The notes under the pieces were generated by a model. It was not told the DNA's origin. It saw only the letters and a program-made list of their open reading frames with translations, and did not search any database. The position numbers were made by a program, and so were the translations under genes. Positions 1 to 64,000 of a stretch of 64,000 bases of DNA are shown one piece after another. Source of the stretch: an uncultured bacterium (GTDB taxonomy: Bacteria; Bacteroidota; Rhodothermia; Rhodothermales; DASSAV01); NCBI GenBank assembly GCA_966250015.1, contig CBINFS010000015.1:6608-70607 (forward strand), written 5' to 3'. Position 1 is the stretch's first letter; the number at the start of each line of letters is the position of its first letter.

Positions 1-220
1 GCGCGTAGGTATCCCAGGCGTCGGCTCCCACGAATCCGGTTACCGTCACCGTATGCCCGAGTCCTGCCAGCACCGTTGCCACGTTTACCGCCTTTCCGCC
101 GGGGTCGTCCTGCTCCCACTCAACGCGGTTCACTTCCCCCACCGTAAACCCCGGGATCGAAATTGAACGGTCGATAGACGGATTCAGGCAAACGGTGGCA
201 ATCGAGTTTCCGATATTCAT
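1..220 (-). CDS. 1-phosphofructokinase/tagatose-6-phosphate kinase family (PfkB) sugar kinase, N-terminal part; runs off left edge; absent from ORF track
   Basis: Manual translation from ATG at 220: MNIGNSIATVCLNPSIDRSISIPGFTVGEVNRVEWEQDDPGGKAVNVATVLAGLGHTVTVTGFVG. This has the FruK/LacC N-terminal LNPSID motif and PfkB signature GGKAVNVA. Confidence 0.88.
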   Translation of the reverse strand, partial: MNIGNSIATVCLNPSIDRSISIPGFTVGEVNRVEWEQDDPGGKAVNVATVLAGLGHTVTVTGFVGADAWDTYA

Positions 221-385
221 CGCGCAAGGACATTTAGATTCGGACCATCACCCCCTACCCAAAACTGGCGCCCGCACAGGTTTATGAACAAAATAACCTC
301 TCGACCTGTCCGAACGGAATAAAACAACGTATCATTCCGGAGCCAAATAAATACCGGCCACCTTCCAACAGACCTTTTTTTCGCC

Positions 386-1552
386 ATGCGTGGAAGAACG
401 CTCCAACACGTCTTCTTCTTCATTCTTCTCTTCATCATTACGGTTGCGTTTATCTGGCTCATCCGTGCCTTCATTGAACCTATCCTCTGGGCGGCCATCC
501 TGGCGATCATCTTCCGGCCCATTCAGAAAAGATGGTTGAGGGTATTTAAAAACCGGGTCTCTACGGCTTCACTTTTTTCCCTCATCACCATCATTTTTAT
601 CGTGATCATCCCCCTTTCATTGCTTGGCGTGGCCGTTTCAAATGAGGCGATTAACCTGTACGAAGGCATAACAGAAGGCAGGATAGACGTTCAAAAGCCC
701 ATCCAGATGATGCAACAGGCGGTGCCGGTTTTAAACGAGTTTCTCGAACGATTCGGCATAGAGACAGAGCGTATCCGGGAAAACCTTTCAAATATCGCCG
801 TCACTGCCAGCCAGTACCTTGCCTCTCAGACGGTGGCGATCGGCCAGAACACCCTCCGGATCACCGCCCTGTTCTTCATCATGCTGTACCTGCTTTTCTT
901 TTTCCTGCGTGACGGCGACCGACTGATCGATTCCTTCGTGAAGGTCCTGCCGCTTGGGGACGAACGTGAACGGAGGCTCTTCAGCAAGTTCGCGGAAGTT
1001 TCGCGAGCCACCATCAAAGGAACGCTGGTAGTAGGCGTTATTCAGGGCGCATTAGGTGGGTTCATATTTTGGGTTCTCGGCATCAGCGCGCCGATCTTCT
1101 GGGCCGTGTTGATGACCGTCCTCTCCCTCCTGCCCGCCATTGGAGCTGCCATTATCTGGTTCCCAGCCGCCGTCATTCTGATCGTGACGGGCAGCTACAT
1201 CAAAGGTTTGATCCTGCTCGCCTTCGGAACCGGCGTGATCAGTCTGGTCGACAACTTCCTTCGCCCTGTGCTGGTAGGCAGGGACACACGAATGCCCGAC
1301 TACCTCGTACTACTCTCCACCCTGGGCGGACTCGCAGTATTTGGCATATCGGGCTTCGTGATCGGACCCGTAATCGCAGCCCTGACTATCTCCTTCTGGC
1401 AGATGTTCGAAGAGGAATACGCCGTCAAAGAAGACGCCTATGCCATAAGTCCGCCGGTTGAGACTCCTCCGACAGATGAAGCCGACTACCCCCTCGATTT
1501 ATCAGAGCAGGAGCAACCGGCCGGTCAAGACGGCGACTACGAAGACGCCTGA
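386..1552 (+). CDS. AI-2E family (PerM/YhhT-like) membrane transporter
   Basis: 388 aa, multiple hydrophobic helices, family-typical LSLLPAIGAAIIWFPA and DNFLRP..G..G.V.GP motifs. Confidence 0.88.
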   Translation: MRGRTLQHVFFFILLFIITVAFIWLIRAFIEPILWAAILAIIFRPIQKRWLRVFKNRVSTASLFSLITIIFIVIIPLSLLGVAVSNEAINLYEGITEGRIDVQKPIQMMQQAVPVLNEFLERFGIETERIRENLSNIAVTASQYLASQTVAIGQNTLRITALFFIMLYLLFFFLRDGDRLIDSFVKVLPLGDERERRLFSKFAEVSRATIKGTLVVGVIQGALGGFIFWVLGISAPIFWAVLMTVLSLLPAIGAAIIWFPAAVILIVTGSYIKGLILLAFGTGVISLVDNFLRPVLVGRDTRMPDYLVLLSTLGGLAVFGISGFVIGPVIAALTISFWQMFEEEYAVKEDAYAISPPVETPPTDEADYPLDLSEQEQPAGQDGDYEDA

Positions 1553-1559
1553 GTCATCG

Positions 1560-2828
1560 TCAAGGCAAGGCTACCGGGGCGTTATCGAGCAGATACTGTT
1601 CGGCCTCAACCGACCACAGGCCGTTGTGTTTTGCGACGATGGCCGCAAGATCGGCATAGAATGGATTGTCCTTACCCAATTTCTCAAGGTCGTCGATGGC
1701 AAACAGCTCCAGCTCACGTTGCGTATAGATCAGCTTCTTACCTCCCGGAATCTTGGGCAGGTTCATCGTCACGTCTATGACGGCGTTTAGCCCTCCGACG
1801 TGCGTAACGAGGGCGGCGGGATCGATCCGTCCAGCCGACATCAGTTCGATGGCCTTACGCATGTCATCCGTGTTGCCACCGCTCGTCGCGACGACGTGCG
1901 TAAAGCCATAGTGGACGTTGTAGAAATTGATCTCCGCCGAGAAGTTGGGGTCTGTCGGCCCGGCAAAGAAGTTCATACAGCCGTCGCGGCCGAGGATTGC
2001 GTCGGCCATCTCAACGACCGATCTTACTGGAGCCATCACGAAAACGTCGTCAAACCCCTCACCTCCGGTTAACGACACCAGATATTCCGTCGGATTTTCG
2101 AGCTTCCCTGTATTCACGTATTCGACTCGGATACCGTCCTTGGCTGCCTTTTCCGGCGGGAAGAGCTTTTTTGCACGGGCAAGGCGGTCGTCGTCGATGT
2201 CGGTAACGACAAACAGACCCGGACGCCGGTCTCCGTGAAGAGCATAGTCGACGGCGCCCAGCCCCATCGGACCCGCGCCGCCAAAAATCGCCATGTTTCC
2301 ACCTTCCTTGATCCCCATTTCGTGCACGTACGTGCCGTGAGGCCGGTGGTAGCTTGCGTTGAACGCACCAACGATGCACGACATCGGCTCCGCGAGCGAA
2401 GCATAAAAGAACCCTTCACCCGTATACTCGAGGAGGCAGTCCATCTCCATCACTTCATTCGGGATGATGACGTGTGTAGCATCACCTCCGATGTATTGGT
2501 AGGAATAGCCGGGCGCATCCAGGCTCCCTTTGTAGTTCAACGCGGGCTGGATGGAAAAACGGCTGCCGGGACTGAACCGGTCCTTCCACTTGGCGCCGAC
2601 TTCCAGAATCCTCCCCGAGAACTCGTGCCCGATGATGACGGGATTCTCCGCCACGTTGTCCGGTACGCGCTTGTGATCCGGACCCTGTTTCGTCGCCTTA
2701 TGGGAAGACATACAGATGCTATCGGATATGACCTCAGCCAGGATCTCATCTTCCTTGAGCGGGGGAAGCTCGAACGTTTCCAGCCTGAGGTCATTTTTGC
2801 CATAAAGGCGAACTGCTCTCGTTTTCAT
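1560..2828 (-). CDS. MDR-family zinc-binding dehydrogenase, L-sorbose-1-phosphate reductase (SorE/YggP)-like
   Basis: MKTRAVRLYGKNDLRLETFELP, SDSICMSS, IGHE, SLAEPMSCIVGA, GGAGPMGLGA and NFYNVHY closely follow the SorE/YggP pattern. Confidence 0.85.
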   Translation of the reverse strand: MKTRAVRLYGKNDLRLETFELPPLKEDEILAEVISDSICMSSHKATKQGPDHKRVPDNVAENPVIIGHEFSGRILEVGAKWKDRFSPGSRFSIQPALNYKGSLDAPGYSYQYIGGDATHVIIPNEVMEMDCLLEYTGEGFFYASLAEPMSCIVGAFNASYHRPHGTYVHEMGIKEGGNMAIFGGAGPMGLGAVDYALHGDRRPGLFVVTDIDDDRLARAKKLFPPEKAAKDGIRVEYVNTGKLENPTEYLVSLTGGEGFDDVFVMAPVRSVVEMADAILGRDGCMNFFAGPTDPNFSAEINFYNVHYGFTHVVATSGGNTDDMRKAIELMSAGRIDPAALVTHVGGLNAVIDVTMNLPKIPGGKKLIYTQRELELFAIDDLEKLGKDNPFYADLAAIVAKHNGLWSVEAEQYLLDNAPVALP

Positions 2829-4127
2829 CTACTTACTCTCCACGGATTGTCTTGTGTCTTTACCGATCTCGCTGAAAATGCGAATACGCTCCTTCAAATC
2901 GGGGTACTCGAGGATGGTGCCAGGCGAGAAGAGGCCTGAATGTAAGTCCCGCGTTGCCGCTTTTTCGTGGCCTATGAGCGCCCAGGTCGACGTTTTGAGG
3001 TGGCTGAACTCGGGCCGGAGAATGGCTTCACAGACGAAGTTTTGGCGTGGCGAGTTGATGTCCTCACCACTTATCTGGAAGAACCCGTACCGGTCGCACA
3101 TTTTCTGCACGCGTTCGAGTTGGGCCAGCGTATTACGCGAAGGCATGTACGTCACGGCGTGAAAGCCGAGTTCTTTTAAAATTTCAAAGAGTAGATCGAG
3201 GTATTCGTCTTCGAACGCCAGGCTCTTTTTGTCTCCCGTCACCGATACACCGACGTCGCCGAGGTAAGCGTAAGCGCAGATCGCACCGACCTGATTGGCC
3301 AAGGCGACAATTTCCGTCACCGGGGCGCATTCGTCGGTCGCGTCAATGTAAAACGCGGGAACCAGGTCGCTTTTGAGCACACCTAAAAGATCGTATAGGA
3401 AGTACGGGTTGTTAGGATCCGAAAGCACTCCTTCGAACCGCGCCGGCACGTCGATTTTTACACCATTCCTCAGAAACTCTAGCAGCGTCCTTCCTCTTCC
3501 AAACCGCTTTTCAAGCTTCACGGCAAGAGCAAAGAGAATGTGTCGCTCTGTGACGCTGCCCCCTTCCGGCTGCTTCGAAAGCGTGATGACGTCCCGTTCG
3601 TAGTCTAGCTCTACTCCTGTCCCGCGAAGCAGGTCGTTCAGCCGAGCCGTCATCTTTCTATTCCGCTCGCCCCTCAGCATTCGGTAGGGCTGGAGAAAAG
3701 CTTCAACTGTCTCGAACTGCGTGTGCGGGATGCCGTGGATGGCAATGTAGGCCGAAGAAAGTTGATCGGGGTGATTGATCCTCCGGCCGGCGAGCGGCGT
3801 CGCGGAAAAATCGGCTCGGACCTCTACCCCGACGGTCACGGGCAGGTCCATGATAGCGCCCGCTTCGATGAACTCGACGACGCCGCTGAGGGTGTCGTGA
3901 TCCATGATCCCCGCGGTCGATAACCCCGCCTCGCAGCTCTTCCATACGGCCATGGCCGGTGAATAGGGGGAGAAGGAATAGAACGTGTGGATGTGATTGT
4001 TGACCGCATCGGTTCTCACCGATGCGGGCATTTCCCCACGCTTTATCCGATCGGCGAGCACTCGAAGCGTTTCCAGCCGCGTAGCGCGATCGGCGTCGTT
4101 CAAACGGTTTACGTCAATATTTTCCAT
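2829..4127 (-). CDS. PHP-domain metal-dependent phosphoesterase-like protein
   Basis: NNHIHTFYS (HxH), GIMDHDT, VGVE, IAIHG and SGEDINSPRQ are PHP-fold metal ligands; abuts the downstream gene with 0 bp gap. Confidence 0.8.
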   Translation of the reverse strand: MENIDVNRLNDADRATRLETLRVLADRIKRGEMPASVRTDAVNNHIHTFYSFSPYSPAMAVWKSCEAGLSTAGIMDHDTLSGVVEFIEAGAIMDLPVTVGVEVRADFSATPLAGRRINHPDQLSSAYIAIHGIPHTQFETVEAFLQPYRMLRGERNRKMTARLNDLLRGTGVELDYERDVITLSKQPEGGSVTERHILFALAVKLEKRFGRGRTLLEFLRNGVKIDVPARFEGVLSDPNNPYFLYDLLGVLKSDLVPAFYIDATDECAPVTEIVALANQVGAICAYAYLGDVGVSVTGDKKSLAFEDEYLDLLFEILKELGFHAVTYMPSRNTLAQLERVQKMCDRYGFFQISGEDINSPRQNFVCEAILRPEFSHLKTSTWALIGHEKAATRDLHSGLFSPGTILEYPDLKERIRIFSEIGKDTRQSVESK

Positions 4128-4137
4128 GCTTATGTAC

Positions 4138-5919
4138 TTATTTGAGCATGATCTGCCCCCCGGTCACCGGGATAGCCTGACCCGTCTCGTATTTCTGTTC
4201 GATGACGTATAGTATGGCACGAACGACGTCGTCGATACGGCATCCTCTGCGCATGGGTACTTTTTCTTCGTAAAATCGTCGCACGTCCTCCACCGTCTTC
4301 GCACCGGGGACCTTCCTGGCGTCCAGGTACTGCTTGAAAAGTCCCTTCTCCGGGTCCGACCACAACGGTCCATCGAACAGATTTCCGGGACAGATGGCAT
4401 TCACCTTGATGTTGTAGGGCACCAGCTCGAGCGCAAAGCTCTGCGTCAGGCCGATGCCACCGAACTTGCCCCCTGCGTACGCAAAGTTCTTGTTGCTCCC
4501 CGCCAGCCCCGACTTTGAATTGATCTGAATGATATCGGCGAAGTACGTGTCGTCGAACTCGTGCTGTACCTTCATGGGGATCGACGCGTACTTCGTGCAA
4601 AGGAAATACGCCGTGTAGTTTACCCGCGTCACTGCCTCGAAACGGTGCAAATCCATCTCCTCCAGGCCGCCGGCGTGCAGGATGCCCGCGTTGCTGACGA
4701 ATATGTCGAGCCCGCCAAACTCGGCCACCGTCTCGACGATCAAATCCTTTACCGCCACTTCATTCGTCACGTCTACCTCAAACGTCAGGATACGGTCAGC
4801 CGATTCCTGCCCCTCGTGGCTCTCGCGCAGCTCCGCAAGCCGGCTTCCGTTCAGGTCTGCAAAGACAACGTTGGCCCCTTCGGCAAGAAGCGCTTCAGCT
4901 ATTCCCCTGCCGAAACCCTGCGCTGCACCCGTCACAACCGCAATTTTTTCAGGCAGACGTAAATAACCAGGCTCGGGCGCGGGCTCGACCTCCGTTCCAA
5001 ACTCTCCTTCTCCGGCAGCGTACGGCTGAATGCCACCAAAAGAGCTTGCGACTACTTCCGCCTCGACTACGCTCTTGAAGAGGTTGTATGCCCTGACCGC
5101 ATCTTTCCTGCCCGTTCCCCAAACGAATAAGCCAAGACCTTCCAGTCCGATCACGACCGGCAGTCTCCCGTAAGTCTCCTGATAGTTCGAGATGGCCTGC
5201 CGAATCAGCTCGTATTGCCGGCTGAGGTCCGGATCAGATCCGATGAAAAGGGTTTCGGGTCCCAAAATCCTGGCGAGCGTTGGTGTTAGCGCGAGCGGCA
5301 AGTTTGAAAAGGCTTCCCGGTCACGCAGGAGACGTGATGTCGCGACGTTATTCCTGAACAACAAAGACGATGACTTCTGGCCCTTACCAAGCAACATCCG
5401 AATTGCTGGAGCAATCAAGAGGAGTCGATCCTTGTCGAAAGGCTCAGGTGTGTAATCCGGCATTGTGGCCGAGCGGGCGTTGAGCGTTTCCAGCACGACC
5501 GAAATCCGCTCCACGAGTCCTTCCGGCGAATAGCTCGCCACGTACATCCCTCTGTTGCGCACGAACAAAAGGTCGGGATTCGCCCACTCATTCGATGGCT
5601 TTATGTCGGACTCAAACCAGAACTGCTTTTCACCGAAGAGCGCCTGCGCCGTTTTCTGCCCTTCTTTCGCGCAAACGAGTCCCAGCGCCTGGGACGGCGC
5701 CAGAAAGGCAACAAGGTTGCCGTCGATGATGTCGTGTACTACCGCCAGCTCGACCTCAGAGTGTACCGGCGCCGTCGAAACGCGAAGGTTGCCTTCGATT
5801 CCATCCGTGTGATCTACCACGAACAGATCTTCACCTGAGCGCCAGGACAACGAGGAAAGAAAAAGCTCGGTCCTTTTCCTCAATTGTCTGTACAGATCGA
5901 ACAGCGCTGACTCATCCAT
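4138..5919 (-). CDS. Fusion of a degenerate class II aldolase-like domain and an SDR (sorbitol-6-phosphate dehydrogenase SrlD-like)
   Basis: C-terminal TGAAQGFG, SNAG, QINSKSG and YAGGKFGG (YxxxK); N-terminal ~320 aa with PLALTP and PVVIGLEGLGLFVWG, reminiscent of the aldolase II fold. Confidence 0.78.
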   Translation of the reverse strand: MDESALFDLYRQLRKRTELFLSSLSWRSGEDLFVVDHTDGIEGNLRVSTAPVHSEVELAVVHDIIDGNLVAFLAPSQALGLVCAKEGQKTAQALFGEKQFWFESDIKPSNEWANPDLLFVRNRGMYVASYSPEGLVERISVVLETLNARSATMPDYTPEPFDKDRLLLIAPAIRMLLGKGQKSSSLLFRNNVATSRLLRDREAFSNLPLALTPTLARILGPETLFIGSDPDLSRQYELIRQAISNYQETYGRLPVVIGLEGLGLFVWGTGRKDAVRAYNLFKSVVEAEVVASSFGGIQPYAAGEGEFGTEVEPAPEPGYLRLPEKIAVVTGAAQGFGRGIAEALLAEGANVVFADLNGSRLAELRESHEGQESADRILTFEVDVTNEVAVKDLIVETVAEFGGLDIFVSNAGILHAGGLEEMDLHRFEAVTRVNYTAYFLCTKYASIPMKVQHEFDDTYFADIIQINSKSGLAGSNKNFAYAGGKFGGIGLTQSFALELVPYNIKVNAICPGNLFDGPLWSDPEKGLFKQYLDARKVPGAKTVEDVRRFYEEKVPMRRGCRIDDVVRAILYVIEQKYETGQAIPVTGGQIMLK

Positions 5920-5942
5920 TTTGACAGTGAGGGTTTAATCTT

Positions 5943-6033
5943 AAAACGAAACCGGAACCCGCGATAATCTATGATGTGCAAATGAGAAAAAACAACGAAA
6001 GTGTTTGGAAAGCGAAAAACAAGGAAAAAGAAA
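5943..6033. promoter_or_regulatory. Divergent promoter region with candidate DeoR-family operator repeats
   Basis: A-rich intergenic region between the SDR fusion and deoR; AAAACGAAA at 5943 and GAAA cores at 5986, 5997, 6008 and 6030 (11-bp phase), resembling AgaR/SrlR-type TTTCGTTT repeats. Confidence 0.45.
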
Positions 6034-6065
6034 GCGGATATTAAGTTGAACGATTAAATTTGACT

Positions 6066-6821
6066 ATGAATACACCGCTATCGGAGCGCGAACGCACCAT
6101 ACTCGACCTGCTGACGACCGAAATGAACCGGTCGGTGGCTGAGCTGAGCGACATCTTGCAGGTGTCCCGGGTCACCGTTCGAAACGACCTGAACAGCCTG
6201 GCAGGAAAAGGTATGATCGTTCGAACCCGCGGAGGCGCCATTCCGGCCTTCCATCCGGATGTCATCCGGCACCAGCGGACCAGGGTCGATCAGAAGACGC
6301 GGATCGGGCAGGCAGCAGCGGCACTCGTTGAGGATGGAGACACGATTATGATCGAGGCCGGCACGACGACGGCCGTCGTCGCCCAGCACTTGCTGGGGAA
6401 GCACGATCTCCAGGTCGTGACCAATTCGACGCTCGTGCTCTCCGCCCTGCGCAGTTACCCTTCGGTGAGACTGACCATCGTGGGGGGCGAGTTCAGGCCG
6501 GCCACCGAATCGCTGGTCGGGCCTCTGGCGCTCTCAGCCCTCGACAGGTTCCACGTGCGCCTTGCCTTCGTCGGTACGGATGGATTTTCCCTGCAAGGAG
6601 GGCTCACCACCAACTTCCTCGACGGAGCCGAAATCGTACGGAAAATGGCTGAACGAGCGGAGACGACCATCCTTTTAGCCGATTCATCCAAGTACGGCCG
6701 CCGCGGATTCGTCAGCGTGCTGCCGGTTGAAAGCATCCATAAGCTGATTACAGATTCCGAGCTCCCCGAAACGGCCGTTCAAGAGCTTAAGAATGCCGGA
6801 ATCGCCGTAATCACCGTTTAA
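6066..6821 (+). CDS. DeoR/GlpR family transcriptional regulator
   Basis: N-terminal HTH (VSRVTVRNDLNSLAGKG..RTRGGA) and DeoRC sensor domain (EAGTTT, VVTNS, LADSSK). Confidence 0.93.
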   Translation: MNTPLSERERTILDLLTTEMNRSVAELSDILQVSRVTVRNDLNSLAGKGMIVRTRGGAIPAFHPDVIRHQRTRVDQKTRIGQAAAALVEDGDTIMIEAGTTTAVVAQHLLGKHDLQVVTNSTLVLSALRSYPSVRLTIVGGEFRPATESLVGPLALSALDRFHVRLAFVGTDGFSLQGGLTTNFLDGAEIVRKMAERAETTILLADSSKYGRRGFVSVLPVESIHKLITDSELPETAVQELKNAGIAVITV

Positions 6822-6838
6822 GCAAAAGAGGTTTTTAC

Positions 6839-8083
6839 ATGGCAACGGACGTGATCCTACCCAAACAGGGACAATCCGTAGAATCCTGCCTTATCGTCGA
6901 GTGGAAGGTCGCAGAAGGCGAGCGTGTGGAGGAGGGGGACGTGCTCTGCGTGATCGAAACCGACAAGGCCACCTTTGACGTCGAGGCTCCGGCCAGTGGC
7001 ACGCTGCTTAAGACGCTCGTCGAGGAGGGCAGTGACGTACCGGTGCTGACCCGGATTGCCGTCATCGGTGAGCCGGGTGAAGAAGTAGCGACGGTCACAG
7101 CCGAACCCGAGCCTGCTGCGCCTGCCACCGTGGCCGTTGAGGTCGCCGGCCGGGGAAACGGAACGGGTACGAAAGACTCCAAGATGCAAAAAATCAGGAT
7201 ATCTCCTCGTGCAAGACGGCTGGCTGAAGCCCGGCAGGTCGACATCTCGGCCCTGAAGGGTACCGGCCCGGCCGGACGGATCATCGTCCGTGACGTCGAA
7301 GCCTACCTCGCCCGCCCGCGTCCGGTCGCCGAACCGGTGTTTTCACCCCCCGTCCCGGCAGTGACTGCCGGAGAGGAGTTCGAAGAGGTCCCCCTGAAGA
7401 GCGTCAGGAAGGTTATCGCAGAGCGCATGTTGCAATCCGTGCAGACCTCGGCACAGTATACGCTTCACACCACCGCCCCTGCGGGAGCCCTGCTGGCCTA
7501 CCGAAAATTGCTAAAAAACAGCCCCGAGAGCTACGGATTGCAGCAGGTCACCATTAACGACCTGGTGCATTTTGCCGTCGCTCGCCTGTTACCACGGTTC
7601 CCTGACCTCAACAGCCATTTTCTCGGCGACCGGTTCCGGCGGTATCGTGACGTCCACCTCGGCTTTGCCGTCGATACCGATCGCGGCCTGATGGTTCCGG
7701 TAATTCGAAATGCGTCGAAGCTGAGCCTGAGGCAGCTTGCGGTCGAAGCGGCTCGCCTCCGCGATCGCTGCCTCAACGGAACCGTGACCACCGACGAGCT
7801 AAATGGCGGGACCTTTACGGTGTCCAACCTCGGTAGCGCGGGCATCAGCTTCTTCACCCCGGTGCTGAACGTACCTCAGGTTGGCATTCTAGGCGTGGGA
7901 AGCATCGAGCTGTATCCGGTTGAACGAGACGGTGACGTCGTGTTCGAAAAGAAAATTGCCCTTTCGCTTACGACCAACCACCAGGTGGTAGACGGCGCTC
8001 CGGCCGCACGCTTCCTCCAGGAGCTGAGCGGCTTGCTCGAACACTTCGAGCTGATCGCTGCTGATCCGATTTTAGGTAACTGA
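6839..8083 (+). CDS. 2-oxoacid dehydrogenase E2 (dihydrolipoamide acyltransferase), single lipoyl domain
   Basis: Lipoyl motif IETDKAT, E3-binding ISPRARRLAE, catalytic NHQVVDGAPAA. Confidence 0.92.
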   Translation: MATDVILPKQGQSVESCLIVEWKVAEGERVEEGDVLCVIETDKATFDVEAPASGTLLKTLVEEGSDVPVLTRIAVIGEPGEEVATVTAEPEPAAPATVAVEVAGRGNGTGTKDSKMQKIRISPRARRLAEARQVDISALKGTGPAGRIIVRDVEAYLARPRPVAEPVFSPPVPAVTAGEEFEEVPLKSVRKVIAERMLQSVQTSAQYTLHTTAPAGALLAYRKLLKNSPESYGLQQVTINDLVHFAVARLLPRFPDLNSHFLGDRFRRYRDVHLGFAVDTDRGLMVPVIRNASKLSLRQLAVEAARLRDRCLNGTVTTDELNGGTFTVSNLGSAGISFFTPVLNVPQVGILGVGSIELYPVERDGDVVFEKKIALSLTTNHQVVDGAPAARFLQELSGLLEHFELIAADPILGN

Positions 8084-8115
8084 ATATAAATATTAGACTA
8101 TAGAGGCCAGTTGTC

Positions 8116-10581
8116 ATGCCCAAATCCGTTGTTGTCGATCCGAACAGGGTACGCCGTGCAGGTGTGTTAAAGACCCGTGACATTCCCCTGAACCAGTACG
8201 TACCCGATGTACAGGTTGAGATCGCCCGATATGGCCGGGATGGACTGAAGAAAGTCTATCACGACATGCTCGTCATCCGAGAGTTTGAGACGATGCTCGA
8301 TAACATCAAACGGCAGGGCTCGTATCTGGGTATCGAGTACACGCACGCAGGACCGGCTCACCTATCAATCGGACAGGAAGCCACGGCCGTCGGACAGGCG
8401 CTGCCACTCGGCGTGGAAGATTTCATCTTCGGGTCTCATCGAAGCCACGGCGAGATCCTGGCCAAGTGCCTCTCGGCGATCGATAAGCTCGACGACGAGA
8501 CCCTCATGCACATCATGGAAACCTACATGGACGGCGCCCCCCTCCGCGTCGTCGAGAAGGGGCATCAGGGTTCCGTGAAAGACCTCGCCATCGACTACGT
8601 GCTGTACGGCACTTTGGCGGAAATCTTCGCGCGGGAGAATGGCTTCAACAAAGGCCTCGGCGGATCGATGCACGCCTTCTTTGCGCCCTTCGGCAGCATG
8701 CCGAACAACGCCATCGTCGGAGGATCGGCCGACATCGCGGTCGGTTCGGCACTGTTCAAACGGGTCAACCGCAAACCCGGCATCGTCATCGCCAACATCG
8801 GTGACGCCTCTTCCGGGTGCGGGCCGGTGTGGGAAGGGATCATGTTCGCCGCAATGGACCAGTACCGAACCCTCTGGGATAAGGAGGTCGGCGGCGCCCC
8901 CCCCATCCTGTTCAACTTCATCAACAACTTCTACGGCATGGGTGGTCAGCCGGAAGGCGAAACCATGGGGTTCGGCATCCTCGCTCGCCTCGGCGCTGGC
9001 GTGAACGAAGAGGCCATGCACGCCGAACGGGTGGACGGTTACAACCCGTTTGCCGTGGCCGACGCGGTCTCTCGCAAAAAGGAGCTTCTCCTGGAAGGCC
9101 GCGGCCCCGCCATGCTCGACGTCGTCACCTACCGTATTTCCGGGCACTCGCCCTCCGATGCCTCCTCCTACCGCACCAAGGAGGAAGTGACGCTCTGGCT
9201 TGAGCACGACTGCGTACAGACGTATGGTAAGTACCTGTTGGACAATGAGGTCGCCACGAGTAACGACATCGAGGAAGTCAAAAATGAGATAACCGAACGG
9301 ATCCGGAAAGCCCTGAGCCTCGCAACCTCCGACGAGATTTCGCCGCGAATAGACACGTCGAAGGGAGATCCCATTGGAGACTTCATGTTCTCCAATAAGA
9401 CGCGTGCTAAAATGGCCGAGGGAGAGCCCGAGGTTCTCATTCCCAAGGAGGAGAACCCGAGGGTTCAGGCGAACGCCCGGAAGTCTCGCTCCGCTTTTGA
9501 TGAAAACGGGCAGCCGCTGCCCAAATCAAAGGTCCTGTCGCTCCGCGACGCCATTTTCGAAGCGATTCTCGACGGCTTCTACACCGATCCAACGATGATT
9601 GCCTTCGGTGAAGAGAACCGCGACTGGGGTGGCGCCTTCGCCGTCTACCGAGGTCTCACCGAAGCCTTACCCTACCACCGCCTGTTCAACTCGCCCATTT
9701 CGGAAGGTGCGATCGTAGGAGCAGCCGTAGGGTATGCCCTGAGCGGCGGACGCGTCGTGGCCGAGCTGATGTACTGTGACTTCATGGGCCGCGCCGGCGA
9801 CGAGATCTTCAACCAGATGTCGAAGTGGCAGGCCATGTCGGCCGGCGTGCTCGAAATGCCCCTCGTGCTCCGCGTATCGGTCGGCAGCAAATATGGCGCG
9901 CAACATTCACAGGACTGGACGTCCATCGTCGCGCACATCCCCGGCTTGAAGGTATACTTCCCGGCCACGCCGTACGACGCCAAGGGAATGATGAACCTGG
10001 CCCTTCGGGGCACCGATCCGGTCGTGTTCTTCGAAAGCCAGCGGCTCTACGACATTGGCGAAATGTTCGTGCCGGGCGGTGTTCCGGAAGGGTTCTACGA
10101 GATCGAGGAGGGAATGCCGGCGGTTCGCCGGGAGGGCAGCGATCTGACGATCCTGACGATCGGGGCCACCCTCTACCGTGCACTCGAAGCAGCCGACGAG
10201 CTCCAGCAGAAGTACGGTCTGTCTGCCGAAGTGATAGACGCCCGGTTCATCAACCCGCTCAACTACGACCCGATCGTGGCGTCCGTCGAAAAGACCGGCA
10301 AGCTGTTGCTGGCTTCGGACGCCGTAGAGAGAGGCTCGTTCCTCAACACGATCGCGGCTGAGGTCACGCAGCTAGCATTCGACGCGCTCGACGGTCCGGT
10401 CGTCGTGGTGGGCAGCCGGAACTGGATCACACCGGCAGCCGAGATGGAGTCGAGCTTCTTCCCGCAGAAGGAGTGGATCATCGACGCCATCCACGAGCGT
10501 TTGCTACCGTTACCCGGCCACGTGGTAACAACCAACCAGAGCCTCGACGAAAAGCGCAGAAGAAACCGATTGGGCGTCTGA
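8116..10581 (+). CDS. Fused E1 alpha/beta TPP-dependent dehydrogenase
   Basis: [18 protein letters not shown]-binding GDA...NN, YRISGHS, and beta-part [12 protein letters not shown] and GAQHSQ. Confidence 0.92.
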
Positions 10582-10635
10582 TAAGCTGACTTGGAAATCG
10601 ACCCGTCGGGCATCCGTGGATTGCCCGGCGGGCAC

Positions 10636-11841
10636 TTACCGGATCAACGAAGCGATCTCCTCCGCTTCTTCTTTACCGGCACCCTGTTCGATCCACATGC
10701 GGGTGAGAAACCCGCTATCGATCGGACGTTCCTGCTCTTCAAGCAAAGCGACGGCAGCCTGTGTCCCCTTTATGAAGCGCTCGGGATGGATTCCAGCCTC
10801 TCGTGCCCGCCGTATGGTGCCGATCAGCCGGTCGTCCCAGGCGAGCTTTCGGAGCGGGTCACGCGTGAGTCGTTCGGCCGTATCGCGGAGGTATGGGTTC
10901 AACATACGGTTGAGGAGGTCTTCCGCATACGCCGTATACCCTTCCGGCGTAAAAAGCGGGTCCACACCTTGATGCCGGTGGATCATCGCACCCCCTGACT
11001 CCACTAGGAAAGCTTCCCTGATTGTTGCTAAAAGGCCAGGGTCCTTCGTTGCTTCGTAGGCATACCGGTATCCCCTCTGCAAACACTGGTACCCGAGAAG
11101 CGCGTGCGTCGCGTTGTGGCCGTACAGCTTGGCCTCTTCAAAGGGCAACAGGTCCTCCTTCTCGATAAAAACCTTGATCCCCCTGTCAAAACCCGGCAGC
11201 TTGATCGAAGAGATGAGAATCCTGTTGAATGCCTCGACGAGAAAAGCGCTGGTGCTGTCTTCCGTGACGGGAGCGAGACCCTCGCTTTTGATTCGGTCAG
11301 GGTCCGTTACCACACCGCTCATCTTACCGATCACGGTGTTGAGGATCTGGACACGCTTTCCCAGAAGATCTTGACTATCCCTGAGATACTTCGACAGGTC
11401 GGCATGTAACCGTTCGGCCGCGTGGTTATTGTTCTCGGCCGTATAAATGATTGCATTCGGAAGGCGAGGATCCGACAGCTTGAGGGCGAGTCCCTCGGCG
11501 AGAATTCGGGCCACCGAAGCCTCTCCCCTGTCGTAGAAGTCAACCGACGGCAGCGCGGTTGCAAGCTCCTTTGCCTGTCCGACGGCCTCGACGAGGCGAT
11601 CCCTGTCGGAGGGCTCGAGCGGGTTGTACACCTCGATCCCCACTATCGTATGGATCTCGATTCCGGTAAACGTTGCGACGTTGACCGTACACCGTCCGCT
11701 CCGACGAATCGCTTCAACGACCTGGGGATTCACTTCTGAAGCGACGAGCCTGTCGAAGTTACCCGACGTAAAAGCTTCTTGAAAAAATAGACCACTCTGA
11801 ATGGCGCCGAGACCAAAACCGACAAATACCCTGGAAGCCAT
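10636..11841 (-). CDS. Mannitol(-1-phosphate) dehydrogenase (MtlD)-like long-chain polyol dehydrogenase
   Basis: GFGLGAIQSG nucleotide-binding motif, TAENN, NTVIGKM, EAKLYGHNATHA and RDPLRKLAWDDRLIG. Confidence 0.75.
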   Translation of the reverse strand: MASRVFVGFGLGAIQSGLFFQEAFTSGNFDRLVASEVNPQVVEAIRRSGRCTVNVATFTGIEIHTIVGIEVYNPLEPSDRDRLVEAVGQAKELATALPSVDFYDRGEASVARILAEGLALKLSDPRLPNAIIYTAENNNHAAERLHADLSKYLRDSQDLLGKRVQILNTVIGKMSGVVTDPDRIKSEGLAPVTEDSTSAFLVEAFNRILISSIKLPGFDRGIKVFIEKEDLLPFEEAKLYGHNATHALLGYQCLQRGYRYAYEATKDPGLLATIREAFLVESGGAMIHRHQGVDPLFTPEGYTAYAEDLLNRMLNPYLRDTAERLTRDPLRKLAWDDRLIGTIRRAREAGIHPERFIKGTQAAVALLEEQERPIDSGFLTRMWIEQGAGKEEAEEIASLIR

Positions 11842-12054
11842 TAAATACCACTATATAAATCGCACCCCCTGATGGCCGGAACCCCACGCCCGGTCATCAA
11901 TTACCCGGGGCAACAATATATTCGGAGGAAGCCACGATTCAAATTTTTGGTACGATCCGGGAGGCGAATTCGTCGGAGGTTTTCTTTTACTTACCGGGGC
12001 TAGGGGTTATTTTGGATTAGGCAAATAGATGGGCCAGGGATGAAAGGCAGCCAC

Positions 12055-12161
12055 AAAAAAAGAGCACCGGTAGTTTGTCTGTTTGCTGAGTCCGAAATCG
12101 CCTTGGGCACCAGACCCAGAGCTACTTCAGGCTCGGAGATAAGACACTTACCGATGCTCTC
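12055..12161 (-). ncRNA. Candidate ~105-nt structured small RNA with U7 tail
   Basis: Long imperfect inverted repeat (12061-12074 with 12146-12160), A7 on the + strand at 12055-12061 (U7 on the - strand), and a sigma70-like promoter immediately upstream on the - strand. Confidence 0.55.
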
Positions 12162-12167
12162 GGTAAT

Positions 12168-12196
12168 ATAATACTAGGACGACCAGTCGAACGCAA
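12168..12196 (-). promoter_or_regulatory. sigma70-like promoter for the candidate sRNA
   Basis: Minus strand reads TTGCGT (12196-12191), 17-bp spacer, TATTAT (12173-12168), then about 6 nt to the hairpin start. Confidence 0.55.
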
Positions 12197-12275
12197 TCAG
12201 CACATTGCTTAAGTATTTGTACGTGGTTCCCCTACATTCTAGGGAATTTCGACCTCCGGGTACCATTGATTTAAG

Positions 12276-12782
12276 ATGGGCACGACAGTCAAATACCAGA
12301 ATACCAAGATCGACGCCACCGAGTCGGCGACGGAGATCGCCGCATTGATCCGGCAGCATGGAGGTACCCGCTTCGAAATGATCTGGGACGACGACGGAGA
12401 GCTCGAAGCCATCCGCTTTGCCATCCGGGTCGAAGACATGGGGGAAGTACCCGTTCGATTAGGGGTTCAGACCCGGCGCATATTCGAGCAGTTGTGGAAG
12501 TCGAACCTGGGTGGATCGGTGTACGACGAAGAACGGCACGACCTCATTCGCAAGCAGGCCAACCGGATCGCCTGGCGTAACCTAAAAGATTATCTCGAGC
12601 GCGCCCTCCAGACCGTCGAAAGCGGGCTTCTCCCCTTGTTTGAGGTCTTTATGGCACACATAGAGGTCTGGGACGACCTGGCTGGAAAGAACGTCACGAT
12701 GAGTGAGTACATGATTCGTCGCGCCCACACGCTCAAGGATGGTAGGGGTATCTCACTCAATCCGGCAAAAAAAGACTCGTGA
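12276..12782 (+). CDS. Hypothetical protein resembling a family recalled from phage/prophage genomes
   Basis: 168 aa. TKIDATESATEIAALIRQHG and QANRIAWRNLKDYLERALQTVESGLLPLFEVFMAH recall a phage hypothetical pattern (recall only, not searched). Confidence 0.6.
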   Translation: MGTTVKYQNTKIDATESATEIAALIRQHGGTRFEMIWDDDGELEAIRFAIRVEDMGEVPVRLGVQTRRIFEQLWKSNLGGSVYDEERHDLIRKQANRIAWRNLKDYLERALQTVESGLLPLFEVFMAHIEVWDDLAGKNVTMSEYMIRRAHTLKDGRGISLNPAKKDS

Positions 12783-12829
12783 AACTTGCTTCATCTTTAC
12801 ACCCCACAAGTTTTGACAGGTATTTACTT

Positions 12830-13723
12830 ATGTCACCTTCGATAAGGATTGCCGCACTTGTCCTTTTTTCACTTGTTTTGTCTGCCTGCGCCGGCACGCC
12901 CGCTACGTCAACGAGAAGCCTGGAAGATGAAAGCAGTCAGACTTCGACAGTTCGGATTATGACCTACAACATCCGGCTCAATACCCCGGCGGATGGCGAG
13001 AACGCCTGGCCCGAACGGAAAGACCGGGTGGCGGGACTGATTCGGTTCCACGCACCGGACTTGCTCGGCGTACAGGAAGCGATGAAGATCCAGCTCGACG
13101 ACCTTGAAGCCCGGCTGCCCGAGTACGGTTGGACGGGCGTCGGCCGTGACGATGGCAAAGAAGGGGGCGAATATTCGGCCATCCTCTACCGGAAGGACCG
13201 CTTCGAGATGATCGACGGTGGGACGTTCTGGTTATCGGAGACGCCGGAAGCGCCCGGAAGCAAGGGGTGGGATGCCGCCCTGCCGCGCATCGCCACCTGG
13301 GCGCGATTCAGAGACAGGGCGTCGGGCAAGACCCTTCTGCACGTCAACACACACTTCGACCACCGCGGGGAGACGGCTCGTACCGAAAGCGCCCGGCTCC
13401 TGAGCCAGCGTATTCCGGAGATGGCGGGCGACCTTCCCATCTTCCTCACCGGCGACATGAACTCGGAACCCACGACGGAAGCCTACAGTGTTCTCACAGG
13501 CTTCCTTTCCGACGCTTACGTTTTGGCCGGTGAAGCCAAACGGTATGGCCCGGAATTTACGTTCACCGGGTTTGCCGTGAGCGACCGGCAGGGCCCACGA
13601 ATCGATTACATACTGGTAAGCGAAGGCATATCGGTCGATCGATATGGCGTGCTCACCGACCAGTACATGGGCTTTTACCCTTCGGACCACCTACCCGTCG
13701 TTGCTGACGTCGTAGTCCCATAA
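12830..13723 (+). CDS. Endonuclease/exonuclease/phosphatase family lipoprotein
   Basis: Lipobox LVLSAC; MTYNIR, GVQEA, NTHFDH, TGDMNS, RIDYI and PSDHLPV motifs; start set at ATG 12830. Confidence 0.92.
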   Translation: MSPSIRIAALVLFSLVLSACAGTPATSTRSLEDESSQTSTVRIMTYNIRLNTPADGENAWPERKDRVAGLIRFHAPDLLGVQEAMKIQLDDLEARLPEYGWTGVGRDDGKEGGEYSAILYRKDRFEMIDGGTFWLSETPEAPGSKGWDAALPRIATWARFRDRASGKTLLHVNTHFDHRGETARTESARLLSQRIPEMAGDLPIFLTGDMNSEPTTEAYSVLTGFLSDAYVLAGEAKRYGPEFTFTGFAVSDRQGPRIDYILVSEGISVDRYGVLTDQYMGFYPSDHLPVVADVVVP

Positions 13724-13727
13724 GGCC

Positions 13728-14627
13728 TTACGGCAGGCCGTATTCGCGCATTTTCTGCCGGAGGAATCGAGCCGAAAGGTCGAGGTGCGTCATCCCGTTT
13801 TTGGGGTCCTGACCGTCTTCGATGGAGATCCATCCCGTAAAACCGGCATCCCGTAGCGTCGCGAATATCCGGTCGTAGTCGTTCATTCCCTGCCCGATGA
13901 CGCCGTGCATGAGGATCGACGCGTATCCGGTTTGCGGGTCGGCTTCCATCCTGCGCAGATCGTCGAGGGTCCCTCCTTCCAGGTACCGGTCGCTTGCGTG
14001 CATCGTAACGACACGATCCTTGACTGCCTCCAGTAATTCGTACGGGTCGTCGCCGGCCACCACGGCGTTCGAGGGGTCGTAGTTGACGCCGAAGTTCGGA
14101 TGCGTGCCCACAGCGTCGAGCACGTCGAGGAACACGTCCATCTTCTGGGCAAACTCGGGATACTGCCAGTAGCCGTCCTTGTAATGATTCTCGAGGATGA
14201 GGGTCACCCCGTGATCTGCGGCAAACGGAAGAACTTCGCGAATGGCAGCCGCCACCCATTCAACTCCTTGCTCACGGCTAACCTCAGGACGGCGTTGTCC
14301 AGTCAACACACGGCAGTACTTCCCCCCTAGTTGCGCCGTTGCGGCAATTGCCTTTTTCTGCTCCTCGACTTCTTGCGCTCGCTCCATCGGATCGGGCTTC
14401 GTGAAGTCCGATGAATAGCACATCATCGGGATCGACCGCCCTCTCTCTTCCACCATCCGACGCACCCGATCCAGCTCTTCCGGGTTCTGGGGCGTAAAGC
14501 CCCAGTAAAACTCGAGCCCGTCGACGTCAAGCTCGTCCGACAACAGGATCCATTCATCCAGCGTCATCTCGCCGGTAACGCAGAGCTGGTCGAGAAAACA
14601 CTTCGGGAAGACGGCCAGGGGCATCAC
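13728..14627 (-). CDS. Sugar phosphate isomerase/epimerase (xylose-isomerase-like TIM barrel, AP_endonuc_2)
   Basis: Metal ligands ILENH, NYDPSN, TMHASD and ISIEDG. Confidence 0.85.
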   Translation of the reverse strand: MMPLAVFPKCFLDQLCVTGEMTLDEWILLSDELDVDGLEFYWGFTPQNPEELDRVRRMVEERGRSIPMMCYSSDFTKPDPMERAQEVEEQKKAIAATAQLGGKYCRVLTGQRRPEVSREQGVEWVAAAIREVLPFAADHGVTLILENHYKDGYWQYPEFAQKMDVFLDVLDAVGTHPNFGVNYDPSNAVVAGDDPYELLEAVKDRVVTMHASDRYLEGGTLDDLRRMEADPQTGYASILMHGVIGQGMNDYDRIFATLRDAGFTGWISIEDGQDPKNGMTHLDLSARFLRQKMREYGLP

Positions 14628-15409
14628 ATTTCCTTGTTTGGGTTCCGGCCCAACATGGGATATTGCTCGATCTCGTAAACTGTACCAGTCGCCGGGCCCG
14701 AGGCGTCGGAGAGCCAGAATACGATGTGTCGCGCGACCTCGTCCGGTTCGAATATCCGGCCAAACGGAGCGTAGCTTGGCGGCAGATCATACTCCCAGCC
14801 CTTCGGTAAGCCCTCCGACTCCTTCAGCTTCCGCTCGTTTTCGGTGAGCGTCCACCCCACGTTGATCTGATTGATTCGGATACGTTCGGTACTGTAGCGG
14901 TCGGCCAGGTTCCTCGTCATGGTCATCAACCCGCCTTTCGACATTGAATAAACGAGCAGGTTGGGCTCCCCGCAGAAGGCGTTTACGGAGCCGATATTGA
15001 CTACCGAGCCCCCTCCCTGGCGGCGAAAGTGGGGCAGCGCCTCCTTGATCAGGAGCATGGGCATGCGCAGGTTTACCGCGATGATCCTGTCGAATGTCTC
15101 CACGTCGACGTTTTCGAGGTTACATCGCGTGGTGAGTGCCGCGTTGTTGACGAGCCCGTCGAGGCGGCCAAACCGCTCGACGACGGCATTGACCAGTCCC
15201 GGTGCGCTTTTCGGATCTGTGAGGTCCGCAATGAAAAAGGCGGCCGCCACGCCGAGGTCCGCAACGACTTTTTCTGCACGTTCACGGTCCCGACCATGTA
15301 CCATGACCCGGGCTCCTTCTGCCACACACCGCCTGGCGACGGCCTCGCCAATACCGGTCGTCGAACCGGTGACGAGGACGACTTTATCTTTCAAGAGTGA
15401 TTGCTCCAT
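14624..15409 (-). CDS. SDR family oxidoreductase
   Basis: TGSTTGIG, VNNAA, NIGS and YSMSKGG; start set at MEQSLLKDK (15409). Confidence 0.9.
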   Translation of the reverse strand: MEQSLLKDKVVLVTGSTTGIGEAVARRCVAEGARVMVHGRDRERAEKVVADLGVAAAFFIADLTDPKSAPGLVNAVVERFGRLDGLVNNAALTTRCNLENVDVETFDRIIAVNLRMPMLLIKEALPHFRRQGGGSVVNIGSVNAFCGEPNLLVYSMSKGGLMTMTRNLADRYSTERIRINQINVGWTLTENERKLKESEGLPKGWEYDLPPSYAPFGRIFEPDEVARHIVFWLSDASGPATGTVYEIEQYPMLGRNPNKEM

Positions 15410-15411
15410 TT

Positions 15412-16206
15412 TCAAAACGGGGTTTTCTCTGTTACGGGACCGATCCATACGGGGTGATCGGGATACTTGACCTTCATGTAAGCGCGGAAAAGTTCGGGGT
15501 CTTCGGCGTTGAACTCGAACATGTCGTAGTGTGTCGGCACCGTCAGCTTAACCCGCAACCCGCCAACCAGGTCTGCCGCTTCCTGATAGGTCATATTACC
15601 CTTGACGTCATCCTGCAAGCGCCGGGCATCACGCCCGTTGATCGGTACCATGGCCACGTCAAACGACCAGCGCGATAGACGCTTCTGAAGCCCCTCCCAC
15701 CATACCGTATCGCCCGCATGGTAAAGGCATTTCTTTGCCCCTTCAAGCACGTAGCCAAGGTAGGGGAAGTGGCCTACCGGAGTTGGATCGAAAAACTCGT
15801 GTGAGGCCTTAATGGCATGTACGGTCAGGCCTTCAAACCTGAGCTTTTCGCCGTCGTTGAGCCCTTCGTACCGCTTTTTCGGAACACCCAGCCCGTACAT
15901 CTTGTCCGTGTGGGCGATCGGTGCAATAAAAAGCGCGTCTGTTTTCTGTGCAAGTCCCGATATTGCAACGGGGTCCATGTGGTCCAGGTGATCGTGGGTA
16001 CAGAGCACCAGTGAGACGATTCCCTCTGCATCTTCAGGCTTAAAAAGAGGAGGCACCCGCCGCCCCTCCACCGGGCTAAGGAAGGGATCGATCAAAAGTA
16101 CCACGCTGCCTAGCTTGACGATAAAGCTGTGCTGTCCGAGCCACCAGAAAGCAGCCCGGTCGGAGCAGGTTTTCACCTCTTCGAATAACGAGCGTCCCGT
16201 CACCAT
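15412..16206 (-). CDS. MBL-fold metallo-hydrolase, UlaG (L-ascorbate-6-P lactonase)-like
   Basis: WWLGQHSF, THDHLDHMD (HxHxDH), HAGDT, PINGRD and PTHYDMF. Confidence 0.85.
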   Translation of the reverse strand: MVTGRSLFEEVKTCSDRAAFWWLGQHSFIVKLGSVVLLIDPFLSPVEGRRVPPLFKPEDAEGIVSLVLCTHDHLDHMDPVAISGLAQKTDALFIAPIAHTDKMYGLGVPKKRYEGLNDGEKLRFEGLTVHAIKASHEFFDPTPVGHFPYLGYVLEGAKKCLYHAGDTVWWEGLQKRLSRWSFDVAMVPINGRDARRLQDDVKGNMTYQEAADLVGGLRVKLTVPTHYDMFEFNAEDPELFRAYMKVKYPDHPVWIGPVTEKTPF

Positions 16207-16226
16207 GACGATGGTTATTTATGGTG

Positions 16227-16261
16227 CAAAGGGCGAAGCCGAAAGCCGACCCCGCCCTTTG
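16227..16261. repeat. Intercistronic inverted repeat (hairpin)
   Basis: CAAAGGGCG at 16227-16235 and CGCCCTTTG at 16253-16261 form a perfect 9-bp stem between the DUF1080 and MBL genes. Confidence 0.5.
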
Positions 16262-16291
16262 ACCCGTTGAATTCTGGTCTTGGTAGTTTCC

Positions 16292-17053
16292 TCAGACCGG
16301 GGGCTCCTGTCCGCCGAGTGGGCGAATTTTGATGTTACGGTACCACACCGGATCGCCATGATCCTGGAGCGCGATGTGTCCTGACGTCGCCATGCCGTAA
16401 CCAGGCATTTCGTTGAACTTGCTCGCGGCAACACGCTGCTTCCAGTCGTCGCTACCGAGCTCGTACTCGACGATTTTTTCACCGTTGAGCCAGTGTTCGA
16501 CGTGATTCCCATTCACGACGAGGCGCACGTGGTTCCACTCGCCACCCGGCTTGGCCACTTCTGCCGGAACGGGGTGGATCGCGTAGTTGGCGCCGGCATA
16601 ACGATCCGGGCCGTTCTGGGCGTCGGGATGGCAGGTATTGTCGAGCACCTGCATCTCAGGGCCAGTCTCCCAAGGCGCCCTGTGTTCGCCTTCGACAACG
16701 CGATAGATGATGCCGCTGTTGCCACATTCACCGATCTTCCAGTCCAGCTCGAGCTCGAAATTGTCGTATTGATCGATCGTGATGATGTCGCCACCCTCGC
16801 CTTCCTCGGCGCCGGTAAAATGAATCGCGTTGTCGTCGATGATCCACTTGGATGGAATGTCAGCGCGCTGAAAACCACGCCACTTCGTGATTTCCTGGCC
16901 GTCGAAAAGGAGCTGCCAGCCCTCAGCCTCCTCCTCTGCTGTAAGTGTGTTCGGTTCCGGTTCGACGGGCGCTTTCGGCCTACAGCCCGACAGTCCGACA
17001 AAAAGAACCAGTAAGGCAATAGTGGTGCCTTGTAAGAGTTTTCTGGGTGTCAT
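16292..17053 (-). CDS. DUF1080 (3-keto-glycoside hydrolase family) lipoprotein
   Basis: Lipobox GLSGC; LLFDG, NSGIIY, GPEMQVLD, GEWNH and GHIALQDHGDPVWYRNIKIR. Confidence 0.9.
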   Translation of the reverse strand: MTPRKLLQGTTIALLVLFVGLSGCRPKAPVEPEPNTLTAEEEAEGWQLLFDGQEITKWRGFQRADIPSKWIIDDNAIHFTGAEEGEGGDIITIDQYDNFELELDWKIGECGNSGIIYRVVEGEHRAPWETGPEMQVLDNTCHPDAQNGPDRYAGANYAIHPVPAEVAKPGGEWNHVRLVVNGNHVEHWLNGEKIVEYELGSDDWKQRVAASKFNEMPGYGMATSGHIALQDHGDPVWYRNIKIRPLGGQEPPV

Positions 17054-17116
17054 GTACGAAACCTCTTGTTAGGTGTGATGATGTTTGTAATTAACACATA
17101 AGTTGATGAATATCAA

Positions 17117-18160
17117 TCAGGTGCCGGGCGTCAAAACCGCTTTTACGTACTCCCCGGAATGCATCCCCTCAAAGCAGTCCAACCAGTCTTCAAGCGGAGC
17201 CACACGGCTGATGATCGGCCCGAGGTCGATCTGTCCCGAAACCAGCATACGAATCACGCGCTCCCAGACCGGCCAGTTGTGTGAGAAACTTCCCTGGATC
17301 CTGACGTTCTTCTGTACCATCGGGTCGAGGCTGAAGGCCATGGGTTGTGGACCCCACCCGACTTTGGTGATCTGCCCGGCAGGACGAACCGCCTGTAAAG
17401 CCTGGTTAAGCGTGGCCGATACACCTGCGGCGTCGATCACGACGTCCACCCCAAGCCCGTCACCTAGCTCTTTTACGCGCGACACAACGTCGCCATCCAC
17501 GGTTTCGTCGGCGCCGAGCTCCCGTGCGATTGCCAGCCGGCGTTGATCTGTCGGTAGTCCTGAAACGATCAGATATCCGGCTCCGCTCAACTTGGCCATC
17601 ATGGCACACAATAGCCCGATCGGCCCGGGGCCAATGACGAGCACGTGGTCGCCGGGACGGATGTGGGTGTTGACGCAGACAGCATTGTAGGCCACGCAAC
17701 ACGGCTCGGTCAGCGCCGCCTTCTCAAAGGCAAGGGTGTCCGGGATCACGTGAAGACATCGTTCAGGCGCTACGACGTACCGGGTCATGGCGCCGTCCAC
17801 CCCGTACCCGAATCCACGCCGGTCCGGATCCAGATTATATAATCCCTGCCTCGTATAAGGCGAATCCGGATTGATGACCGCGGCAGTCTCACTGACGACA
17901 CGATCCCCTAATTGAATGGACCTGACGCGGCTTCCCCTCTCGATGACGACCCCCGCAAATTCGTGCCCCAGGATTACCGGGTAGTTGACGGGCCAGCTGT
18001 GCGTAGCCATCCACTGATGAAGGTCGCTGCCGCACACCCCGACCGCTTTCACATCGAGAAGCACGTCTTCTTCACCGGGTACGGGGCGAGGTTTTTCCCT
18101 TAGCTCCACGCTCCCGGGCTCCGGTCCGTAGTTGACGATGGCGGGCATCGATTCAGCCAT
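17117..18160 (-). CDS. Zinc-dependent alcohol/polyol dehydrogenase (MDR)
   Basis: CGSDLH, GHEFAG, EPCCVA and GPGPIG; RBS GGAGGAGAGG before ATG 18160. Confidence 0.88.
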   Translation of the reverse strand: MAESMPAIVNYGPEPGSVELREKPRPVPGEEDVLLDVKAVGVCGSDLHQWMATHSWPVNYPVILGHEFAGVVIERGSRVRSIQLGDRVVSETAAVINPDSPYTRQGLYNLDPDRRGFGYGVDGAMTRYVVAPERCLHVIPDTLAFEKAALTEPCCVAYNAVCVNTHIRPGDHVLVIGPGPIGLLCAMMAKLSGAGYLIVSGLPTDQRRLAIARELGADETVDGDVVSRVKELGDGLGVDVVIDAAGVSATLNQALQAVRPAGQITKVGWGPQPMAFSLDPMVQKNVRIQGSFSHNWPVWERVIRMLVSGQIDLGPIISRVAPLEDWLDCFEGMHSGEYVKAVLTPGT

Positions 18161-18875
18161 GGCGATTTGCCTCTCCTCCGACCGGAACGTCTTCGTAAGC
18201 GTGGACCCGCTCGCAAATGTCACGAAGCACCGACCCTACATCCCCAGTTGCACTGCGGAACGCATATGCATCGATGGCCAGTGGCGCGCCGATGACAACC
18301 AGAGGCGCACCGTATTCCGGCGTCCTTATGGCTTGTTCGATCGTGAGCCCTCCAACCGCCTGGACGGGTACGTCAACCGCCTTCACGACGTCACGCAGAC
18401 GGTCGAGCGGCGATTCCCAGGCAAGATTACGTTTGGAGCGAAGCGTACGGTAATCGTACCCGATGTGGTGTATGATGTAGTCACATCCCAGATCGGCCAG
18501 GATGCGGGCGCCTTCGACTGGGTCCGGCATGGCCATCGTATCGCCCATCACCTTGACCCCCAGGTCACGCCCCGCCTGTACGACCAGCTCGACCGTTTCG
18601 GTATGGGCCCGACCCATGACGACTACGTGCGTAGCCCCTGCTTTCGCCATGATCTCAGCTTCGAGCCAGCCGCCGTCCATCGTTTTCAGATCGGCCACTA
18701 TCGGTACGTCCGGAAAGCGTGATCTCAGCTCGCGCACGCCGTGCATCCCTTCTGCGATAATCAGTGGAGTACCCGCTTCCAACCAGTCCACTCCGGCTCG
18801 CATAGCCGTATCAGCCATTTCGAGCGCTTCCGGGATGGTGGTCAGATCGAGTGAGATCTGAACGATTGGTTTCAT
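18153..18875 (-). CDS. OMPDC/HUMPS-family enzyme (3-hexulose-6-phosphate synthase / 3-keto-L-gulonate-6-P decarboxylase-like)
   Basis: QISLD, WLEAGTPLI, ADLKTMDGG (DxKxxD) and HHIGYD. Confidence 0.85.
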   Translation of the reverse strand: MKPIVQISLDLTTIPEALEMADTAMRAGVDWLEAGTPLIIAEGMHGVRELRSRFPDVPIVADLKTMDGGWLEAEIMAKAGATHVVVMGRAHTETVELVVQAGRDLGVKVMGDTMAMPDPVEGARILADLGCDYIIHHIGYDYRTLRSKRNLAWESPLDRLRDVVKAVDVPVQAVGGLTIEQAIRTPEYGAPLVVIGAPLAIDAYAFRSATGDVGSVLRDICERVHAYEDVPVGGEANRHG

Positions 18876-19097
18876 CGCGATTGACGAAGTGACTACAAGC
18901 GGTAAGAATAAAAAATAGCACCGGCAATGTACAGATTATTCCTGGTGAAGATGAACGCTTACCGTGAAAAGAGTCTGCCTAAACTGGCTGGTTGCGGCAA
19001 AATGTGCGATTTCTCCCTCCTGACTGGATACCTTTTCTTCTTCTCCGGTATCACCGATGAAATAGTACTAGAAACTCCTTAAACGCACGTTCTCCTG

Positions 19098-21920
19098 ATG
19101 ACCGATGAAAAAGACATCCTGACGTTTTCACCTGAAGCGGCAGGCATTTCACAGCCTCTCAGCGACCACATCCGGCTCCTGACGTCGGTTCTTGGCGGCG
19201 TAATCAGGGCCCAAGCTGGAGAAGAGACACTTTCACTTTTTGTCGACTTGCAGGAAAAGTGCCGTGAAGCTGCCGACGGCCTCTATCCGGAAAAGTGGGA
19301 AACGGTACGAGCGGTCATAAGGGACCTCGATACGAAAGAAATCGTCAGGCTGCTCCGGGCATACACGGCTTTCTTTCACCTCGTCAATCAGGCAGAACAG
19401 CAGGAAATCGTTCGGATCAACCGCGAACGAGCCGGCAAAGCAACCTTCGACAATCCCCGGGTCGAATCCATCGACGAAGCTTTTTTTGGGTTGAAGCAGA
19501 ATGGGGTTCCCCTCGAGGACGTCGTATCGCTACTTCAGCGGCTTGACATTCAGCCCACACTTACGGCCCATCCGACGGAGGCGCGGCGACGCAGCATCCT
19601 CCAGAAGCAGCTTAACATTGCCAACATCCTTACCGGGATAAGGCGGTGCATCATTACACCGGAAGAAGAAGAAACCGCGCGAGTGGACATCCAGAACCAG
19701 GTTGCCCTACTCTTCGGGACGGACGAGGTGCGTGAAAAAAGGCTTTCCGTAGAAGACGAGATCGAGCACGGGCTCCACTTCGTCCGAAACACCATCTGGA
19801 ATACGGTGCCTCGCATCTATCGCGACGTACAACGAGCGATCGAGATTTATTACGGGGTGGACGTTGAAATACCCACTTTCTTCCGTTTTCGGTCGTGGAT
19901 CGGCGGCGATCGCGACGGCAATCCCAACGTCACGGCTCGTGTCACCTTCCAGACCTTTCTCCATCACCGTCGCGTCGCCCTTTCCCTTTACCGGGAGGCC
20001 CTGGTCAACCTCAGACGTGAACTGAGTCTCTCCGATCAGCACGTATCCGTACCCGAATCGTTGTACCACTCCATAGAAGAGGATGCCCGATCGTTCGGCG
20101 CGGAGCATCACATCCCGCAGTATCGAAACGAGCCGTTCAGGACGAAGATTTCCTTCATGATCGCTCGGATCGATTCTTTACTCGAACAGCTTGATCGACC
20201 TGAAAGCTACGTCGATGCACCTGCTGCCGGCCGCTACGATAATAGGGCTTTTGTCAAGGACCTGGAGCTGCTCTCCGACGCCTTGCGCCGGAGCGGTCTG
20301 AACACCGCCATCCCCAGCCTCGAGCTCGCCAATCTGCTCGTTCAGGCCAGGGTATTCGGTTTCAACCTCGTCAAGCTCGACATCCGCCAGCACAGCAGTG
20401 TACACGCCAACGCCGTGAGCACTTTGCTGGAGCTCGCAGGAGTGGCGTCGGGTTACGAAGAGATGGACGAATCCGAACGGCTCCGCATACTCTCGGCGGA
20501 GCTTGCCAACCCGCGGCCGCTCGTCCCGATAGACGCAGAGCTCCCGGCGGACGTGCAGGAAGTACTCGAAACCTTCGAAGCCATTCGCCGGATCATCTCG
20601 ATCGATCCGGATGCGATAGGAAGCTACATCATCAGCATGACGCATAGCGTGAGCGACATGCTCGAAGTCATGCTCCTCGCCAAAGAAAGCGGACTCTGGA
20701 GCCGGCGAGCACAGGGCATAGCCACGCCTCTTGACCTTGTACCGCTATTCGAAACCATCGAAGACCTCTCTGAAGCCGGTGAGCGCACACGCGAGCTTTT
20801 CCAGCATCCCGTGTACCGGCAGCACCTGGAGGCGCGCGGCCGGTTCCAGGAGATCATGCTCGGCTACTCGGACAGCAACAAGGACGGTGGGTACTGGATG
20901 GCCAACCTCGCCCTCCACCGTGCACAGGAAAGCTTGGGAAAGGTCTGCGAGGAGTTCGGTATCGATTTCCGCCTTTTCCACGGCAGGGGTGGTACCGTCG
21001 GCCGTGGGGGCGGCAGAGCCGGTCAGGCGATCCAGGCGATGCCGCCAACCGTTCAGAATGGCCGGATCCGATTCACCGAACAGGGGGAAGTCATCTCCTT
21101 CCGGTATGGCCTGTCCGATCTCGCCCGCCGGCACCTCGAGCAGATCGTTCATGCCATGATCATCTCGACCGGAACGAGACACCAGCGCATCGTATCCACC
21201 ATTCCGAAGGTTTCCGAGCCTACGTTCGAGTTCAGGGATATAGCGGAGCAATCGATGGAGGAATACCGGAATCTGATTGACGATCCCGGCTTCTGGGCGT
21301 GGTACACCAACATCACCCCAATCGAGCAGATCAGCCGGCTGCCTATAGCGTCGAGGCCTGTGTCGAGAGGCTCGGCCCACGAAGTGGATTTCGAGGGGCT
21401 ACGCGCCATACCCTGGGTATTTGCCTGGACGCAGACGCGCTACATGGTACCGGGCTGGTACGGAGTCGGGCGTGCGCTCGATCATCACGTGCAAGAAAAT
21501 GAAACACGTCTAGAAGCGCTCCAAAAGGCCTACAGAGACTCAAGCCTGTTTCAGGCCATCATCAACAACGCCGAACGCGAGCTGGCAAGGACGAGACTCC
21601 CCATCGCTTCTTTTTATTCTCAACAACTCGCCATCGACGAGGTATCGGCACAACGCCTCCACGAAAAAATCGCTCACGACTTCGAGAAGGCCCGGGACCT
21701 CATTCTAACCATTACCGGGCAGGAACGGTTGCTCGATCACCGTCCCGAAATACAGAACTCGATCGAGTTCCGCAACCCGTTTACCGACGTGCTAAACCTG
21801 ATGCAGGTGGAATTGCTCGGGAGGTATCGATCAGCGTCCGGGAAAGATCGCGACTACCTGCGAAGGGCGATATTCCTTAGCATAAACGGAATTGCCGCTG
21901 CGGTGCAAAGCACGGGTTGA
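19098..21920 (+). CDS. ppc: Phosphoenolpyruvate carboxylase
   Basis: LTAHPTE, SWIGGDRDGNP, MLGYSDSNKDGG, FHGRGGTVGRGGG and LRAIPWVFAWTQ. Confidence 0.97.
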   Translation: MTDEKDILTFSPEAAGISQPLSDHIRLLTSVLGGVIRAQAGEETLSLFVDLQEKCREAADGLYPEKWETVRAVIRDLDTKEIVRLLRAYTAFFHLVNQAEQQEIVRINRERAGKATFDNPRVESIDEAFFGLKQNGVPLEDVVSLLQRLDIQPTLTAHPTEARRRSILQKQLNIANILTGIRRCIITPEEEETARVDIQNQVALLFGTDEVREKRLSVEDEIEHGLHFVRNTIWNTVPRIYRDVQRAIEIYYGVDVEIPTFFRFRSWIGGDRDGNPNVTARVTFQTFLHHRRVALSLYREALVNLRRELSLSDQHVSVPESLYHSIEEDARSFGAEHHIPQYRNEPFRTKISFMIARIDSLLEQLDRPESYVDAPAAGRYDNRAFVKDLELLSDALRRSGLNTAIPSLELANLLVQARVFGFNLVKLDIRQHSSVHANAVSTLLELAGVASGYEEMDESERLRILSAELANPRPLVPIDAELPADVQEVLETFEAIRRIISIDPDAIGSYIISMTHSVSDMLEVMLLAKESGLWSRRAQGIATPLDLVPLFETIEDLSEAGERTRELFQHPVYRQHLEARGRFQEIMLGYSDSNKDGGYWMANLALHRAQESLGKVCEEFGIDFRLFHGRGGTVGRGGGRAGQAIQAMPPTVQNGRIRFTEQGEVISFRYGLSDLARRHLEQIVHAMIISTGTRHQRIVSTIPKVSEPTFEFRDIAEQSMEEYRNLIDDPGFWAWYTNITPIEQISRLPIASRPVSRGSAHEVDFEGLRAIPWVFAWTQTRYMVPGWYGVGRALDHHVQENETRLEALQKAYRDSSLFQAIINNAERELARTRLPIASFYSQQLAIDEVSAQRLHEKIAHDFEKARDLILTITGQERLLDHRPEIQNSIEFRNPFTDVLNLMQVELLGRYRSASGKDRDYLRRAIFLSINGIAAAVQSTG

Positions 21921-21927
21921 CATTTAA

Positions 21928-22272
21928 CTACCCCTCGATTTCCGTTACAAGCTGGATTTCCCTGAGTACGCCTTGCACGCGAAAGCAGTCCTCAAAGCTG
22001 CCTTCGTACACGGCGGCTTTTCCATTGATATGTGCTTCCCACGCGTACGCCTCCGCCTGTGACTCCGAACATCCGGTAGCCTTCATGACCTGAAAAATCA
22101 CCTCGTCGAACGAGTGAATGTCGTCGTTGTAAAGGATGACGCGCCAGGGATCGTCGATCCGTTCCTGTGTCTCGTCCTCCTCCAAGACGTCAACTTCCAC
22201 GTCCGGAGCACCCGGCAAGGCTTCCGGAGCACCGGCGGACCAGAGATAACGGGGAATTGATCGATCTGACAT
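21928..22272 (-). CDS. clpS: ATP-dependent Clp protease adaptor ClpS (paralog 1)
   Basis: WRVILYNDDIHSFDEVI...AWEAHINGKAAV; start uncertain (22272 or 22317). Confidence 0.85.
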   Translation of the reverse strand: MSDRSIPRYLWSAGAPEALPGAPDVEVDVLEEDETQERIDDPWRVILYNDDIHSFDEVIFQVMKATGCSESQAEAYAWEAHINGKAAVYEGSFEDCFRVQGVLREIQLVTEIEG

Positions 22273-22313
22273 ACCCGGTTTGCTCGTAATTACTTCCAAC
22301 GTGGCAACTACGG

Positions 22314-22577
22314 TCAAACGCTCTCTTTTGCAACCTCTTCGACCGAAACGATGTAGTCCTCCATCACCGGATTGGCGAGCAGCTTCTGACAGGCTTCACG
22401 GGCACGTTCCTCCGCGGCCTCCAGTGAATCGGCTTCGATCCACATCTCGACGTACTTACCCATCCGGACGTGGGTTACGTCGGAGAAACCCAGATTGGAA
22501 AGCGCGTGTTGTGTAGCCTTTCCCTGTGGATCGAGAATAGAAGGACGAAGCGTTATTTGAATATTGGCTTTATACAT
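22314..22577 (-). CDS. purS: Phosphoribosylformylglycinamidine synthase subunit PurS
   Basis: LRPSILDPQGKA, VRMGK and LLANPVMEDY; start set at MYKANI (22577). Confidence 0.95.
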   Translation of the reverse strand: MYKANIQITLRPSILDPQGKATQHALSNLGFSDVTHVRMGKYVEMWIEADSLEAAEERAREACQKLLANPVMEDYIVSVEEVAKESV

Positions 22578-22684
22578 GGTACACCGTTTCGTGTCGGGAT
22601 GAAAATGCAAGCAGAAAGAAGTATGTGAAAATAAGCACGCTTTCAGGAGTTCGCCAGGAAGCAGACCCACGATCCACGTCAAAG

Positions 22685-23587
22685 TCATTCAGTCGGTTCG
22701 TGGTTGGTCCCGGTCCCGTCAGTCGGTGCGTTGAGGATGGCCTTGATGACACTACGTACGGCCTGTCCCACTCCCCAGAGCAGGTACACCGTAAGCACGA
22801 TGAGAAGGCCTACCTGTTGCAGGAAGACGAACAACAAGAATGCGATGAAATAGGCCGCCGATTTTTTCGGATGCTGCCGGATGTACGCAGGGGTCGGTTT
22901 CGGAACGGCGTCGAACGGGATCGTGGAGACCATCAAAAACGACAGGAAAAACACGATCGGAACCAATAGCGAGAGGTTGTTGATGCTGAACCGACTGAAC
23001 CACTCCGCGTTGTCGAAATTGAGTATGAGCGCGACGATGATGATGGCCGCTCCGGGAATCGGCAGACCGACGAAGTATTCCTTCTTCTCGGTGAACCCCA
23101 CGTTGAAACGTGCCAGCCGGACGGCGCCGGAAACGGCGGGTAACGACGATACGATCAATCCCAACACCCCGAACTCCCTGAGGCCGAAGGCATAGACGAG
23201 GAACGACGGCGCGATCCCGAATGAAACCACGTCACTAAGGGAATCGAGCTGGACGCCAAACGAGCTCGAAGAATGCGTCAGCCTGGCCATCATGCCGTCG
23301 AGAACGTCGAAAAACCCTGCCAGAACGATCAACCAGCAGGCGTAATCGAACCGTCCTCCGTAGATCTGCGTGATCGCCACGAACCCGCTGAAGAGGTTCA
23401 TCAACGTAAAAAAAGAAGGGACTGCCTCGGCGGGAATGGGCCGCCGGCCGTCAACGCGACGAGATTCCCGGTACGCACCGAGCCGCTCGCGAAAGCGACG
23501 TTGCTTTTCACCCGGTTGGTTCTGACGGATGGATAATAACCTCGATCTACGCGACATCCCGTTCCCCGGCATGCTCTGCCTTGACAT
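22685..23587 (-). CDS. pssA: CDP-diacylglycerol--serine O-phosphatidyltransferase
   Basis: CDP-alcohol phosphotransferase motif DVLDGMMAR...G..LDSLSD and RLARFN; adjacent to psd; true start may be 23572 or 23557. Confidence 0.92.
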   Translation of the reverse strand: MSRQSMPGNGMSRRSRLLSIRQNQPGEKQRRFRERLGAYRESRRVDGRRPIPAEAVPSFFTLMNLFSGFVAITQIYGGRFDYACWLIVLAGFFDVLDGMMARLTHSSSSFGVQLDSLSDVVSFGIAPSFLVYAFGLREFGVLGLIVSSLPAVSGAVRLARFNVGFTEKKEYFVGLPIPGAAIIIVALILNFDNAEWFSRFSINNLSLLVPIVFFLSFLMVSTIPFDAVPKPTPAYIRQHPKKSAAYFIAFLLFVFLQQVGLLIVLTVYLLWGVGQAVRSVIKAILNAPTDGTGTNHEPTE

Positions 23588-24269
23588 GGTTACCTTTACC
23601 TATTTCAGTCTCTTCGGGAAGCCTGGCGATGACCGTCAACCCCGCGGAAACACGGTCACCAACCCTGGCGATGACCTCCACTTCCGGTGGGACCAGCACG
23701 TCCATTCGTGATCCGAATTTGACGATGCCAAAACGCTGGCCAGCCGTTACGACGTCCCCGGGCTTGAGATCGAACACGATCCTGCGCGCCACGGCTCCCG
23801 CGATTTGTTTAAATAGTATCTTTATGCCGCTGGGGTGAAGCATCCCAATTTCCGACCGCTCGTTCTTTTCGCTCGCCTTGGGGTGCCAGGCTACCAGGTA
23901 TTCGCCCTTAAAATAGTTGACGTATTCGATCTTCCCATTGGCCGGCACTCGATTGACGTGAACGTTGAGCGGTGAGAGAAAGATCGAAATCTGCCTGGCA
24001 GGACCCTTAAGATAGAGCGGCTCCTCGACCTCGATTATTTGGACAACTTTACCGTCAGCCGGTGCAAGAATAAGAAGACCTTCTGCCGCCTCATCGGGTG
24101 GTATGCGCTGCGGATCTCTGAAAAAGTACAGCGTAAATCCTACGAGAACGGTCGCAAGCACTATGAGTACCGGTCGCAGGGCACCCGGCAGCATAAAGGC
24201 AATAGCGACCAGGAGGACTGCAATAAAAACCACCACACCGATGATAGAGTATCCTTCTCTTGCAAACAC
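23547..24269 (-). CDS. psd: Phosphatidylserine decarboxylase proenzyme
   Basis: FFRDP, APADGKV, IFLSPLNVHVNR and KFGSRMD (GS autocleavage site). Confidence 0.95.
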   Translation of the reverse strand: MFAREGYSIIGVVVFIAVLLVAIAFMLPGALRPVLIVLATVLVGFTLYFFRDPQRIPPDEAAEGLLILAPADGKVVQIIEVEEPLYLKGPARQISIFLSPLNVHVNRVPANGKIEYVNYFKGEYLVAWHPKASEKNERSEIGMLHPSGIKILFKQIAGAVARRIVFDLKPGDVVTAGQRFGIVKFGSRMDVLVPPEVEVIARVGDRVSAGLTVIARLPEETEIGKGNHVKAEHAGERDVA

Positions 24270-24481
24270 GTTAATTCAAATACTTTAGGAAACCGTAACG
24301 TACGGTTCACGTTGCAAAGCCCCGTCATCAAGGGCAGGAGCGTCAAAATACGCAACCTGTACCCGGGATTGTAGATGAATCCATCGTGATAAATCACAAT
24401 CCCGATTTAGGCGCGATCCTGCTGATCCTTTGACGCCTGAATGAACCTGCTGATTCGTAAATCTGGCAACGATCCGGTACT

Positions 24482-25804
24482 ATGGCACGTGTGTCGTTTT
24501 ATACACTGGGCTGCAAGTTAAACTATGCGGAGACGAGCACGATCTCCCGGGAGTTCGAAGATCGTGACTTCGAGATCGTACCTTTCGGCGCCCCGGCAGA
24601 CGTAACCGTCATCAACACGTGCAGTGTAACGGAGGAAGCCGACAGACAATGCAGGCAGATCATACGGCGAGCGCTCCGGCTAAATCCAGGTACGTTCATC
24701 GCGGTGACGGGTTGCTACGCACAGCTTCGACCCGACGAAATCGCGGCGATCGAGGGGGTAGATGTGGTCCTCGGCGCCAACGAGAAATTTCGACTGTTCG
24801 AAATAGTTCAAGCGTTTGAGAAAAAGGAACGTACGCAGATCGAGGTTTCCTGCATCGATCACGTGACGACGTACGGATCCGCCTATTCCTCCGGCGACCG
24901 TACGCGCGCATTTTTGAAGGTCCAGGACGGCTGTGACTACACGTGCTCCTTCTGCACGATCCCGTTTGCCCGAGGGAAAAGCCGGTCCCAACCGTTGGAG
25001 GAGACGTTGCAGAAAGCAAGAGAAGTAGCCGACCTCGGGTACAAAGAGGTTGTCCTCAGCGGCGTCAACATCGGCCTTTTCGGTCAGGAGCACGGCGTAA
25101 CCCTTCTCGATCTGCTAATCGGTCTCGAAAAAATCGAAAAGATCGAACGATATCGCATTTCATCGATCGAGCCCAACCTGCTCACCGACGAGATCATTGA
25201 GTTCGTGGCGCAGTCGCAGCGATTTCAGCCTCACTTCCACGTTCCACTTCAAAGCGGCGACAACCACGTGCTCGGTAAGATGCGGCGTCGATACCGGAGA
25301 GAGGTTTTCGCAGACCGGGTGAACACCATCAAACACCTGATTCCCCATGCCTGTGTGGGAGCGGACGTCATCGTCGGTTTCCCTGCCGAAAACGAGGCCA
25401 GGTTTGACGAAACCGTCCGCTTTATCGAGGACCTGCCGCTCTCCTACCTGCACGTATTTACCTATTCCGAGCGAGCAAATACCGTGGCGGTCACTGAGCT
25501 GGAAAAAATCGGTGAGCCCGTTCCAAAGGCCGAACGGTCCCGCCGCAACCACGTACTCCGCCTGCTTTCCGAGAAGAAGCGCCACGAGTTTTACCGCAAG
25601 CACATTGGGACCGTACGCCCGGTACTGTGGGAGGGTGCGGAAAAGAACGGGGTGATGTACGGGTTCACGGACAACTACATTAAAGTGCAGCGCCCGGCTG
25701 ACAGCGCCTACGAAGGTGTGATCGAAAACGTCTTCCTCGATTCCTTCGCGCCTGACGGCACGATCCACACCGGTTACGCGGATATGCAGGTGCTCGCGAA
25801 CTGA
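24482..25804 (+). CDS. mtaB: tRNA t6A37 methylthiotransferase MtaB
   Basis: TLGCKLNYAET, INTCSVT, VTGCYAQ, radical SAM CDYTCSFC, and C-terminal TDNY. Confidence 0.93.
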   Translation: MARVSFYTLGCKLNYAETSTISREFEDRDFEIVPFGAPADVTVINTCSVTEEADRQCRQIIRRALRLNPGTFIAVTGCYAQLRPDEIAAIEGVDVVLGANEKFRLFEIVQAFEKKERTQIEVSCIDHVTTYGSAYSSGDRTRAFLKVQDGCDYTCSFCTIPFARGKSRSQPLEETLQKAREVADLGYKEVVLSGVNIGLFGQEHGVTLLDLLIGLEKIEKIERYRISSIEPNLLTDEIIEFVAQSQRFQPHFHVPLQSGDNHVLGKMRRRYRREVFADRVNTIKHLIPHACVGADVIVGFPAENEARFDETVRFIEDLPLSYLHVFTYSERANTVAVTELEKIGEPVPKAERSRRNHVLRLLSEKKRHEFYRKHIGTVRPVLWEGAEKNGVMYGFTDNYIKVQRPADSAYEGVIENVFLDSFAPDGTIHTGYADMQVLAN

Positions 25805-25814
25805 GGTATCGAGT

Positions 25815-26306
25815 TCATTCCAGCGTTTTCGGAAGGACGAGCCACACCAGCGTCCCCGTCCCCTGATTCACCTCCCGCCAGGAGTCGACCTCCAGGTCGA
25901 TACGCGCCATTGCGGCAGTCGGGAAACGAACGGCGGTGCCTCCAGTGAGCAGCCGAATCGTCATGGACAGTGACGGCTCATGCCCGACAACGAGTACGTT
26001 TTCGACGGCGTCTTCTATCGAATGTAAAACATCCAGCACCCCACCGGGGCTCGCTTCGTAGAGCTCATCAGTCACCTGCACCGGTACGTCCCATTGCGTG
26101 GCCTCAAGGGCGACGTCGAGCGTTTCCCTCGCGCGCTGTGCAGACGAGGTGATGCACACGTCAGGCACGAATCCTGTGTCCTTCAAATACTTCCCCATCT
26201 TCCGTGAAGCCTTGACGCCTCGCTTTTTTAATGGCCGCTCGTGATCACTTTGCTCTTCCGTATCCCAATCCGACTTTCCGTGCCTGAAAAAGATGACGTT
26301 TTTCAT
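25815..26306 (-). CDS. sixA: Phosphohistidine phosphatase SixA family
   Basis: RHGKS, SSAQRARET and VVGHEPS. Confidence 0.88.
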   Translation of the reverse strand: MKNVIFFRHGKSDWDTEEQSDHERPLKKRGVKASRKMGKYLKDTGFVPDVCITSSAQRARETLDVALEATQWDVPVQVTDELYEASPGGVLDVLHSIEDAVENVLVVGHEPSLSMTIRLLTGGTAVRFPTAAMARIDLEVDSWREVNQGTGTLVWLVLPKTLE

Positions 26307-26342
26307 GAGTATGTCGCTTTAAGTGTTAAGTCGGCCTGCCTT

Positions 26343-27095
26343 TTACGGAATTACGGAATTGGGAACCTGAACCACCGAACTATTGACCGTCATGATGAAA
26401 ACCGTGATGTACAGTATGACGCCGACCGTTAGTGCAATGGTAAAGGTGGTATATGAGTATCGTAAATATCGAAACTTGAAGGCCAGCACATGCCCGAGGT
26501 TGTATATGTCCACCATCATGTCTCGGTACAACCGGTCAGTGTCCTGAAGCAGTTCACTCATGCTGGTCAGGTATTCATCTTCGGAAAGCCCGACGAAATT
26601 ATTGAAAAACAAGATACTGGTATTGCGCCCTCTCTGCCCCGGCCTGGCTTCCAGTTTTCTACTGATTCGGGGCCGCGCAGCCTGAATCGCATTGACGATG
26701 GAAACAAGGCAACCGATGAGCAGCACCGACGTCGGAATGAGCAACCACGGATTGGCGTCGATCTTTGGTGAGATGGAGGCCAAAACGAACGATATGATGA
26801 TGCCGTTGATCGTGATCATGATGTTCGCCTTATTGTCGGCGAGCGCGCTCAGGTCGACGTGCTGCCGGTAAGAAGTGCGAAACATCGTCTCGATGCCTCT
26901 CTCCGATCCAATCCCCTTATCCTTCTTTTTCTTCTTCTTTTTGTCCTTTCTCTCCTTCTCAAGCTGAGTCGCCTCGACCTGTTCGAGCCTAACCGGATAA
27001 CTGCCAGGATCAGACACGGATAGAGGGGTCCCGACCTCTTTCTCACCATTGGGTGCGGTGAGCCTGGTTTGCAATTTGGTGCGCTTTTCTTCCAT
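26343..27095 (-). CDS. DUF5706 / Pycsar-effector-like (PycTM-type) membrane protein, stand-alone
   Basis: ERGIETMFR...HVDLSALADNKANIMITINGIII, TM helices, ILFF and LAFKFRYLRYSY, preceded by a Lys-rich segment. Confidence 0.8.
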   Translation of the reverse strand: MEEKRTKLQTRLTAPNGEKEVGTPLSVSDPGSYPVRLEQVEATQLEKERKDKKKKKKKDKGIGSERGIETMFRTSYRQHVDLSALADNKANIMITINGIIISFVLASISPKIDANPWLLIPTSVLLIGCLVSIVNAIQAARPRISRKLEARPGQRGRNTSILFFNNFVGLSEDEYLTSMSELLQDTDRLYRDMMVDIYNLGHVLAFKFRYLRYSYTTFTIALTVGVILYITVFIMTVNSSVVQVPNSVIP

Positions 27096-27163
27096 GGGGA
27101 TTATCCTCCCTCGATTTAGTTACTGCCGGACGTTTCGTCCTCGATCCGGTCGGTTTGCCCTGC

Positions 27164-30100
27164 TCAGTAGAAAAAGCCCAGCCTGAGCGTAAACATTTGC
27201 TCCTCGTTTGAGAAATCCATCGTCCCGGTGAGTATGGCGCGGTTGAAAACACCCATCCATAGACCGCCTCCGTAACCCTGATGCCATACCCGCGAGCGCT
27301 CGTGGTCTGCCCACACACGGCCATTGTCCAGGAAACCGAGGATGCCGATCTCACCACCAAGCAGGTAGGTCGAAAAACCGAATAGCCGAGCCCTTAGCTC
27401 GACGTTCTGAAACACGCTGCTTCGTCCTGAAAACCGGGTGCTGCGATAACCGCGGAGGTTGTCCTTACCGCCGAGCGTGCTGGCCGCATAGTAAGGCATC
27501 GATCCCAACACGTGCTCGGCTCCTACACGAACCGCCAGCGTTATCGGTGACCGAACGCCTTGAGAGAAATAGACGACGAGCTCCGTTCCTGCCCTCGTAT
27601 AATCGTCTTTCGCGTGCCGGAGGCCGTAATGTACGCCAACTCTTGCCTCCCACTTGTAGCCGTACTTCGGGTTGACCTTGTTATCGACCGTATTGATTGA
27701 GAGGGCGGTCTCCGCACCGGCGTACCACTGATCCTGGAACACCTCGTCGCCGATCTCACTGATGGGCATACCGATAAAACGGCTCCCATCGCGGTGTGTC
27801 TTCGTGACTTCCAGTTTTGGACCGATGGCAAAACGAATTCCCTCGCCAATGTTGTGTTCGACGGTCGGCAGGAACGTAAACTGTGTTATGCGTGCTTCAT
27901 AAAACGACGATGATCCCTCACGCAGAGTCTCATTCCCCATCCCGTAGTAGTTGCGGAGCGCACGCGGGGCCAGCAGGTCCGCCGACAAATGGACGTCCCA
28001 CCCTCCGAGTACGGAGACGAAAAGGCCGTCGTACACCACGTTAAACGCCAGCGTCCGGGCTGCAAAGTTGGCGCGAAACCGTTGCAGGTTTGCATACGGA
28101 TCCTTGCGGAATCCGTGCTTCTTCCACTCGAAGCCGCCTCCGACGTACACACCATCGTCCCGGTTTGAACCGAAATACGTCAGCGGCACGACGAGGTCGT
28201 GCTTGTAAGCCCAGCTATCGTATTCGTTTACGAGCGGATTATGAGATAGACGGATGCGCGTTTCACCGTTGGACTCAGCCTTTGTGCTCGAGACCGTATC
28301 GTAAAACCGGCCTTTCTTTCCGACACCCTTGACCCGTGAGCGGTCCACAAATACGTCGTCACCCGGTCCGCCGACGGCGGTAATGAGGATACCTTCGTTA
28401 ACCTCACCCGATATTTCGAATTGATCGTTGCCGCCGAGCCCGTACAATCGCACTTCATCCGTCTCATCGTCGTAGAACGTGCGCCTGTACATTATGTCCG
28501 AAACCTGACCTTCCTTTGTGGTTTTGTAAACCACAACTTCAGTCTCGTCGTTGTTCTTCCGGATGACTTCGAAGCGTTCATGTTTGTCGCTGGTTACGAC
28601 GTCTACGACGCGTGCGTACAGATCGTAGTAGTCTTCAGCGAGTTCGGGCAGTTTGTCCCTCCTGACACGAAGCAAATGGCCGAACTCCGGTGCGTATAGC
28701 TTCCAAATTGAATCCGGCCAGGCCAACGACGCTTCGTCGATCACATCGTCCGTAAGAGCGGCCTTTACGCTATCCGCAATCTCGATCCAGTCTTGCCTTG
28801 TCAGCATTGAGGTAAATCGCCGGTCCTGCTCCATCCCGTTTTTGGTAAGACCCTTCAGACTTCCATAATCCGAATGGAAATCCTGGAACTTGGGCATGAC
28901 GTATTGGACGAGCGACGGAAACACGCCGTTCATCCGATTGAATGCCCAGTCTCTATCCCGCGGGATGGGCCGGTAGGTGTGCCCTTTACCGTTTGGATTT
29001 TCAAATTCGGCCCATCGGAACTGGTCCCGGTGACGATCCCAATCGCTGATGAGGAAGTCGAGCAGACGAGCTCTCGCAAACGCCCTTTGGTCAATCCGAT
29101 TATCGTTGTCCTTGTTGAGCTTCTCGTACAGCTTTTCGGAACCGATCACGTTCTTCGAGCGGCCGAAGCTGGGCATGTCGGACACGTCGCCGTCCGGGCG
29201 TTCTTCGAACATCATGATTTGCCCGGCGAACATTGCGCGGTAGATCCCGAGTCTGGGGTCATCGGGTACGAAGACGATCTTGGGATTGGTGTGATAGACC
29301 CCTGCGGCTTCGGCAAGTCTCGGGACGACGAACGCACCGAACGGATGTAACGACGAGATCTGATCCTGGATGATGTCGAGCGCAACCGTTTCACGAAGGT
29401 CCTCCGGAACCGTTTTCGTCGGGTCCTTATCAATCGACCGTAGAACGTACTCGTGGCCATCTGCCCCCAAGAGTTGCAACGAGAGGGTCTGCATACCGCC
29501 GCCGAGCTCTATCGGTGTCAGCCCTCCGGCCTCTTTGCTCATGTCGAGAACCGGAACGGTGACAGGAGTAGTCCACGCCTTACGGTGCTGGCTGCCCAGG
29601 AAGAAGGTTTTAAAACCTCCCGCCTCATAGCTCGGATTAACGGCCAACTGCCGCGTGGCGCCTTCGGGCACTGAGAACGTCTCACCGGCAATTTGATCAT
29701 CTGATCCTGTGGGTAATGGACCGGCTTCCCTGAGCGCCACCCGGTAAAGGGTATTCCCCTCTCTACTTTCAGGTACAGCCTCCTTCATATCAAGCCAGAT
29801 CGAGCCATCCCGATGATATTCGATGATGGCAATTCCGGTCGCAGACCTGGAGAATCCAGTCCGGCCCGCTTTCGCAACGTATTCGGGGTTTTCACCTGCA
29901 CCACTGATAATGTGATGCACCTTGCCATCAGGCAAGTGTTGCAGGCTCCGGTCGTGGCCCGACGCGTAGATCAGGTTTTCATGTTGGCGAAAGAGGGTCG
30001 AGAATCCGCGCCGTAGAATTTGGTAACGAGAGGCGGCAAGGTCCTGGTCATTACCAACGAACCGTCTGTAAAGCGGATAGGCCGACCCTATCAACGGCAG

Positions 30101-30874
30101 AGGGAGATACGCGTTTTCAAACCGGGCCGTCAGAGGGAACAGGTGATACCGAAGGGGAAAGTGGCCACCGTGAATGCCCTGTGACCGGATCGGATGGTGC
30201 CCCACCACGATCAGGTCTTTTTTTCGGTTTCGCTTGATCAGGTCGTCGAGCTGGACGAGGAAGTCGCCGTCCTGTTCTTGGCCCATGTCGACGTTTTCTT
30301 CGTCACCTTCATCCCGGAACCACTCCCTGGTATTCAATAGGATTAGTGTCAGCGATCCCGTCAGCTCGATCTCAATCGGCTCCATCGAATGATCCGTGGG
30401 AGCAACGATCTGTCCCACGGATGACGGAGTCGAAGCATCTGCGATCGCTTCCACTTCCGGTGCGTAGAAAGACCCATCGTGTTCTCCCGGCACGAGAATC
30501 ACTCTGCCCTGATACGAGCTGAATGCACGACGGGGAGCCTCTTGTTGAATCTCAGGAAGCCCGGCATACTGAACCTCCGTTTCATCCAGGAAACAACACG
30601 GCAGCCGATCGCCGAGAAAAACGACGCTGCTACGGCTGCCGGCCTCTTCGAGATGGTACGCTAACAGATCCGACATGGGCGAATCGTATTCGCCGTCAGG
30701 CCCGGCGTCGCCCACCAGAATGATCCGGTAATCGACGGTAGAGTCCGACCCTGCGTTGACCGCCGATCCAGATCCGACCCCCGCCTGCTGAACCGTACCA
30801 CACGCTGTGATCAGCAACAGCGCGACGATAGAGATGCCCCTGAGTATCCAATCAGTTCTCATCTTTTTCCTCAA
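27164..30874 (-). CDS. Omp85/BamA-TamA-family outer-membrane lipoprotein with N-terminal calcineurin-like metallophosphoesterase and central atypical-kinase-like domain
   Basis: Lipobox LLLITAC; phosphoesterase GDAG/GDR/GEHD/GHHP/GHD; central GGGMQT..YVLRS..DWDRHRDQ..PRDRD; C-terminal barrel with LRGYRSTRFSG and terminal GFFY. Confidence 0.85.
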   Translation of the reverse strand: MRKKMRTDWILRGISIVALLLITACGTVQQAGVGSGSAVNAGSDSTVDYRIILVGDAGPDGEYDSPMSDLLAYHLEEAGSRSSVVFLGDRLPCCFLDETEVQYAGLPEIQQEAPRRAFSSYQGRVILVPGEHDGSFYAPEVEAIADASTPSSVGQIVAPTDHSMEPIEIELTGSLTLILLNTREWFRDEGDEENVDMGQEQDGDFLVQLDDLIKRNRKKDLIVVGHHPIRSQGIHGGHFPLRYHLFPLTARFENAYLPLPLIGSAYPLYRRFVGNDQDLAASRYQILRRGFSTLFRQHENLIYASGHDRSLQHLPDGKVHHIISGAGENPEYVAKAGRTGFSRSATGIAIIEYHRDGSIWLDMKEAVPESREGNTLYRVALREAGPLPTGSDDQIAGETFSVPEGATRQLAVNPSYEAGGFKTFFLGSQHRKAWTTPVTVPVLDMSKEAGGLTPIELGGGMQTLSLQLLGADGHEYVLRSIDKDPTKTVPEDLRETVALDIIQDQISSLHPFGAFVVPRLAEAAGVYHTNPKIVFVPDDPRLGIYRAMFAGQIMMFEERPDGDVSDMPSFGRSKNVIGSEKLYEKLNKDNDNRIDQRAFARARLLDFLISDWDRHRDQFRWAEFENPNGKGHTYRPIPRDRDWAFNRMNGVFPSLVQYVMPKFQDFHSDYGSLKGLTKNGMEQDRRFTSMLTRQDWIEIADSVKAALTDDVIDEASLAWPDSIWKLYAPEFGHLLRVRRDKLPELAEDYYDLYARVVDVVTSDKHERFEVIRKNNDETEVVVYKTTKEGQVSDIMYRRTFYDDETDEVRLYGLGGNDQFEISGEVNEGILITAVGGPGDDVFVDRSRVKGVGKKGRFYDTVSSTKAESNGETRIRLSHNPLVNEYDSWAYKHDLVVPLTYFGSNRDDGVYVGGGFEWKKHGFRKDPYANLQRFRANFAARTLAFNVVYDGLFVSVLGGWDVHLSADLLAPRALRNYYGMGNETLREGSSSFYEARITQFTFLPTVEHNIGEGIRFAIGPKLEVTKTHRDGSRFIGMPISEIGDEVFQDQWYAGAETALSINTVDNKVNPKYGYKWEARVGVHYGLRHAKDDYTRAGTELVVYFSQGVRSPITLAVRVGAEHVLGSMPYYAASTLGGKDNLRGYRSTRFSGRSSVFQNVELRARLFGFSTYLLGGEIGILGFLDNGRVWADHERSRVWHQGYGGGLWMGVFNRAILTGTMDFSNEEQMFTLRLGFFY

Positions 30875-30934
30875 TACGGTTCATCAAGCCATTTCTTGCG
30901 CCCGTACAGGTTTTCCTCGATGTAAAGAAACACG

Positions 30935-33517
30935 CTAATACCCCTGCGTCTCTCTGGCATAGTGGCGAAGAGAATCCCTCGCCAGCTCACGTATTACCTT
31001 AACGATGGTCTTAGCCGTAATGGGTGATCCTTCGTCGAGATAACGGCTATCCAGGCGGAAGAGCGTGCAACCTCGCACGACGCGCACACTGGCAACAGGG
31101 GAGGCATCGACAAATACGGAGGCCCCATTGAATACGTCACCAGTCCCGAAGCGCCGAACCGGTTGCTCCGGTCCCTCGACTACCAGCTCTCCTTCTCTTA
31201 CGACAAATAACGCCGACGAGGGTCGGTCTGAAGACACTACGACGTCTCCGGCTTCGTATCGGACCGTTTCCAGAAGTCGGCTGATCGTTTCCAGCTCGTC
31301 ACGGCTGAGGGATCGGAAAGGCTCGTGCTCGCCGAGGAACTGCGGGATGTCCGGCGATTGACGGTCGGAAGCAGCGGCGGCAGGCTCCCTTTCCTCCGTA
31401 TCTCGTTTAGACTGGAGATAAACGTTCTCCGTGGACCCTGATATCTCATCTGACTCCTTCTTCAGCAAGCTGTACGTATCAAGCTGCGCGCGCACCGGTG
31501 GGGCCTGATCGTCGCGGATGTACTGGTTGGTCTGCTCCTCGTCGATGATCCTGGCTTTGGTGTTGTCGGCAAGGTGAAGCTCGACGAGCTTGCGTATTTC
31601 TTGCTTCAGCCTGTCGTCAAGAATCGGAAAGGCTACCTCCACACGCTCGCTGAGGTTACGTCTCATCCAATCGGCAGAGGCCAGGTAGTATTCTTCTGCC
31701 CCATCGTTGTAGAAAATGAAAACTCGCGAGTGTTCGAGGAAGCGGTCGACGATGCTCCGGACGCGTATGTTTTCGCTCTGCCCCTTAACACCAGGAACGA
31801 GTCTGCAAATACCCCGAACGACCAGATCGACGCGTACACCGGCGTTGGAGGCCTCGTACAGGCGTGTGATGATTTTCGTGTCTTCGAGGCTGTTCATTTT
31901 CAAAATGATTCGCGCCTCACGACCCGACTGTGCGTGCTCGATCTCCCGATCGATCAACCGGTAAAGTGACTTTCTCAGATAGAACGGTGCTACGAGCACC
32001 CGCTCGAACGAAGGTTTTTCGATCTCGCCGGATAGAAATCCGAAAACCTTCCGGATGTCCCGCGTTATTGTTTGGTCTGCCGTAAATAACCCTTCATCCG
32101 TGTAGATTCGGGCGGTTTTTTCGTTGAAGTTCCCGGTCGAGAGGTAGGCCAGCATGGGCGGGTCGGCCCCTGGAGAGCGAACGACGAGTGCGAGCTTGGC
32201 ATGGACCTTCAGGCCCGGCATGCTGTACAGAATGCGGATGCCGGCCTGCTCCATCTGTTCTGCCCAGAACAGGTTCGGCTCCTCGTCGAAACGCGCCTTG
32301 ATCTCGACGAACGCCGTCACCCGTTTCCCCTTCCTCGCAGCCTCGATCAGGGCGCTCACTACTTTAGATTGAGAAGCCACCCTGTATAGTGCAATCCAGA
32401 TCTCTTCGACCTCGGGGTCGTCGGTTGCTTCGTGGAGAAAATCGACCACGTAGTCGAAGCTCTGGTATGGCAAATGTAAAAGCAGGTCTTGCTCCTTGAT
32501 GGCCGAAAACAGGGAGGGATAGCCACTGATCACCGGGTGGCCAAGGGGCGGCAACGGAGCATAACACAGGTCCTTGAATCCGAATCGCGGAAATGAATGC
32601 AGATCGTGGAGGTTGTGATATCTTCCCCCGGGAACGAGGTCGTCCTCGTCAAACCTCATCCTCGAGGTGAGGACGGAAACCATTTCCACCGGCATGTTCA
32701 GATCGTACAGGACACGGCACGGGATTCCACTCGCTCGTTTTGCCAGCCCCTTGGCGATCTTTTCCTTTAAGTTGCCCGTGTACTCGTCGTCGAGATTCAG
32801 GTCTGCATCTCGCGAAAGCTTGACGGCATAGGCCTGCCCTATCTCGTACTCGGGGAAGATCTGCGGCAGATTGAACCGCACGATGTCGTCGAGGAACATC
32901 ACGTATTGATGTTCCCCGGTGCCCGGAATCCAGACGAACCGGGGCAGAACCGTTCTGGGGACCTCGACGACGCCATAGCTCAGACCACGCCGGTCCTCGC
33001 TTCCATTCACCGGCCACGCCCTGAGAGCAGTCAAGAGAAAGAGGCACTTATCCGGCAGAAACGGGACGTCGCGTTCATCATCCAGAAAATAAGGGCGAAC
33101 GTGCGGCCTGACCTGCTCATCGAAGTATTTCCGGACGAACTCAGCCTGCTCTTCCTTTACGTCCTGGTCGTTGATCAGCCGGATGCCCAGCGCCTCCAGC
33201 TCCGGGAGAATCTCCTCCCTGAATATCCGCCCAAACTCTTCCTGCTGCCCGGTAACGACCCGGTATATCTGCTTGAGCAGCTTCGAGGGATTAAAGTCCA
33301 GATTGTCGATGGACTTCTTTTTTAGTCGAAGCAGGCTTCGCAGAGAGGCTACCCTGACCCTGAAAAACTCGTCCAGGTTGGAGGAGAAAATCGCAAGGAA
33401 GGAGAGGCGTTCGAACAACGGGACCGTCGGGTCCTTTGCCTCTTGCAGTACACGTCCGTTAAAGCTTAGCCAGCTTAATTCCCGGTCGAAATAGATGTAT
33501 TTATCACGTTTAGCCAT
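30935..33517 (-). CDS. ppk1: Polyphosphate kinase 1 with C-terminal cyclic-nucleotide-binding-fold extension
   Basis: DRELSWLSFNGRVLQEA, NLDEFFRVRVA, EIKARFDE, KVHAKL, STGNFN, RFLEHSR and SADWMRRN, plus about 170 extra C-terminal residues with a CNBD pattern. Confidence 0.95.
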   Translation of the reverse strand: MAKRDKYIYFDRELSWLSFNGRVLQEAKDPTVPLFERLSFLAIFSSNLDEFFRVRVASLRSLLRLKKKSIDNLDFNPSKLLKQIYRVVTGQQEEFGRIFREEILPELEALGIRLINDQDVKEEQAEFVRKYFDEQVRPHVRPYFLDDERDVPFLPDKCLFLLTALRAWPVNGSEDRRGLSYGVVEVPRTVLPRFVWIPGTGEHQYVMFLDDIVRFNLPQIFPEYEIGQAYAVKLSRDADLNLDDEYTGNLKEKIAKGLAKRASGIPCRVLYDLNMPVEMVSVLTSRMRFDEDDLVPGGRYHNLHDLHSFPRFGFKDLCYAPLPPLGHPVISGYPSLFSAIKEQDLLLHLPYQSFDYVVDFLHEATDDPEVEEIWIALYRVASQSKVVSALIEAARKGKRVTAFVEIKARFDEEPNLFWAEQMEQAGIRILYSMPGLKVHAKLALVVRSPGADPPMLAYLSTGNFNEKTARIYTDEGLFTADQTITRDIRKVFGFLSGEIEKPSFERVLVAPFYLRKSLYRLIDREIEHAQSGREARIILKMNSLEDTKIITRLYEASNAGVRVDLVVRGICRLVPGVKGQSENIRVRSIVDRFLEHSRVFIFYNDGAEEYYLASADWMRRNLSERVEVAFPILDDRLKQEIRKLVELHLADNTKARIIDEEQTNQYIRDDQAPPVRAQLDTYSLLKKESDEISGSTENVYLQSKRDTEEREPAAAASDRQSPDIPQFLGEHEPFRSLSRDELETISRLLETVRYEAGDVVVSSDRPSSALFVVREGELVVEGPEQPVRRFGTGDVFNGASVFVDASPVASVRVVRGCTLFRLDSRYLDEGSPITAKTIVKVIRELARDSLRHYARETQGY

Positions 33518-33832
33518 TCAAGGATTGATGAACGTGGAGGGAATCTCTCAAAAAAGCGAGCGACCGGGGAAGTATGGACGTCCGGACCAAAAGTACGCCG
33601 AAACAAGGTGCGACATACGAGACTTCGGCTTATGATTATTGCGCTTTGGCGCACCGGTTATGTTTCGGATAAACAAGAACGTCCGTCAGATGGTCTGTTT
33701 GAAGCCAGAGAATACTTTCTCCCGGTTTGTACCCGGCAACGTTGACGTTTACTTACAGGTCGTTGAATCACTTTTATGACTTTTGGAATGGGATTAACCT
33801 GTATCAGAAGGGTGGTTCTTGTAGATGGGATA

Positions 33833-34222
33833 TCACCTCAAAGCTTGCCTTGATGGCTCCAGTTTTCTTTCGATCTCTACTACCTTGGCCAGAAGCAAAT
33901 CATTTGAGAAGGGCTTCAGAATGTACGCGTCGGCGCCCGCTTCAACAGCTTCCAGCACGTCCTCCGCCTCTTTCCGCGTGGCCATGATCATGATACCGTG
34001 ACGGTGCATCTCACGTTTGCGGACGCGTCGGATCAGCTCGATACCACTCAACCCGGGAAGCTTCCACTCGGCAATCAACAAGTCGACCCGATGCTTCTGA
34101 AGGTAATCCCAGGCCTCCTCACCCGTGGAGGCTGCCTGCACGTCGGTATAACCGGCTTCCAAAAGTGTTCTCACGACGCCCCTCAGGCTGGTGCCGTTGG
34201 CATCGACTACCAATATCCTCAT
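33833..34222 (-). CDS. Single-domain response regulator (CheY-like), atypical (Asp to Glu)
   Basis: MRILVVDA..., DLLIAEWKLPGLSGIEL and GADAYILKPF. Confidence 0.88.
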   Translation of the reverse strand: MRILVVDANGTSLRGVVRTLLEAGYTDVQAASTGEEAWDYLQKHRVDLLIAEWKLPGLSGIELIRRVRKREMHRHGIMIMATRKEAEDVLEAVEAGADAYILKPFSNDLLLAKVVEIERKLEPSRQALR

Positions 34223-34286
34223 TTCGTTTTCTTGTTGACCAAAATCAGAGCCGGGTTGCAGCTGAAAAAATCAAATATGCCCGTCA

Positions 34287-35522
34287 TCAGGGTTCAGATA
34301 CTCGAACGACCACCGGAAAGGCGTAATCGTACCAGAAACGATCGATCAAGTCCGGGTCCGGCTCTCCATCGTACGTCAAGAAGCGATAACGAACGTTGTA
34401 CGGCTGACCGGGATCGATCGCCCAGTCACCCATCTGTGACGGAGCGTAGTTGAAAAACGGCTCATCCGGGTGAATACGCATGGGCTGCGGCGAACGGAAG
34501 TTCTGCGGATGATCGAGTACGGCAATGCCGACCATCTGCCCGTCCACCAAACCCCCGATGTGGCACCACCGCGCCCTGGTAGCGTGCCCATTGCTGCGAT
34601 CCAGACCTTCCGACGTGAGGAAAACCGCATTGTCTGCCCCGTTCCAGTCGCGGTGCCCGCGAAAGCCCACACCACCGTAATGATACTCCGGCAGCACGAG
34701 CGGTGACGCGAAATGGCAGTATTGGACGATTTCGATATCGAATACCCTGACGGGGCGGTCAGCCGACACCATCGGGTAAACGTTCACCTCCCACACTTCG
34801 TCCAGCGCGACCTTGGGTTCGCCTCCGGTCAGGTCGACGTACTGGTTGGAAGCACGAAGGCCTCCTCGTACCGGACCACTCCACGTTTCCTCGAGCCCCA
34901 CCGGTTCAACAAACCCGGTAGAATCGCCCATATTCCAGAAATCAGGAGTGCGGCCTTCAAAGACCGTGCGGGTCCAGGCAGCCCAAATCCCGTGATGATG
35001 CAAATGGTTGGGTGGATAATCATCTGTAAGCATCAACCCGTTCGGGGTATAGACCGGATGGATGTACCCGCCACGCTGGAAAATTGGTGGGATGTCCGGA
35101 CGGGGTAAAGGCGTTTTTTCATAGTGGTAGGTAAGCACCGGCTGGCCAGACTCAGAAATGCTGACCGATCCCTCATCGTCAATCACAGCGACCCGTTCGT
35201 CAGCCAGGCGCTCATTCCCCTCAATGCTTCTGATCCGGTACCGACGGGTTTCTCCGGCCATCAACGAATCCAGAATAAAGGTGGCCGTTCGATCGTCGTC
35301 TATCTGAAGCGGCACCACCTGCCCGTCTTCACCGGCCAGTACGTACCGATCGCCGAAGAGCCCGTCCGGCATGGTAAACGTGACGACACTCCAGTGCCGA
35401 TCGTATGACCCTGCTTCGACGGTTATCGCAAAATCACCATTCTCCTGCGCCAGACACGGCGTGTTCATGAGGAACGCCGCAGCACATAGTGTCGTCAGGA
35501 CAATGGCTGTTTTTCGATTCAT
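34287..35522 (-). CDS. Secreted PmoA-like family (DUF6807) protein
   Basis: Signal peptide; YIHPVYTPNG..LTDDYP..HLHHHGIW and YGGVGFRG; start set at MNRKTAIV. Confidence 0.75.
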   Translation of the reverse strand: MNRKTAIVLTTLCAAAFLMNTPCLAQENGDFAITVEAGSYDRHWSVVTFTMPDGLFGDRYVLAGEDGQVVPLQIDDDRTATFILDSLMAGETRRYRIRSIEGNERLADERVAVIDDEGSVSISESGQPVLTYHYEKTPLPRPDIPPIFQRGGYIHPVYTPNGLMLTDDYPPNHLHHHGIWAAWTRTVFEGRTPDFWNMGDSTGFVEPVGLEETWSGPVRGGLRASNQYVDLTGGEPKVALDEVWEVNVYPMVSADRPVRVFDIEIVQYCHFASPLVLPEYHYGGVGFRGHRDWNGADNAVFLTSEGLDRSNGHATRARWCHIGGLVDGQMVGIAVLDHPQNFRSPQPMRIHPDEPFFNYAPSQMGDWAIDPGQPYNVRYRFLTYDGEPDPDLIDRFWYDYAFPVVVRVSEP

Positions 35523-35672
35523 GATGAAGTCAGAAGAGTTCTCCCTGGCAAAGTGAGGCGGCAAACTGTTGCTCCTGACTACGGGAAGCACACGTTCGAA
35601 TTAAAAGTAGGCCAGGAGGTAAAGAACCGCTAATAGCGACGATGAAAAAAGTATGCCGTCAGAAGTATGTCT

Positions 35673-37346
35673 CTACGTCTGGATGACGCCCGGATTGAAA
35701 TGAGGGATGTGCGGGTTGTGATCGGCTAGCTCGATGCCCATACTCAACCAGGACCGCGTCTCAGTCGGCAAAACGATTTCGTCCACCCAGAGCCGTGCTG
35801 CGGCGTACGTGGGTTGCATCTGCTGCTCGTATCGTGCCATGATGCCCGCCAGAATAGCCTCTCTTTCTTTTTCACTCAACCGCCCAGACTTTTTCGCAAA
35901 TCGGCTCTCCTGAATCTGCAACAGGGTTTCGGCGGCCTGCGATCCGCCCATCACGGCAATTCGCGCCGTCGGCCACGCCAGCATCAACCGAGGATCGTAT
36001 GCCCTCCCGCACATGGCATAGTTCCCGGCGCCGTACGAGTTGCCCACGATGACGGTAAATTTGGGTACGACCGAGTTCGCAACTGCGTTGACCAGCTTCG
36101 CGCCGTCTTTGATGATCCCGCCGTGCTCAGCGCGGCGTCCGACCATAAAACCGGTAACGTCCTGGAAAAAGACGATCGGGATACGTTTTTGATTGCAGTT
36201 CATGACGAACCGGGCGGCCTTATCCGCCGAATCGGAATAAATGACGCCCCCGACCTGCATCTCGCCGGTTTTTGTTTTGACAACCAGACGCTGGTTTGCC
36301 ACTATCCCGACGCTCCAACCATCGATTCTCGCGTATCCGGTTAGAATCGTTTGTCCATAGCCCTGCTTGTATTCCATCCACGATCCCCTGTCGACGATCC
36401 GGGCGAGTACTTCTCGCATGTCGTAGGGCTGGTCGCCACGACCGGGGAAGATCTGCGGGATTTCTTCCGGTGGATAGGCGGGGTCGACCGGCGCGGCACG
36501 CTCGAATCCGGCCCGAGGGCGGGGACCCATCCGCGCGATCAGCTCCCTGATCCGCTCGATGCACGACGCGTCGTCCTTCATCTGGTGGTCCGTCACTCCC
36601 GAGATGGTCGAGTGTGTGGTCGCTCCGCCGAGGGTTTCCGAATCGATGACTTCTCCGATGGCGGCTTTGACCAGGTAAGGACCGGCAAGAAAGAGCGATC
36701 CGGCGCCATCGACGATCAACGCTTCGTCGCTCATCACGGGCAAATAGGCGCCGCCCGCCACGCAGCTCCCCATGATCGCGGAGATCTGCGGGATTCCTTT
36801 GCTTGAGAGGACCGCGTTGTTCCTAAAGACTCGCCCGAAGTGATCCCGATCGGCAAACACTTCGTCCTGAAGCGGCAGATAGATCCCCGCCGAATCTACC
36901 AGGTATACTATCGGCACCTCGTTTTCAAGGGCGATTTCCTGTGCCCTTAGTATCTTTTTTACCGTTAGTGGAAACCAGGCGCCCGCCTTTACGGTCGCGT
37001 CGTTGGCCACGACCACGCAGAGCCTCCCGCTTATTCTCCCCACGCCGCAAATGACCCCGGCAGCAGGGCATCCCCCCTCCTCTATGTACATACCGTCCGC
37101 AGCAAACAGCCCAATCTCGAACCATTCGGCGGCACTATCGAGGAGCCGTTCTACGCGCTCTCGTGCCGTCAGCTTGCCCCTTTCGTGCTCTCGGCGAATG
37201 CGGTCTTCCCCTCCGCCGAGCTTGATCCGTTCGGCCTTCTCTTTTAGACGGTCAACGAGCTGTTGAAAGGATTCTTCTCGCGTCTCACGTACTTCCTGGT
37301 TGATCGAAAGGGGATTCCCGAGGATTGCCAGTTTCGCCTCTGCCAT
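35673..37346 (-). CDS. Acyl-CoA carboxylase carboxyltransferase beta subunit (methylcrotonyl-CoA carboxylase-like)
   Basis: GKLTARERVERLLD, ANDATVKAGAW, GSCVAGGAY and GNSYGAGNYAMCGRAYDPR. Confidence 0.92.
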   Translation of the reverse strand: MAEAKLAILGNPLSINQEVRETREESFQQLVDRLKEKAERIKLGGGEDRIRREHERGKLTARERVERLLDSAAEWFEIGLFAADGMYIEEGGCPAAGVICGVGRISGRLCVVVANDATVKAGAWFPLTVKKILRAQEIALENEVPIVYLVDSAGIYLPLQDEVFADRDHFGRVFRNNAVLSSKGIPQISAIMGSCVAGGAYLPVMSDEALIVDGAGSLFLAGPYLVKAAIGEVIDSETLGGATTHSTISGVTDHQMKDDASCIERIRELIARMGPRPRAGFERAAPVDPAYPPEEIPQIFPGRGDQPYDMREVLARIVDRGSWMEYKQGYGQTILTGYARIDGWSVGIVANQRLVVKTKTGEMQVGGVIYSDSADKAARFVMNCNQKRIPIVFFQDVTGFMVGRRAEHGGIIKDGAKLVNAVANSVVPKFTVIVGNSYGAGNYAMCGRAYDPRLMLAWPTARIAVMGGSQAAETLLQIQESRFAKKSGRLSEKEREAILAGIMARYEQQMQPTYAAARLWVDEIVLPTETRSWLSMGIELADHNPHIPHFNPGVIQT

Positions 37347-37609
37347 TCGTTCACTCCTGGATGATTAGCCGGTCAGCTTTTCCAGCTTCAGCCTTTTCCA
37401 TTCTTTCAGGCTACAATCGTTCGCGTCCTTCAAGTAAGCACATTGTACACAGACTTGCACGATCCAAAAGGATACAATTGCAGAAACGTACCTATTGTTT
37501 TTTAGTGCTATTCATCGATCTTCATGAAGACGCCAACTTTCGTGAACTTGCCGGTTTGCTGGTGCGTCGAATAGAATTGATGGTGGTAAGTAAAACCGGA
37601 TCGAATAGA

Positions 37610-37939
37610 ATGGAAACCCTTACGCCGCCCAAACGAGAAGTGGACGTAATCGACGAAACGCAAACGATCCACATCCCCCAGTACCACGTCATCCTGTACG
37701 ACGATAACGATCACACGTATGATTATGTGATCGAGATGCTGTCTCAGCTATTCGGGTACGATCAGGCTACGGCCATGCGCATGGCATACGAGGTCGACTC
37801 GACGGGCCGCGTCATCGTCGCCACGACTACCAAAGAAAGGGCGGAATTGAAACGCGACCAGATACACGCCTATGGACCGGACCCACGGATAGAAAAAAGC
37901 AAGGGTTCGATGGAAGCAGCCATCGAACCCGCAGAATAA
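37610..37939 (+). CDS. clpS: ATP-dependent Clp protease adaptor ClpS (paralog 2)
   Basis: YHVILYDDNDHTYDYVIEMLSQLFG...AYEVDSTGRVIV; start set at METLTPP (37610). Confidence 0.85.
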   Translation: METLTPPKREVDVIDETQTIHIPQYHVILYDDNDHTYDYVIEMLSQLFGYDQATAMRMAYEVDSTGRVIVATTTKERAELKRDQIHAYGPDPRIEKSKGSMEAAIEPAE

Positions 37940-38038
37940 CCCCGATTCGGCAATCAGAAATGTCCCGAAACGGATGATATCGAAAAAAGCCGGCTTTCCG
38001 CCTAAATCGAGCTTGATCCTGAAGAAACAGCCTTCGGA

Positions 38039-38233
38039 TCAAAATACGGAATGCATTTTCTGAAGGATTACGGACTGGTTCTCTCCCGTCTTTTCGTGGA
38101 TCAGGCTCACCATTTTCTTGAGATTCCCGCGCGTCTTCCTCAACTCCTTGTCGTCAAACTCGACGTTACTCCAGATTGCTTGAATGTTCGATAAAACCTG
38201 CTGCCAGCTATAATCAAGTTGTGCGTTTGCCAT
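38039..38233 (-). CDS. Small CsbD-like protein
   Basis: 64 aa; W..I...W....D.EL....GN..K.V..I.EKTGE pattern. Confidence 0.65.
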   Translation of the reverse strand: MANAQLDYSWQQVLSNIQAIWSNVEFDDKELRKTRGNLKKMVSLIHEKTGENQSVILQKMHSVF

Positions 38234-38408
38234 TTTAGTTTTACCTCGAAAGGTCCAATCCCAGCTATCTGGACGTATGTTACCAGTCAGTTACACCCGG
38301 GTTTCGACCCGTCTTCGCCGTCACCCAGGGCGTAGATGGTCATCCGGGCGTTATATTGCGGTGTAGCAGCCAAAATCCCCTCGCAGTTTTACCCGGAAAA
38401 GCGGTTTT

Positions 38409-39776
38409 ATGAAAAGTGTCGCAATCATTGGTGGCGGTATCGCCGGCCTCGTGTCGGGGTATCGTTTGATGCAATTGGGAGTGGAAGTGACCCTGTTTGA
38501 AGCGTCGCACCGGACAGGCGGTTGCATACGCTCTGAGAGAAGCGGCGGCTATCTCGTAGAGTACGGGCCCAATACGATCCAGACCAAAACTGACCTCATC
38601 GATCATCTGGTAGCCGAACTCGGCCTGCGAGACCAGCAGCTTTTCGCAGGCGATGAAGCCAAAAACCGGTACGTGGTACGAAATGGTAAACCCGTTCCGG
38701 TACCCACTTCCCCACCCGCCTTCCTGAAAACGCGACTTTTTTCTACCAAAGCAAAGCTGAGAGTTCTCCGGGAACCCTTTATTCCACCGGTGAATGGACA
38801 GGTCGAAGAAAGTGTTGCGGAATTCGTCAGGCGCAGGTTGGGCGATGAGTTTCTCGATTACGCCATTAATCCTTTCGTTGCAGGCGTCTACGCGGGAGAT
38901 CCGGCAAAGCTCTCGCTGCGCCACGCGTTCCCACGTTTGCACGAGATCGAGAGCAAATACGGTTCATTGATCAAGGGATTGATACGGGTGTCCCGTGAGC
39001 GGAAGAAGTCGACCAGCCCGATGCCTTCGGGCCGCATGATGTCCTTCAAAGACGGGTTACAGACGCTGCCGGACGCCCTCGCGAAGAGCCTGGGAAACCG
39101 TATCCACCTGGAATCTCGCGTCACGAGCATTAAAAAAGAAAACAGTCGTTGGGTTCTATCGGGTGAGAACGTTGAGGCTGACCGAAGCTACGACGCCGTC
39201 CTTTTCGCAGGACAGCTCTATACACTTCCGCTCATCCAGTTCGATTCAGGCGTCGACCTAAAGGTGCTTGAGAGGGTACACTATCCTGCCGTAAGCGTGC
39301 TGGCACTGGGTTTCCCGAGGGAGAACGTTCAGCATCCCCTCGACGGATTCGGCGTCCTCGTCCCGGAGATCGAATCACAGTTCAAAATTCTCGGGACCCT
39401 GTTTTCCTCGACGCTCTTTCCTGGCCGAGCTCCCGAGAACCACGTGCTGTTGACGACCTTCATCGGAGGCGTACGTCACGAAGAAATGGCCTCTGTCGCC
39501 TGGGGAACGTTGAAGGATACGGTTACGAACGACCTTCGGGACATACTGGGCATTCGCGGCATGCCGGACTTCACGCAACACATTTATTGGCCTCACGCCA
39601 TCCCCCAATACCACGTCGGCTACGGCAAAATCAAGGAACTCCTCGATACCATTGAGAACCGGAACCCCGGTTTTTACCTGACGGGCAGCTTCCGAAAAGG
39701 CATCTCCGTTAGCGACACCATCGCGTCCGCTTTTGAGACTGCCGAAAAGATGGCTTCCTGGTTGCGAGAATCGTAA
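38409..39776 (+). CDS. hemY: Protoporphyrinogen/coproporphyrinogen oxidase (HemY-type FAD enzyme)
   Basis: GGGIAGL, EYGPNT, FVAGVYAGDP, FGVLVP, LGTLFSSTLFP and AIPQYHVG. Confidence 0.92.
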   Translation: MKSVAIIGGGIAGLVSGYRLMQLGVEVTLFEASHRTGGCIRSERSGGYLVEYGPNTIQTKTDLIDHLVAELGLRDQQLFAGDEAKNRYVVRNGKPVPVPTSPPAFLKTRLFSTKAKLRVLREPFIPPVNGQVEESVAEFVRRRLGDEFLDYAINPFVAGVYAGDPAKLSLRHAFPRLHEIESKYGSLIKGLIRVSRERKKSTSPMPSGRMMSFKDGLQTLPDALAKSLGNRIHLESRVTSIKKENSRWVLSGENVEADRSYDAVLFAGQLYTLPLIQFDSGVDLKVLERVHYPAVSVLALGFPRENVQHPLDGFGVLVPEIESQFKILGTLFSSTLFPGRAPENHVLLTTFIGGVRHEEMASVAWGTLKDTVTNDLRDILGIRGMPDFTQHIYWPHAIPQYHVGYGKIKELLDTIENRNPGFYLTGSFRKGISVSDTIASAFETAEKMASWLRES

Positions 39777-39806
39777 TCCTTGCTGACAGGCTAAAGCCTA
39801 ATCCGG

Positions 39807-40295
39807 TCAGGACGGATCTTCTACCTTCCGGAGGGCAGGGTCTCCCTTTCTCTTGAGAAATCTGTTCCAGTAGAAAATGCCGACCGAAGCGAGGATGAGC
39901 GCGATCAGGCTCATGACACTGTTCAAGGCAGCCATTCTCCAGTGAGCCCTTCCAACGGAGGCGATGACGATTTCCTGGTCCGCTCCCCGCAATACGCGTA
40001 CCGGGACCTCTGTTTTGCCCTCCAGCTCAGCAGCAAACGAATGGGGAATGGAGAGCTTTTCTTTTTCGATGATCTCTCCGTCTGCAAGCGCCACACGGAG
40101 GTTGATGTAATCGTAACTGACGTCGACCCGGTCGGACGAAAAATACTCCGTTACCCTTGCGATAGCCGGCTCGCCGTGGACCAGCGTCCGGTGAATGTCA
40201 ATGGCAACGTTCGCCTGGTTAATGGTCAAAAAGACCAGAATGACGGGAATGATCCAGAGAATCCTGGCAATGAGACGTGTACTGGACGTAGCCAC
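39807..40295 (-). CDS. Hypothetical membrane protein (2 TM flanking a soluble domain)
   Basis: 162-aa ORF with N- and C-terminal hydrophobic helices. Confidence 0.7.
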   Translation of the reverse strand: MATSSTRLIARILWIIPVILVFLTINQANVAIDIHRTLVHGEPAIARVTEYFSSDRVDVSYDYINLRVALADGEIIEKEKLSIPHSFAAELEGKTEVPVRVLRGADQEIVIASVGRAHWRMAALNSVMSLIALILASVGIFYWNRFLKRKGDPALRKVEDPS

Positions 40296-40375
40296 ACCTA
40301 AACCGATTCAAGTCTTGACAATTTGCCCCCGCAAGGGACGCTCGAATGTTGGGGTGGTTCCGGAAGTATTGCCGC

Positions 40376-40879
40376 TCAATGGACGAACAGATACGGCTTC
40401 CAGGTATCGTTGAGCGTCGTACCCACAAAATCGCGTATGAACATGACGTGGGTTGGGCGGAATGGCCGGCGACGCAGCTGCATCCCGGCTTCTTCGGGCG
40501 TGCGATTGTCCTTTTTGTTGTTGCACGCTGTGCACGCCGCCACGAGGTTCTCCCAGGTATCCGTCCCCCCTCTCGATTTGGGGATGACGTGATCCACCGT
40601 GAGCCGTTCACGGCTTCCACAGTACTGGCAGCGATAGCGATCCCGGCGGAGAATGTTTTTCCTCGAGATCATGATCCGTTTGTACGGAACGGCGGCATAA
40701 GCCTTCAGCCGGACGATGCTGGGCCAGGGGATGTGCCGGCTCGGAGACCGCACGTACCGCTCGGGAATCGCATCGACGATCTCAGCCTTTTGCAAAAGGA
40801 GTAGAACTACCGCTCGCTCTACACTGCAGAGCGTAATAGCACTGAAGTCCTGGTTGAGGACGAGAACGTGTCCGGTCAT
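40376..40879 (-). CDS. HNH endonuclease (McrA/COG1403-type)
   Basis: [29 protein letters not shown] and [15 protein letters not shown]. Confidence 0.93.
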
Positions 40880-41179
40880 CTTACCTACCCGATGGTCGAA
40901 GCTTCAAAGCATTCGATGAAGTTCAGATCACCCGGGGCGGGGACCGGCTGTAGTATGTCGGGTCTGTGTACTGGGAAGACGAAACCTCCGGGCTACTGAG
41001 TACACAGGCAATTCTACCGGATGCTACCCGATGGAACTGCCATTATTGAAAAACCGGCCTTGAACGTACTGGCCTCGTGATTTTTATGGCCTAAAAAGTA
41101 ATAAGACGATTCGAATAGTTAAAGGCAGGGGAAATTTTTGCAGGCCTAAAAAAATAAACGTACTGGCTTCCTGAATATT

Positions 41180-41226
41180 GCGTATGCGTGGTGCCAATCC
41201 GAAGCAAGGAAGCATCACGCATACGC
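41180..41226. repeat. 15-bp-stem inverted repeat, possible terminator or stabiliser
   Basis: GCGTATGCGTGGTGC (41180-41194) and GCATCACGCATACGC (41212-41226), 14/15 complementary, just downstream of the 65-aa gene. Confidence 0.6.
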
Positions 41227-41231
41227 CGAAA

Positions 41232-41429
41232 CTATCCTATTGATTCTGCGCCTTTCTTTCCTCTTTTCGCGTAGGCAGTCGCCGACACAAACCAGGCGAT
41301 GGTTGCGAGCAAGAAGGTAAGCTTGAACTGCCCGTCGCTTAAGTATCCAAGGAAGTAAACGATCGATGAAATGAGGCACACCGCCAGGCTGATCGCAGCC
41401 AGTGTGAATAAAATCTTCTTTGTCATCAC
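41232..41429 (-). CDS. Small 2-TM membrane protein
   Basis: 65 aa, two hydrophobic helices, 35 bp downstream of the permease gene. Confidence 0.65.
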   Translation of the reverse strand: MMTKKILFTLAAISLAVCLISSIVYFLGYLSDGQFKLTFLLATIAWFVSATAYAKRGKKGAESIG

Positions 41430-41464
41430 GGGATACCGATTGAATGCTGATCTAAACGCTTACG

Positions 41465-42886
41465 TCATACACGCTGTGTCGTAGCCCCCGGTACACGGCG
41501 GTACTTTTTGAAGGCATCCATAGAGCTGACGGCATACTGAAGGATCGTGTAGACGAGGATGGCGAATACGTAGCTGGGAAGCCAGCGGAAGTAAAGATGG
41601 ATTGACGTCAGAGCGGTGAAGGCAAGTAGAAGCGTGCCTACCCAGACGATGAGCGCATTCCAGTTGAATGCCCACCCGTATTTTTCAGCCTGGTACTGCT
41701 CTATACCCAGGCGAGGCAGGATCCAGTGCTCGGAAAAGACGACCGCACCGATCGGCATCAGCGTCAACCCGTACAGCGCCACGTAATCGAGCAATTTCAT
41801 GAAGATGACGGGGAAGCAGGATAGCACCGTGGTGATGGCGCCTGCCAAAAGGGTCACCTTCCAGCGGGACCACCCGGGTGTCATGGTCTGCAGCGCGAGC
41901 CCGGCACGGTAAAGCGTCGGATTCGCCGTGGTCCATCCGGCGAGAAGCACCCCGAACGCACCGGCTATTCCAACCGCCTCAAAGGCCATGAGTCCCGGAT
42001 TCATGTCGCGTCCGATTGCTGCTACCATCACGCCCGAGCAAATCCAGGCAAGGTAATGGCCTGCAAAAACGCCGATGCCTGAATAGAGCCCGTAACCCCA
42101 GTGCTTCGCATACCGGAATAACGCCATGTCGGACAGGCCAACGTGCATGGCCAGGTTAGCGAACCAGGCGAAAAACATGACGTGCCACAGGCCAAGCTTT
42201 TCCTGTCCTTCAATCGGAACGCCGTTCCATATCTGCGTCTGTGCAACCTCAAGAAAGTTGCTCAGATCGGACTGGACACCGAGCCTCGGAAGCGAGGCGA
42301 TTGCACCCGCAATGAATACGACGAAAATCCAGGGCGACGCCACACTGGCAAACCGGCTAAGACCTTCGAAGCCCAGAATGGCAACGATCGTAAACACGGA
42401 GCCGATGGCCAGCGTGATAAGCACCCAGCCAACACTGCTCGGATAAATGTCGGTGAGCTCGGGGCTCGGTATGCCGAACGCCATTCCGAGTGCGGTGGCC
42501 GAGACGGCAATCATGGCGCCTGCCAGAACGCAGTAAAGCACCGCAACCGCCAGGTTGTAGATCAGGGTTAGACCCGGTCCGGCAATTCGTCTGAGATACC
42601 AGTACAGCGTTAGCCGCGTACGTGTGGCAATCGGCGCACAGATGAACAACCACGACAGGACGGCAAGCAGGTTACCAACCGCCAGCCCGATGACGAGATC
42701 CCAGAATGAAACGCCGTGCAGCACGAAAAACGCGCCGATCACAAACTCGGTCGCCGCCACGTGCTCTCCGGCGAACAATCCGGCAAAATACCTACCCGGT
42801 TTCAGGTTTTTCTCGTCGACAGGCTCTCGGTCGAACTCATACAGGTTATCCATGCGCGCCATTACGCGCGACAGCGAACCAGCCAT
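41465..42886 (-). CDS. NCS1 / purine-cytosine permease family transporter
   Basis: About 12 TM helices; GEHVAATEFVIG and WTTANPTLYRAGLA; start set at MAGSLSR. Confidence 0.8.
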   Translation of the reverse strand: MAGSLSRVMARMDNLYEFDREPVDEKNLKPGRYFAGLFAGEHVAATEFVIGAFFVLHGVSFWDLVIGLAVGNLLAVLSWLFICAPIATRTRLTLYWYLRRIAGPGLTLIYNLAVAVLYCVLAGAMIAVSATALGMAFGIPSPELTDIYPSSVGWVLITLAIGSVFTIVAILGFEGLSRFASVASPWIFVVFIAGAIASLPRLGVQSDLSNFLEVAQTQIWNGVPIEGQEKLGLWHVMFFAWFANLAMHVGLSDMALFRYAKHWGYGLYSGIGVFAGHYLAWICSGVMVAAIGRDMNPGLMAFEAVGIAGAFGVLLAGWTTANPTLYRAGLALQTMTPGWSRWKVTLLAGAITTVLSCFPVIFMKLLDYVALYGLTLMPIGAVVFSEHWILPRLGIEQYQAEKYGWAFNWNALIVWVGTLLLAFTALTSIHLYFRWLPSYVFAILVYTILQYAVSSMDAFKKYRRVPGATTQRV

Positions 42887-43033
42887 ACTTGCCTCTTCGA
42901 TACAGGTTCGGTGAACGAAAAACACAATAAGCCGGAATCACCTCCCGGCTGACGCAGAATCAACCGAAGATATGAACCTGGCGGAACCGCTTTCGATTAA
43001 AAACTAAAGAAGCGACCTCCCCTTTACCTTGCT

Positions 43034-43921
43034 TCAGGCGACCGTATTCATAAGACGGCCAATCCCATCGATCTCAATATCCACCCGATCACCCGGCTGA
43101 AGAAAAACCTTCGGATTGCGAAAAACGCCTACTCCATCGGGCGTCCCCGTCGAGATGATGTCACCCGGCAAAAGCGTCGACGACCGCGTAAGGTATTCGA
43201 GGAGAAATGGAATGTCAAAAATCATCTGCCCGGTATTAGAATCCTGCCTGATTTCGCCATTCACCCAACAGCGTATCGCCAGGTGGTGGGGGTCCGGTAT
43301 CTCATCGGTCGTAACCAGGCACGGCCCCATGGGACAAAAGGTGTCGAATGACTTCGACCGCGTCCACTGACGGTCGGCGAATTGGGCGTCGCGGGCGCTG
43401 ACGTCATTCACGATTGTATAGCCCGCGATACAATCGTACGCCTCTTCTCGATGCACCCGGTAAGCCTTCTTTCGAATTACGAACGCCAGCTCCGCTTCGT
43501 AGTCCACCTGCGTCGTGGCATCGGGGTGCCACCTGATGGGTTCGCCCGGACCGATCAGAGCGGATGGAAACTTAGAAAAAAATACCGGCCTCTCCGGGAT
43601 CGGGACGTTCTGCTCGCGGCAGTGATCGAGGTAATTCAGCCCGGCGCAAATGATCTTGGACGGATTCGGTACTGGAGGAGCGAGGCGCACCGAGCCGAGA
43701 GGAAACACTACGCCGATCAACTGCGACGAACCAACGTCGAATGAGTGGTCGATCTCTGCAGCCGCCTGCCAGGTTTCATCCGTGGAGGTAAGAAATGAAA
43801 TCATGTCGGACGGAATCGTGCTGCCTGCCTTTTCTCCGGCTCTTTCCAGGTCGACCACGTAGTCACCCTTTAGCAGCCCCAGTCGTTCGGTCCCTTCTCT
43901 TCGATAAGTTACAAGTTTCAC
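43034..43921 (-). CDS. Fumarylacetoacetate hydrolase family protein
   Basis: KIICAGLNY.DH, DYEAEL, NDVSARD, SKSFDTFCPMGP and ISTGTP.GVG. Confidence 0.93.
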   Translation of the reverse strand: MKLVTYRREGTERLGLLKGDYVVDLERAGEKAGSTIPSDMISFLTSTDETWQAAAEIDHSFDVGSSQLIGVVFPLGSVRLAPPVPNPSKIICAGLNYLDHCREQNVPIPERPVFFSKFPSALIGPGEPIRWHPDATTQVDYEAELAFVIRKKAYRVHREEAYDCIAGYTIVNDVSARDAQFADRQWTRSKSFDTFCPMGPCLVTTDEIPDPHHLAIRCWVNGEIRQDSNTGQMIFDIPFLLEYLTRSSTLLPGDIISTGTPDGVGVFRNPKVFLQPGDRVDIEIDGIGRLMNTVA

Positions 43922-44169
43922 GAGCCTTCACCTTTTGAATTAGCCGTCACGCGCTACAATATGCGCCGGTGCCGGGTATTATTCCACCTACAATCTCCAT
44001 TTCACCTCTCTGGCACCGTTTTTTCCAGAGTCGAGGGTTGATTCATCGATTGGAGAAGCTGATTTTCATACCAGTATTCACCCCAGCACGAATCGACTTA
44101 AGTTAACGGGTTCGAACGCAGTGAATCGCCCACCCGATCGATCATAAACGGTTTTAAACGCGAACTCCC

Positions 44170-45687
44170 ATGCCATATCTACTCGGAATCGACGTTTCTA
44201 CGACTGCCACGAAAGCGCTTCTAATCGACGAGCATGGCTCGGTCGTCGCCGTCGGCGTCACGGAATATCCTTACGATGTTCCCAAACCGCTCTGGAGCGA
44301 ACAGGAGCCCGCTTCCTGGTGGGAAGGCGCCGTCAATAGCATACGCCAGGCGCTCGACCAGTCGGGCATCCGACCTGAAGAGATCGCCGGCGTCGGTTTG
44401 ACCGGACAGATGCACGGGCTCGTGTTGCTCGACGAGAAAGGCGACGTCATTCGCCCGGCCATCCTCTGGAACGATCAGCGGACCGGTAAACAATGTGACA
44501 CCATACGAGAACGCCTTGGCAAAGACCGGTTGGTGCAGATTACCGGTAACGATGCTCTCACCGGATTTACCGCGCCAAAAATACTGTGGGTTCAGGAGAA
44601 CGAACCTGAATATTGGGCCCGTACACGCCACATCTTGCTCCCCAAGGACTATCTGCGGTACCGGTTGACTGGCGAAATGGCGACCGATAAGGCAGGCGCC
44701 GCTGGAACCCTGTTGATGGACATTCAAAAACGCGATTGGTCCGTTGAAGTCCTGGAAGCGCTCGACATTCCCCGTTCGTTGCTGGCCGAGACGCACGAAG
44801 GGCCGGAGATCACGAGCTACGTGTCGGAGGCGGCTGCGGAAGCAACCGGCCTCAAGGCCGGCACGCCCGTGGTGGCCGGGGGAGGCGATCAATCGGCGCA
44901 AGCCGTTGGAGTTGGCGCCATTCGGCAAGGCATCGTCGCGCTGACGCTGGGCACGTCGGGTGTCGTGTTTGCTTCCGCAGATTCGCCATTCATCGAACCA
45001 GAGGGCCGTCTGCATTCTTTCTGCCACGCCGTACCAGGCCTCTGGCACCTGATGGGGGTCATGCTGTCCGCCGCCGGAAGCCTCCGCTGGTACCGCGACA
45101 CCATGGCGCCAGGCACCGACTTCCCCGACCTCCTCAGCGAAGCCAACGCCATACCCCCCGGAAGCGACGGTCTGCTCTTCCTACCCTACCTAACTGGTGA
45201 ACGAACGCCATATCCGGATCCCCTCGCCCGGGGTGCGTTCGTCGGCTTTACGGTGCGGCATACCCGGGCGCACATGACACGTGCCGTGCTCGAAGGCGTC
45301 GCATTCGGTCTGAAAGACATCTTCAACCTCATGCAGCAGTCCGGTCTCCCGGCCCCAGATCAGGTACGCGTGTCCGGTGGCGGCGCAAAGAGCCCATTGT
45401 GGCGCCAGATCCTGGCGGACGTGCTGGGCACCGAGCTGGTTACGGTCAACACCACCGAAGGGGCAGCTTACGGCGCGGCGCTCCTTGCGGGTGTTGGAAC
45501 GGGCGTCTGGCCCGATGTAGCCACAGCATGTGACCAGGAAATCAAAGTCACGGGAAGCACCACTGTCAACCTGGACAACGTGCCCGTGTATTCGGCGTAC
45601 CACCAGCGGTATCGGGACCTCTACCCCGCCCTCAAGCCGACTTTCCACGAGCTCGAAAACGTCCGTAACGTTACTGCAACCCGGTAA
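44170..45687 (+). CDS. xylB: Xylulokinase (FGGY family)
   Basis: LGIDVSTT, GQMHG, AILWND.R, GFTAPK, GGGDQ, LPYLTGERTP and GGGAKS. Confidence 0.9.
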   Translation: MPYLLGIDVSTTATKALLIDEHGSVVAVGVTEYPYDVPKPLWSEQEPASWWEGAVNSIRQALDQSGIRPEEIAGVGLTGQMHGLVLLDEKGDVIRPAILWNDQRTGKQCDTIRERLGKDRLVQITGNDALTGFTAPKILWVQENEPEYWARTRHILLPKDYLRYRLTGEMATDKAGAAGTLLMDIQKRDWSVEVLEALDIPRSLLAETHEGPEITSYVSEAAAEATGLKAGTPVVAGGGDQSAQAVGVGAIRQGIVALTLGTSGVVFASADSPFIEPEGRLHSFCHAVPGLWHLMGVMLSAAGSLRWYRDTMAPGTDFPDLLSEANAIPPGSDGLLFLPYLTGERTPYPDPLARGAFVGFTVRHTRAHMTRAVLEGVAFGLKDIFNLMQQSGLPAPDQVRVSGGGAKSPLWRQILADVLGTELVTVNTTEGAAYGAALLAGVGTGVWPDVATACDQEIKVTGSTTVNLDNVPVYSAYHQRYRDLYPALKPTFHELENVRNVTATR

Positions 45688-45695
45688 AACAAGAT

Positions 45696-47372
45696 TTACC
45701 GGACCTCCATGAGAATGCGATGGCGGGGGTCGATCGCGACTTTAGCGGCTTTGCCCGGAAGATCCACCGCGACTCGACCCTCGCCCGCCTCGACCCGCTG
45801 GAGGTTTCCGTCAATCTCGATTTCTACGGGCATCGGGAAGGCACGTCCATCCGGAACGTCCCATTCAAGGTAAAGCGTCTGCCCCTCCCTGCTCGTTTTG
45901 AGCACCGGTAGTTCGGGCTGCCGCAGATACGTCTCGAAAAACCAGTCCATGTCGCGCCCGGAGACCTCCTCGACGATCTGCTGGAAGTCCTCCGTAGTGG
46001 CAAAGCGGCACTGCCGTCCGTCGGTGTACCGTTCGAGTTCCGGGGATGGATACGCCATGCGACGAAGCGCCAGGAAAAAGTTGTCGTCTCCGAGGACGTA
46101 CCGCAGGGTGTGTAGAATCCACGCGCCTTTGTAGTAGATGTCGTTGTCGGCGCGCTGCTTCTCGGCATCGATGAAATACACTTCATCCGCAGTCAGCGAC
46201 TCCTGCGGAGCCACTGGCCGGAGGTTGAGCAGATCGTCTCGATAGGATAGCAGCTGTGCAATATAGGCCTCCTCTCCGAACTGCTCTTCCAGGTATAAGG
46301 GCTGCATGTAAGTGCCAAACCCTTCATGAATCCAGAAGTCGCGCCAGTCGGGCGCCGTCACCATATTCCCCCACCACTCGTGTGCCAGCTCGTGGTGGTG
46401 GAGCCAATCGTACCCGTCGTTCCCGTTTGAAAAGGTGCTCCCGTACGCGATGATGGTCTGGTGCTCCATACCCAGGAATGGCGTATGCGCCACCCCGTAC
46501 TTTTGCGTGCGAAACGGATACGGCCCCAGGTACTTCTCGAAGAACCTCAGGTGGTCGATGAACTGCGGAAGCATTGCTTCCGCCTCTTTCTTCCGCTCCG
46601 GAAGCACCCAGAAGCTTACGGGCACCTCTTCTCCGGCAATACTCTTGAATACGCCCTCGACTACCTCGTAAGGCGCAACGTTGAGGGCAACCCCGTAGTT
46701 GTTGATCGGCGTCGGAACGAACCAGGAATACGTCCGCTTGCCCCCCGATTCTTCGGTTACCTCTCGTAGCACCCCATTCGACGCCGCCACGAGCGGCCGT
46801 GGAACCGTGATGTGGATCGCCATGGAATCTGGCTCATCCGACGGGTGGTCCTTGCAGGGCCACCAGAGGTCGGCGCCTTCGCCTTGAACGGACGTGGCAA
46901 TCCAGGGATGGCCGTCAGAGGTTAGGCTCCAGGTAAACCCGCCTCCCCACGGTGGATTTCTGGCCTCTCGCGGTTTGCCGGCGTACGAAATGGTGACCTC
47001 CACCACTTCGCCAGCTTCGAGCCTGCCCGGCAGCTCGATCCACAACTTGCCGTTTCGGTTCTCGTGCTCCAGCTCTCCCCCGGCTTCGTCCCCCGCAATC
47101 GTCACCCTCTTTACCGTAAAAACGGTATCTAGATCAAGCACGAGTGACTCCATTGGCCGAATGACGTTGGCCTTCACCGTCAGCTCTCCTGCAATGGCCT
47201 TCTCTTCAGGGAATACCTCGACGCCGAGCTCATAGAACGTGACGTCGTACGCCGCCTGCTCTTCCATGAGGGGGCCGCCGGAATCGGTCGGACCAAACGC
47301 CCGCTGGGTCCAGCCATTCTGATTACATCGAGCGAGCAAAAGAACCAAAAACACGAGGAACCAGCGGTTCAT
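45696..47372 (-). CDS. M1 family zinc aminopeptidase (probable lipoprotein)
   Basis: GMEHQT, HELAHEWWGN...E (HExxH-18-E) and YYKGA. Confidence 0.92.
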   Translation of the reverse strand: MNRWFLVFLVLLLARCNQNGWTQRAFGPTDSGGPLMEEQAAYDVTFYELGVEVFPEEKAIAGELTVKANVIRPMESLVLDLDTVFTVKRVTIAGDEAGGELEHENRNGKLWIELPGRLEAGEVVEVTISYAGKPREARNPPWGGGFTWSLTSDGHPWIATSVQGEGADLWWPCKDHPSDEPDSMAIHITVPRPLVAASNGVLREVTEESGGKRTYSWFVPTPINNYGVALNVAPYEVVEGVFKSIAGEEVPVSFWVLPERKKEAEAMLPQFIDHLRFFEKYLGPYPFRTQKYGVAHTPFLGMEHQTIIAYGSTFSNGNDGYDWLHHHELAHEWWGNMVTAPDWRDFWIHEGFGTYMQPLYLEEQFGEEAYIAQLLSYRDDLLNLRPVAPQESLTADEVYFIDAEKQRADNDIYYKGAWILHTLRYVLGDDNFFLALRRMAYPSPELERYTDGRQCRFATTEDFQQIVEEVSGRDMDWFFETYLRQPELPVLKTSREGQTLYLEWDVPDGRAFPMPVEIEIDGNLQRVEAGEGRVAVDLPGKAAKVAIDPRHRILMEVR

Positions 47373-47403
47373 AATCCTCCGAAGTCTAAGTCTCTTGCCG
47401 ATT

Positions 47404-49524
47404 TTACCGAACCACTGCGCCGTTTTCGCCTTCCGCGACGACCGGCGACAGTCGGCCGTCCCGATCTTCGGCCATCAGCAGCATTCCCTTGCTTTCGAAT
47501 CCCCGCAGCTTCCGCGGAGCGAGGTTGGCCACCACGACGACTCGTTTCCCCACCAGGTCTTCCGGAGCCATCTGCTCGGCAACTCCGGCCAGGATCTGCC
47601 GCTTCTCGAAGCCCAGATCGACGTCGAGGCGAAGCAGCTTGTCCGACTTCGGAATTCTTTCGGCGACCAGCACCGTTCCCATACGCAGATCGATCCGGGC
47701 AAAGTCGTCGTAAACGATCTCAGGCTTCAATTCAACATAAGGAGCGGTCTCCTCGGCGGCAATTACCGCTTCCGCACCGTTTTCACCGGCACGGCTCTTC
47801 AGGCGCTCGATTTCGCGCGTAATGACTTCATCTTCGATTTTGGTGAACAAAATCGTGGGCTCGTTCAAGGCACTCCCTGCATCGAGCAATGGCCGGCCGG
47901 CATCGGCCCATCCAATCTGGCCTTCCTTCGAGGCGCCCGGTACGCTTGGCCGAACGTTATGCAGATTCAGCATCTCCCTCAACGTAGCAGCCGCGTGCGG
48001 CAGAACCGGATCCATCAAGACACTCAGCGAAGCGCAGATCTGGAGCGAAACGTGAATGGTGTTCCCGCACGCTTTCAGGTTCGTTTTCCGCGTGTGCCAG
48101 GGCTCGGTGTCGTTAAAGTATTTATTCCCCAACCGCGCCAGGTTCATGGTTTCGAAGACGGCCTCACGCATCCGGTACGAGTCGTATGCGCCACCAATTT
48201 TTTCCGGAAATTCGGCAATTTGCCGGAGCGTCTCGAGGTCCACTTCAGAAGGATCCTCCAGCGGAGGTACTTTCCCGTCGAAGTACCGGGTTGCGAACGT
48301 CATCGTCCGGTTGACGAAGTTGCCCAGAATGTCGGCCAGCTCCGAATTCACGCGCGTCTGGAAGTCGCTCCAGCTAAAGTCAGCATCTTTGGTCTCCGGC
48401 AGCGTTGTGGCCAGCGCGTACCGAAGCAGGTCCGGCGGGAAGGCTTCGAGGTACTCGTGCAGCCACACGGCCCACCCACGGCTCGTCGAAAGCTTTTTCC
48501 CTTCGATGTTGAGGAATTCGTTTGCCGGAACGTTATCGGGCAGGACGTAGTCGCCGTGCGCCATGAGCATGGCCGGAAACATCAGGCAGTGAAAGACGAT
48601 GTTATCCTTCCCGATGAAGTGGACGAGCCGGGTCTCCTGATCTTTCCAGTATCGTTCCCACCTTTCGGGATCGCCCGTGGTATTTGCCCATTCCTTCGTG
48701 GCGGAGATGTACCCGATTGGGGCGTCGAACCATACGTAGATCACTTTCCCTTCGGCGCTCACACCCACGCGTTCCGCCACGTCTTTAGGCACCGGTACAC
48801 CCCACGGCACGTCTCTTGTGATTGCACGGTCGCGAAGGCCGTCAGCAAACCAGCTTTTAACCTGCCCGAGTACGTTGGGCTTCCAATCCGTCTTTGACGC
48901 GATCCAGTGCTCCAACTTTTCCTGGAAGTCGCCAAGCGGCAGGTACCAGTGGGTGCTTTCTCGCAGCTCGGGAATCGCCTGCGTGAGGGCGCTCCGCGGA
49001 TTGATGAGCTCCGCCGGACTCAGCGACGAGCCGCAACGCTCGCACTGGTCTCCGTAGGCATCCTCGTACCCGCAAATCGGACAGGTGCCTCTGACGAACC
49101 GGTCGGCCAGAAACACACCTGCTTCGGGGTCGAAGAGCTGCTCGTCCGTCTTGAGCTTGAAGACGCCGGCTGAGTCCAGCTTGCGGAAGAAATCCTGGCT
49201 CGTCTCCCGGTGTACGTCCGACGTGGTACGTCCGTAATAGTCGAAGCTCATCCCGAACCGCGCAAAGCTATCACGGATCATGGGATGGTATTGATCGACG
49301 ATCTCTTTGGGCTGAATGCCCTGTGCGTGCGCCTTCATCATGATGGCGACACCCAGCTCGTCTGATCCACAAATAAAAACGATATCCCGGCCCGTGAGCC
49401 GCTGATACCGGCAAAAGAGATCGGCGGGAAGATAGGCGCCCGCTAAATGTCCGATGTGGATAGGACCATTTGCATAAGGAAGAGCAGCGGTAACAAGAAT
49501 TCGCTTATATTCAGTATCCGACAT
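47404..49524 (-). CDS. metG: Methionine--tRNA ligase with C-terminal tRNA-binding domain
   Basis: ALPYANGPIHIGH (HIGH), Zn knuckle CPIC/CERC, KLSTS (KMSKS) and C-terminal Trbp111-like domain. Confidence 0.97.
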   Translation of the reverse strand: MSDTEYKRILVTAALPYANGPIHIGHLAGAYLPADLFCRYQRLTGRDIVFICGSDELGVAIMMKAHAQGIQPKEIVDQYHPMIRDSFARFGMSFDYYGRTTSDVHRETSQDFFRKLDSAGVFKLKTDEQLFDPEAGVFLADRFVRGTCPICGYEDAYGDQCERCGSSLSPAELINPRSALTQAIPELRESTHWYLPLGDFQEKLEHWIASKTDWKPNVLGQVKSWFADGLRDRAITRDVPWGVPVPKDVAERVGVSAEGKVIYVWFDAPIGYISATKEWANTTGDPERWERYWKDQETRLVHFIGKDNIVFHCLMFPAMLMAHGDYVLPDNVPANEFLNIEGKKLSTSRGWAVWLHEYLEAFPPDLLRYALATTLPETKDADFSWSDFQTRVNSELADILGNFVNRTMTFATRYFDGKVPPLEDPSEVDLETLRQIAEFPEKIGGAYDSYRMREAVFETMNLARLGNKYFNDTEPWHTRKTNLKACGNTIHVSLQICASLSVLMDPVLPHAAATLREMLNLHNVRPSVPGASKEGQIGWADAGRPLLDAGSALNEPTILFTKIEDEVITREIERLKSRAGENGAEAVIAAEETAPYVELKPEIVYDDFARIDLRMGTVLVAERIPKSDKLLRLDVDLGFEKRQILAGVAEQMAPEDLVGKRVVVVANLAPRKLRGFESKGMLLMAEDRDGRLSPVVAEGENGAVVR

Positions 49525-49744
49525 AAAAAACTTTAATAAAAAAGGTTGGTATTTTCAGCCACGTACTGTCCGTCGAATCGCTAAACGCCGAATCGCAGAG
49601 TAACAAGGTACGAAAGCGGCGTGTTGATGTTCACGCTACAAGGTGGGTGGAATACACCTCATTCATGACGAAATAACATAACGTCGCCACCGTAGGCCAT
49701 TATCCCGGATTTCGCCTGGCCTTCGGACGAGCTATTGGTAAGAA

Positions 49745-50356
49745 ATGGATACACAGGAAGCCGTCTTTGACGAGCGAAAAGCAAACGTTACCAGGAATAC
49801 GCGGGAGACGCGAATCTCTGTCAGCATCAATCTGGATGGGACAGGTGAGTACGAAAACCATACCGGGATCGGCTTCCTCGATCATATGCTCGATCTGTTT
49901 GCCCGGCACGGACGGTTTGACCTGGAAACCCAATGTGAGGGCGACCTCCACGTGGACGAGCATCACACGATCGAAGACGTGGGAATAACGCTCGGACAGG
50001 CGTTTCGCCAGGCGCTCGGGGACAAAAAGTACATCGGGCGCTACGGCCACGCCTACGTCCCGATGGATGATTGCCTGGCCCGGTGCGTCGTTGATCTGTC
50101 AGGCAGGTTCTTCCTGTACTTCGACGCCACCTTCACACGTGAGTTCACAGGCCAATTCCCGACGGAAATGGTACGCCATTTCTGGTACGCCTTTGCGGAA
50201 CAGCTTCAATGTAACATGCACCTCGAGGTCCTCCACGGCGAAAATACCCACCACCAGATCGAAGCCCTGTACAAGGCGGCCGGCCGTGCGCTCCGCGTCG
50301 CGGTAGACCGGAACGTGGTCTATGGCGAGGTGGCCTCGACGAAGGGACGTCTTTGA
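49745..50356 (+). CDS. hisB: Imidazoleglycerol-phosphate dehydratase
   Basis: RNTRET, DHML, DEHHTIED, PMDD and NTHHQIEA. Confidence 0.96.
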   Translation: MDTQEAVFDERKANVTRNTRETRISVSINLDGTGEYENHTGIGFLDHMLDLFARHGRFDLETQCEGDLHVDEHHTIEDVGITLGQAFRQALGDKKYIGRYGHAYVPMDDCLARCVVDLSGRFFLYFDATFTREFTGQFPTEMVRHFWYAFAEQLQCNMHLEVLHGENTHHQIEALYKAAGRALRVAVDRNVVYGEVASTKGRL

Positions 50357-50400
50357 TTGGAGTACGTGAAGTTCTCCTAAACCCATTGAGCGGATAAACG

Positions 50401-51228
50401 GTGTTTACGAATCAAATCATTGCCATAATAGGTGCGGGAAATATCGGCCGGGCGCTGATCGGCGGCCTTCTGAGCACACATAACATCGACCCGTTACGGA
50501 TTCGCGCTACTCGCCGGACCGAAGCTTCACTTGAAAGCCTTCGCGAGCAGTTCAACGGCATCCAGACAGGAACCGACAACCGGCAGGCCGTCACCGGCGC
50601 CACTATGGTCGTGCTCGCCGTCAAGCCCCAGAACGCGTCAAGTGTCATCGAAGAAATCCGAGGAGACGTTTCGAGCGACGCTCTGATCATATCGGTGCTG
50701 GCCGGGGTAACGACGGAAGGCCTCAGAGAGCGTTTCAAACGCGACCTCGCGATCATCCGGACCATGCCGAACACGCCCATGCTGGTGGACGAGGGCGCCA
50801 CTGCGATTGCGGCCGGGCGTTCGGCCTCGCCCGAACACGTCGAGCTTGCACGCCGTATGTTCGAGGCCGTCGGCAGGGTCGAAGTCGTTCCCGAATACCT
50901 GATGGATGCCGTGACGGGGCTTTCTGGAAGCGGACCTGCTTACGTATACATGTTCATCGAGGCCTTGACCGACGCAGGCGTTAAACAGGGCATACCCAGG
51001 CCAATTTCGGCGCGTCTCGCCGCTCAAACCGTATTCGGTGCGGCAAAGCTGGTCCGAGATACGGGAAAACACCCGGCCATACTGCGAGACGAGGTTACGA
51101 CGCCGGGTGGAACGGCCATTGCCGCCGTGGCCGAGCTCGAAAGCCACGGCCTTCGTACCATGCTAATCAATGCCGTCGCCACGGCAACCGCGCGATCGAA
51201 GGAGCTGAGTGAGATTAATTACGAGTGA
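50401..51228 (+). CDS. proC: Pyrroline-5-carboxylate reductase
   Basis: IGAGNIG, LAVKPQ, RTMPNTP, GLSGSGPAY and VTTPGGT. Confidence 0.95.
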   Translation: MFTNQIIAIIGAGNIGRALIGGLLSTHNIDPLRIRATRRTEASLESLREQFNGIQTGTDNRQAVTGATMVVLAVKPQNASSVIEEIRGDVSSDALIISVLAGVTTEGLRERFKRDLAIIRTMPNTPMLVDEGATAIAAGRSASPEHVELARRMFEAVGRVEVVPEYLMDAVTGLSGSGPAYVYMFIEALTDAGVKQGIPRPISARLAAQTVFGAAKLVRDTGKHPAILRDEVTTPGGTAIAAVAELESHGLRTMLINAVATATARSKELSEINYE

Positions 51229-51235
51229 GCAGGAT

Positions 51236-51907
51236 ATGGTGACGATCATCGATTATGGGATCGGCAACCTGCGATCGATTGAGAAGGCCTTTCAGTCGGT
51301 AGGTGTCGAGGCGATTCGAACGGACGATCCCGAGGCCATTCGAAAGGCGGAAAGGCTGGTTCTGCCCGGCGTCGGGGCATTCGGCGCCTGTGCAGACGAG
51401 ATTCGCAGGCGCAATCTGGAAGAACCCGTTCTGGAAGCCGTCGCCGCCGGTACTCCCCTGCTCGGGGTCTGCGTAGGCATGCAGCTTCTTTTCGAGGTCT
51501 CCGAGGAGCTAGGCCTTCACAGAGGACTTGGTATACTGCCGGGACGCGTTGTCCGCTTCAACGGCGACCTGGTTGAGCAGGAGCCTGATCCTGTGGGCCA
51601 GCCGGGCACGGCCGGCGTTCTCGCTCCCGAGTGCCGAACCCTCAAAATCCCGCACATGGGATGGAACGGCGTTCGGCCGCTTCGAAGCTCACCGCTGCTG
51701 GAGGGTATCGAGGAGGGTTCATTTTTCTACTTCGTGCACTCGTACCACGCCGCCCCGGACGAACCGGGTGACGTCCTCGCGACGACCGAATACGGAATCG
51801 AATTCCCTTCCATCGTGAACCGGAACAACGTATTTGGCGTCCAGTTTCATCCGGAGAAAAGTCAACGCAATGGCCTTCGTATCCTCAGTAATTTTAGTAA
51901 CTTTTAG
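51236..51907 (+). CDS. hisH: Imidazole glycerol phosphate synthase glutamine amidotransferase subunit
   Basis: IIDYGIGNL, LPGVGAF, GVCVGMQ, PHMGWN, YFVHSY and QFHPEKS. Confidence 0.96.
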   Translation: MVTIIDYGIGNLRSIEKAFQSVGVEAIRTDDPEAIRKAERLVLPGVGAFGACADEIRRRNLEEPVLEAVAAGTPLLGVCVGMQLLFEVSEELGLHRGLGILPGRVVRFNGDLVEQEPDPVGQPGTAGVLAPECRTLKIPHMGWNGVRPLRSSPLLEGIEEGSFFYFVHSYHAAPDEPGDVLATTEYGIEFPSIVNRNNVFGVQFHPEKSQRNGLRILSNFSNF

Positions 51908-52010
51908 CGAACGTTTGACTTCCCGGGCAGTAGGCGACACGCCTTTCTGCCCTTAATTGTCTGAAGTAGATCGAACGTGGCGGCTGGTTACTGGAGCCAT
52001 TGGTACTCTT

Positions 52011-52817
52011 ATGACACTTGTTATTCCGGCAATCGACCTGCGCGACGGGCAGTGTGTTCGCCTCTACCAGGGATCGTACGAGCGGGAAACGGTTTACTTC
52101 GACGACCCGGTGAAGATGGCGAAGTTGTGGCGCATTCAAAACGCGCGCACGCTTCACATCGTCGATCTGGACGCCGCCCGTGGAGGCTCCGAAGGACGGC
52201 CCAACAACAGAGACGTCATCCGTGACATCGCCGCCGCGGTCGACATCCCCATCCAGGTCGGTGGTGGGATCCGAACGATGGAGGACATCGAGGAAGTCCT
52301 CGCGTCCGGGGTCCATCGGGCCATTATTGGAACGGCCGCCGTGAAAAATCCCGACCTCGTAACGGAGGCCGTCGAAAAGTACGGATGCAGCCACGTCGTG
52401 GTCGGTATCGACGCCCGTGATGGTGAAGTCCGCGTCCAGGGCTGGACCGAAGGCAGTGGAATCGACGCCGTCGAAATGGCGCTCGACATGGAAAAGCGGG
52501 GCATTCGCCGAATCATTTATACGGACATCAGCAAAGACGGCACGCTTGAAGGCCCCAGCATCGACGCGTACCGCACGATGGGCGAAAAGCTCACGCGCGC
52601 CCGCATCACCGCTTCGGGAGGAATAGGGGGCTACCTGGACCTGCTCCGCATCAAGGAGCTCGCCCCGTACCGGGTAGATTCCGTCATCGTCGGCAGGGCG
52701 CTCTACGATAACCGGTTCCCCTGCCAGCAATTCTGGTGCTGGCACAACAAGGACGAGCTGGACCTGAACCGCTACAGCACTGTGTTGGACCGTGGGCTCG
52801 CCTCTGACGCCTGTTAA
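52011..52817 (+). CDS. hisA: ProFAR isomerase
   Basis: IPAIDLRDGQCVRL, HIVDLD, QVGGGIR and YTDISKDG; start set at 52011. Confidence 0.95.
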   Translation: MTLVIPAIDLRDGQCVRLYQGSYERETVYFDDPVKMAKLWRIQNARTLHIVDLDAARGGSEGRPNNRDVIRDIAAAVDIPIQVGGGIRTMEDIEEVLASGVHRAIIGTAAVKNPDLVTEAVEKYGCSHVVVGIDARDGEVRVQGWTEGSGIDAVEMALDMEKRGIRRIIYTDISKDGTLEGPSIDAYRTMGEKLTRARITASGGIGGYLDLLRIKELAPYRVDSVIVGRALYDNRFPCQQFWCWHNKDELDLNRYSTVLDRGLASDAC

Positions 52818-52835
52818 TTACCATTTACTCCTCGA

Positions 52836-53627
52836 ATGCTGGCGAAAAGAATTATTCCCTGCCTCGACGTCGACCAGGGCCGCGTCGTAAAAGGTGTCAA
52901 CTTCGTCGATCTGATCGATGCCGGCGACCCGGTCGAACAGGCACGTTTTTACGACGAAGCGGGCGCCGACGAGCTTGTCTTTCTCGACATCACCGCGACC
53001 CACGAGCAACGTGGCATCATGCACGAGGTCGTCCGGAGGACTGCCGACCAGGTCTTCATCCCGCTTACCGTAGGCGGCGGCCTCCGCACCGTCGACGACA
53101 TTTCGGCCATGCTGAATGCCGGCGCCGACAAGGTCTCGATCAACTCGTCTGCGATCCAGAATCCGGAGCTTATCTCTCGTGGAGCAGAAGCGTTCGGGTC
53201 GCAGTGTATGGTTGTGGCCATCGACGCAAAACGAAAGTCGAGCGACCCACTCCGGTGGGAAGTCTACACCCACGGCGGACGTATCGGAACGGGACTGGAT
53301 GTGATCGAGTGGGCGCTCGAGGCGGAACGCCGAGGAGCCGGAGAGCTGCTCGTGACATCGATGGACCACGACGGAACCAAGGGCGGTTACGACATCGAGC
53401 TGCTGCAAACGCTGTCCCGACTGGTTCACATCCCGGTCATTGCCTCCGGTGGCGCCGGAACGCTCGATCACCTGCGGGAAGCCATTCAGGAGGGGGGCGC
53501 CGACGCCGTTCTGGCCGCTTCCATCTTTCACTTCCGTATGTTCACCGTCCGCGAGGCGAAGGAATACCTGCACGCTTCGGGTGTAAACGTACGATTAGAC
53601 ACCGACCGGTATGCAGCCGTACAATAA
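52836..53627 (+). CDS. hisF: Imidazole glycerol phosphate synthase cyclase subunit
   Basis: [29 protein letters not shown] and ASGGAG. Confidence 0.97.
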
Positions 53628-53904
53628 TTCCCGTGCCGCTTCGTTTCTATTAAAAGGAGCTGCCGCACTCTTCGCGGCCGTCGGGTCGTTCATCGCGTAC
53701 TGGTTGGTCGATAAGGCGATTCGCTATCCAACGATTCGCGCCAGCCAGTTCGGATCTGACGCGCCGCTCTGGATTCCGTTTGCCCTGTTCGTGGTCGTCT
53801 GTACGGCTTCTGCCTGTTATTTGTTTATTCGAGCAGCACGCCGAATCGACGCGGGAGATAATCTCTACCAGGACCAAGAGGACCCGGCGCAGGGCAAATC
53901 GTGA
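53611..53904 (+). CDS. Hypothetical 2-TM membrane protein
   Basis: 97 aa with two hydrophobic helices; overlaps the hisF stop. Confidence 0.55.
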
Positions 53905-53964
53905 TTGAGCGTGTTTGAAGGCAGCTCCACCATCGTCGAATAACAATGGTTGGAGCCACCGGAT

Positions 53965-54507
53965 ATGCGCATCGGTATTCTCTTGCTGGTCTTTTCCTTT
54001 CTTCTGCTTGGTCCGGCTGCCGCTCAGGAAGCCGAGATACGGGAGCAGATCGAGCAATATTACAACCAGCGAAATCGTCTCGCGGCTATTACGACCCTCG
54101 ATGAACGCCTGACGCTCGCAAGCGCCGAGTTCGATTCGACCACTGCTTCCCCACGTCTACGAGAAGCCTTACTCCTGATCGATCAAATTCGCCGGAGAGA
54201 AGTGGGCGTCGACGAAGAAATGGTGCTCTCCCCACGCTCGCACCCTCCCTGCGTCCAGCCGGCGTTGATGCAGGTCATTTCCGTCACTCCGATCAGTCCC
54301 GAGCAATTGGAAGTGACAGTTCGCACGCTGCCCCTGTCACGCAAGCAAAACTTGCAGCTAATCGCCCAATACGAGAATCCGGACAAGCAAATAAAACAAC
54401 CGGATATTTCTGAATACCTGCCTGAATCCCTTTCAGTCTTCCGCTGGACGTTTGATGGCAGGCAATGGAAAGTTAACCCGACTCATATCACCTTGCTTTC
54501 CGAGTAG
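53965..54507 (+). CDS. Hypothetical secreted protein
   Basis: Signal peptide MRIGILLLVFSFLLLGPAAAQ. Confidence 0.65.
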   Translation: MRIGILLLVFSFLLLGPAAAQEAEIREQIEQYYNQRNRLAAITTLDERLTLASAEFDSTTASPRLREALLLIDQIRRREVGVDEEMVLSPRSHPPCVQPALMQVISVTPISPEQLEVTVRTLPLSRKQNLQLIAQYENPDKQIKQPDISEYLPESLSVFRWTFDGRQWKVNPTHITLLSE

Positions 54508-54568
54508 TAACACCGCGACACCCTTTCCCTCGATTGGAAGTAACCCGATCAATCCTGCGAGATATACC

Positions 54569-54889
54569 ATGGCGCCATCTTCCTCGACCTTCCGAAGCTC
54601 AATGGCCATGCTGTTTGGCCTGATCACGTTGTTTCTGAGTTGCATTGGCCTGACGGATCACCTGAAGAAGCACGTGGTATCGTGGTTTACGCCACGTGTA
54701 GTCGCCTGCCCTGCTGATCGTGCACCGGCTCGCATTGTCGAGATTCACCGGGACAATCACGCCCAAATTCGGGAATTCAACGTGTATAGGCGGCACCATG
54801 GTTTTGTGAGGGCACGGCGATCGATCCGGTCTTTTCACGACGGTTCGAGAGGCGAAACGGTGATTTTGGTCGAGCCCGCCATTCGTTGA
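54569..54889 (+). CDS. Hypothetical protein (uncertain)
   Basis: Fills the gap before thpR; one hydrophobic segment; no recognised motif. Confidence 0.3.
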   Translation: MAPSSSTFRSSMAMLFGLITLFLSCIGLTDHLKKHVVSWFTPRVVACPADRAPARIVEIHRDNHAQIREFNVYRRHHGFVRARRSIRSFHDGSRGETVILVEPAIR

Positions 54890-54996
54890 GCAAAAACAAT
54901 TCGGATTGAAACCACATCACTCAACGTGGCGGAACACGGTAGAAATTGGCGCGTCGAGGGCAGCACGGAAGGTTTGTTTCCTAAGGAATTCCTGCC

Positions 54997-55545
54997 ATGC
55001 CCGACACATTGCGCCTGTTTATTGCGATTGACCTGCCGAAAGAGCACAAAGCACAATTATCGAACGCACGCCGTGAGATTGACGGCATCAGGTGGTCGCC
55101 TCCCGAACAGTATCACCTCACCCTGCGCTTCCTTGGCGACGTAGAAGCCGACCTCGTCCCGGTGCTCGCAAAAGGCTTGCAACAACTCAAAACCGCGCCT
55201 TTCACGCTGCATCTGGAAAGGATCAATGCGTTCCCATCGCTGCGCAGGCCGAGAGTCATCCACATCGCCACACGTCAATCTACTCCTTTGCTGGCGCTGA
55301 ACCGCGAGGTTAACACGATCGTCGATGCGGCAGGCATCCAGCCCGATCCAAAGCCCTTTTCGCCCCACGTTACGCTCGCCCGAGTCAAAGACGAACGCAG
55401 GAGCTTTCCAACGGCATTTTTCGATCAGTTCAGCGACCTGTCTCTCCCACCTTTTTTAGTCGATGAAGTGAGGCTGTACAAAAGTATATTAAGACGATCC
55501 GGGGCTGTGCACGAGTGTTTGCACGTCTTCCCGCTTCACGCGTAG
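54997..55545 (+). CDS. thpR: RNA 2',3'-cyclic phosphodiesterase (2H family)
   Basis: RLFIAI and two HxT motifs (HLTLRF, HVTLAR). Confidence 0.92.
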   Translation: MPDTLRLFIAIDLPKEHKAQLSNARREIDGIRWSPPEQYHLTLRFLGDVEADLVPVLAKGLQQLKTAPFTLHLERINAFPSLRRPRVIHIATRQSTPLLALNREVNTIVDAAGIQPDPKPFSPHVTLARVKDERRSFPTAFFDQFSDLSLPPFLVDEVRLYKSILRRSGAVHECLHVFPLHA

Positions 55546-55628
55546 GCAATAACGGTACGGCACAACCTTTGTGATATTGCCTACTGTAAACCGTTGATGG
55601 ACATTCTTTTACTTATAGAAGGCCGAAT

Positions 55629-56279
55629 ATGAAAACAGGCTTACGAACATTTTATGTACTTTTGTCGTGTGCTGTCCTTTTTGCTGGGCAGCAAGACGCC
55701 AATGCTCAGTCTGCCGATCAGATCATCAAACGTATACAGGACAAATATCAGGCGATCGATGCGCTGAAGGCAGAATTCACCCAGACGATGACGACGCCCT
55801 ATTCGGAAGGGTCGGAAACGTTCTCGGGCACCGTCGTCCTGCAGGGGGACCGCTACCGTGTCGAGACCGGAAATCAGACACTCGTCACCGACGGGAAGGT
55901 CACGTGGATCTACAACCCTGCCGACAACCAGGTGCTCATCAATGACGTCGTCGAAGACGAGACGTCTTTTTCGTTCAACGACTTCCTGTTCAGCTTCGAC
56001 GAAAACTATACGGCGACGTCGGTCAAGTCCGAACTAATCGGAGGGGTGAAGCACTTCAGGGTCGACTTGAAACCCAGAGACGACGACTCATTTTTCCGTG
56101 AAGCCACCCTCTGGCTACGCGACAGCGACGACGTCGTTACCCGTCTTCAGGTGCTCGACGTGAACGATACCCAGATGACGTTCGAGCTCACGAACATCGA
56201 ACTCAATCCCAAGCTCGACGCGTCTACTTTCACCTTCCAACCCCCTCGATCAGCCGAAGTCGTAGATCTTCGTTCCTGA
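55629..56279 (+). CDS. lolA: Outer membrane lipoprotein carrier protein LolA
   Basis: Signal peptide; A.FTQ, YRVETGNQTLVTDGKVTWIYNP and C-terminal FTFQPP. Confidence 0.85.
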   Translation: MKTGLRTFYVLLSCAVLFAGQQDANAQSADQIIKRIQDKYQAIDALKAEFTQTMTTPYSEGSETFSGTVVLQGDRYRVETGNQTLVTDGKVTWIYNPADNQVLINDVVEDETSFSFNDFLFSFDENYTATSVKSELIGGVKHFRVDLKPRDDDSFFREATLWLRDSDDVVTRLQVLDVNDTQMTFELTNIELNPKLDASTFTFQPPRSAEVVDLRS

Positions 56280-56302
56280 CGAGCCCGGTTTTCCAGTCCG
56301 AA

Positions 56303-56406
56303 ACAGCCGGGGGGTGTTCCACCGAGCCGCCTATGGCCGATGCCCCCATGAAGAAGCAGAGATCAGAGAACCTGCGGGTCGGGTAAGGGGTACGTACCCC
56401 GGCTGT
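56303..56406. ncRNA. Candidate rod-shaped ncRNA (short 6S-like)
   Basis: Perfect 10-bp closing stem ACAGCCGGGG/CCCCGGCTGT, two further imperfect helices and a central loop. Confidence 0.5.
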
Positions 56407-56432
56407 CCAGTTATTGCGACGATACTGGTTTT
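56407..56432 (+). terminator. Possible intrinsic terminator
   Basis: CCAGTTAT-tgcgacg-ATACTGG followed by TTTT. Confidence 0.3.
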
Positions 56433-56473
56433 GAGAACGTCGTAAGCTTTCCTTTCCATCGAATTGTTCACCT

Positions 56474-57601
56474 GTGCCCCAACGTCTACGTACACTGCTC
56501 GCTCAGGTAGGAAGCCTGGCCCTCGCCGGTATCCTGCTGTACCTCGCGCTCCGTGGCGTAGACTTTTCGGCTGTTGGTGACGCCCTGAAAAGTGCAAATT
56601 ATACCTGGCTGTTGCCCCTCATCGGGATCGTGATCCTGAGCGTCTACATCCGGGCAATCCGCTGGAAAATCCTGCTCGACGCCATTCCGGAACAGGAGGA
56701 TGAGGTACACAACGTTTCCGTAAAAACGGCCTTCTATTCCCTCCTGATCGGGTACATGGTCAACTATGCGGCGCCGCGCCTGGGTGAGGTGGCTCGTTCG
56801 ACCAATGTGGCGAGGCAGGAAAAAGTCCGGTTCGCCAGTGTTTTTGGGACCGTGGTCGTCGAGCGAATACTCGACGTGGTGGTCCTGGCAGCCGCGTTGT
56901 TGAGCGTCGCCTTTTTGCTTTCCGACCGGTTAACCACCCTGAACGATCTATTTATTGAGCCCATCGTCAGGCAGGTTGGAGAGCTTCCGGCAGTCGCCAT
57001 TCTTCTCCTCACGGTGTTGACGGCGCTGGGCGTCCTGTTCATTTATCGCAGGATATTGATCGAGGATTCGCTGATCCAGCGCATCTGGATGCGGCACGTG
57101 CAACCAGTATTCGTATCGTTTAAGAACGGGCTGCTCTCGCTACTCAAAATTCGCCGCCCCGTACTCCTGATCGTGACGACAGTGGCCATGTGGTTCTGCT
57201 ACCTGCTGATGGCCTACCTTCCTCTCTTGATGCTCGGCCTGGTTGATGACTATTCCTTGTCGCTCACTGACGCATGGGGCATCATGACCCTTGGCGCGCT
57301 GGGCATTGCCGTCCCCTCGCCGGGTGGAATCGGCTCGTACCATTTTATCACGATCCAGACGCTGCAACACCTTTACGGAACGCCGGCCGAACCCGCCGCA
57401 ACGTATGCCGTGTTGACCCACGCCGCACAGCTCGTGCTCTATACGGCGTCCGGATTTATCGCTCTTATGCTTCAGGGGCTCGGGCTCAAATCAATCAGCA
57501 CGGTCGTACCGATCGATGGGCGAGGAAACGTTGAGGACGAATCAACGGATACGGACAGCTCCCACGCCCCACCGATGGAGCGCACGCAAAGTGACAGTTA
57601 A
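56474..57601 (+). CDS. Lysylphosphatidylglycerol synthase TM-domain / UPF0104 flippase-like membrane protein
   Basis: RAIRWKILL, GYMVNYAAPRLGEVAR, VVERILD and PSPGGIGSYH; GTG start. Confidence 0.88.
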   Translation: MPQRLRTLLAQVGSLALAGILLYLALRGVDFSAVGDALKSANYTWLLPLIGIVILSVYIRAIRWKILLDAIPEQEDEVHNVSVKTAFYSLLIGYMVNYAAPRLGEVARSTNVARQEKVRFASVFGTVVVERILDVVVLAAALLSVAFLLSDRLTTLNDLFIEPIVRQVGELPAVAILLLTVLTALGVLFIYRRILIEDSLIQRIWMRHVQPVFVSFKNGLLSLLKIRRPVLLIVTTVAMWFCYLLMAYLPLLMLGLVDDYSLSLTDAWGIMTLGALGIAVPSPGGIGSYHFITIQTLQHLYGTPAEPAATYAVLTHAAQLVLYTASGFIALMLQGLGLKSISTVVPIDGRGNVEDESTDTDSSHAPPMERTQSDS

Positions 57602-57837
57602 CAACAGGTTACAGCAATCAGTGCTCATTCCCGCCGGGTGCAGCTCTTTTCGAGCACGACCGATCAACCCGGTATTCGGACCACTCAGCACCGGTTCTCA
57701 ACTATTCAGCGACTTTCTTTTGTTTGGCTTCCGACAGATTCGTACCGTTCTTGTAGCCGTATAGAACAGCGGGAGGGTCATGATCCTGGCTGATCTAGGT
57801 GTTGCAAGTTGTTCACAGAATCAACTCGGAGCCGATC

Positions 57838-58095
57838 ATGCAAATTCAACTTGAGTGTGCAACCTCCAATCCGCTTTCAGAGCTGATCAGTGACGATCTG
57901 TACGCGCTTCTTGAAGAGCAGAACCTGCTGAACGAGAAGGGCATTCGCGATTACCAGATACGGAAACAGTTCCGTATGCTCAGGGCTCAGGACGTCCCGG
58001 CCTTTGATGCCATCGAGATTCTTCGCGAGAACTATCCTTATCTCCAGTTCGACACGATCCGCAAAATCGTCTACAAGGTAAACGGAAAAAGCTGA
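57838..58095 (+). CDS. Small conserved-looking hypothetical protein, possible HTH/Mor-like
   Basis: NPLSELISDDLYALL...IRDYQIRKQF...YPYLQFDTIRKIVY; start set at 57838. Confidence 0.7.
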   Translation: MQIQLECATSNPLSELISDDLYALLEEQNLLNEKGIRDYQIRKQFRMLRAQDVPAFDAIEILRENYPYLQFDTIRKIVYKVNGKS

Positions 58096-58146
58096 GGTAG
58101 TTGCCTTCTTCCAACACTTCTAACGTCCGCGCCTGTTGGCAAGTCA

Positions 58147-58935
58147 TCACTTGCTACGGTCGAACCGCACCTTGGCCGTAGCCCACAGCAGGATTCCGGC
58201 TGCGACGGAGGCATTCAAAGATTCAATAGGGCCTACGAGAGGGATAAATACGCGGTAATCACACGCATTTTCGACCCGTGGGCGTAGCCCCTTCCCTTCA
58301 TTCCCGATCACGATTACCAACGGCCGATCCAGATCCAGCTCCACTATGGAGGTCGTCCCACTTCCCGTGGCCGCCACGATCCAGTATCCACGTTCTTTAA
58401 GCTGTTCGATCGCGTCAGTCAGGTTAGTTACTCTCGCGATCGGGATTCTTAGCGCTGCACCGGCACTTGCCTTTATGGCCACCGCATTGAGCGGCGCCAT
58501 GTGATGCTTCGGGACAACGACCCCCTGGACGCCGAAAGCAACCGCACTCCGTAGAATCGCGCCGAAATTGTGCGGATCCTCAATCTGATCGAGCATGAGC
58601 AGAACGGGTTTCGTTGATCGAACGGCATCGAGGTCGGGCGCGATGGCGTTTAGCATGTCCTCGAGCTCGAGGTAGGAAACCGGCGTTGTGATGGCGACGA
58701 CGCCCTGGTGATTGGCGTTTCCCGCCAGCTGACTCAACCGCGTCTGCGGGACGAATTGAACGGGAATGCCACTTGCCCTCGCAACACGTTGAATTTGTTC
58801 GATCGGCCGACCACCGACTCCCTGCTGGATCAACACTTTTTCGATCGACGCGTCTCCCCGTTCGATGGCCTCGCGCACCGGATTCCTGCCAAAAATGAAG
58901 GCATCCCCTTCCAAACTTTCCTTTCCGGGCGCCAT
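58147..58935 (-). CDS. rlmB: 23S rRNA (Gm2251) 2'-O-methyltransferase RlmB (SpoU family)
   Basis: FGRNPVREA, HQGVVA, DPHNFGAILRS, GNEGKG and ESLNASVA. Confidence 0.93.
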   Translation of the reverse strand: MAPGKESLEGDAFIFGRNPVREAIERGDASIEKVLIQQGVGGRPIEQIQRVARASGIPVQFVPQTRLSQLAGNANHQGVVAITTPVSYLELEDMLNAIAPDLDAVRSTKPVLLMLDQIEDPHNFGAILRSAVAFGVQGVVVPKHHMAPLNAVAIKASAGAALRIPIARVTNLTDAIEQLKERGYWIVAATGSGTTSIVELDLDRPLVIVIGNEGKGLRPRVENACDYRVFIPLVGPIESLNASVAAGILLWATAKVRFDRSK

Positions 58936-60336
58936 TTAACCACCTCCACGAGATGCCAATAGATCACGAGCGACGCCGGAGATACGTTCGTGCAGATGGT
59001 CGACGTAAAGCTCGTGCTCAGGTTTCATCAGCACACTTCGCAGGATCCGGACGGGCGATCGATCCACCTCGAGGCCGGGCAGAATCGGCGCGAGCCTCTC
59101 ACCGGCAACCCGCAGCACACTCAGAAAAATGGGGTCCTGCTCATCAGACATCGCCTTCTCAAAGAGAAGCCCGCTCAGTTCATCAACGGTCGAAGATCTG
59201 GCGTTTTCGAGACGCGGGACGAACGTCAGAATGTCGAGATCCGGCCTTAGGTAGAGTGCGAGCTCTGTGGATTCCTCGATTCGCATCGCCCAGTTCGCCG
59301 CGGCACGAAGCCCGGCGCCAAGCACCAGCCCGAGGCCATCATCCGGCTTCAAGGGAAGTAGTTGCAAAGTGAACCACAATGCTCCCGCCGAGGCGCCCGC
59401 ACGCGAGCATTCGAGGCTGATCTCACCGAGGTGAAGCTCGTCTGACGTGAAGTACGTGTAGGGCGAATCGTGCTTGTAAAACCTTCCGACTTCGGGATCG
59501 CTAAAGAGTACACAACCGCACCCATATGGCTGCAACCCGTGCTTGTGTGGATCGACTACCACCGAATCACAGTGCCTGATCGCTTTCAGGTCGTTTCGAA
59601 CCGATTCCGAAAGCAACGGAGATTCACCCCACGCCAGAAGGGAGAAGAATCCTCCGTATGCGGCATCGACGTGCAGGCGGAAGCCGTACCGATCCCGCAG
59701 GGTAAGCACGTCCGAAATGGGGTCCATTATGCCCGGTCCGGTGGTCCCTGCGGTCAGGACTACCGTCCCCACGTCTCGAGTCCGAAGCGTGTCTTCGAGG
59801 TGATCCAGACTCATGCGGCCGTGGGAGTCCGTAGGGATCGTCGCCGTCTGGACTCGCAAAACTTCCGACATCCGGCTGTGCGTGTAGTGCGCGTCTTCGT
59901 TGAACACGATCAGCTTGTCAGGTGCCAGATGCCGCGACACCCAGAGCGCTTCCAGGTTGGCAATCGTCCCGCTGCTCGTCAAGTGGCCCAGGACGGGTTG
60001 CGGCAAATGAAACATGGCCGCGAGGTCATTGACAACCTCCTTCTCCATTGCGGCAGTCGCCGGCCCCCCGTCCAGCGCGTGGTTGTTGGGGTTGATCAAC
60101 ATTGCCGCCACGTAGGCGGTTATCGCCGCCGGATGTGGCGGCTTCAGCATCTGACCGGCATACCGGGGATGGAAAAACGGATAGTTGTTCCGCAATCGGG
60201 AGGTGTACTGCTCAAGTGCCCTGGCGAACAGCGCCTCGTCGACGTCCAGGGAGAAATGGCGTTTGTACTCACCCCAGGACGACTCCCATTCGCTGATCGC
60301 ACCGATGGCCTGTTCCAAATACCGTAAAAGATCCAT
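58936..60336 (-). CDS. PLP-dependent group II decarboxylase family protein
   Basis: [27 protein letters not shown] and DPHKHG (PLP lysine). Confidence 0.88.
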
Positions 60337-60362
60337 CCGGATAGTGTGATACCTGGCGGCCG

Positions 60363-61310
60363 CTAAACAGAAGGAACGACGGTCTTGCCCTCACTCTTAA
60401 CCTTTACGCCGGAGTCCTTCCTTTTACGGGTAGTAAGTATCAGGCCGACGCCTCCTGCCAGCACGATCAATACCGAGATCACCTCGGCCTGCGTCACTTC
60501 CATCCCGAGGAAGTCAAACACGTTGTTGACACGAATCTTTTCGATCAGAAAGCGCTCGATCCCGGCGAAAATCAGGTAGAGCGAGAAGAGCCAGCCCGGT
60601 CGGAAGGGATGTTTGCGTACCGCCCAGAGGATGCCAAACAGGATGGCCGCCATACCAAGCTCATATAGCGGTGTTGGATACACCCCGGGAGCCGGGATGT
60701 CCATGTTCAGGATGTTGTTCGGATACGTTTCCGCCCACAGCCAGGTCGGAATCCAGTCGGGTTTAAGCTGAAGGTTGCTCGCGATCCCCCAGTCCCCGTC
60801 GCCGGCGAGGTGGCATCCGATCCGCCCGATTCCATACGCGATCATCAATCCCGGCGCAACGGCATCCGCAAACGTCCACACGTGCAGCCCCTTTTTCCGT
60901 ACGTACCACGCGAGGGCGGCTGCCGCGATCAGTAAGCCTCCGTAGAACGTGAACCCTCCGGAAGAAAATATCATTCCGAAAGGATCGCGCGCAAAGTCTG
61001 GCAAATTTTCGAGGATGTGGAAGAGTTTTGCACCGGCAAATCCTGCCGCCAACGCCAGGATGGTAATGGTGCCCACCAGCACGGCCGGGCTCTGCTCCTT
61101 CGACGCTTCACGGCGTTTTTTCTCTCTGGGCTGGGGCTGCTCATGTATCCCGGGGAACCGGCCGGCTGCGTAAAGCCGATCCATCTCCAGGCGTAGAAGC
61201 CACGCTGCCGTCAAAACGGCAATCGCCACCATGGCCCCGAAAGAATAGATCGGGAAGGGCAGCTCGAAACCGAAAAGGTCAAGAAATATGTCGCTTAAGC
61301 GTGGATACAT
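60363..61310 (-). CDS. lgt: Prolipoprotein diacylglyceryl transferase
   Basis: GFTFYGG, GRIGCHLAGD, YPTPLYE and RFLIEKIR. Confidence 0.92.
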   Translation of the reverse strand: MYPRLSDIFLDLFGFELPFPIYSFGAMVAIAVLTAAWLLRLEMDRLYAAGRFPGIHEQPQPREKKRREASKEQSPAVLVGTITILALAAGFAGAKLFHILENLPDFARDPFGMIFSSGGFTFYGGLLIAAAALAWYVRKKGLHVWTFADAVAPGLMIAYGIGRIGCHLAGDGDWGIASNLQLKPDWIPTWLWAETYPNNILNMDIPAPGVYPTPLYELGMAAILFGILWAVRKHPFRPGWLFSLYLIFAGIERFLIEKIRVNNVFDFLGMEVTQAEVISVLIVLAGGVGLILTTRKRKDSGVKVKSEGKTVVPSV

Positions 61311-61320
61311 GGAAGCCGAA

Positions 61321-62640
61321 CTAGTTTTCTGAAGCGATCATCGCCTCTCGTTCCGCCCGAATAGTCCGGAGCAAGTCGCTGAAGGGTACGTTTTTCTGTT
61401 CGCCCGCTTGCATGTTCTTCACCTGGGCTTCACCGGCCGCAAGCTCGTCCTGGCCGACGATGACGGCGAACCGCGCATTCTGACGGTTAGCTTCACGCAT
61501 CTGGGCCTTCATCGAACGCCCTTTCAGATCGATTACAGCAATCAACCCCTCATTGCGAAACGCGTTTGCCATCTTGACCGCCCACCTTTCCGCTTCTTCC
61601 CCAAGTGCCACGAAAAAAACGTCCGGATTGGGTGAAGCCGAAAACGATTTGTCCTGCGCGGCCATCGCAAGGAACAGGCGCTCCATGCCGGCCGCAAACC
61701 CGACTGCCGGCACCTCCTCCTCACTACCAATCTCTTTTGCAAGTAAATCGTACCTTCCACCACCCGCCAGCGCACTCTGAGCGCCCAGATCCGGGCTTTC
61801 GAGCTCAAAAGCCGTGCGGGTGTAATAATCCAACCCCCGGACGAGATACGGATCCTCCTCGAAGGTCACGCCGAGGTCGCCGAGCAGCATCTTGACCTGC
61901 TCGTAGTGACGCCGGCTCTCGTCGTCGATGAAGTCCGTAAGTACCGGCGCACCTTCCAAAAGTCGTCTCTCCTTCTCGTCCTTGGTATCGAGGATTCGGA
62001 GGGGGTTCGTCCGCAATCGTTGCCTGCTGACTTCCGACAATTCCCCGGCATACGGTTCCAGGTATGCCCGCAATGCTTCACGGTAGCGGGGACGGCTCTC
62101 CGCATCGCCTAGTGTGTTCAGGCGCAGGCGTGTATCCGCTAAACCGAACGACCGGTAAACCGCCATCATAGCGGCAATGACCTCTGCATCGGCCCGGGGA
62201 TCCGGCGATCCTATGACCTCGCACCCGAACTGGTGAAACTGACGGTACCGGCCTTTTTGCGGACGCTCAGCCCGAAAGCAAGGCCCAATGTAGAACAATC
62301 GCTGGGGCCCGCCTTTCTGATCCAGGTGATGCTCGAGGTAAGCACGCATGACAGGCGCAGTGATCTCCGGCCGCAACACGTAGTTCGTGTCCCCCCGTTC
62401 AAAGGCAAACATCTCCTTGGACACGATGTCGGTCAGCTGCCCGATCCCCCTGGCGATCAATTCGGTCGGCTCCAAAATGGGCGTCCGGATCTCCTTCATT
62501 CCGAACCGCTGAAAGGTCTCTCGCAGCTTCGATTCGACGAAGCACCAGTCCGAGCTTCCGAATATCGTGGTACCTTCAGCAACGTATTTGTCCGGTAAAA
62601 TATCGAAGGTACCCTTGATGCTCTGAAATGCAGTTTTCAC
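61321..62640 (-). CDS. hisS: Histidine--tRNA ligase
   Basis: KGTFD, LRPEITA, FRAERPQKGRYRQFHQ, VRGLDYY and GGRYD. Confidence 0.97.
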   Translation of the reverse strand: MKTAFQSIKGTFDILPDKYVAEGTTIFGSSDWCFVESKLRETFQRFGMKEIRTPILEPTELIARGIGQLTDIVSKEMFAFERGDTNYVLRPEITAPVMRAYLEHHLDQKGGPQRLFYIGPCFRAERPQKGRYRQFHQFGCEVIGSPDPRADAEVIAAMMAVYRSFGLADTRLRLNTLGDAESRPRYREALRAYLEPYAGELSEVSRQRLRTNPLRILDTKDEKERRLLEGAPVLTDFIDDESRRHYEQVKMLLGDLGVTFEEDPYLVRGLDYYTRTAFELESPDLGAQSALAGGGRYDLLAKEIGSEEEVPAVGFAAGMERLFLAMAAQDKSFSASPNPDVFFVALGEEAERWAVKMANAFRNEGLIAVIDLKGRSMKAQMREANRQNARFAVIVGQDELAAGEAQVKNMQAGEQKNVPFSDLLRTIRAEREAMIASEN

Positions 62641-62703
62641 AAAAACAAGAGATAAAAGAGATGCGCTACTCAGACCAAATTTTGGGGTCGATCAACGGTT
62701 TGG

Positions 62704-63192
62704 TTACTGTTCGAGGAGCTCCGATTCGCCCTCTTCAAATATGCTGATCACCTGCTCTGGAGTCTCCGCTTTGAGCAGCCGCTCTCGGAATGAATCCCGA
62801 TTCATCAGGCGCGAAATCCGGCTGAGCAACTTGATGTGCAGGGATTTGGCAGACTCCGTTCCCACCAGAAGAAAGACGAGCTGAACGGGCTTGTTATCGA
62901 TCGAACCGAAATCGATCGGTTCAGCCAGCACGGCAAACGCTGCCACGGTGTCGTTAATCGCCGTCGTTTTGGCGTGCGGTAAGGCAAGCCCTTTGCCTAC
63001 GCCCGTCGACATGACCTTCTCTCGCTCCATCACCGCAGCACGAACGGCATCGAGGTCTTGCACCGCCGGGTGATCCTTTAACAGATCAACCAGACCGTCA
63101 ATCACTTCCTGCTTGTCCTTCCCCTTTAACCCGACGCTGATCGTTCTGGGCGATAGAAGCTGGTAAATATCCGTCACACTTGTTGTCTGCAT
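62704..63192 (-). CDS. PTS IIA domain protein (Fru/Ntr type)
   Basis: REKVMSTGVGKGLALPHAK (phospho-His) and DNKPVQLVFLL; start set at MQTTSV. Confidence 0.9.
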   Translation of the reverse strand: MQTTSVTDIYQLLSPRTISVGLKGKDKQEVIDGLVDLLKDHPAVQDLDAVRAAVMEREKVMSTGVGKGLALPHAKTTAINDTVAAFAVLAEPIDFGSIDNKPVQLVFLLVGTESAKSLHIKLLSRISRLMNRDSFRERLLKAETPEQVISIFEEGESELLEQ

Positions 63193-63385
63193 AGGTTTTG
63201 CGTATTGACCACTCCGGACAAGCCGCGCACAAAATTGCCCGTGAGGGCACATACGCAGACTCTACGTCCTTGTTCGCGGTCACATTACAGGTGTACGAGT
63301 ATAGATCATCGTAATATACTGGTTTCGGACATGAACCTCACCTCGTCAGACCGGACTAGTTCCGAGATTCAAACAAAACGTAAGC

Positions 63386-64000
63386 TCATGCGCCCTTTCT
63401 TCCCTCAACATCACGCAAACGCTCCACCACGTAGCGCATGTCTTCGGGAAAATCGGCCTCGAAGAACATTTCAGAACCGGTGTGCGGATGAATGAAACCA
63501 AGCTCAAAGGCGTGAAGAGCCTGTCGTTTGAGCACGTCGAACAGGTTGTGATAAAAGGCCTTTCGACTGGCCGTATGGGGACCCGTTCGAATCGACCTCC
63601 CGTCGTATACCGGATCGCCGAGGAGCGGGTGGCCGATGTGTTGGGCATGAACCCGTATCTGGTGCGTCCTGCCGGTCTCCAGCTTGAAGCCCACGACCGC
63701 CGTGTACGTAAAGGCCTCTTCCACCTTGTAGTGCGTCACGGCGTGTTTGCCGGCGGATTCCGGCACCACGGCCATACGCTTTCTATTCCTTGGGTCGCGA
63801 CCGATGGCGCTTTCTATCCGTCCTTCAGGAGGATCCGGCACGCCCCACGTGATGGCTCGGTACCGGCGACGGATCGTCCGGCGTTCGAACTGTGAGGCCA
63901 GCTTGCGATGAGTCACGTCGTCCTTCGCAATGACCATCAGGCCAGAGGTATCCTTGTCAAGGCGATGAACGATCCCGGGCCGGATGGACGGATCGCCCGG
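63386..64000 (-). CDS. RluA-family pseudouridine synthase (RluD-like), 5' end beyond window
   Basis: RPGIVHRLDKDTSGLMV read manually at the right edge; GRTHQIRVH and RQALHA. Confidence 0.93.
   Translation of the reverse strand, partial: PGDPSIRPGIVHRLDKDTSGLMVIAKDDVTHRKLASQFERRTIRRRYRAITWGVPDPPEGRIESAIGRDPRNRKRMAVVPESAGKHAVTHYKVEEAFTYTAVVGFKLETGRTHQIRVHAQHIGHPLLGDPVYDGRSIRTGPHTASRKAFYHNLFDVLKRQALHAFELGFIHPHTGSEMFFEADFPEDMRYVVERLRDVEGRKGA

Follow-up and report, generated by a model that had tools for sequence, protein, structure and literature searches.

What switches on polyphosphate kinase 1 (PPK1) is still an open question: a 2026 preprint on E. coli, which indicates post-translational control, states that the trigger of polyphosphate (polyP) accumulation "has remained unknown" (PMC13596347). 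Canonical PPK1 enzymes, such as those of E. coli (1xdo/1xdp) and Porphyromonas gingivalis (2o8r), share a four-domain N, head, C1 and C2 layout with KVHAK and LEHSR motifs. Cyclic-nucleotide-binding domains (CNBDs) carry a phosphate-binding cassette with the consensus FGE[LIM]AL...R[ST]A, in which Gly-Glu serves the ribose 2'-OH and Arg the cyclic phosphate (PMC6717892, PMC10959531), which the Arg neutralises in canonical CNBDs (PMC10959531). Bacterial CNBD-enzyme fusions that are activated by cyclic nucleoside monophosphates (cNMPs) exist, an example being Bdellovibrio Bd1971, in which an N-terminal CNBD with the consensus cassette FGEMALIDNQNRSA is joined by a linker to the EAL catalytic domain of an oligomeric enzyme (PMC6717892). 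The fold is also functionally important where no cyclic nucleotide is bound, as in the CNB-homology domain of KCNH channels, which has an intrinsic ligand (PMC5299623, PMC5881448), and in CNB-C of PfPKG (PMC4412288). In the PKA regulatory subunits (PKAR) of trypanosomatids, a non-basic residue stands in place of the cassette Arg, the ribose-binding Gly-Glu is kept and a second Glu is added, and purine nucleosides are bound instead of cAMP, so that an Arg-less CNBD acts as a high-affinity sensor of another ligand (PMC10959531).

We analysed a 64,000-nucleotide stretch of DNA from an uncultured Rhodothermales bacterium (the window, to which all coordinates refer; all features described lie on its minus strand). 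Positions 30935..33517 form a single continuous open reading frame of 860 amino acids (stop codon, 30935-30937). The encoded protein joins a PPK1 body (residues 1-689; 31451..33517), a short linker (residues 690-723; 31349..31450) and a C-terminal CNBD-fold domain (residues ~724-860; 30938..31348). The in-frame PPK1-CNBD fusion proposed by a sequence-only reading is real, with PPK1 and PF00027 domains found by Pfam, and every peptide quoted in that reading (PFRSLSRDEL, RYEAGDVV, ALFVVREGELVV, GDVFNGASVFVDASPVAS and ASVRVVRGCTLFRL) is present. Four PPK1 domains (PP_kinase_N, PF13089; PP_kinase, PF02503; PP_kinase_C_1, PF17941; PP_kinase_C, PF13090) lie at residues 9-678 with E values of 1e-35 to 1e-73, and the fusion protein scores 774.4 bits against TIGR03705 poly_P_kin, for which the curated equivalog cut-off is 465.85. 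The full-length AF2 model has a pTM of 0.76, with pLDDT mostly above 90 over the PPK1 body. KVHAK (residues 437-441; 32195..32209), with the conserved C1-domain histidine His439, and LEHSR (residues 594-598; 31724..31738), with the conserved C2-domain histidine His596, align to GLKVHAK and LEHSR of 2o8r; K437, V438, H439 and K441, and L594, E595, H596 and R598, are invariant across 44 PPK1 sequences. From E. coli PPK, we take His439 and His596 to be the autophosphorylated histidine and its partner in the two PLD-like C domains. By its motifs, the PPK1 part appears to be catalytically competent. It belongs to an accessory PPK1 clade and is 37% identical to the second PPK1 of the same genome, a paralog present in nearly all relatives.

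Because the solved PPK1 structures 2o8r and 1xdo (683-705 amino acids) align end to end with residues 6-686, the last ~170 residues of the window protein are extra, and canonical PPK1 has no counterpart of this C-terminal CNBD. The view that ordinary PPK1 is without such a domain holds among the 120 nearest PPK1 clusters, 116 of which are 679-770 amino acids long and have no PF00027 match. What had been described as a low-complexity linker is so only in part. The segment is acidic (pI 4.2), 65% identical to that of a close fused relative, P0003, and constrained (omega ~0.09), but AF2 prolongs the last PPK1 helix (677-710) through its first part and leaves disorder only at ~711-723 (pLDDT below 50 at 710-721).

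The fusion is free of artefact, rare and conserved. An identical protein is encoded on three contigs, the junction and tail sequence occur in 19 runs from 13 studies, and contigs of three independent DNA metagenomes cross the junction without indels and carry no indels or stops in the tail. An 852-nt metatranscriptome contig (30866-31717) also crosses the junction without indels, consistent with transcription of the fusion. Nor is the architecture unique to this assembly, as four other fused proteins were found: P0003 (857 amino acids) and P0006 (860), which are 82% and 59% identical overall to the window protein with the tail conserved, P0004/G004 (954) and G002, whose tail scores 22.7 bits in Pfam, under the cut-off. 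Three members of the same family (G001, G005 and G006) have no tail. The frequency among PPK1 homologs, which the sequence-only reading had singled out for checking, is low: the fusion occurs in 4 of the 120 closest PPK1 clusters and, within the order, in 3 of 285 species genomes, which all belong to one family. Word-based searches with the tails alone returned just the protein itself, P0003 and one unrelated ABC transporter, and a profile search with five tails against 1.84 billion representatives was uninformative, with only P0004 fused among the best 150, which were multi-CNBD proteins with summed domain scores. Further fused proteins are probably concealed by the clustering at 50% identity, in which PPK1 proteins that have no tail would represent them. 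Five other long open frames of the order that match the tail (794-1325 amino acids) all proved to contain no PPK1. The literature searched held no description of a PPK1-CNBD fusion, which is a new domain architecture made from known parts.

Several lines of evidence identify the tail as a CNBD. PF00027 (cNMP_binding) matches residues 752-827 with an E value of 1.3e-9 and 38.3 bits in the whole protein, or 41.2 bits with the tail alone as query, against a gathering cut-off of 27.5 bits. In phmmer searches of the PDB, the tail matches CNB domains of PKG and PKA (best E 2.8e-12), and weak sequence matches include KCNH CNBHD chains and the PKAR of T. brucei and T. cruzi (6flo, 6h4g). AF2 predicts the full fold, namely N-terminal helices, an eight-stranded beta roll with an embedded P-helix, and a C-terminal hinge/lid helix, with a core pLDDT of 80-92; Foldseek matches the model to PKA RI-alpha CNB-B, PKG and MlotiK1 (E 3e-9, TM 0.7-0.77, rmsd 2.2 Å over 132 columns), and all of the top 50 matches are CNBDs. 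A CNBD fold had been suspected from the letters alone, and the Pfam scan, the model and its structural matches all agree on it. The C-terminal helix (835-856) is predicted as one continuous helix with low confidence toward its end and with no additional strand. The KCNH CNB-homology domain, in contrast, carries its intrinsic-ligand strand after the C-helix, a difference that may count against a KCNH-like pseudo-sensor.

The phosphate-binding cassette is degenerate, as alignments to PfPKG CNB-D, to the fused relatives and to 23 CNBD-AlbA_2 proteins indicate (residues 796-810, FNGASVFVDASPVAS; 31088..31132). When FNGASVFVDASPVASV of the window is aligned to FGERALLYDEPRTASI of PfPKG CNB-D, Gly-Glu corresponds to Asn797-Gly798 (Glu to Gly798) and Arg to Pro807, giving FNG...P in place of the functional FGE...R and of the consensus; the lack of the canonical GE and Arg had been noticed from the outset. 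A short helix at the position of the P-helix (798-802) is still predicted by AF2. With neither Lys nor Arg in the cassette and a tail pI of 5.5, on the acidic side, binding of polyP or phosphate by the cassette is unlikely. Just before it, strand beta5 carries Arg788-Arg789 (31151..31156); position 788 is Lys or Arg in all related CNBDs and aligns to the Arg in LRTLG, a motif of PfPKG CNB-D. This position presumably contacts the base in PKG. The genome encodes six PF00027 domains, all of them without a complete FGE..R cassette.

Comparison with P0003 separates two halves of the cassette. The first, GDVFNGASVFV, is identical in the two proteins, whereas the loop around the lost Arg (DASPVAS in the window and EEPSVSS in P0003) shares only three of seven residues in a domain that is 81% identical overall, and is its most variable part between close relatives. 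That the Arg-site loop varies most argues against the phosphate site having acquired a new ligand that is conserved, and it favours a regulatory or interaction role independent of any ligand no less than a novel ligand.

The tail probably originates from a group of stand-alone Saprospiraceae proteins of ~300 amino acids that combine a CNBD with an SLFN_AlbA_2 domain. The window tail matches them with up to 44 bits but, unlike the window protein, all 23 examined are encoded by separate genes and have both an FGE..R cassette (23 of 23) and AlbA_2. Two loci connect the arrangements. In a Saprospiraceae MAG, L028, ppk1 is followed by a separate CNBD+SLFN_AlbA_2 gene, with both Pfam domains present and an FGE..R cassette, and then by an Omp85 gene. 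The fused protein G004 has an intact FGE..R cassette and a degenerate AlbA_2-like domain; its tail covers both domains, and its C terminus aligns to the AlbA_2 domain of L028 (E 8e-9). P0006 reads LNE with no Arg, the window and P0003 FNG with no Arg. As relatives with intact FGE...R exist in G004 and L028, the cassette degeneracy is a derived loss in the lineage of the window; together, the fused G004 and the separate gene of L028 indicate that this lineage lost both the cNMP-contacting residues and AlbA_2. The window protein stops right after the CNBD C-helix, without the AlbA_2 domain that marks CNBD-SLFN_AlbA_2 proteins, and its tail is probably a derivative of these proteins and not a member. 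With a threshold of E ≤ 1e-8, 30 of 151 Saprospiraceae genomes have a match to the family; of 25 loci retrieved, about 23 encode full-length proteins and one (L028) adjoins ppk1, so Rosetta-stone support from Saprospiraceae for a link to ppk1 is weak. The fused proteins fall in two clades of the PPK1 tree, but a single clade is not rejected by the AU test (p 0.44), so that both one fusion and two independent fusions are compatible with the data.

Selection on the tail is strong. Over residues 736-830, pN is 0.105 and pS 0.70, giving an omega of ~0.06 that equals the value for the PPK1 domains. Evolution is faster in the final 30 residues (omega 0.44); omega values are approximate, as dS is saturated (1.3-2.0). 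Such purifying selection argues that the tail has some function. The explanation that we favour overall, and to which we give about an even chance, is that the tail is a CNBD-derived regulatory or interaction pseudo-sensor on an accessory PPK1, with the response to cAMP/cGMP lost. The ancestral module would have been a genuine cNMP-binding CNBD-AlbA_2, either encoded separately, immediately downstream of ppk1, or fused as a tail, and a cNMP-activated fusion of the Bd1971 type is likely to represent the ancestral logic, with G004 keeping FGE..R. In the lineage of the window, AlbA_2 would have been lost and the anchors for the ribose 2'-OH and the cyclic phosphate replaced, Glu by Gly798 and Arg by Pro807. 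Because both anchor residues are replaced, the canonical response to cAMP/cGMP has most likely been lost, a judgement drawn from these two positions. The tail could then regulate PPK1 from within the molecule, mediate its oligomerisation or dock a partner, and so modulate its activity or placement, in a manner comparable to ligand-free KCNH CNB-homology domains; for the roles of Glu and Arg and for degenerate CNBDs, we rely on published precedents (PMC6717892, PMC10959531, PMC4412288, PMC5299623). The context differs from that of KCNH and PfPKG CNB-C in being a bacterial enzyme, and the tail would be a bacterial case in which selection has preserved a CNBD whose nucleotide anchors are gone. 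Any effect of the tail on PPK1 is one that we infer, and the idea of the sequence-only reading, that a non-canonical ligand or a protein partner controls the enzyme allosterically, is plausible.

The main rival to the pseudo-sensor is a new small ligand. The tail may be a sensor re-tuned from 3',5'-cyclic nucleotides to some other small molecule (for example a nucleoside, another purine derivative or an unrelated metabolite) that gates PPK1, a tentative reading that we hold to be clearly less probable. It would be in keeping with strong purifying selection over the whole beta roll, with a cassette helix identical to that of P0003 and with the retained basic residue on beta5, and the cassettes of the genome's six PF00027 domains would make use of ligands other than cNMPs the norm in this organism. 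Trypanosomatid PKAR provides a precedent (PMC10959531), with a non-basic residue for the cassette Arg as in the window. P0006, in which Glu is kept without Arg, is closer in pattern to PKAR than is the window, where the Gly-Glu kept by nucleoside binders (PMC10959531) has become Asn-Gly. Loss of this Glu speaks against re-tuning, as do the unlike Arg-site loops of close relatives and a gene context that suggests no candidate ligand. The identity of GDVFNGASVFV and the predicted P-helix could equally mean a conserved ligand pocket, and the beta5 basic residue (Arg788), conserved in all relatives, likewise sits uneasily with a pseudo-sensor; Arg788 is kept where the ribose-phosphate anchors are gone.

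The neighbouring genes bear on a related possibility. Downstream, 60 bp past the ppk1-CNBD stop and with no terminator-like site in the gap, lies a gene for a 1236-residue Omp85-family outer-membrane protein (27164..30874; PF01103, NF047779), followed by genes for a 250-residue PycTM-family (DUF5706) membrane protein (26343..27095; PF18967, E 5.9e-26; PADLOC PycTM, 2TM models) and a 163-residue SixA-like histidine phosphatase (25815..26306; PF00300), which scores 63.6 bits against TIGR00249 sixA, below the cut-off of 74.5. Upstream, a stand-alone receiver-domain protein of 129 amino acids is encoded (33833..34222; PF00072). An Omp85-family gene also follows ppk1-CNBD at two other loci, L017 and L104; the receiver gene is kept as neighbour in L017 and absent there in L104, the PycTM-family gene is syntenic in L104 and in many CNBD-less PPK1 loci, and a SixA-like gene recurs beside this PPK1 clade. 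PycTM-SixA-PPK1-Omp85 synteny as a whole is widespread without any CNBD.

In Pycsar systems, a pyrimidine cyclase (PycC) adjoins an effector in which a CNBD is fused to PycTM or TIR. The window resembles them in encoding a CNBD and a PycTM-family protein in one operon, but its CNBD is on PPK1 and PycTM is a separate gene. The tails of G004 and L028 show a weak likeness (E 1e-5 to 4e-4) to the CNBD portion of TIR effector models, and the window tail matches one PADLOC model at no better than E 0.003. No cyclase was found in the operon or the window, and the genome's only PF00211 protein, a class III cyclase homolog, is on another contig (C10). With no adjacent cyclase, so slight a PADLOC match and PycTM-PPK1 synteny common without a CNBD, we rejected a Pycsar reading. 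It is possible, if doubtful, that the CNBD has been re-tuned to a non-cyclic-nucleotide ligand (a nucleoside or purine derivative) or else docks PPK1 to the PycTM-type inner-membrane protein of the operon. Docking would recreate in trans the CNBD and PycTM pairing of Pycsar effectors, and under either alternative a signal would directly gate polyphosphate synthesis by the accessory PPK1, and the enzyme would be tied to a PycTM/Omp85/SixA envelope module.

It is improbable that compensating contacts still allow the tail to bind cAMP, cGMP or a pyrimidine cNMP, which would make the protein a cNMP-regulated PPK1. The Pfam score over the cut-off, the class III cyclase homolog, the PycTM-family gene in the operon and the known cNMP-activated bacterial fusions (Bd1971; PMC6717892) would fit such binding, as would G004 with its intact cassette, a relative of a type that probably is a cNMP-regulated PPK1. 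Yet both anchors are gone from a cassette that has no Lys or Arg, the Arg being the residue that neutralises the cyclic phosphate (PMC10959531), the sole cyclase lies outside the window on another contig, and PycTM-PPK1 linkage is widespread without a CNBD. Hardly credible, and largely refuted already, is a functionless remnant being lost or an assembly or frameshift artefact: the loss of AlbA_2, the faster last 30 residues, the sub-threshold tail of G002 and the tail-less G001, G005 and G006 would point that way, but the low omega over the beta roll, the tail conserved in P0003 and P0006, the indel- and stop-free contigs of independent metagenomes and the metatranscriptome contig covering the tail do not.

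The relatives form a natural series, from an intact fused cassette (G004) through a half-degenerate one (P0006) to fully degenerate ones (the window and P0003), with a separate gene in L028. Differing from Bd1971 in the position of the CNBD (C-terminal), in lacking Glu and Arg and in having PPK1 and not an EAL enzyme as output, the series would be an experimental ladder for asking if PPK1 can be gated by a C-terminal sensor, by what mechanism, and which PPK1 surfaces are sensitive to allostery. It offers a natural route to studying the control of polyphosphate synthesis in a PPK1 from a soil and compost Rhodothermales bacterium. The organism is widespread across metagenomes from soil, compost and manure, and the protein is therefore no isolated case.

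An uninterrupted open reading frame of 860 codons (30935..33517, minus strand) encodes PPK1 fused to a C-terminal cyclic-nucleotide-binding domain (CNBD) whose phosphate-binding cassette is degenerate. This observation of the sequence-only reading is confirmed by the single frame, its Pfam domains, the predicted fold and independent contigs, and all of the peptide strings quoted there are present in the sequence. A Pfam scan assigned residues 9–678 to PP_kinase_N, PP_kinase, PP_kinase_C_1 and PP_kinase_C, and the protein passes the NCBIfam PPK1 equivalog model TIGR03705 (774 bits versus a cut-off of 465.85). The PPK1 structures 2o8r and 1xdo align to residues 6–686 without large gaps, and the motifs containing His439 (KVHAK) and His596 (LEHSR) are invariant in an alignment of 44 sequences. 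These sequence features argue that the PPK1 part is complete, looks active and stops at the usual PPK1 end.

The suspicion that the tail forms a CNBD was borne out by both sequence and predicted structure. Pfam cNMP_binding (PF00027) matches residues 752–827 with 38.3 bits, above the gathering score of 27.5, and phmmer against PDB sequences matched the tail to PKG and PKA CNB domains (best E 2.8e-12). Residues 690–860 modelled with AF2 reach a core pLDDT of 80–92, and the Foldseek matches of this model are all CNB domains (E down to 3e-9, TM up to 0.77, rmsd 2.2 Å over 132 columns), including PKA RI-alpha CNB-B, PKG I and II, PfPKA-R, MlotiK1, HCN and CRP-type regulators. In the full-length AF2 model, which was built on 44 sequences (mean pLDDT 86.5, pTM 0.76), the last PPK1 helix extends to about residue 710, residues 710–721 are disordered (pLDDT <50), the CNBD occupies residues 724–856 (pLDDT 72–91) and a short cassette helix persists at 798–802.

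Alignment of PfPKG CNB-D (FGERALLYDEPRTASI) with the fused protein (FNGASVFVDASPVASV) places Asn797-Gly798 at the canonical Gly-Glu and Pro807 at the canonical Arg, in agreement with the reported absence of both. The Arg of the consensus cassette neutralises the cyclic phosphate (PMC6717892, PMC10959531); Bd1971 carries such a consensus cassette (FGEMALIDNQNRSA), whereas in the fused PPK1 Gly-Glu and Arg are both replaced. Neither Lys nor Arg occurs in the 15 residues of the cassette, which sits in an acidic tail (pI 5.5). Among fused relatives, the cassette reads FNG with no Arg in P0003, as in the window, LNE with no Arg in P0006 and FGG with Lys in genome G002, while FGE...R is kept in genome G004 and in all 23 of the CNBD-AlbA_2 proteins examined. 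How PPK1 is regulated is still an unsolved question, and across the relatives the cassette grades naturally from intact to fully degenerate. None of the six PF00027 domains of the window's genome (G000), the fused one included, has a complete FGE...R cassette; the other five (contigs C1, C6, C9, C27 and C42; loci L110–L113 and L115) show incomplete versions such as FGY..RRTET, IGSFGLLKGGAAIYEA and FGWSSLVPPHDSTA. The genome's single class III cyclase homolog lies on another contig.

The fusion is not peculiar to this assembly. The identical protein is present on three contigs, and 666 bases spanning the PPK1 end, tail and stop are fully contained in 19 public runs from 13 studies of soil, manure, compost, rhizosphere and landfill. 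The junction is also crossed, with 1–4 substitutions and no indels, by contigs from three independent DNA metagenomes; one of these contigs is 56 kb long. A compost metatranscriptome contig of 852 nt covers 30866–31717 and so takes in part of PPK1 C2, the junction, the complete tail and the stop; it would fit a single message that carries both PPK1 and tail, DNA carry-over being another possible source of the contig.

The fusion is also rare. Within the best 120 of 7838 scored PPK1 clusters, PF00027 occurs in four: the window protein itself, P0003 (857 aa, 82% identical to it), P0006 (860 aa, 59%) and P0004 (954 aa, 50%, from G004). The remaining clusters of the 120 are 679–770 aa long and have no PF00027, as had been stated for standard PPK1. 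Three of the seven species genomes of the window's GTDB family carry the fusion (G000, G002 and G004), and these are the only carriers among 285 genomes of the order Rhodothermales; five further long ORFs with CNBD matches in the order were rejected as candidates, there being no PPK1 in them. One of 80 species-representative PPK1 loci from other lineages is fused (L018, the G004 locus). We found no description of a PPK1–CNBD fusion in the literature. It is a new domain architecture made from known parts, rare, conserved and environmentally widespread.

Clues to the origin of the tail come from a Saprospiraceae MAG (L028), alone among the same 80 loci in having a CNBD as a separate gene directly after ppk1. 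There, ppk1 (674 aa) is followed by a CNBD + SLFN_AlbA_2 protein (300 aa) and a homolog (1238 aa) of the window's downstream Omp85 gene. The G004 fusion has about 118 further residues beyond its CNBD, which match the L028 AlbA_2 domain (E 8e-9). At E <= 1e-8, 30 of 151 Saprospiraceae genomes have a match to the CNBD-AlbA_2 family. Among the loci fetched (about 23 of 25 full-length), these proteins of about 300 aa (L116–L138, genomes G285–G432) strictly conserve an FGE...R.G cassette in varied genomic contexts. Gene-neighbourhood support for a general CNBD–PPK1 partnership is thin, since L028 is the sole ppk1-adjacent case among the 25. The simplest history suggested by these sequences is that a cNMP-binding CNBD-AlbA_2 gene was recruited behind ppk1 and fused to it, and that the window's lineage would then have shed AlbA_2 and the nucleotide anchors. 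A PPK1 tree divides the fused proteins into two well-supported clades (window, P0003 and P0006 versus G004 and G002); a single clade is not rejected (AU test, p 0.44), so one or two fusion events are both possible.

Codon-by-codon comparison of the window with P0003 (locus L017) gave, with dS saturated and ratios therefore approximate, an omega of about 0.06 for the CNBD beta roll (736–830; pN 0.105, pS 0.70), 0.03–0.09 for the PPK1 domains, about 0.09 for the linker and 0.44 for the last 30 residues. Both proteins share GDVFNGASVFV, the first half of the cassette, without a difference, and the loop normally bearing Arg is the most divergent stretch of the domain (DASPVAS versus EEPSVSS). This pattern fits a domain that still depends on its scaffold and cassette helix but whose phosphate site has been released from constraint.

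The proposal that a non-canonical ligand or a protein partner controls polyP synthesis through the tail is partly supported. What is established is the fusion, its fold and its rarity, the cassette loss and the selection; statements on what the tail does are inferences. We give roughly even chances to a CNBD-derived pseudo-sensor that has lost its cAMP or cGMP response and that an accessory PPK1 retains for intramolecular regulation, for oligomerisation or for docking a partner. A sensor re-tuned for a non-cyclic ligand, for which trypanosomatid PKA regulatory subunits offer a precedent (PMC10959531), is appreciably less probable, and residual non-canonical cNMP binding is improbable. It is very improbable that the tail is a remnant or the fusion an artefact: the CNBD omega, approximate under dS saturation, rules out decay, and the three contigs and indel-free metagenomic junctions speak against artefact.

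The window's genome carries a pair of PPK1 paralogs, of which the fused one falls in an accessory clade that occurs in roughly half of the genomes of the order. The second (G000:C6:93312-95252; 37% identical, inside a 763-codon stop-to-stop open frame) is the version nearly universal in the order. The fused gene is the first of a co-oriented set, followed after a 60-bp gap, in which we found no terminator-like site, by genes for an Omp85-family protein (1236 aa), a PycTM-family membrane protein (250 aa) and a SixA-like phosphatase; this order is repeated after P0003 and P0006. PycTM, SixA-like and Omp85 genes also surround this PPK1 clade, with the CNBD absent, in Ignavibacteria, Calditrichia and Chitinophagales, so the linkage goes with PPK1 rather than with the tail.

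The gene types of window positions 25815–30874 flank PPK1 in about 20 of the 80 species-representative loci (L019–L044, L055, L058, L065 and L066; those lineages, Gemmatimonadota and others), in variable order and orientation and never with a CNBD. Most of these PycTM proteins are about 400 aa long with an N-terminal HD domain (for example, L020); the window's 250-aa copy has a merely Lys-rich N-terminus. CHAD domains are associated with polyP granules, and the P0006 locus adds a 518-aa CHAD-domain protein (L104 9382–10938, minus strand) between the PycTM and SixA-like genes, where the window has none. Upstream of ppk1-CNBD, a stand-alone receiver-domain gene and a DUF6807 gene occur in the window (33833–35591) and on the P0003 contig (L017 7962–9666) and are absent from the P0006 contig. 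In three relatives (L054 379–2431, G016:C202 and G024:C64) the orthologous PPK1 is split over two adjacent frames, which points to a frameshift or else to an error in sequencing.
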